A stretch of DNA of 64,000 bases from Entomortierella parvispora E1425 (lineage: Eukaryota > Fungi > Mortierellomycota): assembly GCA_020891255.1 (NCBI GenBank), contig BQFW01000004.1, forward strand, positions 1,488,001 through 1,552,000, in the 5' to 3' direction. Below, one piece after another: positions 1 to 64,000 of the stretch (position 1 is its first letter; each line of letters opens with the position of its first letter). The translations under genes and the position numbers were made by a program. A model generated the notes under the pieces. It searched no databases, had not been told where the DNA came from, and saw only the letters and a program-made list of their open reading frames with translations.

Positions 1-355
1 GAAACGATCGCGATTGGCCTAGGGATCGCAAGAAGAGCTGTCAGCTTTGAGCGTGTTTAACAGCAATTTGATCATGGTCTGCGCAGAGGAAGAGCTTACC
101 CAGTGCGGGTTCTTGGGGTTATAGTTCAAGTACCTGGAGAAGAGCAGATGTCCGACAGGAGCCAGACCCATAGGTGCACCTAGTTATAAGAGCGAGAAGC
201 AGTCGTGAGAAAAAGAGGTACACATATCATTCATGCGTGGGAAGACAATGATCTGGGCACTGACCAGGGTGGCCGGAGTTGCTTTTGAAGACGGTGTCAG
301 CAGCGAGCACACGGATGGTGTTGATGGCACGGGCGTCGTCTTTTGTGAAGGTCAT
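1..355 (-). CDS. TKL1: Transketolase, 5' part (runs off window start)
   Basis: ATG at 355: MTFTKDDARAINTIRVLAADTVFKSNSGHPG | intron 264-181 (GTCAGT..CTAG) | APMGLAPVGHLLFSRYLNYNPKNPHW. This is the canonical SGHPGAPMG transketolase N-terminus. Confidence 0.93.
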
Positions 356-1033
356 GATGATAGAATAGGTGTGGGTAGTGGGAAAGGGCGTGAGTGTAGA
401 GAAGGAAGAGAGGAGAGGGGAGAAAAGGAATAAAACACACGGGTCGTGCGCACACACCGCAACGCAACCACTATGTGTGTCGTCTGTGATTAGACCCTTA
501 ACACGCCATGGTCCCTGTAGGTGCGGAAAGCAACGAAGCATCTTGACCGGTTTCTTGGGCAGAGAGCAACACAGCAAAAGGACAAAGGACACAGACCAGC
601 AGGGAACCAAGCCGATGTGGCCCCGCATGCAGGTCATGGCGCAGGGTGTTTGGCAGGGACGCAAAGATACAAACAACAGGGCAGGAACCAAGGGAGATGG
701 GGTGGTGGCGTCAGAGGGCTCAGCAATGAGACAAACGCGGGAACAAAAGTGACTGACAAATCGATCGATCTGCCGAACTTTCGCGCAGTGCGGTGAGTGC
801 AGCGAAAGTGAGCGAGGAGCGGGCGATTCAAATAAAAACGTGCCTGGCGCGATCTTTCATTCTTCTTTCCATCACTTGCTTCCTTCCCTTACTCCCTACC
901 CCTCCTCAACTCTTCGGATTCCCGTCGCCTGGTGTGAACGTTCTCTCATCTAGTCGACATCGGATCTAATCTTGCTCATCCAGCCCTGTCTTCCCCAACG
1001 CGCCGTCTGCTTCAACTCGCAAACTCATTCAAA

Positions 1034-2952
<1,919 letters not shown>

Positions 2953-3128
2953 AAGTAAAAATTATTGTGAAAAAAATAATAAAATATGTTTGTAATTCAG
3001 ATATTGACTGATGGGAAGGAAAATTGAACCAAAGGATCATCAGCAGCAACATGGCGATGGGAAGAATGAGAGACACGGATCCCTGTTTGTCTCTTACCTT
3101 CTTTTCTTCTTTCCTTACCTATCTTCAT

Positions 3129-5552
3129 ATGATGGAGAAAACTCACCCAGACAACACTGTCACAAGAGCAATGGCAACCACAATGGAATCGACATCGACA
3201 TCAGCATTTCCATCTCATACCTATCCAAAAGGCTATTCTTCCCATGGCCGACCGGCCTTAAGCTTGCCCTTGACTATGGCCTTTAATCTCGAGCTCACCA
3301 ACAAGACAAAAGACCTCAGAAGAGGCATCCATGCAGCAAACAGTGCTCTGGACGATGCTCTACCGATAGAGGATTTCACCACAATAACGATAGAACTGCA
3401 GCATGGCTTTCAAGTTTGCATTCGAGGATTGTCGCAGATAACAGGTATGTTCTGCCCAAATGGCGAGACAGGGTGAAACAGAGACAACATCACTGATCAT
3501 GCTAAATTCTCCTGATGTCTTTTTTTTTCGGTACTTCGTCTGGACAAATTGGTCTCGTTCTCTTTGCCTCCCTCAATGAAAACTGGCGACGACTTTTAAT
3601 GCTGGATGATAGTGGCTGGTCATAATGATCATATTAGGCCGGTGGTGAAGCCTCTTGCAGTTGAACTGACATTCAACTGGAGAAATCAACAATCTTGCAG
3701 AGAAATGTCCAAGTTGATTGACGCTATCAGGGCCATAAGAATCCTTGGAGAGAGCAATGAGGATGGTTCATTAGGAGTATACGCCTCTACGGCAATCCAC
3801 GATTCAAAGCGCTGGACCAGCCATGGGGTTTCTGGTGAGTAAGCAGACCCTTTTCTTTTTCTTTTTTTTTCTATTTTTTTCATTCAAGAAATTGACAGAA
3901 ACAATACAAATGGACGCAACTAACAAAAACTCGAAGCATGCCTAGTGTTTCTGGATGAGCTCGATGTCATTGCGACCACTTCAGAGACGACAACAGTACC
4001 AATGTTCGCAAAGGCGCCTCGGCGGTTCTTGGTCATCTTGTCAGCCAGTCCTATCCGGTTCTTCTTCCCGGTCTCGGTTCTAGATCCCGAACGTTTACGC
4101 CTTTACAAGAAGCCCTTTGGACAGTCTCTTCTCTCGCAGTTTTTGGTCCGCGCCGCACGGGAATCCGCAGCTTCTGCTTCAGGACTTTACGCAACCCCTG
4201 CCACTAGAATAGAGTCTGCCTCTGTTGATGAGGCTACAGCAGCCATCGATGGTTTGACATTTAAATGTCATGGAGGGACGAGGACTTCTGATGTTGAATT
4301 TGTGGTCAATTCAACTAGCACGGATGCTGTCTACCGGTCATCAGGCCCGTCAACAGCAGTGTTGGCAACAACTGGCAACAGTCACGTTACACACACCATC
4401 ATTCCCACAAGCTCACCTGGACTCCAGGACCCACAGCAGCAGAACCGCATGTACCGGCGTCCTTTTGGGGATTTTGACCTCATTATCGCGGCGCACCGAT
4501 CGATCCTACAGCAGTGGCCAGAGTTTGCTTCTTTGCTCCAGAACCACCCTCGACCATGGGATCTGCCCGTTCAACTCAAGTGTCCCTCAGGACTTGACCT
4601 CCTGGCTCTTCAAAGCGTGATCCAGTTTTTGTATTTGGGACAGATCCAAGGGCCGGGGCATCATTTTTATTACAGCCATCGTCAAGAGGCCGCTAGTTCT
4701 TTGTCAACCCTTAGCCAAGGTGACGGTAAAGGAGTTTTCACGAGGGTTGAAGGGAGTGGCGACGTTGACTGGCGCAAGATCTTTCAAGTCGCCTATCGTT
4801 TCAAAGTCCTGCCTTTATTCAATATAGCAACTGAGAGCCTCTTGCAAGAACATGAGGGTTACCTAGCTACCTCAGAGGATGTCCCCATCTGCCGCAATAG
4901 CCATACCAGTCGCGATCAGGGCCCCACGGACCAATACCTTCAGTACAGTTATGGTGTGACAAAGCGATGTCCTGTCCAGACCCTATTTCAGTGGGCGTAC
5001 CAATACCCAAACTTGGAGAAGCGCCTTTTGGGCCTAATCTTTCGACACTACCTTGTCGATCTTGTTTCCGAGGAACCCATGTCATTTCGAGCAGGTGCAA
5101 GAGTAATGAATGCAGGTCCACAGCAAGGAAGGGACGTCGCCTCTGTGAACGAAAAGGTGAAAACCGAAAGGAAAAGGAAGCGAGTAGAAGCCGGATGGTG
5201 GCAACATCAACAGTTTCTGAGGCAGGAAAAAAAGGCTAGACTGGTGGCGTTGCATGAAAAACTGAACTGCTTTCGAAATCATCCAGAGTTCTCGAGGATC
5301 CACACCATCATCTTGGCGCGGATTCTAAGACTAAAGCAAACCTCTGGATTGCACGATGCTACTTTTGATGCTGTTACGAAGGTCGACAATAGTGTTTCTG
5401 CCTCTCAGGCAACAAAGGCGACCGGTCTTCCTACACGAAAACAAGTTCCTGTGATGAGCCTGGATAATGATGATAACAGCACTGGTACTCCAAGAAAACG
5501 CAGACTGCCACCAAACCACAGTGCTATTATTCCTGACAGGCTTGCTCAATAA
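3129..5552 (+). CDS. BTB/POZ-domain-like protein (3 exons, 714 aa)
   Basis: Phase-consistent introns 3445-3612 and 3835-3945 join three ORFs. BTB-like motifs: IIAAHRSILQQWPEFASLL, LQSVIQFLYLGQI, WRKIFQVAYRFKVLPL. Confidence 0.68.
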
Positions 5553-5670
5553 AAGACGAAAATGAACATAAAATATCCAGGGCGACAAAACGGGGCTAGA
5601 TCTGACGCCGTTTTTATTTGATGTCGCAAGGTTTGTACGCGCTTCCACCGTCCGGCTCACCTTCCAGGGA

Positions 5671-7907
5671 TTAAGCTGCTGCTGCTGCGTTGTCCTTCTT
5701 TGGGGCAACACCGCCCTCCACGGTAGCTACGCCCGTAGGTCCCAACTTCAGGATTCTCTGGCGCTCCTCAGCACTGGGGATGGCCACTCCTCCTTGACGT
5801 GCCCGACTGATAATCTTTTCCGCCCATTTGACCACAGGAAGGTCAATTCTATGATGAGTAAAAGAGAACATAGAATTTTCATCAGATACCTGTTGCACGA
5901 CTCTGACTAGTTTACCATGCTCTGCCACGATCGTGCATTCACTTACACCTTGCCGTTGTAGTTGAATGCTCCAACACCTCTCTTAGAATGCTCCTGGTAT
6001 CCTTCGCTAATATCGGCGGCTCTTGCAATTTCTAGTATGTTATCATTGTCAACAAAAGACAGGATTTAGGAATCAAGAAACAGTTATGGAGCACTTGCAA
6101 TCACAGAAAAGACATCCTTACCGTGATCTGTAGGGAGGAAGCAACGCTGAATGATCTCCAGTTGACGAGGGTGTACGGCCTGCTTGCCCAAAAATCCCAT
6201 TCTGCGTCCGAATTCGCACTCTTCTTTCAAAATATCATCGTTCTTGTAATCCATGCACACCTAAAATTCAGACAGATACAAAAACAGATATGAGGGTCAT
6301 CTTCTCGAAGAAACTACGCATTTGATACAAAAGGCTGGAGCCAGAAAGTTACAAGATCAATAGCTTGGAGTCCGTAAGCATGGGCTGCAGTAACAATGGC
6401 CGAGCGACCGTACAACATTTCCATTCCTTCGCGGGTTCTTGTCAAACCGAGATCAGCACAATAATCTTCCGCAGCAAACTAACATAGGTTTTTCCCACAA
6501 AAAAGTTAGATGAGCCCAAGACGATTTCAGCGGCAAGAAGGATCACCCGTTTTCATTACCACCAAAGCATCAACGCGAGGATCCGCGGTGGCAATCTCCT
6601 TGAGGTTCATCACTCCCAGAGCACTTTCAATGGACGCGATGATTCTAACATTCTTGCGACTAGCGGAAAAAATGGTGACGAAGTAGAATGGTGAGCATTC
6701 AGTTCCTGCTGCGATAAAAAGCTTTCATCAAGTGACTTCTTACGTGATGAATGGAGCAACGCTATCGACCATCTGACTGACAAACTGGATGTCCTTTGCA
6801 GACTGGACCTTTGGGATGACAATGGCCTGAAGTCGGCTCGACCGAAGCTAATGTACCATGTTCCGAAATATAGTGAGCACGTCATGTCCCAAATTTTTGC
6901 CATATCGGGACGAGCTCCAAAAAACAAAACCTGATCCCGACAAAAACACAGCAGGTGCCCACATACCACGACATTTAAGTCATCAAACTCGAGTCCTGAT
7001 CCAACAGCATTGATCCGCACTGCCTTCTCAGCCTTTCGGTGTTCAGAAGCCTCCAGGGCATCAAAGACCATCTCTCGGGCAATGTTCTTGCGGTTATGAG
7101 CCACACCGTCTTCAAGATCATAGACGAGACAATCCGCTGCCAATGATAAGGATGACTTCAATTTGCGCTCATCACTTCCAGGAACTGATGCCCGTCAAAG
7201 AGATTGAAAGGAGCAAGAAAAAAAAGAAAAAAAAAAAGTCAGATTCTAGCAGAGAAATAAAGACGTTCGGCTTCTGACACAAGGAGTCATTCACGCCTAA
7301 TGTGGCCGCTATTGTAAAGAAAGTGTACACCTGGACCATTACCGTAAAAGATGGACCTCCGAATCCGCTTCTCGGGCTCAATCGCATTCAGGCCATCGAC
7401 GCCACCAATTCCAGCAGCTCCTCCTCCAACTCCTCCTGAAGCCAAGGGCGATCCTGGTGACGAAGCCGACACAGAAGATCCCGAATTCGTGTCATTGGCG
7501 GGGACTGGAAAAGATGTGCTCAGATGTCTTGTACTCCTAAATGCAGTCATGGCGCTCTGTGTGCACACTAAGAAGCAAAAAAAGGAAAAAAAAATCGGCG
7601 CATCGGTATGACGTGAAAGTAATGGAGACATTGGGGTCAATGAATACAAAGAGAGGAATCGAGATAAAGGATATGAAGAGGCAGTTGCCCATGCATCCTC
7701 GCTCCCTCCTTGAGTCACATCCCGAACCGATTCATCAATGTTGGTGGAGTCTTTTTGTTTTCTCTGGCGCGTTCATTCCGAATCTTGGCAGTCCATCCAA
7801 TGCGACGCGTTGTTGCTTTAAAGTGAAGTCCGTCTCATACCCATGGCTGTTCCATGAGCCCGCCGGAATGTGCCGTGGGCGACACTGGTTCGTAGTGCAG
7901 CAAGCAT
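5671..7907 (-). CDS. CLYBL: Citrate lyase beta-subunit-like / citramalyl-CoA lyase (HpcH/HpaI family), mitochondrial
   Basis: RIRRSIFY|VPGS..KLKSSLSLAADCLVYDLEDGV, AVRINAVGSG, and C-terminal IDLPVVKWAEKII. The proposed first exon MLAALRTSVAHGTFRRAHGTAM resembles a mitochondrial presequence. Several short internal exons were not fully resolved. Confidence 0.88.
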
Positions 7908-8133
7908 TGGTGGTGTAGAGGATGATTGATGAAGGAAGATGGTTGAGTGAACAAGAAGAACATTCAAAGAAAAAGAGCGAACCGAGGCACCGCAGGAAGG
8001 ACGAACGCATGCACGTGACTTGTTCATTCGGCGCGTCTGGGCAGCGTGGGAAGACTTGAGTCTTTATTGTGTTTTTGTTTTCTGCCTGCGACTCATTGCA
8101 CATCGAGTCCTCAGGGCCTTGGTTCACTTTTAC

Positions 8134-11100
8134 TTAAAGTTCACGTCGGTCCAGTACCATGCTACTCCTGCGTCTCGCGATCTTGCCTCCACGGATAACA
8201 AATCCAGACTCACGCGCCAGCTCTGAATCCTCTCCGACCGAGAATCCGGTCGGCCGGCCTTGTGCCGACGCACTGGTACTACCTTCGGATGCAGTCCTGA
8301 TATGGGAAATGCGGTGGGCCTCATCTTCTGAATCTTCATCTGACGACTCGATCATATGGCTGTCATCTTCATCCGAATCGATCAAAGACCCATGAGTGGA
8401 AAGCTATTGATGCATAGAAAAATTTAGCGCCCATTAGTGAATCTTCCTCACATATCCATTGTAATGCAAAAGGGGGTGGATGCGAAACTTACAGCGTTGT
8501 AGGGGTCATAATACTCTTCGCCTTCCTCTGCATTCCAGTGTCGAGGTTTCTTGCCCAACAACTCCTTCCAGTTCCACTCGATCCTGTAATTGGAGAACCC
8601 AGTGTCGGCTTGGCCAGTCTGGCGGTGCTCTGTGGGCGGAGGCATTTGATGGAAGGGATGCTCCTGCTGCTTACTGCCTCCGAATCGCTTTGGTGTAAAA
8701 GTTCCGCTCTTAGGAGTACCAGGTCCAAATCGCGAGGGAGTGGAAGGCCCAGGAGTTGTAGGGCGACTTCCAGCCCTGCTCGAGAATCCTGACACAGATG
8801 CAGAGTAACGGTTGGAAGTAGGCACTAATGGTGTCGATGGCATGTACGGCGATCCAAGGGGCAGCGCGGCTCTAGTATGTCGCTCTCCAAAGTATTCAAG
8901 CTCCTCCAGATCCTCCTCTTGCAAAACTTGCTCCTCCTCATCTGAATAAGCATCCGTCCGGACCGCTAGAACCTTAAGTCCCTTGCCCTTATTGACTGTA
9001 GCCGAGGCAGTGGATGATGAAATTGGCAATGACTCGCGTGGCATGTTGGGATCCAGAGCATAGAGTCGTCCTTCAGATCCGCTACGACTGGAAGTGGTAC
9101 CTTGCGCAGAACTAGATGTCGCAGTGGTGTATCGACTCGTTGCTTGTGGATACCTTGAGAGAACCTCCTTAGCCTCTGCCACGGCAGCCGCAGAACTTTT
9201 CTGCTCTCGCAAATTCAGTCGTCTCTGTCTCTCAGCAGCATCGATCATAATATCTTCGCTGATAGAGCGCTCCTGGATTGGGCTAGTTGTGTCGATCTGA
9301 AGCGCCAATCCAGCAAGGCGACGAGGTTCCTGGATAGTCTCTGTATCGTATATTTTTCCGGAAGTCGTCATCTCAGACGCAGTGGACTCTGCCGTGGTTG
9401 TTTGCCCATGGCTCTTGGATAACGTTCTTGTTTCCGTTGTGGCAATAGTTCTCAGGCCCACATGATGAACCCCTGGAGGAGTGTGGACTCTGGTTATCTC
9501 TTGCGAGACACCAGTTGAACTTGACCCTTTAACAGAAGAACTAGATTTGCTTTGCGAAGAATGTCCTGTCTTAGCCTGTAGAGCCGTGCTTGAGCTTGTA
9601 GTAGTGGACCCAGTAGATGCGGTCAGGCGACTTGCCTCTTGGGAACTGCTGACGGTGACGGTGCGGCGGCCTTCGCCCTGGAAGTAGCTTCCAGAGCGAG
9701 GGCCAGCTGGAATCTCAAACATCTTTTCACCACCGGTGGAACTGGCAGTGGTCTTTGAGCTGACCATTTCTCCGTTTACAAACTGTCTGCGAGTGATTGT
9801 AGTTGTGGTGGTTGTCCTGACAAACCGGTGGGAGCCAGGTGAAGTAATCTTGGTGACTGTTGATGAACTGGATGCTCCACCAGTCAACGCAGTAGAGGAG
9901 CTTTCCGAGATTGTTCTCGATGCGCCGCTTGCTGAGGTCGATATGCCCTCACGAGTTTCGACTTTTGTTGTAGTAGAATCAGCAGAGCCAGCAGCTGCCA
10001 GGATTGCAGCTCCTCCGGCCATAACAGCTCCCCCAGCAATAGCCGCCCCTCCAGCCATAGCGGCGGATGTTGATAGTTGACCAGATCCAACCTCCCGCTG
10101 GCCAATATGACGCGAGATCTCTTCAGTCTTAGCATCTTCTTTCCTCACCTGAGCCGAGTGAGAAGGAGACGCCGTTGCAATGGCGACACCTGGTCCAGCA
10201 GTTCCAGAGTGAGTTGCAGTCGTAGTCCGCACATACCCATCCCAGGTGGTGCCTGCACCACCCGGAGTTGTCGTGCCCGATGCTGACCGTCGATCATGTC
10301 GAAGAGGCAATGCCAGGATGACTTCTTCATCCTCAATGCGCAACTTCTTCTTGTGGAGAGCCATGTTAGGGGGATCCCAGGCGTTCCTGAACACGTATTG
10401 AGAACTTCCTTGTTGTTGTTGAAGCTTTTGCTCCTCTCTGAGTTTTGCAAGCTTGGTCAGGCGGATTTGCTCAAGACGCATCTCCTCTTCCTTGATACGG
10501 GCTTCTTCTTGCTCCTTCTGCCATCGCTCTTCTTCCTCGCGTTGCTTTTGGATGAGTTCTGCTTCGTATTGCTCCTGACGCGCCTTCGCCTCATAAGCAA
10601 GCATGTCTTCGAGGCCGTATCCCTTGCGAATTCCCAACGCACTGCTCTTGCGACTTCTTGGCCGTCTCTTCTCTGTCTTTTGAAGCATGGACATCTGTAC
10701 ACCTCGGTCGACATCCCAGGCGTTCACCAGCCTAAAGTTCTCAAACGCCTGGCTCCCGGTGGCCTTTTCATGTTCTTCTTCACGACGACGGTCCTCCTCG
10801 TATCTAGCAAACTCTTGAAGACGAATCTCCTCCAGAGCGGATTCTTCGCTTTCGAGTCGTCTCGCTGCCTCAAGCTCTTTCTGACGTGAACGCTCCTCAG
10901 CGTGAGCTGCAAAATTGTAGTAAGTTCTGGTAGGTGTTCTAAGGCCACCCTTTGGCGTGTTAGGACCGCTAGACTCCCAAGGGAAAACGGGGCGTCCTTT
11001 ACCAGATGGCACCGGGGTGTTGTCGGCGTTGGTGGTGTTCTCGATTTGCAGTGGCTCAGGCTCCATTTTAGGATGTGCCATCCTCGGGTCTTCGGGGAGA

Positions 11101-14100
11101 TCCCAAGCGTTAGGATAATACATGTCGGGCAGTCCAACGGGCTCAGGTATGATCGCAGAAAAGACGGCGACACTGGCAGCCACGTCTGGAGAGTCGATGG
11201 CGACAGGCAAGCGATACCGATAGTCCGTCAAATGGTGTGGGTTGATCTCTCGATCTATTGAGCTATGTGAACCATTCAGGTGATGATGAGTCTGCCTCTC
11301 ATCGGTACTATTTTCAGTGCAATCGGGCTCGTATCGGTGGGACCCTGGTTCTGGCAGTTCTGGGATCTTGACAGGGGGAGGAGGGGGCTGGTAATGGTAA
11401 TCGGTGAGATGATGAGGGTTATGAACAAAGTGTGGGTCTTCGTGATGATGCTGCTCCTCTTTGTGTTCGTGGTGGTGGTGATGGTGGTGTTCGTGATACT
11501 CGTGATTTTCTTGATGTTCTTGGTGGTTGTTGTGGTGATGATGATGTTCTTGATGCTGGGTATTGTGGTGATCGTGATGGCCATGCACGTGGTGCACATG
11601 GTGCTGATAATGGTCATGATGGCCCTGTGGGTGGCCATGACGATCGTGATGTTGACCTTGTCCGTCGTGATGATGATGATGGTGCTGGTGCCACTCCATT
11701 CTTTCGGCTAAGCGTGGTGGAATAGGCGGCTGCCAATGGGAAATCGCACCATGGTCCCCGTCCAGACCAGATGGCTGTGGTTGTGGCTGCTGCTGCTGGT
11801 TTTGATGGTCGTAGGCCTGGAACCAGCCGTCATAGTGGGGCTTCTTTTCTTGCTCTGGTTCCGCTGGCTGACCATCCAGTCCAACACGGTCCCACTGACT
11901 GGTAGGCGGTAGGTCATAGCCGTGTGTCACTTCATGGATGTCGGAAGGCTAATTATCGTTTTAAATAAAAGGCACGAAAGGAAAGGTCAGTCACCCGTCT
12001 CACATCAAGTTCTGGCCAACAGGCCTTTCTTCGCCAGGATGGAGGTCCGACCAGCGTCCCCAGAAGAACCTTTTTGGCTTCTTTGCATCCCGCCACTGCT
12101 TTAAGGTTTTCGCGTGTCTCTGCAGCAAACAGGAACACGACCCGCAGACTCCTGCCCACACACACGAATCCCGGTCTGTTCCAGGCCCTGGGCCTTGCCA
12201 TTGCTGTTAGTCAGCAAGCGCAAGTTACTATACCACCGAAGTAGCCAACCTCCCAGATGGTCTTAAACAATGTCCACTCACACCCCAGTACCAAAGACCT
12301 GATCACTCACACCCACCGTCGCCTCACATCAACGTTTTTTTCTCCGCTCCAAGAGATAAAGAAATAAGAAAAAAAAAGTGAGCATCTCGAGCTCAGACCA
12401 TGCCCAACCCCATCCCGGCATGGCCGCACAGGGCCTGAGCCCACTCGTAGAAAAGCGTATCGGGATTGCGGTCATTGATTAAAAAAAAGAAGGAAAGTGA
12501 GCACCCTCTCTCGGCGATCCAGGTGTCGAGATAAAGAAGTTGGCGGTGGTGAAAATGGTGCCATTACAGTGAATCATTCCATACCTTGCCACCGACATAT
12601 TTGTCATAGACATTCCACCATTGCTGGACCAACTCAATTGAGTCTGTTGATGATGTGTTGCGGGGAAAGACAGTTCCGTCCGCAAAGCGAAGCCATTGCC
12701 ATGGCTTAAAGGCACCGATAAAGTGGACAACGGCAAGCCGGTCTCTGTTCTGTTGAAACGCAGGCGCATAACTGATAGTTGTGACCCCAATGGTTTAAGG
12801 TAAAGCAAATAAAGAAGAAATGTTAGTTGAGTTGTTGGTTCCAATGACCAGGTGTGAGTGAAAGGGCGATGAGACTTGTGAAGGACAAAAAGACCAGAGG
12901 AGCACGAATCACCACCAGAATTGAATCAACATCATGGTTGCAGTGGTTCCGGTGATAGGCCGCGAAGAGGCGGCCCAACAAAATAAAACTAGCCTTCTCA
13001 ACAACCACAATCCCGTCCATCCGCATGAGGATTGGGCGAGCACAAGAGCACAAAAGGAAGAACAAGGAAGGAGGATGCGAACGAAAGGAGGGAAGCAATT
13101 GGACGATTCCATCCGATTGTTAGTTGGAACCTTTCCCCACGCCCTTGCGCAACGGCCTGTTGACCACTCCTGAAAGTACGTTCAGGCTGCACGCTCTCCC
13201 GTCCCCCACCCCTTGTCTGCTGTTTGGATTAGGAGATCTATGAGGAAGTGTTCTTAGGGGTGCAGAGGGACCTATCTCGTCTTCATGTGTCATTCCTGTT
13301 GGGAAAGTGACGGACAACAAAGCATGTGGAAGGCAGATAATAAGGAACGATGTCATCGCGTCCAAAAAAAAAAAAATAAGAGGGAAGGGAGTGTTTCTGG
13401 GACCATGACTGACCTGTACACCGCCGTTGGCGTGGTGTTGTAGACAAAGGGGAGACGGTTGCTAGCCTCGCCTCGGGACCATCCTCCAAAGTAGCTGTTC
13501 AGAAGTCCTTGGTCGCCGCCTTTTTTTTCATGTCAGTCGTTCAAAGCAGACAGGAAGCAAAAAAGGAAAAGGCAGCTGTTTGTGAGTGGGGAGAGCGAAA
13601 CACAATAATCTTCAGGCATCCCAACATTCCCCCCTCGCTGATAACGGCGACACTTCTTCTTTACCGTCAAAGGTGCCCTCCTGGTTAGCCATGTCAATCA
13701 GTCCCTGATAATCCTCGAACGTCGGTCGACAAACAAACACGCCAGAGTTGAAGCAATCGGGCCATCCAGCGTCTGGGGCGGCTGCAAAACGTTTGTTTCG
13801 ATCCTTATCGTCTATCGCCCCGTTAGCAGCGGTGTCAAACAACTCGTCGATATTCCGGAGAACGAGTGTGTCGGCGTCCAGGAAGATGACCTTGGAGTAT
13901 TGAGTCTGATTGAAGACATGGATCTTTGTGAGGGTTATGCCGAGCTCGGGGCGGCCGAGGAGTTCGAGGTTTGCTTTCGAATGAGAGTCAATCTCTCCAA
14001 TCTCGATCACTGCATCATAGACATTGGCGAGCTTGTCACGAATGGGGCGCGAGACTTGAGCAGTAATGAGAATGGCCAACTGCTTGGTAGTCTGGCTCGC

Positions 14101-14175
14101 ACGCAAGGAGTGGCCGAGCACGAGTGCGCCACTGGCATATGAGTTGTTGGTAAGGAGGGTGATGAATGCCTCCAT
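8134..14175 (-). CDS. GYG1: Glycogenin (GT8) with very long C-terminal extension, 5 exons, ~1,509 aa
   Basis: Exons 14175-13665, 13519-13414, 12771-12585, 11948-8493, 8403-8134 splice in frame. Motifs: LTKIHVF, LDADTL (DXD), PDAGWPDCFNSGVF, FDGGDQGLLNSYF, YSYAPAF (autoglucosylation Tyr), VVHFIGAFKPW. Confidence 0.88.
11410..11690 (-). repeat. Histidine-rich low-complexity coding tract (CAC/CAT-rich) in glycogenin exon 4
   Basis: HQHHHHHHDGQGQHHDRHGHPQGHHDHYQHHVHHVHGHHDHH...HHHHHHHEHKEEQHHHEDPHFVHNPHH. Confidence 0.9.
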
Positions 14176-15299
14176 GCGGAAAAAAAGAGAGGTCGAACGG
14201 AAAAGAAGAGGAATGCTAATGGAATGACGCTGGGCCGGCCTATTTCCGAGGTCGTCGTGTCGAGCGGATGCGGGACAATGAGAGGAGAAGGAAGGGGAGG
14301 AGTGGAGAGTGCAAGGGGTGCGAAGGAAAGAAGAGAAAAGAAAAGAGAAGGAACGGAAAGCAAAGAGAAGGAGGAAAGGGAAGAACGCGTCCGGTGTGCT
14401 CTGTCTGTGAGTCGGACTCTGTGACAGACGGGCACACCTCGCAGACAAACCGACGGGCAGACGGTCGCACCGCGTGGACCAAGAAAAAAAAAAAAAAAAA
14501 AAAAGACCCTGGACGACCTGGCTCGCTTCTCTCCTTCTCTACACTCAACAAACAACAAACAACCACAACCACACAGACCCTTTTCACCCTTCCTCCCCCA
14601 CTCTTTGTTACTCATCCTCTTTCGTTGCCTTGGCACCCTGCCTTGACTCACCCCAACAGACCGATTTCCTACCTCTTATCTCAGGGCAGGCTGAGGGGAG
14701 GAGTGATCTTCTACTCGCAGATCGTGGTCGCGCGACATCAACTGGGCGTCAACTGGCTTGTAATGGCTGCTTGGTTGGCACGCAGTGCAGCCGCGTGCAT
14801 CCTCCCAGGACTGACATGCACTGAACGTGCGCGTGGGATCGTGCGCGTCCTTTCTCCCTGCTGTCCTCACTTTGCGCCACCAACTCTATCCAGCCCAAAT
14901 CAACGGGCAGGATCTAATCAACGCTTGCAAGCGACACGATGCTTTTTGAACTGCTAGTCTCCCCTATTTTCCGCCAATGCTTCCAGAAGGACTTTCGTAA
15001 CTTATGGTCCCTCCTCCGACCATCATAAACAATGTGCTTCGATGCGACAAATAACTTCATTCATGAATTCGGGTAGGACGACTTTGAGTGCAAGTGTCCA
15101 CAGTGGATCTCAAACTGGAAAAAGACGAAGAGCCAAACTGCTCAACCCCCATCACCGCTATCCGACTTCCTCCAGGAAGAACATTAGCCTACCTCCTTTC
15201 TTGTGCCCCCGAAGAGAATCAAGTTACACAAAAACGAAGGAAGGGCCAAGAATCTTCTCGTGGCCTCGAAGAAATGAAGCAGGCCATGCTTAACAGAAC

Positions 15300-15467
15300 T
15301 TCTAGCAATGATGAAAACTCTACGGCCCACATGGTTGTCATCTAAAAGACTAATATGGAGGCAGAGTGAATTGAAACACGACCCAACAGATATTGCTAGT
15401 ACTCGTTGGGATGTCGAAACCACCGACAACGTTGCTGCGCAGGGTTTCTAGCAGTGACGAAAACTCT
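15300..15467 (+). repeat. Dispersed 22-bp direct repeat (2 copies, 20/22 identical)
   Basis: ttctagcaatgatgaaaactct (15300-15321) and ttctagcagtgacgaaaactct (15446-15467). Confidence 0.75.
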
Positions 15468-16426
15468 GCACAGTGATGAATGCATTCTAAAGAACCCATA
15501 AAAAGATATTCCACGGGAATGCATCCAACGTCACCGTCGACAGACACGCCTTACCACTGGTTTTTGCAATGGTAGGGAGACATGGTGGTAAACCTCGCAC
15601 GCCAAACTAGAATGGAAAATGGGGAAATCAAGTGTGGGCATTTATTTATCAAAATGGCTGTCAAGTGGGGACAAAGAACTTGGAGACCGGCGCGGATGAG
15701 AGGCAACAGAGAATGGGGGTAGAACAGCGGAGCAGAGGCGCGTTGCCCTTGTCAACACGATGAAAGTCATTATGCCATCCGCCACTCCACATTCTTGGAT
15801 GTCTTGTTCGCGTCGCCTCCACACCGCTTTAGACTGCGCCTATTTCTCTTTAAGTGTCTTCTATATCCTTACCCTCCTTCTGATTCGGAGAAGCACATAT
15901 ATTCAGCTGAACCTTCGAAGAGATCCACTACTTGTCATCGACAACAGAAAACTCTTTGATCATTCTGACCCTCAGCCATAAATAATTGCTCAGGGCAGAG
16001 GTGAGAACCCTTCTAGTAGGTTTCGACTCTGCTGGGGTGGACTCGAGTGCTTTTGTCGGCTCCCATTCAAAAGTTGGAAAATAAATCGGTTCGAAATGCT
16101 CTTTGAGTGCCGATTTTTAAGTGTAGGTACCGAGAAATCCTGCCAGAAGTCTGACACGGCAAGCCCACTCTAGGCCAATGAAGGTCATATGAATTGAGCG
16201 TGGAGCGTGTTTTTTGTAGGACACAGCAACAATGTCAGCGAAAAATCACCTGGCAGAAGGTTTTGCCAATTCGACCGAACTTTGGGTTCCCACCATCCGC
16301 CCAAACCTTGCAAATCCCGTTTTATGAGGGGTATAAAATCAGCTCCACGAAAAAAAAGTTGGCCTTTTCTCTCTTTCTTCTTCAATCAGTTTCCCTACCT
16401 TACACAACACCACACAGATACAAACC

Positions 16427-17741
16427 ATGCACGTCGAGAACAAAGTCGTTATCATCACTGGAGGCGCCTCGGGTACGACTCTAATATCGCTCTATTGACC
16501 GTCTTGAGTCCCGCGTCTTATTTTTTTTTTTTGTTCATGGTCTTTTTCAGGTATTGGAAAAGCCCTTGTCGAGCGCCTTGTCAAGCATGGGTAAGCAAGT
16601 GTGGTAACAACGCTTCCATGTAGAGGTTTATTTCATTACATTGTTCTAATATTATTTTCTTCCCTTGGCTTATCTAGTGCCAAGGTTGTTATTGCTGACA
16701 TGAACGCTCAGGCTGGTGAAGAGCTTACCATGGAGCTGAACGAAGGGTGAGTGATATGGAGGTCAAAATATGTTCAATCTGTTGCTGTTGTTGCTGGCCT
16801 TGAACGGATGTTGGCGCCATGGATTGGGAATGGAAACCGAAGGAATACCACCGACCGACGGGACAGTTTTTTTTCTTTTCAAATTTGAGTTTGGAAGAGG
16901 ACAAAGTCGGCGATGACAACTCTTCCTTCCGACTTTTCTTTGTCGTAAGCTCAGTTGTGCATTCGGCGTCTCCTAATGAATCTCCTCTCCTTCTTTGTTT
17001 CCCAGAAAGGAGCATAAGGTTGCTCACTTTGTCCAGTGCGATGTCACCAAATCTCTCCAGCTTGTCTCTCTTTTCACCGCCGCTGAGGAACATTTTGGAG
17101 GTTTGGACATTTTGGTCAACAACGCCGGTCTGTGGGAAGTTTCGGGCCCTTTCTTTGGCATCCCCGGCTCTGTCGTCGATGCCGATACCATTGCTGCTGC
17201 TCATGAAGAAAACACTCTCCGCCGTGTGTTCCCTTGGAAGAGGTTGATCGAAGTGGATCTTGTCGCCGTTCTTGAGGGTACTCGCATCGCTCTCGATGTC
17301 TTCCGGAAGCAAGGCCGTGGAGGCTTGATCATCAACACTGCTTCTTTGCAGGGTGTCAATGCCGATCCTATGGTCATGACCCCTGCTTATGTTGCTGCCA
17401 AGTTTGGTGTCGTCGGTTTCACTCGCAACTTCAAGGGGCTGGAACAGGGATTGTTGTATGAGGGCAAGTACAAGGGTGTGCGTGTGAATGCCATCGCTCC
17501 AGGAACGACCGATACGGCCATGTTGAACCCTGTTCGCCAGATCATCAAGGATACTCGCTTGCAGATGCAAACGGCTGAGCCTGTGGTCGATGCCTTCATG
17601 ATGATCATTGAGGACGACAGTATCAGTGGGGAGATCTTCAAGGTCACCCCTGAGGAAGGTTGTGTCCTTGTCCCTGCTGTCGATGGCGCTGGCTTGACTG
17701 GCGACGCTCGCAAGGCCCAGGGTCTCTCTCGCGAGGACTAA
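16427..17741 (+). CDS. Short-chain dehydrogenase/reductase (15-hydroxyprostaglandin dehydrogenase-like), 4 exons
   Basis: MHVENKVVIITGGASG|IGKALV..., CDVT, ILVNNAG, catalytic YVAAK (YxxxK), VRVNAIAPG. Confidence 0.92.
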
Positions 17742-18289
17742 TCGATGAGAGGAAGGAAAGAATGACTGACATATTAAAAAATAAATAAAAAAAAGTCCGT
17801 GGACGTTATAGCAAGCATGGACGTGTCTGACTATTATTGTCTCTTACGAGTGGATTTAGATATAAGAAAGCTGTTGCCCGATGGACTCGTCTCGATGGTT
17901 TCTCTACTTGCTATAGTTGATTGTTCCTGTCGGATATAACGGGAAAAAAAGGTTGGGGGGGAGTTGGAGATCTGTGGAGGTTCAAGAGTTTTTTTCCCGA
18001 CTCTAAACCAGTTTACAGACAACCTTGGCTCTCGAACAATTAGGTCGGGTGCTTGCAGTGCTGGTTGCTCGCAGAAAGCTTTTTTTATTGTTTGGCTGCA
18101 AAGCAGCACAGTTCGTTGGGAACTAAAAAGAGATTTTCTCATTTCATCTTGGCCACACAAGTCTCAATGCTTAAAAAAATGAAATGCTCTATTGGAGGCC
18201 TTTTTCTCAGATCTATGATTTCAGTGCTATGTGAAAGCTATGCTACTTTGCTAGTCGATCCGTTATTTTTTCCAATGAATTTCTATCCA

Positions 18290-21200
18290 TTAGTCGCTGT
18301 CCGTGTCCTAAGAGGAGATGAGATGGTACAGAGAAGACAATGTTAGTAAAAGTCCATAATCCAAGTATGAAGGTCAACAACAATATCAACCACAAAAAAA
18401 TCTCAAACAGTCTTGTCCTTACAGCTGGTTTAGGAGTTCCCTTGTCCGACGCCAGCCATTCCAGATGACGAAGGCGACGACGAATCTCCTGGGCCTTAAT
18501 CTCGTTCCTGCTCTTCTTCTTTTTCTTATTCACCACCACGATCGGCTTCTCGGCCTGTTCAAAGTTGCCCTCTTCCACCGCCGTCTTGCCATTGATCGTA
18601 ATCCTGCCCTCGGAAACAGACCACGTTTCTGGGCAAAGCGCGTTCAAGAACTCGCGGTTGTGAGAAATCATGATCACTGCCCCTCCCCAGTTTCGGATCG
18701 CCACCGCCAATCCTCCGAGAGACTCTCGATCCAAGTAATTGGTGGGCTCGTCCAAGACCAGCATGTGCGGGTTATTCCACATGGCCGCCGCAATCACCAC
18801 TTTGACTTTCTGTCCACCCGACAATCCGCTGATCATATTATGATCTGCAATATCGCCATCCAGACCCACGTCTTCCAAGTGTCGGCGAATACTTGAAGGC
18901 GTCAGGTCACGATAGCCAAGACCCTCACGAGAGGCTTCGCGGTCATCAAACTGGCGGACAAGCTTGTCGAATCCAAGCTCCAAAAGACGCTCGCGTGGCA
19001 TCCAGGTATTGAATTTGTGGACATGGTTCTTCCACTTGATCTCGTACTGGTACGATTTCTTGAGTTTCTGCCGTCCCATAATCATCTCGACCTGACGCTT
19101 ACTTCCATCGCCTCCAGTCACCCACTTCTCCATCTGTGCCAGCTCCTCTTCCGACATGGCAACAGTGGGCTTTTCGAGCACCTCTCGGTCTGCGCCTCCT
19201 TGGTAACGCCATTGGATATACGCATTAGGTGTCTTTTCGAGATGTTGCTCCAGATGGTGGAAAGCATGCTGAGCCACGTATCCAATACGCAAGTTGGGAT
19301 GTCTCCAGGCAGTGCCTTCCTGAGGTGAAGCCTCGCCGGTCAGCAATTTGATCATTGTAGACTTTCCTGCTCCATTAGGTCCGATGACGCCCACGCGCGA
19401 TGACAGGGAAAGTTGGACCGAGACATCATACAAGGAAGGCTTGGCCGCTCCTGGGTATGTGTAGGTACAATGGGTCATCTTCATGATCGCCTTGGTATTG
19501 GACTTGACACCGACCAGGAAACTGGGCTTGGGGAACTCAAACTTGACAGACGTCGCTGCCAGGGTGTAATAGGACTTTGCCTCGGGTTTGATCTTGACAA
19601 ACTCTGACAAGTTGCCCTTATACATACGAAGCTTCTTGCGCTCATAGTGCAGGATGTTGGTGCAAACGTTGTCGAGGAATCCAGAGTCGTGAGAGACAAT
19701 GATTGAGGTGACGTTCGTCTGGCTGATAAGATAGTCCTCGAGCCATTTGATGTTGGTGACATCCATATGATTCGTAGGTTCGTCCAAAAGAAGGATATCA
19801 GCATTCATGAGCATAGCGCGTGCCAATTCAAGCTTCATCTTCCAGCCTCCAGAGAGTGACGCCACCTTGCTGGTTTGCATTTCCTCGGTGAATCCGACAT
19901 CAGAGAGCGCCTTTGCGACCTCAGCTTTGGAAGTATTGGCGAGCTTCGCATCAGAGGCCACGAACTCTGCTACGCCCATTTCTCCTTGATCTCCTTGAAG
20001 CGCATGCTCGACGAACACCGTGCGAAGTACATCCGAAGAGGGGAATCCGTCCAGTTGACCAAGAGAAATGGCGCGCATCAGTGTCGACTTTCCTGCACCA
20101 TTGGGTCCGCAGAGACCATAGCGGTGTCCACGATGCAACTTGAGTTTTGTATGGTTCAACAACATCATACCGCCATACGCCAATGAAAAGTCAATGTTGC
20201 AAAGCTCCTCGCCATCCTCGTTGTCCTCTACAGATCCTTCACCGTTCAGTTTACGATCCAACTCGACGTAGTGACCCACGATGCTTTTGACCACAGCAGC
20301 CGCATCCGAAGCGGGCATGAACGCGGTGAAATAAGGTGTGACAATCTGATTCCATTCGCGGGGCGACAGGTTCTCTTCCCTGATGAGGACAATCGACAAA
20401 CTTGCCACGTGGATCTTGACTGCATCAAAGAAGGATGGGAAAAAGCCATACTTGCTCGCAGAACGATTGACAAGGTTGCGTGCCTCTGTCTCTGTAGGGA
20501 CAATAGATTCAGGCACAGTCGAGGGATCAAGCTTGACTGCTCCTCCAGCCTTGATAAGGGTATTCCTGGCCGCAGTCGCTAAAGCACGAATCTCGGGCGC
20601 AGCAGCCACGTCAATGATACGCTCCAGTCCTGGCAACAAATTGGGGAGGAACTGACCCGCCTCTGCTGGATCCTTAACCAACTTGCACAAATTGTCGACA
20701 ATGATCGTGGTCTGACGCTGGACATGTGCTGAACGCTCGTTGAGAGCTCTGACCAACAAGGGGACCATGATGGCAAGGGCAGGGCCATGCATGTCGGCAA
20801 CAAATGTGGTGGCGGACAGCTTCTCCATTACATCTGGGACTTTGTCAGGATGAGCCATGCAGTCGCAGAGATCCTTCAAATGGCGAGCGATATCTGGATT
20901 TCCTCCTACATTGCAGACCCTCAGCATGGTCTTTGTTGCCTGCTCTGCTACCTATGGAATCAACATGAAAGTGCTGTTAGTATCAACAGCATAGTAAAAG
21001 TAACGCAGACGGTGGCAAATACCTCGCTCTTGGTGTCTGACATGCAGTCCTTGACAATGGGAATAATCTCGGGTAGAGCAATGCCCACCTGGATGGGCGA
21101 CGCGTTCGAAAGGTCGGCCAACAACTGGAGAGCGCCCACCTTGGTCTGCCACTTCTTGCCCGGTCCGCTGATACTCTGGAACAGGACAGGAAGGATAATC

Positions 21201-21622
21201 GGGGCAGACTGCGAGGGCATGGTGGCCATGATGGCGATCGCAGCCCTGGCAGCAGCATCCTGGACCACAGGTCCCTTGTCCGCATAGAGGTCCAAGACTG
21301 TGGGCAACAAAGGGGTCAGGAACGGCTCAGAAGGACGTCCCAGGATCTCGGCCAAGGCACAGATTCCAATCAAGGCACCCTCTCTCGCCAGGCCAGACTT
21401 TTTGTTCTTGGCCTCGGTTTCAAGATTGGTCAGGATGTTCTGGGTCTTGAGGTTGATGAGTCCATCCTGTTGAATCTTTGCGGCCATAGCGCGAGCAATG
21501 TCGTCACATTCTTCACTGGTGGGGGCAGTGTAGAGCTGTGAGAGCATGTCTGCAAGGTCATTGATGTCGCCCTGGGTAGGAGTGCTCGATGCAGCGGAGG
21601 TCGTGGCAGATGAGGGCATCAT
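18290..21622 (-). CDS. NEW1: eEF3-like ABC-F ATPase New1/Elf1
   Basis: HEAT-repeat N-terminus, two ABC cassettes (GPNGAGKST, LSGGW/LSGGQ, LLDEPTNH, VLDEPTNY), chromodomain insert QYEIKWKN..NTW. The C-terminus SRNEIKAQEIRRRLRHLEWLASDKGTPKP is New1/Elf1-type. The last exon encodes DTDSD*. Confidence 0.9.
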
Positions 21623-22445
21623 TGTGGCAGCGAGAGTGAGACTGACTACCTGGAGAGCAAAGAAGGGAGGAAGGGAGAACGAGGAAGGGACGCGGGAGTA
21701 AAGAAGGACAAAGGAACGGGAAGAATGAGGGTAGGGAGGCGGGCAGGCAGGATGGGGGGATGAATGACGAAGAAGAAGGAAGAAGAGAAAAAAGAGAGAG
21801 AGAAGGGACAGATAGCAAGACAACAGGGGAGATGCAGCGTGTGTCCAATGGTTCTTCTGCGTGGGTCTGTTTGTGTGTTGCCTTGTCTGTTCCTCTGCCT
21901 GTGTGCGTCATGTCATGGACCCATGGACTTCATGGGGTGCACAGACTGCAGCGGGCGAGGTGCAGGGAGGGAGTCGCACAGGCAGATACCCTTTGACCTC
22001 ATTCTTGTTTTCTTTGATTGCCACAACCACTGCCGCAACTGCTTCTTTGACTGTCTTCGTTAGAAAAGGCCATTCCTTCTTTCTTCCTCCCTTCCTTCCT
22101 TCGTGTCCTTCTTTCCCGCACAATGTGGGGTAACCGATGCTGACAGTCGGCTGAGAGCCGTGGGCGAATGGCGCGCGATGTGTGACTGGATTCTGGGGTT
22201 GGTGGCGTTCTTACGAGCCGCACTTGGGCGGAGTCGCTCTTTTCTCTGTCCCTGTGAGCACAAAGACTATGTTACGACGATGCTTTATTAGTTGGAGAGT
22301 AGAAGGGAATAGATAGATGGGACGGAAAGGATAGATTGGATAGATGAAATAGAACAACAGCTCAACCAGAGGAGGAGCTTCGTTTTTTCTTTTTGTTCTG
22401 TTTTTTTTGGGTTCAAAAGACGACATGGACAAAAAAACGTTTTTT

Positions 22446-25181
22446 TTACTCGTGGTTTCTATCAGCACCATAGCTCGCCATGGCGTATTGCTGAGGAACA
22501 GTGGTCAGCCCAGCCTTGTAGGAGCTGCCACTGTTGCTATGATACAAGGTTCCGTTGCTGCTGCTGCTGCCACCATCACCATAGAGCGATGACGAAGACG
22601 GTTGTCGGTGGCTGTACTTCCCCGGTCTATCCTGACCGGCCAGTGTCGTCGTGGACGTGTAAGCACTCATCGGTCTCATCTGATGTTGTTGGGCTTGCTG
22701 CTGGTATTGCGGATAGTGTGGCTGCGGATACTGGTTCGGATTGGCCTCAAATGTAGGCCGACGCTGGCCAGAAGTGAGAGCAGCCGGCATCGAGTTCACG
22801 GGATGACTCAAGGACTCTCTTCCTCGGACAGCTCTTCTTGCAGCTACAGCAGGGATGTTGACCGAATCCAAGAGTTTTTGCTGCTCCGAGGCTGTTGGCG
22901 TTGCCATGGTCGACAAGGATGTTCCTGACTCTGGAGTCGAAAACAAAACTGTTCCACTCTGAAGTGACCCCTGTTGCTTTGGTGGCGCAGGCGAAGAGCT
23001 ATAGCTCGTTGGAGGCGTCGTTAGGGATGTCAAGGTCGAATGGCCAAAGGAAGTGGACGGGGAGGAGGGAGTGGTGGTAATCGAATTGGAGTGGTCCCGA
23101 GGCGAGGTAACACGATTTCCGCCGGTGTTTTGCAGAGGTCTAGGTAATGACGATGAAGGGACAATGATATTTTCACTCATGAGAGCGTCACTTTGAAAAT
23201 AATCACCAATCTTTTCCTGGTGGTACTGCTGCTGTTGTTTCTGTTGTTGCTGACCACTTCCGTTTCTGCCGTTTCCTGTGCGGTATGGTGTCGAAGGATC
23301 ACGGAGACTGTGGAGGGTAGGGCTACTGAGAGGAGAGTTGCGAAGTCTCTGCTGCTGCTGGTGATGATGGCCCGTTAACGAGACCTGGTCCTCATCTGGA
23401 TTGAATCGATCCTGACCAACACGATCACTTGGACTGTCGGGTCGGAAAGCCTTAGCCACGGGTTGTGGCACAAGGGGCATCGCATCAATTCGACCGCTGC
23501 TGCCCCCTCCGTTTCCACCATGACGATTATTTGTATTAGTTCCAGACTTTGTGACAACGCCGTCCAATGTACCGCTGTTCATCTTTTGGTCGATACCGGG
23601 TCTCATTGTTCGTCCTCGACTGAGTGAATGCGATCGCTTGACCTTTGTAAAGTCGTAGACAATGAACTTGTCTTCCATCATCTGCATTTCTGCCGATAGT
23701 TCGGTCTCTGGTGAGGTCTGAGCTCGCTTCTTTGCCTTCAAAGGATTGTCCTCCATCAGCAGCTCTTCCAATTCGTGCGTTGCATCAAAATTGGCTCGTT
23801 TGGAGTCGGGTTCGAACGGTGGAAGGGCTTCTTTGGTCACTAGCTTGTCCCAGTCGATCCCATGGAACCATGGGTGTTTTTTGAACGCATCCAATCCTTC
23901 TGGTGTACAGCCCATTCGCTTGCTAATATCGCGTTCGCAGAGCTATATGTTCATAGAGGTTATGATTGTCAACAAAAACGTCAATTTCTTTTTTTTTTGG
24001 GGGGGGGGGGGGCACACTTCAGTTTTTTTTTCTTACCTTTGAAAGAACGTCCAGACATGGTGCGCTCACCAAATCATTGACGTTTTCAGGGAATGGCAAT
24101 GGGTCACGCAGGATGGAATTAGTCAAGAGGTCGTTGCTCTTTCCTCGGAAGGGACGCTTGCCGAAAAGCAGTTCAAACATGACAACACCTAGACTCCACC
24201 AGTCGACTGATTCGAAATATCCCTTTCTCAGTAAGACCTCTGGCGCCATGTAAGCCATGCTTCCTGCTATTGAAACCAAGGGTTTAGATGGGTTATAGTA
24301 GACTGCGATATTGAAGTCTGTGAGATGGGCATGCCCATGCTCGTCCAGCAAGACATTGTCTGGCTTCAAGTCTCTAATTTTTTTTCATTTTTTTTTTTTT
24401 TTTTTTGGTTTTTGGTCACAAAAGGACGGGAAGGGGAAAAGTGTGGCGTTAGGATAAAACGTTCTTGTTCCCAAGAGAACCACTCCGTCTCTGTGAGTGG
24501 AACCACTCTCTCTTAATGTCTGGTTACAATTATTATTATTTTGTATTCTTTGTCGCCACCTTACCTGTGAATAATCCTGCGTGCATGAAGTGCGTCCAAA
24601 GCCAGAGCCAATTCCGCAACATAGAACCGGACTACGTCCTCACGCATGGGTCCTGCTCTCTCCAGATGGAATCGGAGATCGCCTCCGAGCATCAAATCCA
24701 GAACCATAAACAGGTTCTCATCGTCCTGGAAGGCATAGCGTAAATTGCAAATCAATGAAAACTCAACCTCCTCCAGCAGCCGTCGCTCCTGAATGATATT
24801 TTCGACTGCTCGCATCCGGATGCATTTGGCCTTGTTGATGTACTTGAGTGCGTAAATCTCTTTGGTGCGTTTGTGTTGAACCACCCGTACTTTTCCAAAA
24901 GCGCCTTTTCCGACTGATCGCAGTAGGTGAAAGTGAGACAGCTCGACTGGGAGGGTGCGGAGAGGTTGAGAGCGGTTGTTTTGGAGAGGTAGAGGGGGGG
25001 ATGGTCGAGCTGGTTAGTGGGTCGGTCCAGTCCTTCTCGTCGGAGAATAGTAACCATGCAGCAGAGCAAAATAAAAAAATAAAAAAAATGAAAGAGGTGC
25101 CAGAAAGTAACACGATAATCATCTGCACTTACTCTCTGAGTTGAAGTCGATGGCCTCTTCTTTACAGCAGCCGGCACCCAT
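22446..25181 (-). CDS. STK32: AGC/YANK (STK32-like) Ser/Thr kinase with Q/S-rich tail
   Basis: [16 protein letters not shown]|..[36 protein letters not shown]|[17 protein letters not shown] (YANK-type DFN) ..[23 protein letters not shown]. Confidence 0.9.
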
Positions 25182-27538
25182 GTTGATATGCTGAAGGTTA
25201 TGAGGTCGTTGATGTTGTTGGGAAGGGGTATATTGGAAACGACGTCTGGTAAAGGATGTGCGAGTTCTGGTAAAGGGGGAAACGGTCGTTGCTGATAGGT
25301 GTTCCTGAAGGGAGCTAGACAAATGCTAATCGACCCTGGCGGACTGTTCAGGGGGTGTTTTGAAGTAGGCACTACCGCGAACAGACGTTGGTGGGATAAT
25401 AGATGCAACACAGTGATGTCCAGAGACGGAGGAGCAAGGGCTTTGTTTGTGTCTGGTGCGACAGAGGGGAAGGAAAAAGAAAGCGAAAAGGTTAGTCCTC
25501 TATTGATGTCTTTGCGTAAAGAGGTGACGCTAATGAAGAACTGGGCAAAGAGGGGGCTCGGGGGCGAGTTTGAAGAGTGGGTGACCAGGACGGGGGCCCG
25601 GTCATCTGCTTGCCTCTCCAAGTGCCAGCCCATGCGTCAGAGATCCAGGAAATACGCACGCTTTTTGAACAAGGCTTGGGTATGAACCCGGGGAGATCAA
25701 CACCAACGGAGAGGGATATGAATAAATGGAACAGACGAGAGGATAGAGAGATCAATGTCTGGTCGGTTGATTGATTGATTGGGAAGGACAAGGAAGAAAG
25801 ACAGGATGGAGAAGAGGGGAAGGAGGAAGAAGAGGAGGGGTCCAAAAAGGGAGGAGAGAGGGAGCGCGGAACCTTGGACTTAAAAGAGGACATCTCAAGA
25901 GCAGAAGGCAGAAGCAGCAAACATTTAATGCAGCCGGAGCAGAAAAGACAGCGACCGCACGATAGCATAGGGGAGGAGTAGGGGAGAAGAGGAAACACTT
26001 TTTGACGACGACCGACAGCTGCCTCAAACAGCAGCGGGGGAAAGACCAACGGGACCACGGAGAAGTCGCCGTGTCTAACTGACTGGCCAGCTGGCTTTGC
26101 TGGACCTTCAAGCGAGCGTCCGTTGTCAGCGGCCAAGAGGCTAAAGACAAGAGAGAGACCCAGGAGGGGGGCGAGGTCCAGTCTGTGCAACGTGGGATGA
26201 AAAAAGGTCGATGGAAGGGAAGAACGAACGAGGATGGGGATCGCGAACAGTAATGGACAAAAAACGGATGGATGAAACCGCGTGGGTGTTCGTTCTGTGT
26301 CTCTGTCCCTGTGCCTGAATCGAGTGGTGAAATTATTGCGTGCTGATTCCTGCTGGGAGTGGAAACGAGAGAGAGAGACAGCGGGGAGGAAGGGTAGAGC
26401 GGATACTTGCCTGGCTGTCTGTGTTTGTCTGTCTGCCGTCGAGGGTGGTATTAGTGGAGCAGGGAGGAAGGGAGGGAGGCAGCAGTAAGGAAACTGGGAG
26501 AAGACCAAATTACGGATGGATTAACAACAGAGAGAGGTGGCAATGTGGGAAGAGGGCATGACAATACAAGGGGGCAGAGTGAGAGAGAGAGATGGTAGGG
26601 TGCGAAGGATGGAATTGCAAATGAGAATGCAGGAAATGAGGATGAAGGAAGGGAGCGACTTGGGATTCAGACGCACCACGGACCACGGGCACTGTTGTCT
26701 ATCTCGATCGAGACAACCCCCACTTCGTTCTATCCACAACAACCAAGGACGCTCACTCCGTTCCTCGTCCTTTCCGCCGTTTTCTGTTTTTTTTATTTGG
26801 CTGTCTTTCGTTCGTGGAGAGCGTGTTGCGATTGAGTTTGGGTGGGCGGAGGACAGGAATGAAGAGTACTGTTCTGCTTTGCTGGTGATGAGAGCACCCG
26901 TTCCAGCCGTTTGCCTCTTCCTTGAGGCTCCTCTCCAGCCCTTCTTCCTGTTGCGCGAATGCTCTCGAGGTCTCCCCCCAATTGTGAACCAACTCTTTGT
27001 CTCCGATGACCGTTGTACTCTCCACAAGCAAGACTTTATCAGCGACGCGAGCCGCGTTGGACGCGTCGTATTCCAATGTTATCCTAACAAAACAGAAAAA
27101 AAGGTACTACAGCCATTTGGTCTGATGGAACCTTGACCCCGAAGGATGGGCTATCACAGGCAACTTCACGCCACTGGCTTGGGTCCAAGTCTTCCTTTTT
27201 GAACAAGTCCCATCGTCCCTCCGCTATTCCGCTCCCTGAACACCTCCTTCAAACAGCTCACCCCAAGGGCTGCTCCTGGCTAACACCTGATGGCCGTCAT
27301 AACCGGATGCAGCTCCTTACAGGTTTACAAAGCCACGATTCGGGCTCTGGAACCTCGTTCAAGAATACTTTCACTGGATGATGTTTAACAATGAATCTAT
27401 GCTTTTATGATGAGTGAAACTAACAATTACATCCCTGTGCTTCCAAATAACCCACGGGCGAGTCTACTTGGGTTAGATCCAAGTATCGAGTTGCCTGATA
27501 TTTGTCGAAATCCGGCACACTCCTAGAACAAACTCACT

Positions 27539-28698
27539 CTAGACGACGATCTCGTCCTCAATGGCCCTTGGCTCGAGTCCCAAACGATCAAGGCAGACGT
27601 GGTAACGGTCTGGGTATGCCTTCTTCAAGTACTTGAGCACAGTCTGACGCTGATGGATCAGCATGCGGAGACGACGGTAGTTGTGCTTATCCTTCTTGTT
27701 GTTCTGAATGTGGTTGTGCAAGTTTTGGATCCTGACAGTCATCACGGCAGCTAATTTTTTTTTTTTGAAAAAAAATATGACAATAATTTTAGAAAATTGA
27801 CTTCATCCACAGCATTGCGTTGATACTGATCCAGTTTTGATGCGCCATCCTGATGATCGACCACTTTACCTTGAACCTCAGGGCTTCCGGTATCACCCTC
27901 CATTCTCTGGAAGGCCAGACGTGCCCTCCGGACATTCTCGAGAGTGAGCTGCTTTGCGTTTCCGTTCTCCAAGGCGGTAATGCGGCGAACAAGCTCAGCC
28001 TTTTGTTTCTCAATTGGCAACTGGTTTTTCTCGTTGACGAGCGTTGATCGCACCATAAGCTCCTGAACCTGAACCTCAGGGACCTTGTTGAAAAGCAAGT
28101 CAACCTCCTGATCTTCCAAAAAGTGCTGGTATCCTGAAGGCTCTGATGTCGAAACAACTAAAGGTGTCCTGGACGAAGAAGATCCAAAAATGGACGATGA
28201 TAATGGCGAGGAAGATGAGGGAGAGAAAGAGAAGGCGCTCTTGCTGCTGGAGGCAGTGGTGGCAGGGGCGGCGGCGGCGTTGTTGTCAGTGACAGGCTTG
28301 ATGGCAGCCAAAGGTGCCTGGAAGACCGACTGAGGTCTCAGGAGAGAGCGTGTGAACTCGGTCTCCTTGCCAATGATATAATCAGGAGTCGAGTTTTCCA
28401 CCTCGAGACGCTTCAATTCCTGTTTTTGGAGGTTGCTTTTGCGGACCTGAATCACAATGTCCTTGCGGGATCTGCGAGGTCTGGCAAGAGCAGAAGCGGA
28501 TGTGTGGAATGAGCTGGCGGCAGTCGTTGGCTTTGATGAGACAGCTACGATTGAGGGCAATGAGATTAGATTCAACTCTTTCTTATGAATGGTCGCTGGA
28601 ACACTCTAGATTTGAGCGAGTGAAGTCTGCTGTGCTGTTCCTGAAGATTAATTACCGATGGAGCGAGCGCCAGGCAGAGCTGAACGCAGACCAAACAT
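27539..28698 (-). CDS. MRPS15: Mitochondrial ribosomal protein uS15m (3 exons)
   Basis: Presequence-like MFGLRSALPGARSI; GDTGSPEVQ|AAVMTVRIQNLHNHIQNNKKDKHNYRRLRMLIHQRQTVLKYL S15 signature. Confidence 0.92.
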
Positions 28699-29726
28699 GG
28701 CGAATATAGGGGAGGGGAGGAGGAGGGTGAAGTAGAGGAGGGACCGGAGTGGAGAAGTGAAAAAAGAGACGATGCGGATGATGCACGAGTCAATGGAGGC
28801 GAAAGTCAATGTGAATGCGAATGCTCCGGCGAGATCAACTCGCCACATTCTCAACAACACAAGAGGCAGTCACGATGAAAGTATGGGTCACGTGAGTGAT
28901 TGCCACCAATTTTGGTCGCCCACGTTCGATTCGTGGCAAATATAGTGTATTCAGCAACAAAGGCTAAATACATCTTTTTAATATGTTGGTTGTCCCTTGG
29001 AAAGAAAAGGAGAGGTTGTCCATTGGAAAGAAAAGGAGAGAATAGGACATGTAGTGAGTGAAGCAGTGAATTACATCCATCCTTTGCCCCTTGTTCCTTA
29101 CGCACCTTGTGCCTTACACCTGATGCCATGAATCGATCGACGGAAGAAGCAAGTGATCGGTGAACTTGTACTTTTGATCGTAGGCCGTGCTGCAGGGCCG
29201 AAGACTCCGGAGGTGCATCAACGCATCGATTCACAATTAAAATATCGTAACTCCAAATAATAAAGATTCAGGCTGACAAGCAACTTTCGATCTGGCCTCG
29301 AATCAGGGCAGTGAGGTAAAGACGACTCGAACCCAACAAAATGCGGTCGTCTCGGCGGTGTTTGATCGTCGGTGGATCGATTCAAGCCAGTCCGAGCGGT
29401 GCCTCTCCATTCGCTGAGACAGGTGCCCCTGGACGTGGAACAGGCCGAATCCGTCGCTGGTTTTCTCCACACTGTTCTGATTTGATGGGTCGAAGCTCGA
29501 CTCTTTAAAAGAAGAGACTCCCCGTGAAGCCCTTTGCTCCTTCCTTCTCCCTCCCCTCCCCTCCTTCATCTGTACCTTTTTTTCCTGAAAAGAAAGGTCG
29601 TTGAAGCTCTCTAATCTTTTCTCGACTGAACGATCTCTGTGCTTGACCACCTTTCATTCCCTCTCTCGACCCCCTCTTGTTCTTTCCCTTATCCGATAAC
29701 GACCCACACTCCATACACCTATAGCC

Positions 29727-31308
29727 ATGGCTACCCCTCTTCCCCCATCCTTCACCGTCCCCGCCTCGAGCACCGAGACTCGGAGAGATCCCCTTCTTCA
29801 CCAGGAGCTTCCCCCTCTCTTCCCTGAAAAGGTTACAGTGTCCAACTTTCACAAGTTTTTGGACTGGAAGCATGTCCTTGGCCTGGGGCTCACGCCCATG
29901 ATCGCCATTTATGGACTTTTCACGACCGAGATTCAAACAAAGACTTTGATCTGGTCCATTATCTATTACTTTGCCACCGGCCTTGGTATTACCGCTGGTA
30001 TGTCCTCTAGACCCCTCCACTCTCTTACTCTGGGAAACTGTGTGCGAGAACAGCTGGACTCTGACTAACTCCACGCTTGCGTTTAGGTTACCATCGTCTT
30101 TGGGCACATCGTGCTTACACTGCCGGCCCTGCTATGAGCTTTGCTTTGGCTTTGTTGGGCGCTGGTGCCGTTGAGGGTTCCATCAAGTGGTGGTCCCGCG
30201 GACATCGTGCTCACCATCGCTGGACCGATACCGAGAAGGACCCCTACAGGTAACTCTTCACTTCGTCTTGTCTGCACAGTGGATGCAGGTCTCCCCCAAC
30301 AACGGTGGGCCTTTCCAAGAAAAGAAAATTATTTGCTAGGTTTCGATATGTTCTGGATCTTTTTTCTCTTTTGCTCACCTGGCCCTGTTTTTTTTCCTTC
30401 TTTGTAGTGCCCACCGTGGTCTGTTTTTCTCGCACTTGGGCTGGATGTTGGTCAAGCGTCCTGGATGGAAGATTGGTCACGCTGATGTTGACGACTTGAA
30501 CAAGAGCAAGATGGTTCAGTGGCAACACAAGAACTACCTGGCGCTTGTTCTCTTCATGGGCTTTATTTTCCCTACTTTGGTTGCTGGTCTTGGCTGGGGC
30601 GATTGGCGTGGAGGTTACTTCTTTGCTGCCGTTGCCCGTCTCGTCTTTGTTCACCACGCCACCTTCTGCGTCAACTCTTTGGCCCATTGGCTCGGTGAGG
30701 GCCCCTTCGATGATCGTCACACTCCTCGCGACCACTTCTTCACCGCCTTCATGACCTTGGGCGAGGGCTACCACAACTTCCACCACCAGTTCCCTCAGGA
30801 TTACCGGAACGCCATTCGCTTTTACCAGTACGATCCCACAAAGTGGTTGATTGCCACCTGTGCCTTCTTTGGTCTCGCCACGCACTTGAAGACTTTCCCC
30901 GAGAACGAGGTTCGTAAGGGCCAGCTTCAGATGATCGAGAAGAAGGTCATGGAGAAGAAGACCAAGCTTCAGTGGGGTACCCCCATCTCGGACTTGCCCA
31001 TCTTGTCCTTCGAGGATTTCGAGCACGCCTGCAAGAACGACAACAAGAAGTGGATTTTGCTCGAGGGTGTTGTGTACGATGTGGCTGACTTTATGGCCGA
31101 GCACCCCGGTGGTGAGAAGTATATCAAGATGGGTGTTGGCAAGGACATGACCTCTGCCTTCAACGGAGGCATGTACGATCACTCGAACGCTGCCCGCAAC
31201 TTGCTCAGCTTGATGCGTGTTGCTGTCGTCGAGTTTGGAGGCGAGGTCGAGGCACAGAAGAAGAACCCCTCGGTTCCTGTCTATGGCGACCATGCCAAGA
31301 GCGAGTAA
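29727..31308 (+). CDS. OLE1: Acyl-CoA delta-9 desaturase with C-terminal cytochrome b5 domain
   Basis: His boxes HRLWAH, HRAHH, YHNFHH and the HPGG heme motif. The N-terminus [25 protein letters not shown] resembles M. alpina Ole1p from memory. Confidence 0.98.
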
Positions 31309-31545
31309 ACCTTTTTTCTCTATTCGCAAACACACCCCCATCCTGATATACCTTCCTTCCCTTCACCCAGCATCTTGCATTACACACGTAATAGATATTC
31401 AACAAAAAAATAAAAAAAATACTTTTGATGAATGCGTTGGAGGATCTAACTTCCAGATCCACTCTGTCGCTCTTTGGGATCTGGGTACCAGGAGCCGTCG
31501 CCTGCACGCAAAAAAAAAAAAAAAAAAAAAAAGGAAAACAAAAAG

Positions 31546-31627
31546 TGCAAACTGTGGGATTTGAACCCACGTGCCAATAAAGGCAGAGGGCCTAAACCTC
31601 ACGGGATAACCACTACCCGAAGTTTGC
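31546..31627 (-). tRNA. tRNA-Leu: tRNA-Leu(UAG), intronless, long variable arm
   Basis: Minus strand GCAAACT TC GGGTAGTGGTTATCCC G TGAGG TTTAGGC CCTCT GCCTTTATTGGC AC GTGGG TTCAAAT CCCAC AGTTTGC A. Features: 7-bp acceptor stem, 3-bp D stem, anticodon TAG with G37, variable arm, TTC loop, A73, and downstream oligo-T. Confidence 0.93.
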
Positions 31628-31699
31628 CCTAAAAAGTTGAGAGAAAAATAGTTGGGAATCGTACTTGACCCAGGATTGGTGGCTCAGGTTCCATACCAC

Positions 31700-31719
31700 C
31701 ACGTGACATATCACGTGAT
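31700..31719. promoter_or_regulatory. Tandem E-boxes (CACGTGAC and palindromic ATCACGTGAT) upstream of acyl-CoA oxidase
   Basis: CACGTG at 31700-31705 and 31712-31717, matching the bHLH (Cbf1/USF/TFE-type) RTCACGTG consensus. Function is inferred only. Confidence 0.45.
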
Positions 31720-32385
31720 TATACCCTGTTTTAAAAAAAAAGCTCGGGTAGAAATATCAAAAGTTGCAATAAAAAATAAAAATAAGGGGGGGGGGGGGCT
31801 GCGATGGATGAAAGGATGATATCCAGATCATGAAGTAGCCCTGCGAGTTGCGGACGCGTCGACCAGAAGCATCGGGAGAAAAGACGCGACTTTGCACCAA
31901 TTTTCTTTGGGGCGCAGTTTGAAGCGAACGCGGCTGGGAAGAAAGTGACAGACAGAGGGGAACAAAGAGCAGCGAGCAGACAGAGCCTTCAGTTCAGTTT
32001 AGCCATGAAAAGGGCTGGTGGCACGATGCGCAAGTGAACACTTGAAGCCGAATTGTCTGCCCCTTTCAGGCATCGCAGCAACGTGCCGATCAGGGCTACA
32101 GATTTCTGCGCTGTCCCGCGTGCAAATCGCTCCTCTTTGTTCACCTCCACTTGTTTAAACAACGTAGAAACCGAGGTGGGGGAAGCAAAAGGTGGAGCGG
32201 GCAATGAGCACATACATAACTACACAACTCAGTTCACTTCGCGCGCTCGCACATGGCTGTCGAGCCACAGGCTCACTTTGACTATTTCAACCCTCATTCT
32301 CTTTTCTCATTCCTTTTTTTTTCTTCTCTTCTTTCATTCCGCCATCATCCCTTTCCTCCATCTCTACTTCCCGAGAAATATAAAC

Positions 32386-34842
32386 ATGGCCGAGACACAA
32401 AACCAAAAGGACATGGCCCATGCCAGGACCAAGGTCAGCTTTAATGTCACAGACATGACCAACTATCTCCACGGCGGAGCCGCCAATGTAGAGCAGCGTC
32501 GCTACATTATCGACCTGATCGCACGCGAGCCTGTCTTCAACAAGGACGACTGGTATGTTGAGATCCTTCTTACACAAAATGCGAGCCGAGGCATCTCGGG
32601 TCTGTTTACATCGTCTCACACATCCTTTATTTATTGATCGGCTCTTACAGGGGTTGGTTGAACCACACTGATGCTGTCAAGCGTGGCATTGCCATGTCGA
32701 CCCGCCTGGCCGAGATCAAGATGGAGCACGACTTGAACGACCTTGACTTTGCCACCATGATGGAGGCCATCGACGATACCCTTCCCGTAAAGTGACCGCT
32801 CATTCTATCTTTTTTTGCTTTGTCATTCCTCTGGCGGGCCTCATTTTTTTTAACTGGATCTTCATTTTTTTTTTTTTTTTTTTTTTTTTTCATTTGCAGA
32901 TCGTTCTTCACAACGGTGCCTTCATTCCCGTGATCAACTCTCAGGGAACGGAGGAGCAGATTGACAAGTGGATTCCTCCTGCAGAGAAATACCAGATTCT
33001 TGGATGCTATGCCCAGACCGAGCTCGGTCATGGTTCCAACCTTTCAAAGCTTGAGACCACGGCCACCTTTATTCCTGAGACGGATGAGTGGGAGATCAAC
33101 AGCACGACTTTCACGGCATCAAAGTGGTGGATTGGTGGATTGGCTTGCCTATCAACACATTGCGTGCTTCAGGCGAGACTGTTTATCAAGGGTCATGACT
33201 ATGGTGCACACGTCTTTGTTGTCCCCTTGAGATCCTTGGATGATCATAAGCCCTTCCCTGGAGTCGAGCTGGGAGACATTGGTCCCAAGGCCTTCAACGG
33301 TTTCAACAAGATGGACAATGGCTGTAAGTAGACAATTCGTATCCGAGCTTGAGAAACGACAATGCGCAAACGAAAAGATGCTAAACGAAATCTCTTCTTG
33401 ATCCAATAGTCGCTCGCTTCAACAAGTACCGCATTCCTCGCGAGAACATGTTGATGCGCTTTTCTAAGGTGTCCAAGGAGGGTGTCTACACAAAGCCCCC
33501 CCACGCCAAGGTAAACATACGAATGCTACAAAGGGCATCGGATTTGACTTTTTCTTTGGTTATTGACAACGAGACATTTTTTTCTCGCTCTTCTCCAATG
33601 TAGCTCTCTTATGGTTCCATGGTTTTGTTGCGTTCTGTCCTCATCAAGCAGATGGCACTGTACCTCAGCCGTGCTACAACCATCGCTACCCGCTACTTGA
33701 CTGTCCGTCGTCAATTCAATAACCCCACATCACGTAACGATGCCGATCTGAACCCTGGTTTGGAAACCCAGGTCATCAACTACCCAATGGTCCAGAACAG
33801 ACTTTTCCCCATGATCGCCCAGTCTTACGCATTGTTTGCCGCCGGTTCCGAGATGATGAACAAATACATTTCATTGATGACAGATATGTCCTCTGGAAAC
33901 ATCGATGCCCTGGCTGAGGTCCATGCCATGTCTTCGGCTCTCAAGTCATACTGCACCACCATCGGTGCTGCTGGAACAGAGGAGTGCCGTAAACTGATGG
34001 GTGGTCATGGATTCTCGTACTTTACTGGTATTGCCCACCTCTTTGCCTCGATCGTGCCCTCCAACACTTACGAGGGAGACAACTATGTCTTGACTCAGCA
34101 AATGTCCCGCTATCTCTTGAAAGAGGTTAAAACCGCCAAGACTCAGCCCGAGAAGGTGACGCCTTACTCCAAGTACCTGTTGTTGGCCTTGAACAAGAGT
34201 GCTTTCGATCGTACGACCTGCGGAGTGGCCCATGCTGAGGATTGGCTTAAGCCCGAAGTCCAGCTTGCGGCGTTTGAGCACAGATGCGCGCGTTTGGCCT
34301 TTGAGCTGAGCGATGCAGTCGAAGCCGGTGGATTGGATCAGGCCAACCCCAAGACCTGGTCTGACCACAACATTGAGTGCTACCGTGTCTCGCACGCACA
34401 CGCTCAGTACACTATGGTCCTTTGGTTCATTCAGTCCATCCAGGCTGCTCAGGACCCCGCGTCGGAGGAGGAACGTCGTGCAGAGGGACCTTCGATCAAG
34501 GTTCTGGAGCGTCTTTCGCACTTGCATGCCCTGCACACCATGCAGACCAACTTGACCGACTTTGTTGAGGATGGTTACTTCTCCCCTGCTCAGTGTCAAT
34601 CCTTGAGAGCTCAGGTCAAGGCCTTGGTCGCGTCGCTGGCAGATGAGGCCATAGGTTTGGTCGATGCTTTTGATCACCCCGACTTCTTGCTGAACTCGGC
34701 TTTGGGTGCTGCTGACGGCAACGCTTACAAGCGTCTTTGGGACAAGGCCCAAACCGAGCCTCTGAACCAAAAACAGGTCTGCGATGGCTATGAAGAGTTC
34801 ATTCGACCTCTCCTCAAGAAGCATGGCGATGTCAAGCTTTAA
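32386..34842 (+). CDS. POX1: Peroxisomal acyl-CoA oxidase
   Basis: GCYAQTELGHGSN, SKWWIGG, GDIGPK..DNG, YLTVRRQF, CRKLMGGHGFS, TYEGDN, and LVDAFD..LNSALG..DGNAY. Ends in PTS1-like VKL. Confidence 0.96.
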
Positions 34843-35186
34843 ATATTCCCTATTTATGTCACTATTTAGAACAATCCTTTGCAATAGAAGTTTTTTTCCA
34901 TGAATGTTGCTGGAAAGATATTAATAGTTGTTTGTATCCAGGGCGCATTGGGTTCTCCCTTAATCTCCCAAGGTGAAGGCATTGGGAACCGTCGCTGGAA
35001 AAATTTGTCGAGCCGCTTCTTGAGAATTGGCCAAGCCTCCTCACGAATAGCGTATTCAGGGACAAGAAAGTGTATGGTCTCTACTGTAATAGTTTAGATG
35101 TCTTTATCCGATACTCGCTCTTCTCTTCGAAAACCTTCTCTTCAAAACACTTTACTCCTGCTCATTCCCTGCTGATTGACTTCATC

Positions 35187-36149
35187 ATGCCGAACAACGA
35201 AAGACCTGTAGGCAACAATGCCCGACAGGAAGCCTTAGTTTCTGGCCCTGGCACCACTAACTCCCCCCCCCCCCCCAAGCGCCGAGGAAGACCTCTGAAG
35301 GCTACCGTCGCGACCAGGACTTCAGCTGTGCTGTCCACAGAGTCGCTCGATCCTGTACCCACCGAGGAAACGATGACGGCCTCCACAGCTGACTTGTCTA
35401 CCTTGAGTGCACCCTCTTCCGAGGCAGTCCCCGCGACTCAGTCGGTTGATCCTGCATCGACACCTCCAGCAACGAGTGCAAATGCAACGCGTCTTCAACG
35501 CGTTCTTTCGAAACAAAGCAGCAGGAAACGTCTGATTTTCCGGATGCTGTGGAGAAAGAGACCGCAGCGGCAGTGGCGACTGGACGTGGGAAAAGAAGGC
35601 AGGAAGAAACCCAACCTTATGATGCTGTCTTAAACGAGAAACGCTCCAAGAAGCCGATCCTCACATTGACTAAACTGACTACAGGGCCTCCTTCAGCCAA
35701 CGGATGGAACAAGTCCCCGTTCTCTCCGTCTGCATTTGATGATCAAGCATCAATCTCACTTGCGGAAGAAGTTGTTCTTGCCAAAAGGAAGGAGTCTGCT
35801 CGAGTCGTCCTTGAAGGTATCCTCAACCGACCGCCTACAAAGACAATTCAAGCATACAAAACCTACTTCAAGCTGTGGAAGGTATGTATCCCCTATATAT
35901 CCAAATCCATGCTGGCTCCCATAGTGCATCTTTATAAGCATCTTGGCACTAAACTATTTTTGCATGACCATTTTGTAGACCTTTTGCGATATGAACTATG
36001 ATGGCGACAGCACTGTTTCATCCACCAGGATGCTCGAGTTCTTTGAGAAGGTCGTTTGGAGAGCCTGGACACTGCTGACTCGTACCCTTCCCTTACATCG
36101 AACGTTGAAGGTGGTTCCTTGTCTACGAGTCAAGCTAGTCTATGATTGA
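35187..36149 (+). pseudogene. Degenerate Crypton/Ndc10-like N-terminal fragment (AT-hook + RPxxTxxAY..W..FC motif), frameshifted and truncated
   Basis: AT-hook KRRGRP, then a frameshift near 35480-35510, then NRPPTKTIQAYKTYFKLWK | intron | TFCDMNYDGDSTVSSTRMLEFFEKVV. This resembles the N-terminal domain of fungal Crypton/Ndc10-like proteins. No catalytic recombinase domain follows. Confidence 0.55.
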
Positions 36150-37526
36150 ACCAGTCAAATCACAGGGCAACAGCATGGTCTGGTCGGGATCTATACACAT
36201 CTTCCGACTGTTAGGTCGATGCCATTCTAGGAGGAGAGCCCTCGTTACCTACAGTGGTAAACGAGCACTCATGTAGCTCTCACAATAAAAGGTTACAATA
36301 TCAGTGTGGCGATTGATCAATGAACGCTTGATACTCGAAACAAAAGACAGATCAGCCCTCAGCCGTGCTTCTTTCTTTGTGACCTCTGCGACCTCTATCC
36401 AGACTCCCATCCAGACCTCACCTATCCAGTCTCGATCTCTTACACGCACCTTGACAGCGCTGCTTTCTGCATCTTCCGAACAACTGCCCATAAACAACAT
36501 AGCCCTCGGCCTCATTTCCGGTACGGATTTTAGACATTTTAGACATGGTTTTGTTTATCTACTTGCACCTCAAGGAACGGCTTACCAACATGTTTTGATC
36601 TTCCTTTTTTATACCTTGTCGTCCGTCACCAACAGCGCAACAGACCTGTTCAGACCTGTTCTTTGCCTGTTGTCACCAAGCCAAAAAGGCGAATTCTGAG
36701 AGCTAGGCAAGAATAACGGACTAGTACAGCCCGCCCGAAAAGTTACTTTATAGTCTGTTGCAACTAACAACTGCTACCACTACTTGCATTTGTTGCCAAC
36801 TCACAGCCCAGGTTCTCAGCCACTGGCCCTTATAGCCAGCACCACACCAGAGCAGATCTGACCACCGCGAACGCAAGTTGTCATCTCGGGATAGAGAGAG
36901 TAAGCGAGCGGACTTCACCTTTTTTTTTCTTGCGCTTTGATTGATGTGATGGAGAGATGGAGAAAAGTACAATCAGAAACACTTGTGCAGCGTCTTGGAT
37001 GAGAATCATCCCTCTTGTAACATGTACCCCACCACGCCATCTCAATCCAACTTGATATTATCCCCTACCTGCCGAGGAAACAATCTTTCTCGTAACGGCC
37101 TCAAAAAAACCATCTCACCAAAGGATATTCCTGTCGGTCTCCGGACGAGCACACAATCAATTCATTTTTCCCTCTCCTGCACAAGGACACATACATACAT
37201 ACAACTTTTCGTTCACCCTTTAAACTTCATCCGCCCACACTTCCACTTTATGGAAAGCCTCCTCAGTACCTTTCCTTCTCTTCGCAGAACCGGATATTAA
37301 TACCACGCACTCTTCCACTATTCAGTTGCTAGACAACAACGTCGCCTCACTGCAGATTTCCCTTTCTGCCATTCACGTCATCTCCAGTTGCTGCTTCCCA
37401 TTGACGACAATACGCTCACAGTATACGCCTTTCGGTAAGGAGACAACGTGAAGCTTCCAGAATCTGCGAAAAAGTTATATAGGATGGCCATCTGATCCAG
37501 TCTTCAACACTTGCAGGTAAAAAATC

Positions 37527-40500
37527 ATGGGTTGTAACAAGCTCTTCGTCACAATTCATAAAAATGGATTGTCAAACGTCTCGGCAACTAGTCAACAAGT
37601 TCGAGAAGCTGGGTTCAGTTTGTTCCAGTACGATGTCCTTGCTATGCACCTCAGGACAATTATTCGGCATGCCATTGACGCCAGGCACTTTCGAAATGGT
37701 TCGCTCGACCTTGACGAGTCGATGCTCGCCGCGGCAAGGGAGATAAAGCGGGATATTGACCTTACGCTTACCGATCTCCTCGTAACCTCCGATAAAACCA
37801 CTCAAGGCACTTCCATGCAACCTTCTACTGCTTTTGGGCTCTCGAGTCTTGCTCACGGATCGATCTCCCTGTACGACCGGCTCCTCTTACACATTGACGG
37901 TGGGCCAAGTCTTGCAAAAGGCATTGAACACCAGAAAAGACTCAAAAAGAGAGAAGAGGCTGCAAGCAAGTTGGACTCGTGCATCCGAGCATTTAACATT
38001 AAGAGGGGCCGATCCCGCAGAGTCCCAAAAAAGCTACTCGACCGCATGCAAAAGGAAATGACCAAGGCGTTCCAACTTACAATCCATCATAAGGAAGCAC
38101 TTCACAGGGCTTTCAAGGCGGTCGGTCTCCGGTCACACATCTGCCACGGCGAAGCCGACCCATGTTTGGCCAAAGCATGCTTGGACCATGCATCCAATGC
38201 ACGAGGATCTTCGCAACCCTCGGGCTCTTCTGATTCATCAAGTCTTTCAGTCCCTTCTCAAGGAAAGATGGCTGTGATTACAAAGGATTCTGACCTCCTT
38301 GTGTATGAATCCATCGAGGGAGTTCTACGTCCAAATCCAAAGGGCGCTGGATACATCCTTTACGAAAAAACAGAGGTGCTCAAAGTCCTCAAACTTTTGC
38401 ATCCCTTGTTCCTGGTGCTGTATGGCATTTCTCTGAGAAATGACTACTCTTACAATGTCAGGTCAATCGGTCCTGTCGGTAGCCTAGAGCTCGTTCATCA
38501 AGTTCAAGACAAGTACCTGCCAGCTCCAGCGGCTCAAGCTGCTCCACGCCCTTCCTCAGCATCAAGAAAGGGGAAGAATCTTGTACAGCCGCCGTTTCCT
38601 TCCTCGGCAGCATCGAGTTCTCTCGGATCAGCTCAGCGTAAAGGCAAGTCTGTCGTAGCGCCTGTGTTTGCTCCTTCTCCTACCCCTACTCCTACAACTA
38701 CACGAGGGAAGCATGCTCGAGGACTCGGCCCCGAGGATGAAGGTCCGGCAGTAAAAAAACGAATCGGCAGCGACCCAAGCGCCGATGCTGCGTCGGCCGC
38801 AGGTCAGAGCTCGATAATCTCGGTCAACCCACAGCAGTCTCAACCATCGCCAGAAGAGCTCAAAAGCATCAGAGACCTCGTCGCGTGTTGGTGCGAAAAG
38901 GCATCTGCCAAAATCAAGAAGAATGTCTATGCTACTCGTTTCGAGAACACCATCCAGACCTTTGGATTCTACAGTCAGCTGGTTGTTGGTGAGGATCCTC
39001 TGGTAAACTTTTGGTACGTTTACCAATTCGAGCCACCTCTCCAGCCCCCATTGGCGGCTTGGCCCGAGGACGAAGAGGTTGCACCAGAGAAGACGGACAA
39101 GATTGACCCGGATACTCTCTCGGCTCGTGCGCTTGTCCTTCTCGAACAATATGCCAAAGTCCGAAACCATCTCAATGAACAAGCAGAGCGGTCTCCTTCT
39201 CCTGGCACGTAAGTGATCCACTTGATACCCAACCCTGATACTCTCTATTGAGAAGATGCATTCAGACCCTAACATCCTCTTTTTTTTCTTCCGTGGTTAC
39301 CTTAGTATCAAGTCCTACAATCACACTCGCTATCACAATCTCCTTCCAGGTCAAATCCAGGCAAACGGCGATGTGATCGATATAATTAACCGCAGGCCTC
39401 CCTACAACCAATTCTCCCACCACTATATCAAGAAGGACGGGTTCCTTCAAGGCCGATCCATCAACGATATTACTGCTGTCAAACCAAAGTCTGTATCTAT
39501 TACTGCGACAGTCTCGGGTTCTACAAGTACGGCCCAAGCCCATTCATCCAGTGGTGCTGCGGCCAGTAGCGGCGGCAGCAGTTCAAAGTCCAAGCGGAAT
39601 ACCAAGAAGAAGAAAAAGGGCAACAAGCACCGCAAAAAGGGCAACAAGCGGCGCAAAAAGGACCCCACGGACTATAAGGAAAAGGCCCCGGCGGGTACTG
39701 GTCCCAAGCCTTCGAGCGCCACCATAAGGGCCAGAAAGTCGGCACAAGAGTACGAGATGAGAACCCTCACAGTTGGCAGCTTGGCCAAGAATATTTGCTC
39801 CTGTCTTATGGCCAATCGAGATATGGACAAATACCCTTTCAAGTCCCCCGAGTTCTTTAGTTTTTTCCGCGAGCAGAGGACGCTTGCAGAGAAGGTTGCC
39901 AAGAGAATTCAAGTGTGCGTGGAAACAGCACAAATGTACCAAGAGACTTTATACGCCATCATTATGCTTGCGATTGACGACGTCAAAGACCCATCACGCC
40001 TGAAGCAGCAGTCCCAAGAGGCACGAAGAATCGAGGTTGGGTCCTCTCGTTACCGTGAGCGATTACCCTGGGAGCTGCCAGAGACGTACGATAACTCTTT
40101 TATTGCCTCGCTTCTCGATCAAAAGGTTATATACGGGCTCTCCTCCCTGATCTTTTATGGTAAAAACCGGGCAACAGAGGCTGCTATCGAGGCAAAAGAT
40201 GCACACCAGAATACATCCACTCGCAACGCTTCAACCAGAAAAATGGATTACTCCAAGAACTATGGGACGTGGATTTTTGAACGGTATCGGCAAGAGACTG
40301 GATTTATTCCGTTTGCTGAAAGAGACATTCACATCTTACACGCCGAGGCGACCCGTTCTGCGGCATCTGATGTGCTTGAGGCCATCGACACGCACTACAA
40401 GTATGCCTTGGTAGGTCACCCTTCTCCATGTACCGAAATCTAGTATACATGGCTTTGATTCTGCCGGCTGATTGCTTTTTTATGTTGAACCACTCTAATG

Positions 40501-42499
40501 AACATAGTTCAAAGACGAAGCAAAGAAGGACATTAAATGGGACAAAAAAGACGGTCAACCAGCCATATCATGGTTCCAGGCTCACAACACAGGACAATTC
40601 GCAGACTTCGTCTCACCAAAAGTCATGGCTAGATTTGTCGGCGTCACCGAGAAGGATCTTTTTCTGTTTTTATCACCTCCTCCGAAAAGCATTTTCGCGA
40701 AAGAAAAGGACCAATTCGATGAAGTCTCCGCTACCGAAGACCATGCTGGACCTTCATCCTCATGCGGCATGGAAGGAGCGGCTGGCATATCAACCACAGT
40801 TGAAGACCATGCTGGAACGTCATCCCCAAGGAGCACGGAGGGTACGGCTACCACAGTGACCAATGTCGACTTTGTATTGTCATCCCAGTCAACCGCCAAA
40901 GTTGAGTTTGCGGCATCTTCTGGCAATGACAATCAGGAGGTCTTGAGCAACGTTTTGGACAAAATATTCACACCAACTGGCAAGACAAAGCAAAAGGCGC
41001 GATCCGATTATATTTTGAGCAAGAAGGGTTGGTTCATCACTCAGCTTCTATATGACCGAGGCAAGACCGACTCGAACAAGGAGCTTAGGCGCAACGAAAA
41101 GGGATTCAGACGTAATGATGGATATGGCCGTAAAGTCCGCCTTGGCAGCGAAAAAAAATCTCATGACAGACCCTTGGAGCTTCGGACAGAGTTCAAGACC
41201 AATGGCCTGGTCTTACAGCTTGTTGCCACGGACTCTAGGTACCCTAAAAAGGCGAAGTCAAAATATCGATACCATGACGACGAAGAGGAGGAGGAGGACA
41301 TTCTGGAGCAGGAGGACCACGTAGAAGAGATCAGCGATGAGGACCAAAAGATCGTCAATAGGATCATTCGGGAAGATGCACAGTACGCCAGAGATCCTCA
41401 TATTATCCAAGGTCATTACAAGCATAAACATGCTGGAAGGTCAGAGGTGACGGACAAGGACGTGAAGTATCGAAAGGAAAACGATATTGTCTTTACACAG
41501 TCAGGATACGAATGCGACCTGTCCGCTCGGTCGGAGCTGTTGGCCAACGCCAGCCAACTGACGTTCCCCACATCGCTAAAGAAGGTTATCGGGATCGATC
41601 TCGGAGAGATTGTCACGGCGGCGGCGTGTCTTCTCGACAAGGACAATCCAAACTCCCGATACGCCAAAACGATAAAGAGGTCATACCTCTATGAGCCGTC
41701 CTGGAGATTCACACGACTTCTACGCTCCACAAAGGCAGCAAATTTTATTGACATTCTGGAATCCAAAACTCCGTCCAGGAAACACGGGGGTGTGCTCGAT
41801 TATTTCAACTACCAGGGAAGGTCAGCCCAGGAAGTCCTGCAAGAGCATTTTGCGAGTGATGCAAAAGCACTTGAAGCAATCTCCAGGCCAGAGAAGGAGA
41901 ACGTCTTGGAAGGTTCTGTCAGAGAAGTACTGTTCAGATTCTATCATTCCAAGTGGATGTTGAAGAAGAGTTGGGACGCCCGAAAAGCATCAACTCAGGC
42001 ACTCGATATCGCAGTCAATGCTATCATCAGTCTTGCGGGGATCAACAACGAGTCGGAAGCCCAAGTCATTTTCGCAATCGGTTTAGCAGTGTTCCGCAGC
42101 GGGTTCGGGCCCTCGTCTAAACACCTAATACTCTTGAAAAAACTGGTGAAAAAGGTAAGGTCTCTTTTCATGTTTACTAGTTGAACTTCCAGAAATAAGG
42201 TCACTTGTACTTATTGCAGCCTCGAACGATTTTAGATTCGAGAAGCTGGGCACATTGCTGTAGGTGTGCACGAGTACTACACGAGTAGCAAGTGCCCACG
42301 AGAGAACTGCAATCTATTTCTCAAAGATAAGGGGAATCGGAGCAAGTTCTGCTCAGGCTGCAATGTGTACTTTGACCGCGACCAAGTCGGGTCTGAGAAC
42401 ATTGCCAGGGTGTGCGTGGCCTTCCTAAACGGACTTGAGCGACCAGCAAAATACAAGCCCGCGCCGCCCGCACCAGCACCAGCAGCCTCCTCTTCATGA
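37527..42499 (+). CDS. XPG/FEN1-type PIN nuclease fused to Fanzor (TnpB-like RuvC + Zn finger), 4 exons, 1,565 aa
   Basis: Exons 37527-39208, 39306-40410, 40508-42154, 42236-42499 total 4,698 nt, in frame with GT-AG introns. N-terminal motifs: MGC..L, YDV, HIDGGPSLAK..KR, GEAD, KDSDLLV, NDY..N..IG. C-terminal motifs: TNGLVLQL, VIGIDLG, VIFAIG, VHEYYTS, CPRENC..CSGC, FDRDQVGSENIA. Confidence 0.87.
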
Positions 42500-43005
42500 G
42501 CGCCACCAAAAAACTTTCGGGGCCTGGCAAGCCCAACACAATTTGTAAGTCACCAATGCGTTTTTATTATTGGTTGCCATTCAAATATTCAAAACCAGTC
42601 ATTAATCTCTGCCCTTTTTTCAGACAAATTCACTCCAGATACTGTAGTTGGCGAGATAGTCCAGGTCGATCCATGTTTCGAACCGGTATAAGGAATCAGA
42701 AATTGGACACCGATGGGTGTCAAGAGGGTCCTATGGAGCCGTGGTCCAAGGATTATCAAGAAGGGTCTTGTGCGCATGTAGGATTATATAGAGAATACCC
42801 CCAAGGATTTAAGAAAGAAAAAAACAACAACAGGGCGTAGGCTGAAGCCCTTTGCCCCTTCACGCCTTCCGCATCAGTGTAGCACTCGTGTGGTGCATTG
42901 GCAACTTAGGACATGTCTTTTGCATTCTCAAGACGCGACCAGACTCTGGCAATTGTGCCTCCCCTTTGTCAATGACACATTGTGAGCGTTGCATTCCACA
43001 ATGGT
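42500..43005 (+). ncRNA. Candidate omega-RNA (Fanzor guide scaffold) region, unverified
   Basis: Lies immediately 3' of the Fanzor-like ORF. Short hairpins: GGGC/GCCC 42520-42534, GACACC-gatg-GGTGTC 42706-42721, AGGGC/GCCCT 42832-42851, CATTGTG/CACAATG 42978-43003. The call rests mainly on position. Confidence 0.3.
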
Positions 43006-43006
43006 T

Positions 43007-46000
43007 CTATTTATTGACTGTTCCCGCTCTTTTTCGAGTCTTGAATACTCCTAAGGGAGAGAATGGACTGGACCCGGAAGACAAGGGTGCTGCCGATCCA
43101 GAAAGAGGTCGCGATGGACTAGTGTTGGTATGTTCCTCCTTTGACACTATTTCTTGCGGCAATGGTGACAGTGGTGGCGGCGGCAAGCTTTGCTGTTGCT
43201 GTTTGAGCTCCCTTTCCTGCTTTTCTTTCTCCTTTTCTTTTTCTTGAGCTGCAGCTTTGGAGTCCATAGACTCTGCCGTGACCGCAATCAGCTTTTGAAC
43301 AGAGTGTCTCCTGAGCTTGATCATCAATGCAGTCTCCAGTAGCGGCTTCGGTCCCAGGATATCCAGAGGGATGTGCAAGATGTACGCCAACAATTCTGAG
43401 CTGGTTGGACACTTGTTCAACAAGTGATCCCGACACAGCTGCAAAATGGCCAATCCAACTCTGAAGAGTGCTTTGCAACCATCAAAGTAAAAAATGTCCC
43501 AGACGCGCAAGACGGACGCCCATGGCAGACTCATGGTAAAGAGAGTCATAAACCATTGAGTCATGTACATCAGAGGGATCACGTCATTCTTTTGCAAGTG
43601 GTCCGCAAGCACAGGGTCCTGATCCTTGAGGAGTCGTTCAAAAACCTGGGCATCGATCCGTAGTTGTCGCAGTGTGGGCGTGTAGTAATCCTGCATGTAG
43701 CCCTCAATCGTCGCCACCAGCAGCCAAAATGCATCCTCGACCGGCATTTGCATCAACATCATTCCGACCAATCGTCCCATGCCCTGGCAGTACCCAACAC
43801 TTGGCTTGTAATGAGCGTACGCCTTCAGGACTGCATGCAAGTCCTGCTGACCGGTTCCGCCCATCCCGTCCCGAAAGTGAACATGATCCGGGTAGCACCG
43901 ATGGATGTCTCTTTCAATCACCTCGTGGATTGGCAAAGCCTCGCGCTTTTGCAATTCTTCAAAGAGTCCAGGTTGTCTGTAAAAATCAGCCTTGGCCAAG
44001 AACAGCCACACTCGACCTCGCACAGATGTTGGTACGCCTCTCCTGATTAGTTTCTTGTACTATAGGTTCATTAAAAGGTTCAGACATGTGGGACCGTTAG
44101 AACCCAAAGCATGAGGTATTGGTTACAAAATTAAACGTCAATAATTCTAGACAAATACAATGGGTCTTACTTTGGTTGAGCGTCTCACGTTATCTGCGTT
44201 CAGTCGAGTGGCGGCATGGATCCATTTGAGCTCATTTTCACGATTGAGCTTTTGTTTTCTTATCACCTTCTTTCGGTCCTGGTCCGAAGCGGTCGACACG
44301 TTTGAGCCAAGTCCATCAATGCCAACAGAAGAGCCGTTGCCAGTGAGATCCTGTCCCTGGTTCATTTCATCATCCAGGTCATAAATGAAGCCGTAGTCGT
44401 TCACGAAAAGTCTTGAGCCTGCGCCATTGTTGGAGCCGATATCATCCTCGTCCCCGCCGTCCTCATCATGATCATCATGATAGTCTGTTTCTGCGCCATC
44501 AAAGTCGTCTCCGTCCTCTCCATTCTCATCCAGCGTTGGCACAAAATATCGTCCCGGGGCAATTCCACCTTCAATTCCATGACCAAGTATATGGGGGTTC
44601 CTGGTATCCTCAACTGAATGAGCAGAGCTTCTCCTTGGAAGCCCAAACCAATTCTTGGATCGATGCTTCTGAGGGTTTGAGCTCTCTGACGACGTTGACA
44701 TGACTTGCGAGATCGAGGACATTGTCTGCTGAGACTGATAGTGTTGCTGGCCCTGAGGCAATCCTGGCCAAGATTTCGTGGTAATAAAACTACTTATGGT
44801 ATGTGCCGTCGCCTCACTGGTCCTGCGTTGTCGTTGTGGTCGCACTGTCCGCTCCCCTGGCTCTGCGGCCCTTGGGGGTACTTTATCCAAGGACTCGTTC
44901 AATTTCTGTCGCATATTCGAGTCAGAGTGCAGTGCAGGTCCAGAGTTGGATCTTTGTCTTTGTTCAGATTTCACCCAAGGTCGAAGTCGATCGAACCTGG
45001 ACATGATGGGCGATGATGATGTTGGTCCTGGTGAGATAGGTCTGCTCTGTTCCATCGACAGAGGGACTTCAATCTTTGGTCCATTTTCTTTCACGGATCG
45101 ACTACGCGGTCTCCCGAAGATTCCATGCTTGGACTTTGGCTTTTCTTTATCCGTGTTGCTTTCTGTGGTCGAAAGAGCAAAGCTCACTCCAGTCGCCGAG
45201 GATCTTGCTAGAGACAAATTGTCAATATCGTTTTTCATGACAGCCTCCGACGAAGCTCGTGGGCGACTTGGAACTTTGGTGACAGAGGTCTGTGTGACAG
45301 AGTTTTGCACGACAGGGGCCTGGGTGGTAGGTGTTTGAGCGACCTCTGGAGACATCTGCACCACTGTCAGATCGACTTCCTTTGATCCATGGTCCGCATA
45401 CAGTCCAGCGTTTGGTGCCATAGTAAAGCCAGCCTTTTGGAGGACGTGATGTGTTTTCGACCGAATGTCTTCCAAGACCGAGTGCAAGTAATGATCATGT
45501 TCGTGATGATTTCGTTGATCCTGCTCGTGCTCTTGCTGCAGTTGTGCTCCAGGGTCCTCAAGAGACTGGCGCCTGCTATATCGTGCTTGATTTTTGGCGG
45601 GAATAGGCGTGACTGGTCTGCTCGATGGTGTAGCCTCATTCCTGATGACGCCAGTGCCCTCATGACTTTGCTGAAACGGTACAGGAGAGCTTGCTCTTGA
45701 GGAAACCGAGTTGTTGGAGGAGGAAGGTGTGGATCGCTGAGGTCGTGGAGCAGTGTCCAGGCGGTCCTGTGTAGTAGGGTCCGTTGAGCGATGTGATAAA
45801 GAATTAGTGGTGGGGATCGATAATGAGCCGCTATTTTGATCCCGAAAAGAGGTTATAGACGACATTGAGGACTTTGTTCCTATTGAGACGCCTGCAGTCG
45901 ATAGGCGAGGTTGGGTATCCTGAGAACCTTTAGTCGAAGATTGCCGTGACGATGATCGGGGTGGGATCACTGGCGCGGTTGAGTGCTGGGGCGCTGGTGG

Positions 46001-47049
46001 TGACGACAAGACTTGTCTTCTTCCCACGGTCACTCCGCCGACGGTCGACACCACTTTCAGGTTCTCTTCGCTCATCAGCTTCCTAGGCCCTGCTCTTTCA
46101 GAGGCGTCCGAGTCCATCGCCATAGCGGACATCAGGGTGTGTCGAGACAGCACTGTGAGCGCAGGCGAGACTTCTTCATCCCACGTTGAGCTGATTTTGA
46201 TGATCTTTGGTGGCATCAGGCTTGCACTCCCGTCAGGTGTAGCACGATTCTTGTTCTCTGAAGCAATTGAAGTCGCTGAGCTCGCCCTTGATCGGTTTTT
46301 TGGCCGCAAAAGGGGCGGTTCTTGCTCTGAAATAGATGTCGATGGTATTGTGGCGTCAGTTGATGAAGAAGGCGTGGACGTTGTTGATGAGGTAAAGTCG
46401 ACTGCTGATTCCTGAAATCGTCCCACGACGCCTTCGCAGTACCCCTGGATCGATAAATGGGGATTGTAATTGATTAACACAGAGAGTCAAAGGCATGCGC
46501 TGGAGAGTACACGCAAAGGTTGAGTGGAGCCTTTGAAGATCAAAGAGCAGTGAGAGCAGATGTTGACACAACTATTCTTACCATGCAAAGGCCGCCGCCG
46601 ATGCGCTCCAGTAACACAACTTCCTCGCCTGTTGGGAAATGATACAAAAGAAAGTTTTGTCTTGTTAAGTAACGTGGATTGGATGCAAAGTGCGCGTTGA
46701 CAAAGGAGGACGGTTCAGCGAGTGGACGTTCAAGGTGAAGAGAGGAGATCAGGATCACGCAGCAAAAAATAAAATAAAATTGCTGGTCGTACACAGGGCC
46801 CGTAGCAAGGCTACAGTTGTAGAGCTCAACAGGAAGCTCTCCGTGTGTCATCCACAGCGACAAGAGGCGAAGGAAAAAGGGAAGGGGCTAGTAGCCTGTG
46901 TGCAACATGAAGGAAGAGATAGATGACGCACCAGCCATAAACATCAAGTCCTGGTCATTCTCGGCAGAGACGTTGTGCAAAGCGGTTCCTCGGGCAAGGC
47001 CTTGTGTAGGGGGTGCCTCTGCTGGCACAGACACGGTTGTGGAAGTCAT
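43007..47049 (-). CDS. TBC (Rab-GAP, TBC1D10-like) protein with N-terminal degenerate SH3 domain
   Basis: FVNDYGF, KKLIRRGVPTSVRGRVW, IERDIHRCYPDH, YCQGMGRL, YMTQWFMTLF, LRVWDIFYFDG. Spliced N-terminus ARGTALHNVSAENDQDLMFMA|GEEVVLLERIGGGLCM|GYCEGVVGRFQESAVDF. Confidence 0.9.
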
Positions 47050-47940
47050 TGACGCGGATTCTGTTGCTGCTAGTGCAAGGGCTGCAGGGGTAAAAAAAGA
47101 AGCGATCGTTTCGTTTGTTTGTCAGGTGTCCAGTCCGTGTGCAAAGAATGTCACAGCAAAAAAAAGAAGACATGCGCCTCCATCAATAGGAGGGCCAGGC
47201 ACATGGGGTTCCCTTACTGGCAGGGCACATGGCATTGTCCTTGACCAAGAAGCTAGGGTCGGTTGAGATAGGCGTGCGGAGAACACACAGACACACTGAG
47301 GGGTCCTCCTGGTATTGATTAAGCTTAAGAATGGGCCAACGTGAGGATGGGATGGAAGGTGTCTCTGCAAGAATGCAGGAGGAATTAGGCCGACAGAGAT
47401 GGGAAGTAGGAGGGGACTAGACGGAGGGGGTGATGAGAGATGAAGAGAGATGCTGGAAGGGATAGAGAAAGGGAGTAAAGAAGGAAAGAGAAAAAGGGCC
47501 ATGAAGGGGGAATGAATGCATCCAAGCTTCAAATCGCATGTGATCAGCACAGTTGCAACACCCCAACCACCCACCAATTACGCATCGCTCCCATAGGACT
47601 CCGATCGTTAATTGAACAGATCGCCACCAGGCCAGCACGCGTTGGTCGTTCGTTCGGGGTTGCACACTTTGGACTTTTTTTTTTCTTTTGTCCCCTTCTT
47701 CGCTTTCCTTCGTTCCTTGACTCGAACTCTGCAGGAGGCCCCCCTCTTCTTTCTCTCCCTCCTACTGTCTGTGTTTGGTTTCCTTATTTTTTTATTTTTT
47801 CATATTTTTTTACTTCACTTTACTTCAATGGTTCAAGCTGAACGAGAATGAGAAAAAAAATGTGTTTAGATGAAGAAGAGTCCATTCATCCGCAGGATAG
47901 AGAAGCAAAATAAAAAAAAGGGATCTCGGATCTTCGTTTT

Positions 47941-49898
47941 TTAATGCGTCTTCTTGTCCTTGAGAGCCTTGAGTCCCTCCTCAACACGACGTCCCCACTC
48001 GGGGTCTGCCCTGTTGAAGATGGCGATCTGGCGCTTGACGATCTCCTGGTTCTTGACATTTTTGATGTGACCGACAATGTTTGAAATGAGATCGTCTTGC
48101 TCTTTGCCCTTCAGCAGGCGGTACAGGTTACCGGGCTGGAGAAAATCATTCTCAGTGACACGAGGACCGTAGCGACCAGTCTTGCCATGCAGCAAGACTG
48201 GCGAGTACTTGGCACGAACATCATGCAATTGCTGCACAGGTCCTTCGGGATTCTGTGACTGGGGCTCATAGTTGGGCTCACCGTTAAAGTTCTGGGAGTA
48301 CGTAGCAGGTCCATCACGCTGATTGTTCGAGACGCGGGCGCGGTAGGGCTGGTTGATGGGCAACTGCAAGTAGTTGGCACCGAGACGGTGACGGTGGGTG
48401 TCGGGGTAAGAGAACAGACGACCCTGCAACATCTTGTCGTTCGAGACATCAATGCCGGGAACCATGTGCGAAGGCGAGAATGCGGCTTGCTCAACCTCAG
48501 CAAAGTAGTTGGCAGGGTTGCGGTTCAAGACCATCTTTCCAATCTTTTGAAGGGGGTAGTCTGCATGTGGCCAGACCTTGGTGACATCAAAGACGTTCCA
48601 CTTGTAATTGGCAGCGTCAGCTTCCTTCATGACCTGAAGTGAAACGGTCCAAGAGGGGAAGTCGCCCTTGTCGATGGCATCAAACAGATCCTCGGTGGAG
48701 CTGTCGGGGTTGGTAGCGTCCAAATGAGCAGCCTCATCTGCCCTCAGGTTCTTGATGCCCTGGTCGGTCTTGAAGTGCCACTTGACAAGATGGGCCTCAC
48801 CTTGGGCATTGACGAGCTTGAGTGTGTGAGACGAGAAACCATCCATGTGGCGGTAGCCGGCGGGAGTACCGCGGTTACTCATAAGGATGGTGACCTGGTG
48901 CAAAGACTCAGGCGAAAGTGAAAGGAAGTCCCAGAAGGCATCGGCATCCTTCAAGTTGGTCTTAGGGTTGCGCTTCTGGGTGTGGATAAAGTCTGGGAAC
49001 TTGAGGGGGTCGCGACTGTAAGAGCAGAGAAATGATGGGCGTGAGTAAAGGACTGAAGAAAGTTGGCGCTTTGTCCCTTCTCGTGACATTTGCAGATTTG
49101 CAGGAGAGCTTACATGAAAAAGACTGGGGTGTTGTTTCCAACCATGTCCCAGTTACCTTCTTCGGTGTAGAACTTGACGGCAAAGCCACGGGGGTCACGA
49201 GCAGAGTCACTGGAGCCCTTCTCGCCTCCGACGGTGGAGAAGCGAGCAAAGATGGGAGTCTTGGTACCGGGCTTTTGAAGGAAGTGGGCCGACGTCAGCT
49301 TGGTCAGGTCCGCGGTGACCTCTACGTATTCGGAGGACAAAGGACAAATAAGGGAAGGGAGTGAGCACCAGTGTCACCAGTGTCATTGTTCGTTCATTCC
49401 ATGTAGTCCCCGTTCTATCACTATGACGACTATGTAAAACCCATTCGGAGCAAACAACTGGTGCCTGTTGCCACCAAAAAATCCGGTTGCGCAGTCTGTT
49501 GGCTTCTTCAAATATCGCACACTCACTCACTCAGATTCCTTCCATAGGCAACAGCTGACTCGTTTCATGACTTACCAAAATATCCGTGCGCTCCGGCACC
49601 CTTGGCATGAACGACACGCTCTGGGATGCGCTCTCGGTCAAAGTGCGCAAGCTTGTCGATGAGGTGGAAGTCCTGGATAAGGATAGGACCGAACTCACCG
49701 GCAGTCAACGAGTTTTGGTTGTCGTCCACAGGGTTACCTATTGAGGCAATTTGTAGGATGAGCGTGCGAACAAGAAGTAAAAAAAGTAGAGTGCGCAGAC
49801 GGGGAGAATATGAAAAAGCTAGGCGCTAACCTACCGTTGGATGTGGTCAACACATGGCTACTGGGCGTAGCGAGGATGGTAGGGGCAGAGTGGACCAT
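47941..49898 (-). CDS. CAT: Monofunctional small-subunit heme catalase
   Basis: LTTSNG|[59 protein letters not shown]|[18 protein letters not shown]. Confidence 0.98.
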
Positions 49899-50577
49899 GG
49901 TGAGGAAATATACAAGGAGTGGTCGGTGGTCTCGATATGTACAAGGGGATGAAGAGAGGAAAGATGAAAAGAGTGAAGGATGTGAAGAAGAGAGGCATCC
50001 GAGGGAAAAAGAATCGCACGCCTTTTATACGTCTCACTGACACAGCGGCATAGCACGCTCGATTCCCGCGTCAGAATCTGCCCCACCCACCACATGGCTC
50101 GGACCGAAAGACCGAGGTGCATATTGCACAATAGTGTCATCTCGGAGGAACAGGACCAAGGGCAGACAAACGCACGCATTGTTGTTCCCACACTCCCTCG
50201 CACTCCCTCGCTTGCTCTTCCCACCCACCCACCCACAACCCCAGCTGGTCAAGACAGTCAACAAGAGCAGTTCGTGTTCGTGTTTTGTCTTTCTTGCCCT
50301 TCTTCTTGTTTACTCCGTGGCGGGCGTGTCGTTGGGCGACTATGATTGTACCATTTATGTCCAGGATGACCGTTGTATTCGTCCTGTTGTGTATGCATAC
50401 ACACGCACCCTCACGCACATACACACCCAAGCAACAGTTAGCACACTGGAGGTAGACATTCGATAATCACTTCCTCTCGCTCGGCTTCCAGATTTTAAAA
50501 GATATAGTCAGTACGACATCATCGCATCAAAGATAGAGGCGCCATCTCTCTTTTATTCCGTCCTAGACATCTACTCT

Positions 50578-52461
50578 TTAAGCATCGGACAGCCACGCCT
50601 CCTCCTGGTTCCTAAACGTCTTTAACGCGGGCAGCTGCTCGCGTAAGAAAGAGTTGGCCATACCGTCATGTTGCACCTTTTGGTGGCCATCGAACCCGTG
50701 GCCACCTCCGTGAACACTATTCACGCTGCCAACAAGTCTCTCAAGCGTCTTCCAGTGTTGTACCATCCACTGCAGCTCGCCAAATTCCATCGCTGTTCGT
50801 AGTCTTTCACAGTTCAGTTCTCGGATTCGAGTCAGAGTCGAGAGCAAGCCTAGTCCGCTGTCCAGTTTGAGGTCCAGTTGATACTCTTGCTGCGCTCCAG
50901 ATCCCCTACGGTGAAAGATGTCAGGGTCCGTCATGTCTTGATCGCCATCAAAGTCTATTCCAGCGCGACCCAGGGTTGGGTTTGCTTGCTTGGATCCAGG
51001 CACAACTCCGGCAGACCTTCCACCTCCTGTAGCACCATCGGGCGTCGAGGGGATTTCACCCAGTCGGAGAACTCTTAGCTTTGAGAGAGCAGCCAGTTGA
51101 GAGTAGACAGCTCGATGTCTGGGAAATGCATTCGTAGGCAGCCTATCCATTTGGGCAACACAGACATCGAGTTCCTCCAGATCCAAACAAACCCACCGTC
51201 GATGATCCATGGCCAAAGCGCTCACTGCTGGGGCAGAAAACACTCGAAGTCCTGCGCAGCTCGTCAGTAAGGTCTGAGTGTCTACGATCGTAAGGTTTGG
51301 ACATCTCATTAAATAAAGCTCCCTGATTCGAAGCAGTGCTGTGGGCGTTGCCACGCAGTGCTCTAGCTGGTCTTGCTGTTGGGCCATCAACTGATCGACA
51401 AGCGCGCGGGTCGTCATGGTCCCAAACAAGGTATTGTTCGCCTTGATTCGTATTAGCATTGGAAGCAATTTGATTAAAAATGCGAACTCTGCATCCAGGA
51501 CTTTGGAGTCAGACAAGTCCAGGCTCGTCAAAAGTCGAGTTCGATTCCGTGTTTGGTCCAGGGCTCCGTTCAGCAGGTTGACAAAGCTCACAACTGGCAA
51601 TTTCCCTGAGCGCGACTTCCAGACAAGACTCTCCATTCGAGTGCAGAGTTGGAAGAGCAGCAGTTGTTGCGGATCCTCGTTCGGTACATAGGATCGATCC
51701 AGGACTAGCGTTCGCAGGTTCACAAAGTTGACCGTCTCGGACTTGGGTCGCTCCAGCAGTTTGACGTCGATTAGCTTCAGACTGGTAAGATTCGTGCACA
51801 CCTTTCCAAAAGCCCGACCCTCATAGTCTGATACAATGACCGTGTCCAGCTCCAAGGCTCGTAGGGCGGGCATTTCTCTCAAAATGAACCAGATCTTATC
51901 GATTACCACTGGGTCCTGCATTGCTCTCGTCAAGGGATCGGTTCGGCATATGAAGCTCTTGAGGGTCGCCGTGTTTTGTTCCAGGAGCTGCTTGACCTCT
52001 TCTGTGTATCGGGTCACTTCCAGGTGCTCGAGCTGTGTGCAGCCAGGGAGAAGTTGCTGAAAAAGAGAAATCTCGCCATAGAATCTGAGTCTTCGTACAA
52101 GGCTGGCGTTCCTTTGCATCAACGACACCGCTGGGGATCGTCTCCTTGGGCGTTTCAGCTGCTGCTGCTGCTGTTGTCCGTTGTAATCGTACCCACCACT
52201 GCTACTTAGCTCCACCGTCGCTGCGCCAATTAGATGCGGAGGGAGATGGTCCCTGAAGAGGTTAAAGTCGTGCCAGAGAAGCGGCTCAAAGACAGCTTTC
52301 CAGGCTCGGTCAACTCTCATGCATGCCAAGACTGTCTGTTTGTCCAAGATGTGCACCAAGAAAGGTGCAATCTGGAGAATGGCCTGGCCCAGTTGAGTCC
52401 TGTTCGCCTTACTGGTCTTGATGAGAGACGAAGAGATGTTTCTGGACGGAAAAGTCGACAT
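50578..52461 (-). CDS. F-box/RNI-like leucine-rich-repeat protein (Mortierella-expanded type), single exon
   Basis: F-box-like IAPFL..LDKQTVLACMRVDRAWKAVFEPLLW, followed by repeated LxxLxL units (LEHLEV, LRALEL, LTSLKL, LRTLVL, LEELDV..VYSQLAALSKLRVLRLG). Confidence 0.72.
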   Translation of the reverse strand: MSTFPSRNISSSLIKTSKANRTQLGQAILQIAPFLVHILDKQTVLACMRVDRAWKAVFEPLLWHDFNLFRDHLPPHLIGAATVELSSSGGYDYNGQQQQQQLKRPRRRSPAVSLMQRNASLVRRLRFYGEISLFQQLLPGCTQLEHLEVTRYTEEVKQLLEQNTATLKSFICRTDPLTRAMQDPVVIDKIWFILREMPALRALELDTVIVSDYEGRAFGKVCTNLTSLKLIDVKLLERPKSETVNFVNLRTLVLDRSYVPNEDPQQLLLFQLCTRMESLVWKSRSGKLPVVSFVNLLNGALDQTRNRTRLLTSLDLSDSKVLDAEFAFLIKLLPMLIRIKANNTLFGTMTTRALVDQLMAQQQDQLEHCVATPTALLRIRELYLMRCPNLTIVDTQTLLTSCAGLRVFSAPAVSALAMDHRRWVCLDLEELDVCVAQMDRLPTNAFPRHRAVYSQLAALSKLRVLRLGEIPSTPDGATGGGRSAGVVPGSKQANPTLGRAGIDFDGDQDMTDPDIFHRRGSGAQQEYQLDLKLDSGLGLLSTLTRIRELNCERLRTAMEFGELQWMVQHWKTLERLVGSVNSVHGGGHGFDGHQKVQHDGMANSFLREQLPALKTFRNQEEAWLSDA

Positions 52462-53782
52462 GATACACGCAGTGAATTTCAGCAGAAATGAAAGATTGGC
52501 CGGGATGAACCGAATGCACCCACATGACCTCCAACATGTACATCGTCGGTGGCTGGCTGAACTGCGTGCGCACACGAGAGCAGGGACGATGGACGGGATG
52601 GAAAGGTCTGCGCCAGTGGAGAAATGAGAGACACGCCGCGTTTTTTTTTGTTGTTTTGTCTGTCCCCGTTTCTGTAAAAAGGTGTCCAGCAGGATGGAGA
52701 GAGCGTTCATAGGGTTCACCCCTCGCGTCAAACGGCCCAAGGACAGCAATGGCTTCCTAGGCAGGTTTTCTATCCTCATAGAAACATAGAGGACGCTTCC
52801 TCCACCAATGAAGTATCAAGGCGACTCAGCCCTGACATGCACCAGAATCGCGGTTGTTCGTTGTGCTGGGTGTATTTTTAAATGCAGGAACTGGCCATCT
52901 TGGTGAAGGTGTAAGGACACAGCACGAGCTCACTCAGACTAGAAGTTTTCCATGGGACCTATAACTGGGGGAAGGAGACTCCGTCTGTTCTTCTAGACTG
53001 CAGTCAACAGTCTACCCAATGACAAGGTGTGATCCCCCATTCAGGCACAGTGAACAAACAGCGACGGATTGGCGAGCAATAATAATGACAAGATGAGGCA
53101 AGAACTTTTTCCAAACACTGCTGCTGGGACCAAAAGTACAGAAAAGGGCGCAACGATCTTAGAATTCTACGCTAATCAGGGTCTAACCGCGACAGCGTTT
53201 GATTGCAAAATTGATTTCTCTGGACCCCAGGTCTAATTTAAATATTAGTTGTTGCTTTTTCGTGGACACAACGTCAAGGAAATGCCGAATTAGTTTCGTT
53301 GTTTGGTCACTAACCCGTTCGTTAACTCGCTTGTGTGCATGAGAGCGACTGAGCCAACAAAGAGAAAGCAGCGGAGCAAAAAACAGGGAGAACCCTGGTA
53401 AAGACCCTTATCCGCCCTTTTTTCGTTTCGACAACCATCTTGGTCGTTCATCACCATTGCCGTTGTAACCATTTCCTGGTATAACTACCTTTCTTCTCTT
53501 CTTTCCTAACCCTCAACCCTCTTTCCTCCTTCATTGTATTTTCACCGTCATCCAGCCATTGAAGGTCTACCTTGTCCTTTCCTGTCCTAACTTTCCAGTT
53601 GTAGCATCTCTTTTGTCACCGCACCTCTTCCTGATACCCCTCACCTTGTAACGACTCTCCCCTCCCTTCCCATCATCCCCATCCTCTCTCAACTCTACCT
53701 TTTACCCTGCATCAACACCATTTGTATATAATTTTCCTTCATTTTCGTCCTTTTATTTGTTACGATCAATCTCTTCGACATA

Positions 53783-56350
53783 ATGACTTTCCACAGCCTC
53801 AGCAGCCCTCTCTTGCCATTACAGCAGCCCCCCAAATCAACCCAAAGCAGTTCCAGACCCCTCTCCTACAAACGGGCAGCCCTTGCCCTTGTTGCCATCT
53901 CATCCGCCCTCCTCGTCATCAATACTGTCCACGTTCAATTGACCTCACCTAGCTTGAACAGCTCGTCATCTCCATCCACAGATGGTCACGTACCAACGCC
54001 ACATCCTCTCCACAACTACGAGTACAAGGACCACCCTGAGAAAACGAACGGGGCCCCCGAGAGCCATTCACCGTACGCCGAGCCGGAATATGATGAGGGC
54101 TTTCCAGAAGAGGATTTTACCAATGATACCAGCAACACCGAAGAAGATGGTGATGACGAGGATACCGTCTGGGACTCTACCGAGAGCGAAGGAGAGGAGG
54201 AATCTGAAGAGGATGGTAGTCAAGGCCCTTCCTGGATTCATGATACCACACCCAAACCTCATGTCCGTCCTAGTCCCGTAAGGCCGGGTTCCAAAGAGTT
54301 TAAAGCCCAAGATGTCATCCCAGCTCATTGCCCGGCGGCTTTCCTCTCCACCGAGTCTTCCTTCGACCCTCCTTCATACGCGTCTTCGTCCTCCACTCCA
54401 GTTGCATCGAGTACTTTTGCCTCGTCAGCGTCGGAGCAGGCTCTCCGACCTGATCAAGTGTATTGTCGCCCAATTTTATCTCATTTGCAAGACTACACAC
54501 TAGCCCTTTGTATCTCTTACGACGATTGCAGTCAGGGGTTTATCCAGATCATCCATCGGAATATTTCAACTCTTGAGCCCTTCTTGCGATTTAAGGTTTC
54601 CAAGAACTCGATTCACGACCAGTACTTCCGACAAGTAGCCGGCCCAGATGACTTTTATTTCCTGATCGAGGGAGCACAAAAGCTGGCTTTGAGTGCTCAA
54701 CTGGTCCCCAAAGACTTGATGGTCACTCTCCCAGATACCCCCTCGACAACCACCGCCGAAGCCTCCCTACTAGTTTACAGGGCCAACTTCCGAATGACTC
54801 TGCCGGGTCCTGTCAAGATCTCGGGGTGGCTCACGTATGAGCGATTCCGAGCCACGATGGAGAACCGGCCGGGGACCTGGCCCCAATGGACTCATGAACT
54901 CCTGGTCGACCCTTCCTCGAACACTGAGGCGGCCCCATTCACAGTTTGTCCCAAGTGCGACCTCAGCTTGTTCCTGGATCGACTCAGATCTATCAGAGAG
55001 AGCGAGTTCGAGTCCTGCGATCGGATGGCGCCTACCCGAGGCTCATACTGGCAGGAACACCTGGCCCTAAGAGTGTTTTCGAACCTTGACATCATTAACC
55101 AAGCCCCAGGTGCCGGCGTCAACCTCGACCATGCGATTGAATATGACTATGGTAACCCAACCCAAGTCAACAAGGGTAGCCACGTCGTGAGCAGCGATGG
55201 ACAAGAGCCAAAGTTGACACGGGGCTGGCGCTTTGTCCCTAGTGGCTGCACCATGACCCCAACGGGTCACCTTCCCAACGCTCCATCTCAAGATCCGTAC
55301 AGCACCACCTGTGACTCAATGACTTCCCCTCCATCTGAGATGCGGGGACAGTCCGCATCTTCTGCTCAAGCCCCGCGCCGCCGGATCCTGTTTGCCGGTG
55401 ATTCTCAAGTCCGAACAACCTACAACGCGATCCTGAACCATTATAGACCTGTTGATCCACAACATCAAAAGTTCAACAAGCACGACGAGTTCCTTCCTGG
55501 ACTTGATTCCTTAGATTGGAGCCACAAGATCACGTCTCAAGAGCCTACATCAGCGACCAAGATCCCTCGCTCTAAAGCCGATACTGAGATTGAATTGGTT
55601 TACAGAGCGGACCAATTTCTGGATGATCTCATCGCGTCTTCAGACGAGGATCTGGATCAATACGATACCATCTTTCTCAATCTCGGTCAATGGCCCGCCT
55701 CGGGGCCTGTCGCTGGTGGCCAGTGGAACACAGCCCAACTGACAGACAGATGGGAAGAGGTCGTGGCCCGTTTGAACCGATGGAAAGAATCGCGAAAGGA
55801 GCGGGCTTTGAGGATATCTGACCTTAACAGTTTATCCAAGGTTCGGATTGGCAAAAGCCGGATGACGGGGGATGGTTCGTCGGTCGTGGTCTGGGCAGGT
55901 ATGAATGCCTTTCCTATGAGAACTGATTCCTCCATCAAAGTGAAAGGAGACTGGAGGACGAACGCTCGTTTGGGCTATTGGGATGATTGGATCGAAACGA
56001 TTTCACAACGGGAAGGAGGATGGTTCCGGCGATTGAATGCCTGGCAACTGACCTTTGTAAGTTTATCGATCTTTTTTTTTTTTTTTTTTTTTTTTCCTTC
56101 AAAAGTCTGACCTCCTCCTTCTTCCATTCTCTCACAATAGCCAATGCTGGACCAGATTGTTGACAAGGCCCATTTCCAAGAGACAGACGCCATTGATGCC
56201 CTCAAGATCGAGGCGCTCTACAAGTTGGACCTCTGTTCTCGTGTCGTCTCTGATCCAATCTACAGTAGTCCATCACTCACCGAATCTCGTCGTTCGACTT
56301 CTGAACGGGGACCATCTTCTCCAACTTCAACTGTACCAATACCCATGTAA
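53783..56350 (+). CDS. Type II membrane protein with SGNH/PC-esterase (TBL/Cas1-like) domain
   Basis: N-terminal TM segment AALALVAISSALLVINTV and an acidic stem, then RRILFAGDSQVRTTY (GDS nucleophile). After the intron at ~56058-56140 comes PMLDQIVDKAHF (DxxH). Confidence 0.68.
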
Positions 56351-56466
56351 CCTCACAACGTTACCTTTAACGACATTAAAATGCACCGAAACAAACAGAT
56401 TCTTTTGAAATATTTCTTTCTTTTTTATTTACAATTGCCTGAAATGACAGCAGACCTGACGCACGA

Positions 56467-59457
56467 CTAACCAAAACGACGAACAGCCCCGTAGCGGGAC
56501 GAAGGTGAAGGGATAGCCTGGCCGCCCTCAACAGAAGCCAAATCTGGAGCCTGCCCAGTAAGGTCGCTTCCTCTCCTCGTAGGGTCACTGAGCAGCCGCC
56601 TCCTCTCGTTATCATCGCGAAGGGGTAGCCTCTGACCGTGGGCCCGCCGTTGACGCTCTTGACGTTGTTGTTGAAGTCGCTGATGGTGGTTCAAATGGCG
56701 CCGCCGCTGCCTCTGCAGTGTATCCAATGTATCTCTTCCATTGGAATCGACCTCCTCCTCATCGAAATAATCATCGTCGTCGTCATCGTTTTCTTCATCC
56801 TCATCATCGTCCAAGGGATCTTGTCCGAAACCAAGCCGACACCCTCGAAACAGGTTAATGATCAAAGCCAACAGGAAGCTGAGCGAGAAGAGTCCTTGTA
56901 TCACAGCCTGCAATGGCCCTGCACCCAAAGCTGGGTTCACGGCCATCATCTGAAGAATCATTTGAGCCGTCACGGTCAGTGTGCAGTCCGGAGATCCATC
57001 CAGATGACAGGGGACAATCAGCTCAGGATGCTGACTACAGTCCTTGATGATCTCAAAAGGAGCCAGAGGGTTCTCTGGATTCGGGTACGAGATTTCTGTG
57101 TGATTACACTATGTTTTTTTTTCCAGAAGTTCAAAAGGCCCTGTCAAACCAAACTCACAAAACTGCAACGAGGTGCATACATAGCCAAGAGATAATCTCA
57201 AACTTACATATTTTTGGCTTCCAAACATCGAATAGTCCGGTGCCACAAAGACCGTAAGGGAGTAGCAGAGACCAGCCAGACTAAACATCAATAGCATGGT
57301 TGCAGCGAGTAATCCTTGAGGCTGGGTTGCAGACGCTTTGAACTTGTAGAGATTGATCCACAGAAATCGAATACCCAAGGAGATAATACCCTTGGTCGTG
57401 GCCCAGAACATGTAGAGAACCAGCATGACCATCAATGCGTAATCCAACGGGAAGAGCTAATAGATGTTGGTTGACGTGGGCAATATTTTGAATGAGATAC
57501 CAACCCAGACATCAGCAGGGAAATTATTTGAACAAGCATCGACTGCCCTGCATACCGTAGAGAGTTTTAGAAATGTGTCATTCAAAAGGTTGGGCAGGTC
57601 CGGTCGAGAAGGAAAGTATCCACAGAGCGGCGCTCCACAGATGTGGTTCTCCAGCTGACCAATGCTGGTAACGGTGATCGATTCAATCAATAGCACAGTC
57701 AAGGCGGTCCCCGCCAGGCCCAAAATAACCTATGAGGAAGTAAAGGAATGGCCAGGTGAATCAGACATGTGGTCGGCACCGTTATCCTTCGTCCATTCAT
57801 TCTCTATTTACCTGAAATGGTCGGATGATCCATTGACAATGGTTGAACCAACTATGTTGAGCGCGTTGCACAATTCTTGCTCTATTCTCCAAGAGAACCT
57901 CTTCCTGGGCCAGCTCGCTCATCGTCTCTCGATCTCGGTCAGAGAGCTGACGATAGGCTCCTACATAGCCTGCTCCACCGCTCGCCTGATAGTAGTTCAC
58001 ATGGGGCGACGCCTGTTGCTGTTGTTCCTGCTGGTGTTGGTGAGGCAAAACATGGCGCGGGTACCGGTTCAAAATGGCAATCTGCCGCTCTCTATTTATC
58101 GCCAACGCTGCATGTGTCTCGCCCATGCTAGTTGGAATGGACTTGAGTCCAGCAAGAAGATGCAGGGGCAGAAGTGAAAGTCCAGGTGCCTGGGTAGTTC
58201 AAGACAGAGAAAACGAAAAAATAGGGTTAGTCTCCAAAGCAATGCAGGGGCCATTGAGACCTGACTGCCGTACTCTACCGTGTAAAAGATCAAGACGCCC
58301 ATGCCAGCCAGGGCCATCAGACCTGCAGCAAACCCAAGCCCGACTGACAGTTCTATTCATTGCAAAACACATGCATGGTTGCATTCACAAAAGAAAAAAA
58401 AGGAGCGAAGAAAATCAGTCATCCTTTCCAGAGCCATCGGATGCTTCAGCTCGTACAAACACAAGGTTGAAAGTACAAAATCGTGCTTACCTAGTTGTGG
58501 TGGAAGATCACGAGTCCATTCTTGACCGCGGCCGCCTTTCCAAAGCCTGATGGTGCCATACATGCTATCGCCAATCTCGTCATCAATTGGAGGATCTCGT
58601 CGTCCGCCGTCAATTGCGGGCTGTATCAGCAGGCCGGTCAAGAGCAAGATGGCAGCAACAACAATAAAGTAGACTGTGTACTTGATAGCAGCCATCAAGC
58701 GCTGGCCAATGGTTTGATCCTCGTCCGCCAGCTCCTCAAAGTAAAAGTAAGCGAGCGGGATCCAGACGAGGCAAAAACTGGCAATGAGGCCATAGGCCGC
58801 TTTGGGTCGCAGAAGGAGGAAACAGCACAGGGAAGCATGATCAGCGATAGGACTCTAATCCAATGACAATAACAAGGATAAAGGAGAGGGGTGGGGACAA
58901 AGAGCCAGGGACAGTGAAGTATCATATTCCGAGGGAGGCTGGTAGCGTGATCACTTTTTTTTACTTTTTTTTTTTTTTCTCTTTGGTCCCACAGCCTTTG
59001 TACATCCTTCGCCCTATCTTGACGACGTTCTTACCATAGTAGACAATGCGGACAGATAGTTGCATCTGCTCAATGGCCTCATCTGTGGCCCATGACCGTC
59101 TTTGACCTGTACTCGGATCCATGATCCTTGAGACCAGGTAAATATCGACTGGGAACAGGGCCACAGTCGAAAGACACAGAGTCAAGGCCAGGACTGTCAC
59201 CAGCATTGCAAAAGGTTCCCGGTCCTGCCGGTCCGAGTAATAGATAGTGAAGAAAATGGAGAAGAGAAGGAGCGCCTGTGCAAGCCGTGGTCAAAGGAAT
59301 GTAGAAAAAGTTCGATGAGCTCCATGAAGGAATGTCGTTTTGCAAGAAAAGGAAGGCAACCTTAAAAAACGCGTGTTGTTGGTGGTGGTACTGAACTCAC
59401 AGTGCCCATCAATCCAAAGGAGCCCCAGGCACCAAGGAGAGGCAGAACTCGGTCCAT
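56467..59457 (-). CDS. LMBRD1: LMBR1-family multipass membrane protein (LMBRD1-like lysosomal cobalamin exporter)
   Basis: MDRVLPLLGAWGSFGLMGT|ALLLFSIFFTIYYSD...ALFPVDIYLVS; MAAIKYTVYF; LALAGMGVLIFYT..G....P; DYALMVMLVLYMFWATTKGIISLGIRFLWINLYKFK...QGLL..APDYSMFGSQKY. Confidence 0.85.
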
Positions 59458-59904
59458 TGGCGAGTGTGTGGAGACTGAAGGAGTAAGTTGTTATCAGACA
59501 GCAGGAATCAGACGACGACGGAGGAGGCGTGAGTGCAAGGGAATGGATACCACGACAAGAAGTTAAGGGAAAGAGCCAGAAGAAAGAGAAAAAGAGAAAA
59601 ATTGCGTGTATGCAGAGATCAAGGGGAACTCCGTGCACAGTGACACGGACCCATCTTGTCCTTCAGGCTACTGCCTTGGAGAAGGGGTGGCAACTTGGCA
59701 GCACACAAAGACAAGGAGCGCGATCAAGTACAGAACTCTTATTGCAAAGGAAAGTTGTTTTTCGAACTTTTTTTTATTCAACTGAATTGTCATAATCATA
59801 AACTTGGATTACTTATCTGTAGAAAAGGAAAGGAAACGCACGATTAATAATCGGTTACATCCACTGTCTCTTTTTCTCGGTACTTCAATTGATGTTTGAG
59901 AGGC

Positions 59905-59981
59905 GAGGTCAGGATTATACAATTTGACACCAGTGTTTTTTGTGTTTGGTCTGAATTAGCATGATAAATGCATCATTCCTC
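59905..59981 (-). ncRNA. snR53: Box C/D snoRNA, snR53 homolog (18S Am796-equivalent guide)
   Basis: Terminal stem GAGG/CCTC, C box ATGATGC (59976-59970), D' CAGA (59953-59950), D box CTGA (59912-59909). The guide CATGCTAAT is complementary to 18S AUUAGCAUG, and the D'+5 rule selects the A of yeast Am796 (rRNA sequence recalled). Confidence 0.82.
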
Positions 59982-60258
59982 TTCAATGGGGCAGGCAAGG
60001 AAGGTGAGGAGAGTGTGTCCAGGGAAGGATTAAAGAAATTGATGTTTACCTTTAATATTGATCGGCGGTTACGATCGATGTGGCTGAGGTAGGAATGCTA
60101 AGAAGGCTGAAAAAGAAGAGGATAACAAGAACGGTTAATATCAAACGATATTGAAAATAGTTCTTGATAAGAGTTTTCTGGGGGTTTTTTTGTCTCGATT
60201 CGCTTTGCTCTTCCAGAGAAGGGCAAAGGAAAGGAAGAACAAGAATGTAGTTAAACAT

Positions 60259-60337
60259 GGTATCAGATCCAGAAATATGTGCTAAGCGAATCAACATGGT
60301 TTTTTCTGCCTGGGGCGGCAAAGCAATCATCATTGTG
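60259..60337 (-). ncRNA. snR67: Box C/D snoRNA, snR67/SNORD31 homolog (LSU P-loop Gm2619 / E. coli Gm2251 guide)
   Basis: C box ATGATGA (60333-60327), D' CAGA (60308-60305), D box CTGA (60266-60263). The 11-nt guide TGCCGCCCCAG is complementary to LSU CUGGGGCGGCA, and D'+5 lands on the second G. Confidence 0.87.
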
Positions 60338-60693
60338 TTTTTCTACAAGGAAAAGGGGTAGGAGGGGGACAGCGCGAACATGGCGGTAGACACTTACCAA
60401 AAGAGATGTGTGAAGCAAGGAAGAGATGGTGAAGGGTGAGGGATGAGAGGGAAGGAGGAGGAGGATACAACAGAAAAAAGAAGCGTGTTTATATAACGGA
60501 GCAACGCGTGACCGTTTATTCGGTTGGTGTGTCAGTCACCGTACTCTGATCTATCGCACGCGCTTCAGCCACAGCGCGCGCCGCCAACTTTTGACTCTCG
60601 CGACCAACTCTTCTGATCCCCTCATTCAGGACACAGGCACCACACAGAGGACGACGCAGGACCTGACCGACTTGACCGATTCCGCCATTGACT

Positions 60694-62995
60694 ATGCTTG
60701 GTGAGGATTCTACCTCTGGATGCGACTGAGAAATGATCACGATTGCTCTAGACCATCGTCCTCGTCCATCTAACTCTGTCTCATGCGCTCATTCTAGACG
60801 CGCTCCAACTCCCCCCACACGGGCACATCACCATTGGTGAATCAAACTCTGCCCTGGGTAAGATACATCTTCAGAGAACAATATCCTGGCGCCTTCATCT
60901 ATCTAATATTGCAAAAGGTATACGACTGACAACTGTCTATCTGTTTATCTACAGTTCACGTTGCAGGACCACAGGATCTAAAGCTCAGCGAGTTTATTAA
61001 GAAACATGTAAGGAGCGCGGGATGCATTCTGAATAACAGCAGACGATCATTGGAACTGTACTGATAGCAATAGACCTTCATCGCGTTGGAAAATAGGGTG
61101 AATTGAAGGCTGCATTGACGATGCCATCCAGAAACACGCACATCCCACACCATTCAAAAATCAACTCGGCTGTGGAGGAGTTACTTAAAGAATCCGAGGC
61201 TTCGGGACTGATTCCTCAACCAATTGTGGACAAGATCGAGGAGTTGTTGAAGCAATGGTAAGAGAAGTTGTTTTGAGCCTTTTTTCATATCTAGACATGA
61301 GTTTTGACCGAACCCTTATATCGAATTGCATGCCATAGGGATCTGGACGCCATTTTGGATAGCGCAGGGGCAGTGTGGAAGAAAGCTTGGGATCTCTACA
61401 TCGTAAGGGCCTTTAAACCGTACAGTGAAACTCACCTATCGTAATTATATCTGGGCTAACCTGAAAATTTTCCTCGATTAGAGCTTGTCTGGATCTGTCA
61501 GTTCTATTGTTCACCACGACCGACTTGCAAAACTTCTCATAAGAACTGTGGCATGGCACCCCCACCAACCTTTGGTTGCCATCGCATTGTGGAACAACTC
61601 TGTTTGGGTTTACGACTTATCAGTCGAATCTTGGTACTCGTGCGGATTGTCCCATCCTGCCCAGTCTAGAGTCATGAAGCTGGAGTGGAAACCTATGTCT
61701 GGTGTGGTCCTGGCAATTGCTTGTCTTGAGGGCGTGGCCTTGTGGGATGTCTACAGAGATCACAAACCAAACGGCGCCGATACTGTATGGTCAGTAGCGA
61801 ACCCAGCAAAGGATCGGCCATCAGAACTCCTCAGCGAAACCTTCAACAGACCCACGAGTGCGGCCAATAAGGGAGGCGACACAGCATGGCTTGGACTAGC
61901 TCGTATGGAAGGGCTGAAAGGTGTGGATCAAATCTCTTGGGATCCCAGAGGCGAGCTCTTGGCAATTGGATCCGAGCACTCTTCTACAGTTTTTATTCGA
62001 GAAAATGCAGCTGCGAGGATGACAGAGCTCAGACTCAATAAGCTGCCAACGCCGCCTCATATTGTACGTAGTGTACAGTCTTTGCAGGAGATAGGATCGA
62101 CTATTAAGGCCGCACTCGGAAGTGCCGCTGGCTCACATTCACATGCAACACCAAAACCTTCACACAAAACTGGCCACTATGGCCCAACTGTCTGCTGTTT
62201 AAGGTGGTCCCCTAGTGGCGAACATCTCTTGGTTGGGTATCGGTCAGGAGAAACCAGGATTTATGAGACCGCTACCTGGGAATATGTGTCGCTGAAGAAT
62301 ATGACGGGTGTTCTCAAGACAGCTTGCTGGTCCCCTGACGGCTTCAACCTCATCTTTACACTGGAAGGAGATGACCAGATCAGAGCTATTCATTTTGAAA
62401 AGCGAAGCGGCGACTTGACTTGGATTCCTCTCAACTCACTCAAACTGACTCTTCAGCCGCGAGATATTGAAGCATTCCAAGAGTCCTTCGATCAAAATGG
62501 TATTGAGGTCTTTGGGAGATCCCTTCAGGAGCTCGAGAATTTTGGACCTGTGGAGGAGCTGGCACTGGATCAAAACGGCGAGAGACTGGTGGTACGGTTC
62601 CGGGATACGGATCTTTTAGGCGTGATCCTTGTGCGGCCAACAGGCTCGATGCTTCGCGATCTGGACATTTTCATGCCCATGGGATTTATTCAAGGACCTG
62701 GGTGGAATGGAAAGGAGGTCGTTTCTCCGGCCGATGACGACGATGACGACGATGACGATACCACCGGAAGAGAACCCAAGGCAACGACGATGGCCTTCAC
62801 CAGCCACTTCAAGGGCGGCTCTATGCTGGGCATTGTAAGTCTTAATAGCCTCCCTGGAATTTGACCTGCTTGCCAGAGCTCATATTAACCCCTCTCAACC
62901 ATCGTTCATTTCCTCCACAATAGGCATGGGAGTCTGGTCGAATCAATTTTGTGCCGTTCTACTATCTCTCACAAAAAGACATTGACTCGTATTAG
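60694..62995 (+). CDS. AAAS: Aladin (AAAS) WD40 nucleoporin
   Basis: A 7-nt first exon gives ML|DALQLPPHGHITIGESNSAL; then VAWHPHQPLVAIA, LEWKPMSGVVLAIAC..GVALW, LRWSPSGEHLL, ACWSPDG, WIPLNSL, and final exon AWESGRINFVPFYY. Confidence 0.85.
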
Positions 62996-63128
62996 ACATC
63001 AAAAGAGAATTAAAAGAACCAAGCCCTATATCCATTTCACTTTCTTGACTTTCGTTCAGGAGTTGCTTTATTGTATGCAATTGCAACTGAATGCGATAAT
63101 GTACATGCTGTAAGCCAAAAACAAGTAT

Positions 63129-64000
63129 TTACAAAAAGAATGGGTCATCATTCTGTATATCAAGGTCAAACCCTTGCTCCTCAAACCAGTACAAGACGTC
63201 ACTCTTGGCCTGGTAAAGGGACTCTTCTGACATCCGGATGACTTTGAGGGGTGCAATTCGAGGTAACCACAGATTATTTTTAACATCAGATTGATCGTTG
63301 GTACCCATTGAGTCGCCATGTCCGCCGTCCTCCTCTTCCTCTTCCTCCTTTTCTCCTTCCACTCCATCAATCCGTCCATCTTCCTTACTCTCATCCCCGG
63401 CATCCTGGTCATTTTTGGATGACATATCGTCTAACACAACGCCTTCTGGAAATTCCAGACCGCGACCAAAGTGTTGTCCGATAAACTCAAGTTCCTCATC
63501 CCTGAAGGAAAGCCCTCTTGACATTGTTACATCCCAAACTTCAAGATTCTTTTGGAGGCCGGGGACAAGGAGATCCAAACCGTCCTGTAGCCGGATCCGA
63601 AAGTTCAGTGTTGCCATATTCAAGTGTCGCAGTCCCGAGAGCCGACCAAGTCGGTAGTAAAACGAGCGCAGATATGCCAGGTTTTCAGGGTTGTGGAACA
63701 AGCAGACGTGGCGACGGCTTGCAGGTGCTTGCTCATCACCACTACCGTCGCTGTCCTCCGAGTCCGAGCCCAGATCCGATCCCATGTCTGATCCAAAGTC
63801 TGACCCCGATTCCCAGTCCGCGAACGACTCGTGCATCTCCAAATCAGCCGGAGATTGTGGATCCTGAGCCTGGTCTGTTTCTGGTTCTTGTGGATCTTCG
63901 ATATTGTTGGGGTGGCCAGCTTCCTCTGCGTCCTGAGACTCTTGATTCGCCTCTGAAGCAAGTTCAGTTCGCTTGCAAGCTTCCACGGGTATCGAAATCT
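63129..64000 (-). CDS. C-terminal part of an F-box/RNI-like LRR-type protein (5' end outside window)
   Basis: YLRSFYYRLGRLSGLRHLNM..FRIRLQDGLDLL..L..W..ELEFIGQHF resembles the C-terminus of the 50.6-52.5 kb protein (VYSQLAALSKLRVL..LKLDSGLGLL..ELQWM). Acidic linkers are present. Confidence 0.62.
   Translation of the reverse strand, partial: ISIPVEACKRTELASEANQESQDAEEAGHPNNIEDPQEPETDQAQDPQSPADLEMHESFADWESGSDFGSDMGSDLGSDSEDSDGSGDEQAPASRRHVCLFHNPENLAYLRSFYYRLGRLSGLRHLNMATLNFRIRLQDGLDLLVPGLQKNLEVWDVTMSRGLSFRDEELEFIGQHFGRGLEFPEGVVLDDMSSKNDQDAGDESKEDGRIDGVEGEKEEEEEEDGGHGDSMGTNDQSDVKNNLWLPRIAPLKVIRMSEESLYQAKSDVLYWFEEQGFDLDIQNDDPFFL

Follow-up and report, generated by a model that had tools for sequence, protein, structure and literature searches.

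Can a FEN/XPG-type nuclease and a Fanzor work together in a single protein, and what would the first active site contribute to an RNA-guided cut? This question is raised by a gene at positions 37527-42499 of a 64,000-nt stretch of the Entomortierella parvispora E1425 genome (the window, meaning the whole stretch analysed here), on whose + strand the exons, introns, and 3' tail described below lie. Fanzors are eukaryotic RNA-guided nucleases that are under engineering as compact editors. They and the FEN/XPG enzymes are already known separately; what is new is the natural fusion of both. An earlier note on this DNA was aware of no such fusion, and our own search of the literature likewise found no paper describing a FEN/XPG-type nuclease joined to a Fanzor. 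Our main reading, to which we give a probability of about 0.6, is that the gene is an intact, transcribed member of a two-nuclease family, in which an RNA-guided cut would be followed by 5' processing in cis that favours homology-directed copying.

The gene has four coding exons. Exon 1 (37527..39208, amino acids 1-560 plus 2 nt, delimited by the ORF and a splice donor) encodes, in this order, the FEN/XPG-type nuclease domain, a linker rich in Ser, Pro, and Ala, and a conserved helical segment. Exon 2 (39306..40410, amino acids 561-929), which is collinear with the relatives L001, L004, and L005, encodes a linker with a K/R-rich, NLS-like stretch, followed by the beginning of the Fanzor body. 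The Fanzor body continues in exon 3 (40508..42154, amino acids 930-1478), with acidic low-complexity inserts and RuvC-I, and exon 4 (42236..42499, amino acids 1479-1565 plus the stop) carries E1491, the C4 zinc finger, and RuvC-III. Intron 1 (39209..39305, 97 nt, phase 2, GTAAGT..TAG) lies between the FEN exon and the Fanzor part; intron 2 (40411..40507, 97 nt, phase 0, GTAGGT..TAG) keeps its position in L005, and intron 3 (42155..42235, 81 nt, phase 0, GTAAGG..TAG) separates exons 3 and 4. The spliced coding sequence of 4,698 nt translates into 1,565 amino acids with a single terminal stop. The earlier note had proposed this model of four exons, three GT-AG introns, and one uninterrupted ORF, and it stands. 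The K-rich, NLS-like linker that it described corresponds to a K-rich stretch at amino acids 654-679 (nt 39583-39660).

Because the two nucleases are connected at the junction between exons 1 and 2, evidence for this junction matters. Its source is X2, sequenced from the sample that also gave the assembly run X1; the X2 contigs have low depth, and the kind of run (RNA) is presumed. In a 206-nt X2 contig, 39208 is directly followed by 39306, and 100 letters on either side match perfectly, which confirms intron 1 and, given the presumed kind of run, puts the PIN and RuvC halves on one transcript, as the earlier note had read them. Splice-spanning X2 contigs cover only intron 1 and an intron in the 5' UTR (36900..37325, GTAAGC..CAG); for the latter, one X2 contig has two parts that abut the GT at 36900 and the AG at 37324-37325. 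The 99-letter loose end of this contig, preceding 37326, matches 36870-36899 and marks an upstream non-coding exon (36801..36899, start approximate). Among the assembled run contigs, no RNA contig crosses intron 2. The ORFs of divergent relatives (L005, with 55% amino acid identity, and P0004-P0006) break at the same three intron positions, and those of P0004-P0006 all stop shortly beyond the intron 3 donor. In the nearest relative, the 87%-identical contig L002, exon 1 has two in-frame indels relative to the window and a 2-nt deletion that shifts its frame at 38658, and intron 1 has 1- and 4-nt indels. Against L002, dN/dS is 0.26 in the frame of the gene model (0.26-0.32 for exon 1); the two alternative frames give about 1.5. 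The gene is under purifying selection, and it is expressed according to the contigs of X2, the run whose kind is presumed.

Residues 1-340 (37527..38546) were assigned from profile, model, and residue conservation to the FEN1/EXO1/Rad2-XPG superfamily of 5' nucleases. A profile (A5) built from 49 family members and searched against the PDB matched Rad2 (1.3e-16, positions 1-262, full length), FEN1 (6e-13), and EXO1 (4e-11), and all 35 of its 35 matches were FEN-superfamily enzymes. The AF2 model of the domain (pLDDT 88.4, pTM 0.86) matched FEN1 in Foldseek (3q8k, E 3.5e-8, TM 0.59 over 335 columns), and the best 50 matches all fell within the superfamily, with FEN1, EXO1, Rad2, XPG, and T5 exonuclease among them. 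Protein language-model features of the domain also lead to XPG_N/XPG_I clusters. By itself, the window protein stays below the Pfam cut-off for XPG_N, XPG_I, and XPG_I_2 (PF12813: E 0.09-0.16, 12-13 bits versus 24.2), so that profile and fold are what place it in the superfamily; relatives do exceed the cut-off (P0108 with 29.2 for XPG_I_2, L054 with 28.9 for XPG_I). The active-site residues are D36, D124, E209, D211, D254, D256, and D306, together with K131 and R138. We take their counterparts in human FEN1 to be D34, D86, E158, E160, D179, D181, and D233, with K93 and R100, an equivalence based on HMMER alignments plus general knowledge of FEN1. The catalytic carboxylates and the Lys/Arg pair are invariant or nearly so in the 49 relatives, and an H3TH-like motif (NDY...IGP) is conserved in the domain family. 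The PIN/XPG assignment of the earlier note thus held in both the profile and the structure search, and residues 1-340 are a true member of the FEN1/EXO1/Rad2-XPG nuclease superfamily. The superfamily, which is PIN-like, also contains RNA nucleases, and a DNA substrate of the domain is therefore a presumption.

At the other end of the protein, RuvC-I reads IGIDLGE, with D1293 at 41597-41599 in exon 3. The canonical RuvC-II position is occupied by a glycine (FAIGLAVF), and an alternative glutamate, E1491 (42272-42274), lies 37 residues downstream and was aligned to ApmFz2 E467, the essential glutamate of that enzyme (PMC10530073). Beyond it are a C4 zinc finger (C1498/C1503/C1517/C1520, 42293-42361) and RuvC-III (R1526-D1527, 42377-42382). 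The C-terminal motif described for Fanzors is D-X(125,275)-[TS]-[TS]-X-X-[C4 zinc finger]-X(5,50)-RD (Bao & Jurka 2013; PMC3627910), and the window protein satisfies it with D1293, 200 residues, T1494-S1495-S-K, the C4 finger, 5 residues, and R1526-D1527. PF07282 (TNB) of Pfam reaches 32.7 bits, above its cut-off of 26.3, and guided_TnpB of NCBIfam gives an E value of 8e-6. The family profile A4 matches ApmFz2 (9b0l, 3.9e-6) and SpuFz1 (8gkh, 3.1e-5, spanning profile positions 57-218, about 160 positions), as well as TnpB and Cas12f, and the window's own exon 3 tail is tied to A4 members by phmmer and to TnpB/RuvC clusters by Atlas features. No search gave an informative match for amino acids about 700-1280 (exon 2 and the first half of exon 3), the expected place of WED/REC. 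PF07282, the A4 profile, and the Bao-Jurka motif all agree with the RuvC and zinc finger assignment of the earlier note, and by sequence the C-terminus is a Fanzor/TnpB RuvC domain plus C4 zinc finger with the relocated glutamate of the Fanzor type.

The fusion extends well beyond the window. The family includes 49 metagenomic loci, and both domains lie collinear on one strand in 15/15 related loci with enough upstream DNA. In two metagenomic relatives, L054 and L003/P0154, they share an intron-free single ORF, and L054 passes the Pfam cut-off for TNB (27.7) as it does for XPG_I. A census in the Mortierellaceae, which the earlier note had suggested, turned up annotated two-domain hypothetical proteins in five genera (Entomortierella, Mortierella, Linnemannia, Benniella, and Gryganskiella). 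Across 19 independent fusions with N-domain identities of about 20-25%, the FEN carboxylates, K131, R138, and the RuvC residues E1491 and D1527 are invariant (19/19), and the N-domain and C-domain distances co-vary (Spearman 0.79). A FEN/XPG-type nuclease and a Fanzor are joined in one polypeptide, and this is not a gene-model artefact. The fusion family is large, old, and widespread in the Mortierellaceae, its annotated homologues are uncharacterised, and the window gene is one member.

The gene has an acyl-CoA oxidase gene and a RabGAP gene as its neighbours and stands alone between them. It is followed by a 3' tail (42500..42648) that is common to other copies and is a candidate for both the omega-RNA region and the right end of the element. 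This tail contains a GC hairpin (about 42519-42534) and the sequence CAATTT+GTAAGT (42539-42550, donor GT at 42545), both conserved in L005, L001/L006, L007, L015, and L009, and a putative 3' UTR intron (42545-42623). Homology to other copies stops sharply at 42646-42648, 147-149 nt past the stop, and X1 and X3 contigs of other copies diverge from the window after 42646/42648. Assembly depth indicates that most of the gene is single-copy; it is elevated over 42254-42646, and the 3' tail is multi-copy. Neither terminal inverted repeats nor a TSD nor an adjacent transposase was found for the window copy, and without TIRs or a neighbouring transposase it may no longer move. In Mucoromycota, Fanzor1 elements are either of the MuDr type or TIR-less and have long coding regions (PMC3627910). 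A SWIM-finger ORF lies head-to-head with the gene in the relatives L023 and L037.

What the protein does, including the guided cutting with flap processing or resection, homing, or defence that the earlier note had suggested, we infer from its sequence. The likeliest function would be a guided cut followed in cis by 5' flap cleavage or resection. A structure-specific 5' nuclease at the N-terminus would be tethered, via a disordered linker bearing the NLS, to a Fanzor1-like RuvC nuclease with a C4 zinc finger. The C-terminal half would bind an omega-RNA from the 3' end of the element, somewhere in about 42450-42648, as other Fanzors do; the adjoining flank would serve as the guide, and the DNA would be cut beside a TAM. 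The tethered FEN/EXO1-like domain could then work in cis on the break, removing a 5' flap or displaced strand and/or resecting 5' ends. This would disfavour precise end-joining and channel repair into homology-directed copying from the element-bearing locus, resulting in retention or homing. A bolder version, which is possible but which we put forward only tentatively, is a natural cut-and-resect nuclease that acts as an HDR-based homing drive and obtains its guide RNA from a spliced 3' UTR. Every guided break would at once become a recombinogenic end, whereas end-joining would otherwise erase the element, and the guide would draw on the hairpin and the GTAAGT donor, both conserved, plus a short last exon that reaches the right end of the element.

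Several other explanations have to be weighed against this reading. We give almost no credence to a merger, by a chance GT-AG, of a 561-amino-acid XPG-like gene ending inside 'intron 1' with a separate Fanzor. The unspliced reading does stop at 39212 (TAA 39210-39212), right past the donor, and an ATG at 39256 opens the exon 2 frame; against these stand the exact spliced X2 contig, the 4-nt indel of L002 downstream of that ATG, the intron-free fusions, and the collinearity of all 15 loci. It is also quite improbable, in our view, that the window copy, instead of belonging to an active mobile element, is an immobile host gene or one domesticated for DNA repair, recombination, or defence of the genome. 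Its isolated position without TIRs or transposase, its mostly single-copy depth, its expression, and the purifying selection would all fit a host gene. However, L002 is alike for 2.4 kb upstream, yet its homology stops short of the oxidase gene, the 3' tail shared with other copies has a sharp end, and TIR-less Fanzor1 elements are known in Mucor (PMC3627910).

The remaining alternatives concern what the FEN-like domain acts on. It could work inside the R-loop, not after the break, trimming the displaced non-target strand or a 5' flap made by RuvC, so that the two active sites share the double-strand break or yield a gap or deletion instead of resected ends. We consider this unlikely. In its favour, ss/ds junctions are where FEN1, XPG, and GEN1 cut flaps and bubbles; the model retains features typical of flap-threading enzymes, namely the long helices over the active site and the K131/R138 pair; and Fanzor RuvC sites with a relocated glutamate show no collateral cleavage of ssDNA (PMC10530073). 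On the other side, the whole RuvC triad is conserved, characterised Fanzors need no second nuclease for a double-strand break, and a linker of ~350-400 mostly disordered residues suggests a loose tether and not an integrated active site. An action on RNA, either to mature or trim the omega-RNA, for example from the mRNA 3' UTR or an intron, or to degrade target transcripts, seems highly improbable. The PIN-like/FEN superfamily does include 5'-3' exoribonucleases and family members weakly match XRN_N; moreover, the conserved hairpin followed by a conserved donor in the 3' tail implies that guide biogenesis may be unusual. Still, only DNA enzymes are among the closest matches by profile and by fold, and the conserved H3TH-like motif is of a dsDNA-binding kind.

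The invariance of both active sites over deep divergence points to end processing being important to these elements, and separation-of-function mutants of the fusion offer a ready test of the idea of homing by HDR. If a spliced 3' UTR does yield the guide, omega-RNA biogenesis would have a new route. With this fusion, the FEN/XPG superfamily also gains a new branch, probably carried by transposons. Like FEN1, EXO1, Rad2-XPG, and GEN1, the N-domain has the fold, the seven carboxylates, K131/R138 as equivalents of K93/R100, the H3TH-like motif, and an N-terminus starting with MG. It is closest to Rad2 by profile and to FEN1 by fold, but it is orthologous to none of them (12-16% identity), has an extra helix and a disordered insert at amino acids 62-118, shows no PCNA-interaction tail, and is joined to an RNA-guided nuclease.

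With SpuFz1 and other Fanzor1 proteins the window protein shares the TnpB-derived RuvC, the glycine at the canonical RuvC-II position, the relocated glutamate, and the [TS][TS]xxC4...RD motif, and with Fanzor1 also the introns, an NLS-like segment, a fungal host, and multi-copy status. Its length exceeds that of SpuFz1 from Spizellomyces punctatus (PDB 8GKH) about 2.5-fold and, unlike Fanzor1, it has a complete FEN/XPG-type nuclease with intact catalytic residues at its N-terminus and a 3' tail with a conserved hairpin plus splice donor. The fusion is a natural counterpart of engineered ones: engineers fuse T5 exonuclease, also a fold match of the N-domain, to CRISPR/OMEGA effectors (Cas12, TnpB, Fanzor) in order to raise editing or deletion efficiency (work cited in PMC13434818). 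That such fusions are built to boost editing lends plausibility to the proposed mechanism. In both cases, a FEN-superfamily 5' nuclease is tethered to a RuvC RNA-guided nuclease; whereas the engineered fusions are man-made and use a phage enzyme, the fusion in the window is natural, old, and maintained by selection; its FEN domain is of the eukaryotic type, and its linker is very long.

Two intact nuclease domains, both under selection, lie on one expressed polypeptide encoded at 37527-42499 (+); the polypeptide has an NLS-like linker, and the 3' end is present in multiple copies. The earlier note had claimed fused nucleases with such a linker, and this architectural part of the claim is supported. 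It had also proposed a four-exon gene spliced in frame, and the plus-strand ORF segments fit exactly: the coding exons 37527-39208, 39306-40410, 40508-42154, and 42236-42499 join into 4,698 nt, that is, 1,565 codons with a single stop at the end. The introns lie on the same strand at 39209-39305 (GTAAGT...CCTTAG), 40411-40507 (GTAGGT...ACATAG), and 42155-42235 (GTAAGG...TTTTAG), and the window holds one copy of the gene. Public contigs from three runs, the kind of each being guessed, were compared over 37301-43200. In X2, which shares its sample with the assembly run X1 and was guessed by the tool to be 'DNA?', a 206-nt contig joins 39208 to 39306, skipping 97 nt with GT..AG ends and matching perfectly over 100 letters on either side of the joint. 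Another X2 contig stops at 37326, and its 99 loose letters map to 36870-36899; the window has GT directly at 36900 and an AG finishing at 37325, so that the 5' UTR has a spliced joint as well. The remaining X2 contigs on the gene are confined to exons. As these two exact GT-AG excisions are missing from the assembly run, either X2 contains cDNA or spliced RNA has been copied into DNA, and under either reading intron 1 is removed from an RNA. This is the crucial intron, because it connects the exon of the FEN-type domain to all the rest. Upstream of the main ATG at 37527 (window 36801-37526), a non-coding first exon reaches to 36899, followed by a 426-nt 5' UTR intron (36900-37325) and a 3-codon uORF (ATG 37484).

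The metagenomic contig L002 is 87% identical to the window in an alignment covering 35101-39471, with two in-frame indels and one 2-nt deletion in exon 1 and with 1- and 4-nt indels in intron 1, the latter of which would destroy an alternative ORF starting at ATG 39256. Between the two sequences dN/dS is 0.26 for amino acids 1-333 and 0.32 for amino acids 378-560, and it is about 1.5 in the two wrong frames. The 2-nt deletion, at about position 3970 of L002 (window 38658), shifts the frame in the exon 1 linker, dN/dS downstream still being 0.32; either the break is very recent or the assembly is wrong here. At 48-58% protein identity, relatives have uninterrupted ORFs ending at the same donor sites, and the related locus L005 is collinear across all four exons and shares the three intron positions. 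Two further loci need no splicing at all. L054 has one ORF of 1,289 aa, with Pfam matches to XPG_I near the N terminus (28.9 bits; cut-off, 24.9) and to the Cas12f1-like TNB near the C terminus (27.7 bits; cut-off, 26.3), and the 1,131-aa ORF of L003 (database protein P0154) matches both the N-terminal profile and the Fanzor C terminus. A model with two genes, one XPG-like and one a separate Fanzor, was considered and rejected.

Searched as single sequences against Pfam, NCBIfam, and PDB, exons 1-3 gave nothing significant for the N-terminal domain or the RuvC body, and only family profiles recognized domains in these exons. The window protein alone has a weak XPG_I_2 match in Pfam (E 0.16). 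A word-indexed protein search with a length window gave at least three matches per exon, and a profile search of 1.8 billion representatives gave 412 relatives. The 49-sequence alignment of the N-terminal domain (A5) matched exclusively FEN-superfamily enzymes in PDB, namely Rad2 end to end (E 1.3e-16), FEN1 (E 6e-13), XPG (E about 1e-11), EXO1 (E 4e-11), and GEN1 (E 1e-6). An AlphaFold2 model from a 4-sequence alignment was poor (pLDDT 43.6) and was replaced by one from the 49-sequence alignment (pLDDT 88.4, pTM 0.86). The check suggested in the earlier note, a Foldseek search with this model, bore out the assignment: the best 50 PDB matches were all FEN1, EXO1, Rad2/XPG, or T5 exonuclease, with FEN1 3q8k on top (E 3.5e-8, TM 0.59, 335 columns). 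The Atlas, a set of language-model feature clusters, independently groups the domain with XPG_N/XPG_I clusters.

The active site points the same way. Based on HMMER alignments and established FEN1 knowledge, we take window residues D36, D124, K131, R138, E209, D211, D254, D256, and D306 to be equivalent to D34, D86, K93, R100, E158, E160, D179, D181, and D233 of human FEN1, respectively. These residues are invariant or nearly so across A5, and they are present in 19/19 independently collected fusions with about 20-25% N-domain identity (D36 in 15/15 where covered). The long helices above the active site (H129-161 and H168-181) and an NDY...IGP H3TH-like motif are also retained. Profile, fold match, and catalytic residues thus agree on the PIN/XPG domain that had been claimed at the N terminus. 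The domain is not the orthologue of any single named enzyme. Its nearest Atlas clusters are from giant viruses, so that the family may have a viral or other-eukaryote branch.

At the other end, the TnpB/Fanzor RuvC and zinc finger module claimed from the sequence is confirmed. Exon 4 is above the Pfam threshold for the Cas12f1-like TNB zinc finger and also matches NCBIfam guided_TnpB. The profile of the family C termini (A4) matches mimivirus Fanzor2 9b0l (E 3.9e-6) and SpuFz1 8gkh (E 3.1e-5, about 160 positions between RuvC-I and the zinc finger) in PDB, followed by TnpB and Cas12f structures. With phmmer, the window C terminus matches the A4 members (E 1e-55 to 1e-16), and its RuvC stretch lies among TnpB/RuvC clusters in the Atlas. 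It carries the C-terminal signature of Bao and Jurka (PMC3627910), with D1293, 200 residues, T1494-S1495-x-x-C1498...C1503...C1517..C1520, 5 residues, and R1526-D1527. The canonical RuvC-II position is a glycine (FAIGLAVF), and E1491 aligns to E467 of ApmFz2, a relocated glutamate that is essential by mutation (PMC10530073). E1491, R1526, and D1527 are found in 19/19 fusions. From the linker to RuvC (amino acids ~700-1280) no search recognized the protein; the exon 3 profile (A3) had no match in PDB, and exon 2 is unrecognized in the Atlas. This stretch is presumably the WED/REC part with acidic inserts. In exon 3, a tandem 66-nt duplication (40736-40867, 71% identical) encodes a repeated low-complexity unit, 'EDHAG-SS...EG', within the acidic/Ser-rich insert of the Fanzor body.

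By sequence comparison the fusion is a family rather than a single case. Public databases already list two-domain members, annotated as hypothetical proteins: in Entomortierella parvispora GJJ73912.1 (1,363 aa) and GJJ76480.1 ('putative transposase'); in Mortierella alpina KAF9949650.1, KAF9950829.1 (UniRef name 'PIN domain-like protein'), and, with a weaker C-terminal match (E 1.2e-5), KAF9284158.1; several in Linnemannia gamsii; and others in Benniella sp., M. claussenii, and Mortierella sp. GBA35. Two very long annotated proteins, P0160 (3,300 aa; M. alpina CAO3574369.1) and P0161 (2,367 aa; Mortierella sp. GBAus27b), fall into the same 90%-identity clusters as FEN-domain matches; they are probably gene models that were merged in the neighborhood of such elements. 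Exact exon 4 peptides had no match in metagenomes, and a degenerate-pattern scan of JGI metagenomes built on the C-terminal alignment gave 49 loci. Wherever at least 3.5 kb of upstream sequence was available (15/15 metagenomic loci), a FEN-type domain precedes the zinc finger by about 3.3-3.9 kb and is on the same strand. Divergence between pairs of members is correlated across the two domains (Spearman 0.79 over 171 non-independent pairs), which fits one old fusion whose halves have co-diverged since. Loci L003, L054, and L047 have 38-41% GC, compared to 48-52% in Mortierellaceae-like loci, and in L003 and L054 the fusion gene has no introns; all three probably come from other hosts, so that the family would reach past the Mortierellaceae.

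In the window, the fusion gene is flanked by an acyl-CoA oxidase gene (+) ending at 34842 and, on the other side, by a RabGAP-TBC gene (-) ending at 43007. Terminal inverted repeats were sought between these flanks and over 22 kb; all matches were at chance level or in poly-A/T. A 21-nt pair at 35007/42924 was rejected as a terminal inverted repeat, being 81% complementary with no support from blastn. Farther upstream, 31502-31547 and 32860-32899 hold poly-A/poly-T tracts (23-26 nt) that form an inverted pair 1.3 kb apart and are probably simple low-complexity sequence. Homology to L002 starts near 35075-35100 and stops short of the oxidase gene, and this may be the left boundary, not a sharp one. 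A low-complexity ORF at 35070-36001 (+) contains an RRGRP motif resembling an AT-hook and carries 'KTIQAYKTYFKLW' toward its C terminus, a segment that may resemble core-binding regions of tyrosine recombinases or Cryptons. It has no Pfam match, is present in L002 alone among the related loci, and is a single 274-aa ORF there (433-1257) and two overlapping frames in the window. Head-to-head upstream of the fusion gene, metagenomic relatives carry a 171-aa SWIM zinc finger ORF (Pfam, 21-22 bits; cut-off, 19.6) on the minus strand (L023 438-950, L037 619-1131, and L026 437-949), which would fit a Mutator-type partner gene. In the window, the sequence upstream of the gene holds no Mutator or SWIM remnant.

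The right side is better defined. Within 42254-42646 the assembly graph is broken and depth climbs from 147 to as much as 320, and a second X1 contig and a contig of X3, another sample under the same organism label, follow the window to 42646/42648 and then diverge, indicating that the unit common to the copies ends 147-149 nt past the stop codon. By analogy, this is where the right end and omega-RNA (guide RNA) scaffold of a Fanzor/TnpB element would be expected. A 4.6-kb contig, X3 record 16, begins to match the gene, at about 90%, at 37683, before which it is unrelated; this point lies within the FEN coding region. It suggests that copies differ in their 5' parts, as do the Mucor MCi-2 elements: these Fanzor1 elements lack terminal inverted repeats, vary at the 5' side, and conserve a long coding stretch toward the 3' end (PMC3627910).

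Three features recur within 40-170 nt past the stop in the subclade to which the window belongs, that is, in the window (3' tail, 42500-42648), L005 (3537-3582), L001/L006 (L001 2753-2798), L007 (395-440), L015 (941-986), and L009 (4234-4279). A short GC-rich hairpin, whose sequence varies while pairing is kept (e.g., GGGGC/GCCCC, GGGUG/CGCCC, GGGC/GCCC, and GAGUGU/ACGCUC), is followed by CAA(T/C)TT or slight variants such as CAAGTT, and then by a consensus donor GTAAGT (CAATTT|GTAAGT in the window), with 3 extra bases before the donor in L001/L006. Covariation in the hairpin is thin: RNAalifold on six sequences gives a consensus stem of only 4 bp, with two pairs changed on both sides. A branch-site-like CTRAY and a YAG follow 70-150 nt after the donor. 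In the window they delimit a putative 3' UTR intron at 42545-42623, after which a terminal piece of 23-25 nt reaches the homology boundary; the compared runs contain no RNA contig spanning it. Hairpin, donor, and putative intron are a lead for omega-RNA biogenesis.

FEN1 and EXO1 act in 5' flap removal and 5'-3' resection. For Fanzor and TnpB, omega-RNA-guided double-strand cutting by RuvC that depends on a target-adjacent motif (TAM) is established (PMC10432273, PMC10530073). By analogy, the RuvC half would make such a guided, TAM-dependent double-strand cut, and the tethered FEN-type domain would then process the 5' ends. This would block faithful re-ligation and channel the break into homology-directed repair, with a copy still holding the element as template. 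Retention or homing is the role proposed for TnpB. Cutting followed by tethered 5' end processing is in our opinion the likeliest reading, and as a function for the fusion it is plausible. Its rivals would have the protein cut a strand inside the R-loop, have the FEN-type domain process RNA, or give the fusion a domesticated host role.

The fusion amounts to a Fanzor with a built-in FEN-type nuclease. In the full texts searched, which include only a minority of subscription papers and supplementary tables, a natural fusion of Fanzor or TnpB to an XPG, FEN, PIN, or exonuclease domain is undescribed, and a census of the PIN superfamily names no TnpB, RuvC, or transposase partner (PMC5499597). 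Large Fanzor censuses may hold such sequences without comment, as Bao and Jurka noted 'highly variable' N-terminal halves (PMC3627910). The fusion bears on transposon biology as well as on genome editing. T5 exonuclease, which belongs to the FEN superfamily and is among the fold matches of the N-terminal domain, has been fused by engineers to CRISPR and OMEGA effectors, which resulted in higher editing (PMC13434818), and because these engineered fusions raise editing, the logic of cutting and then processing is credible for the natural one.
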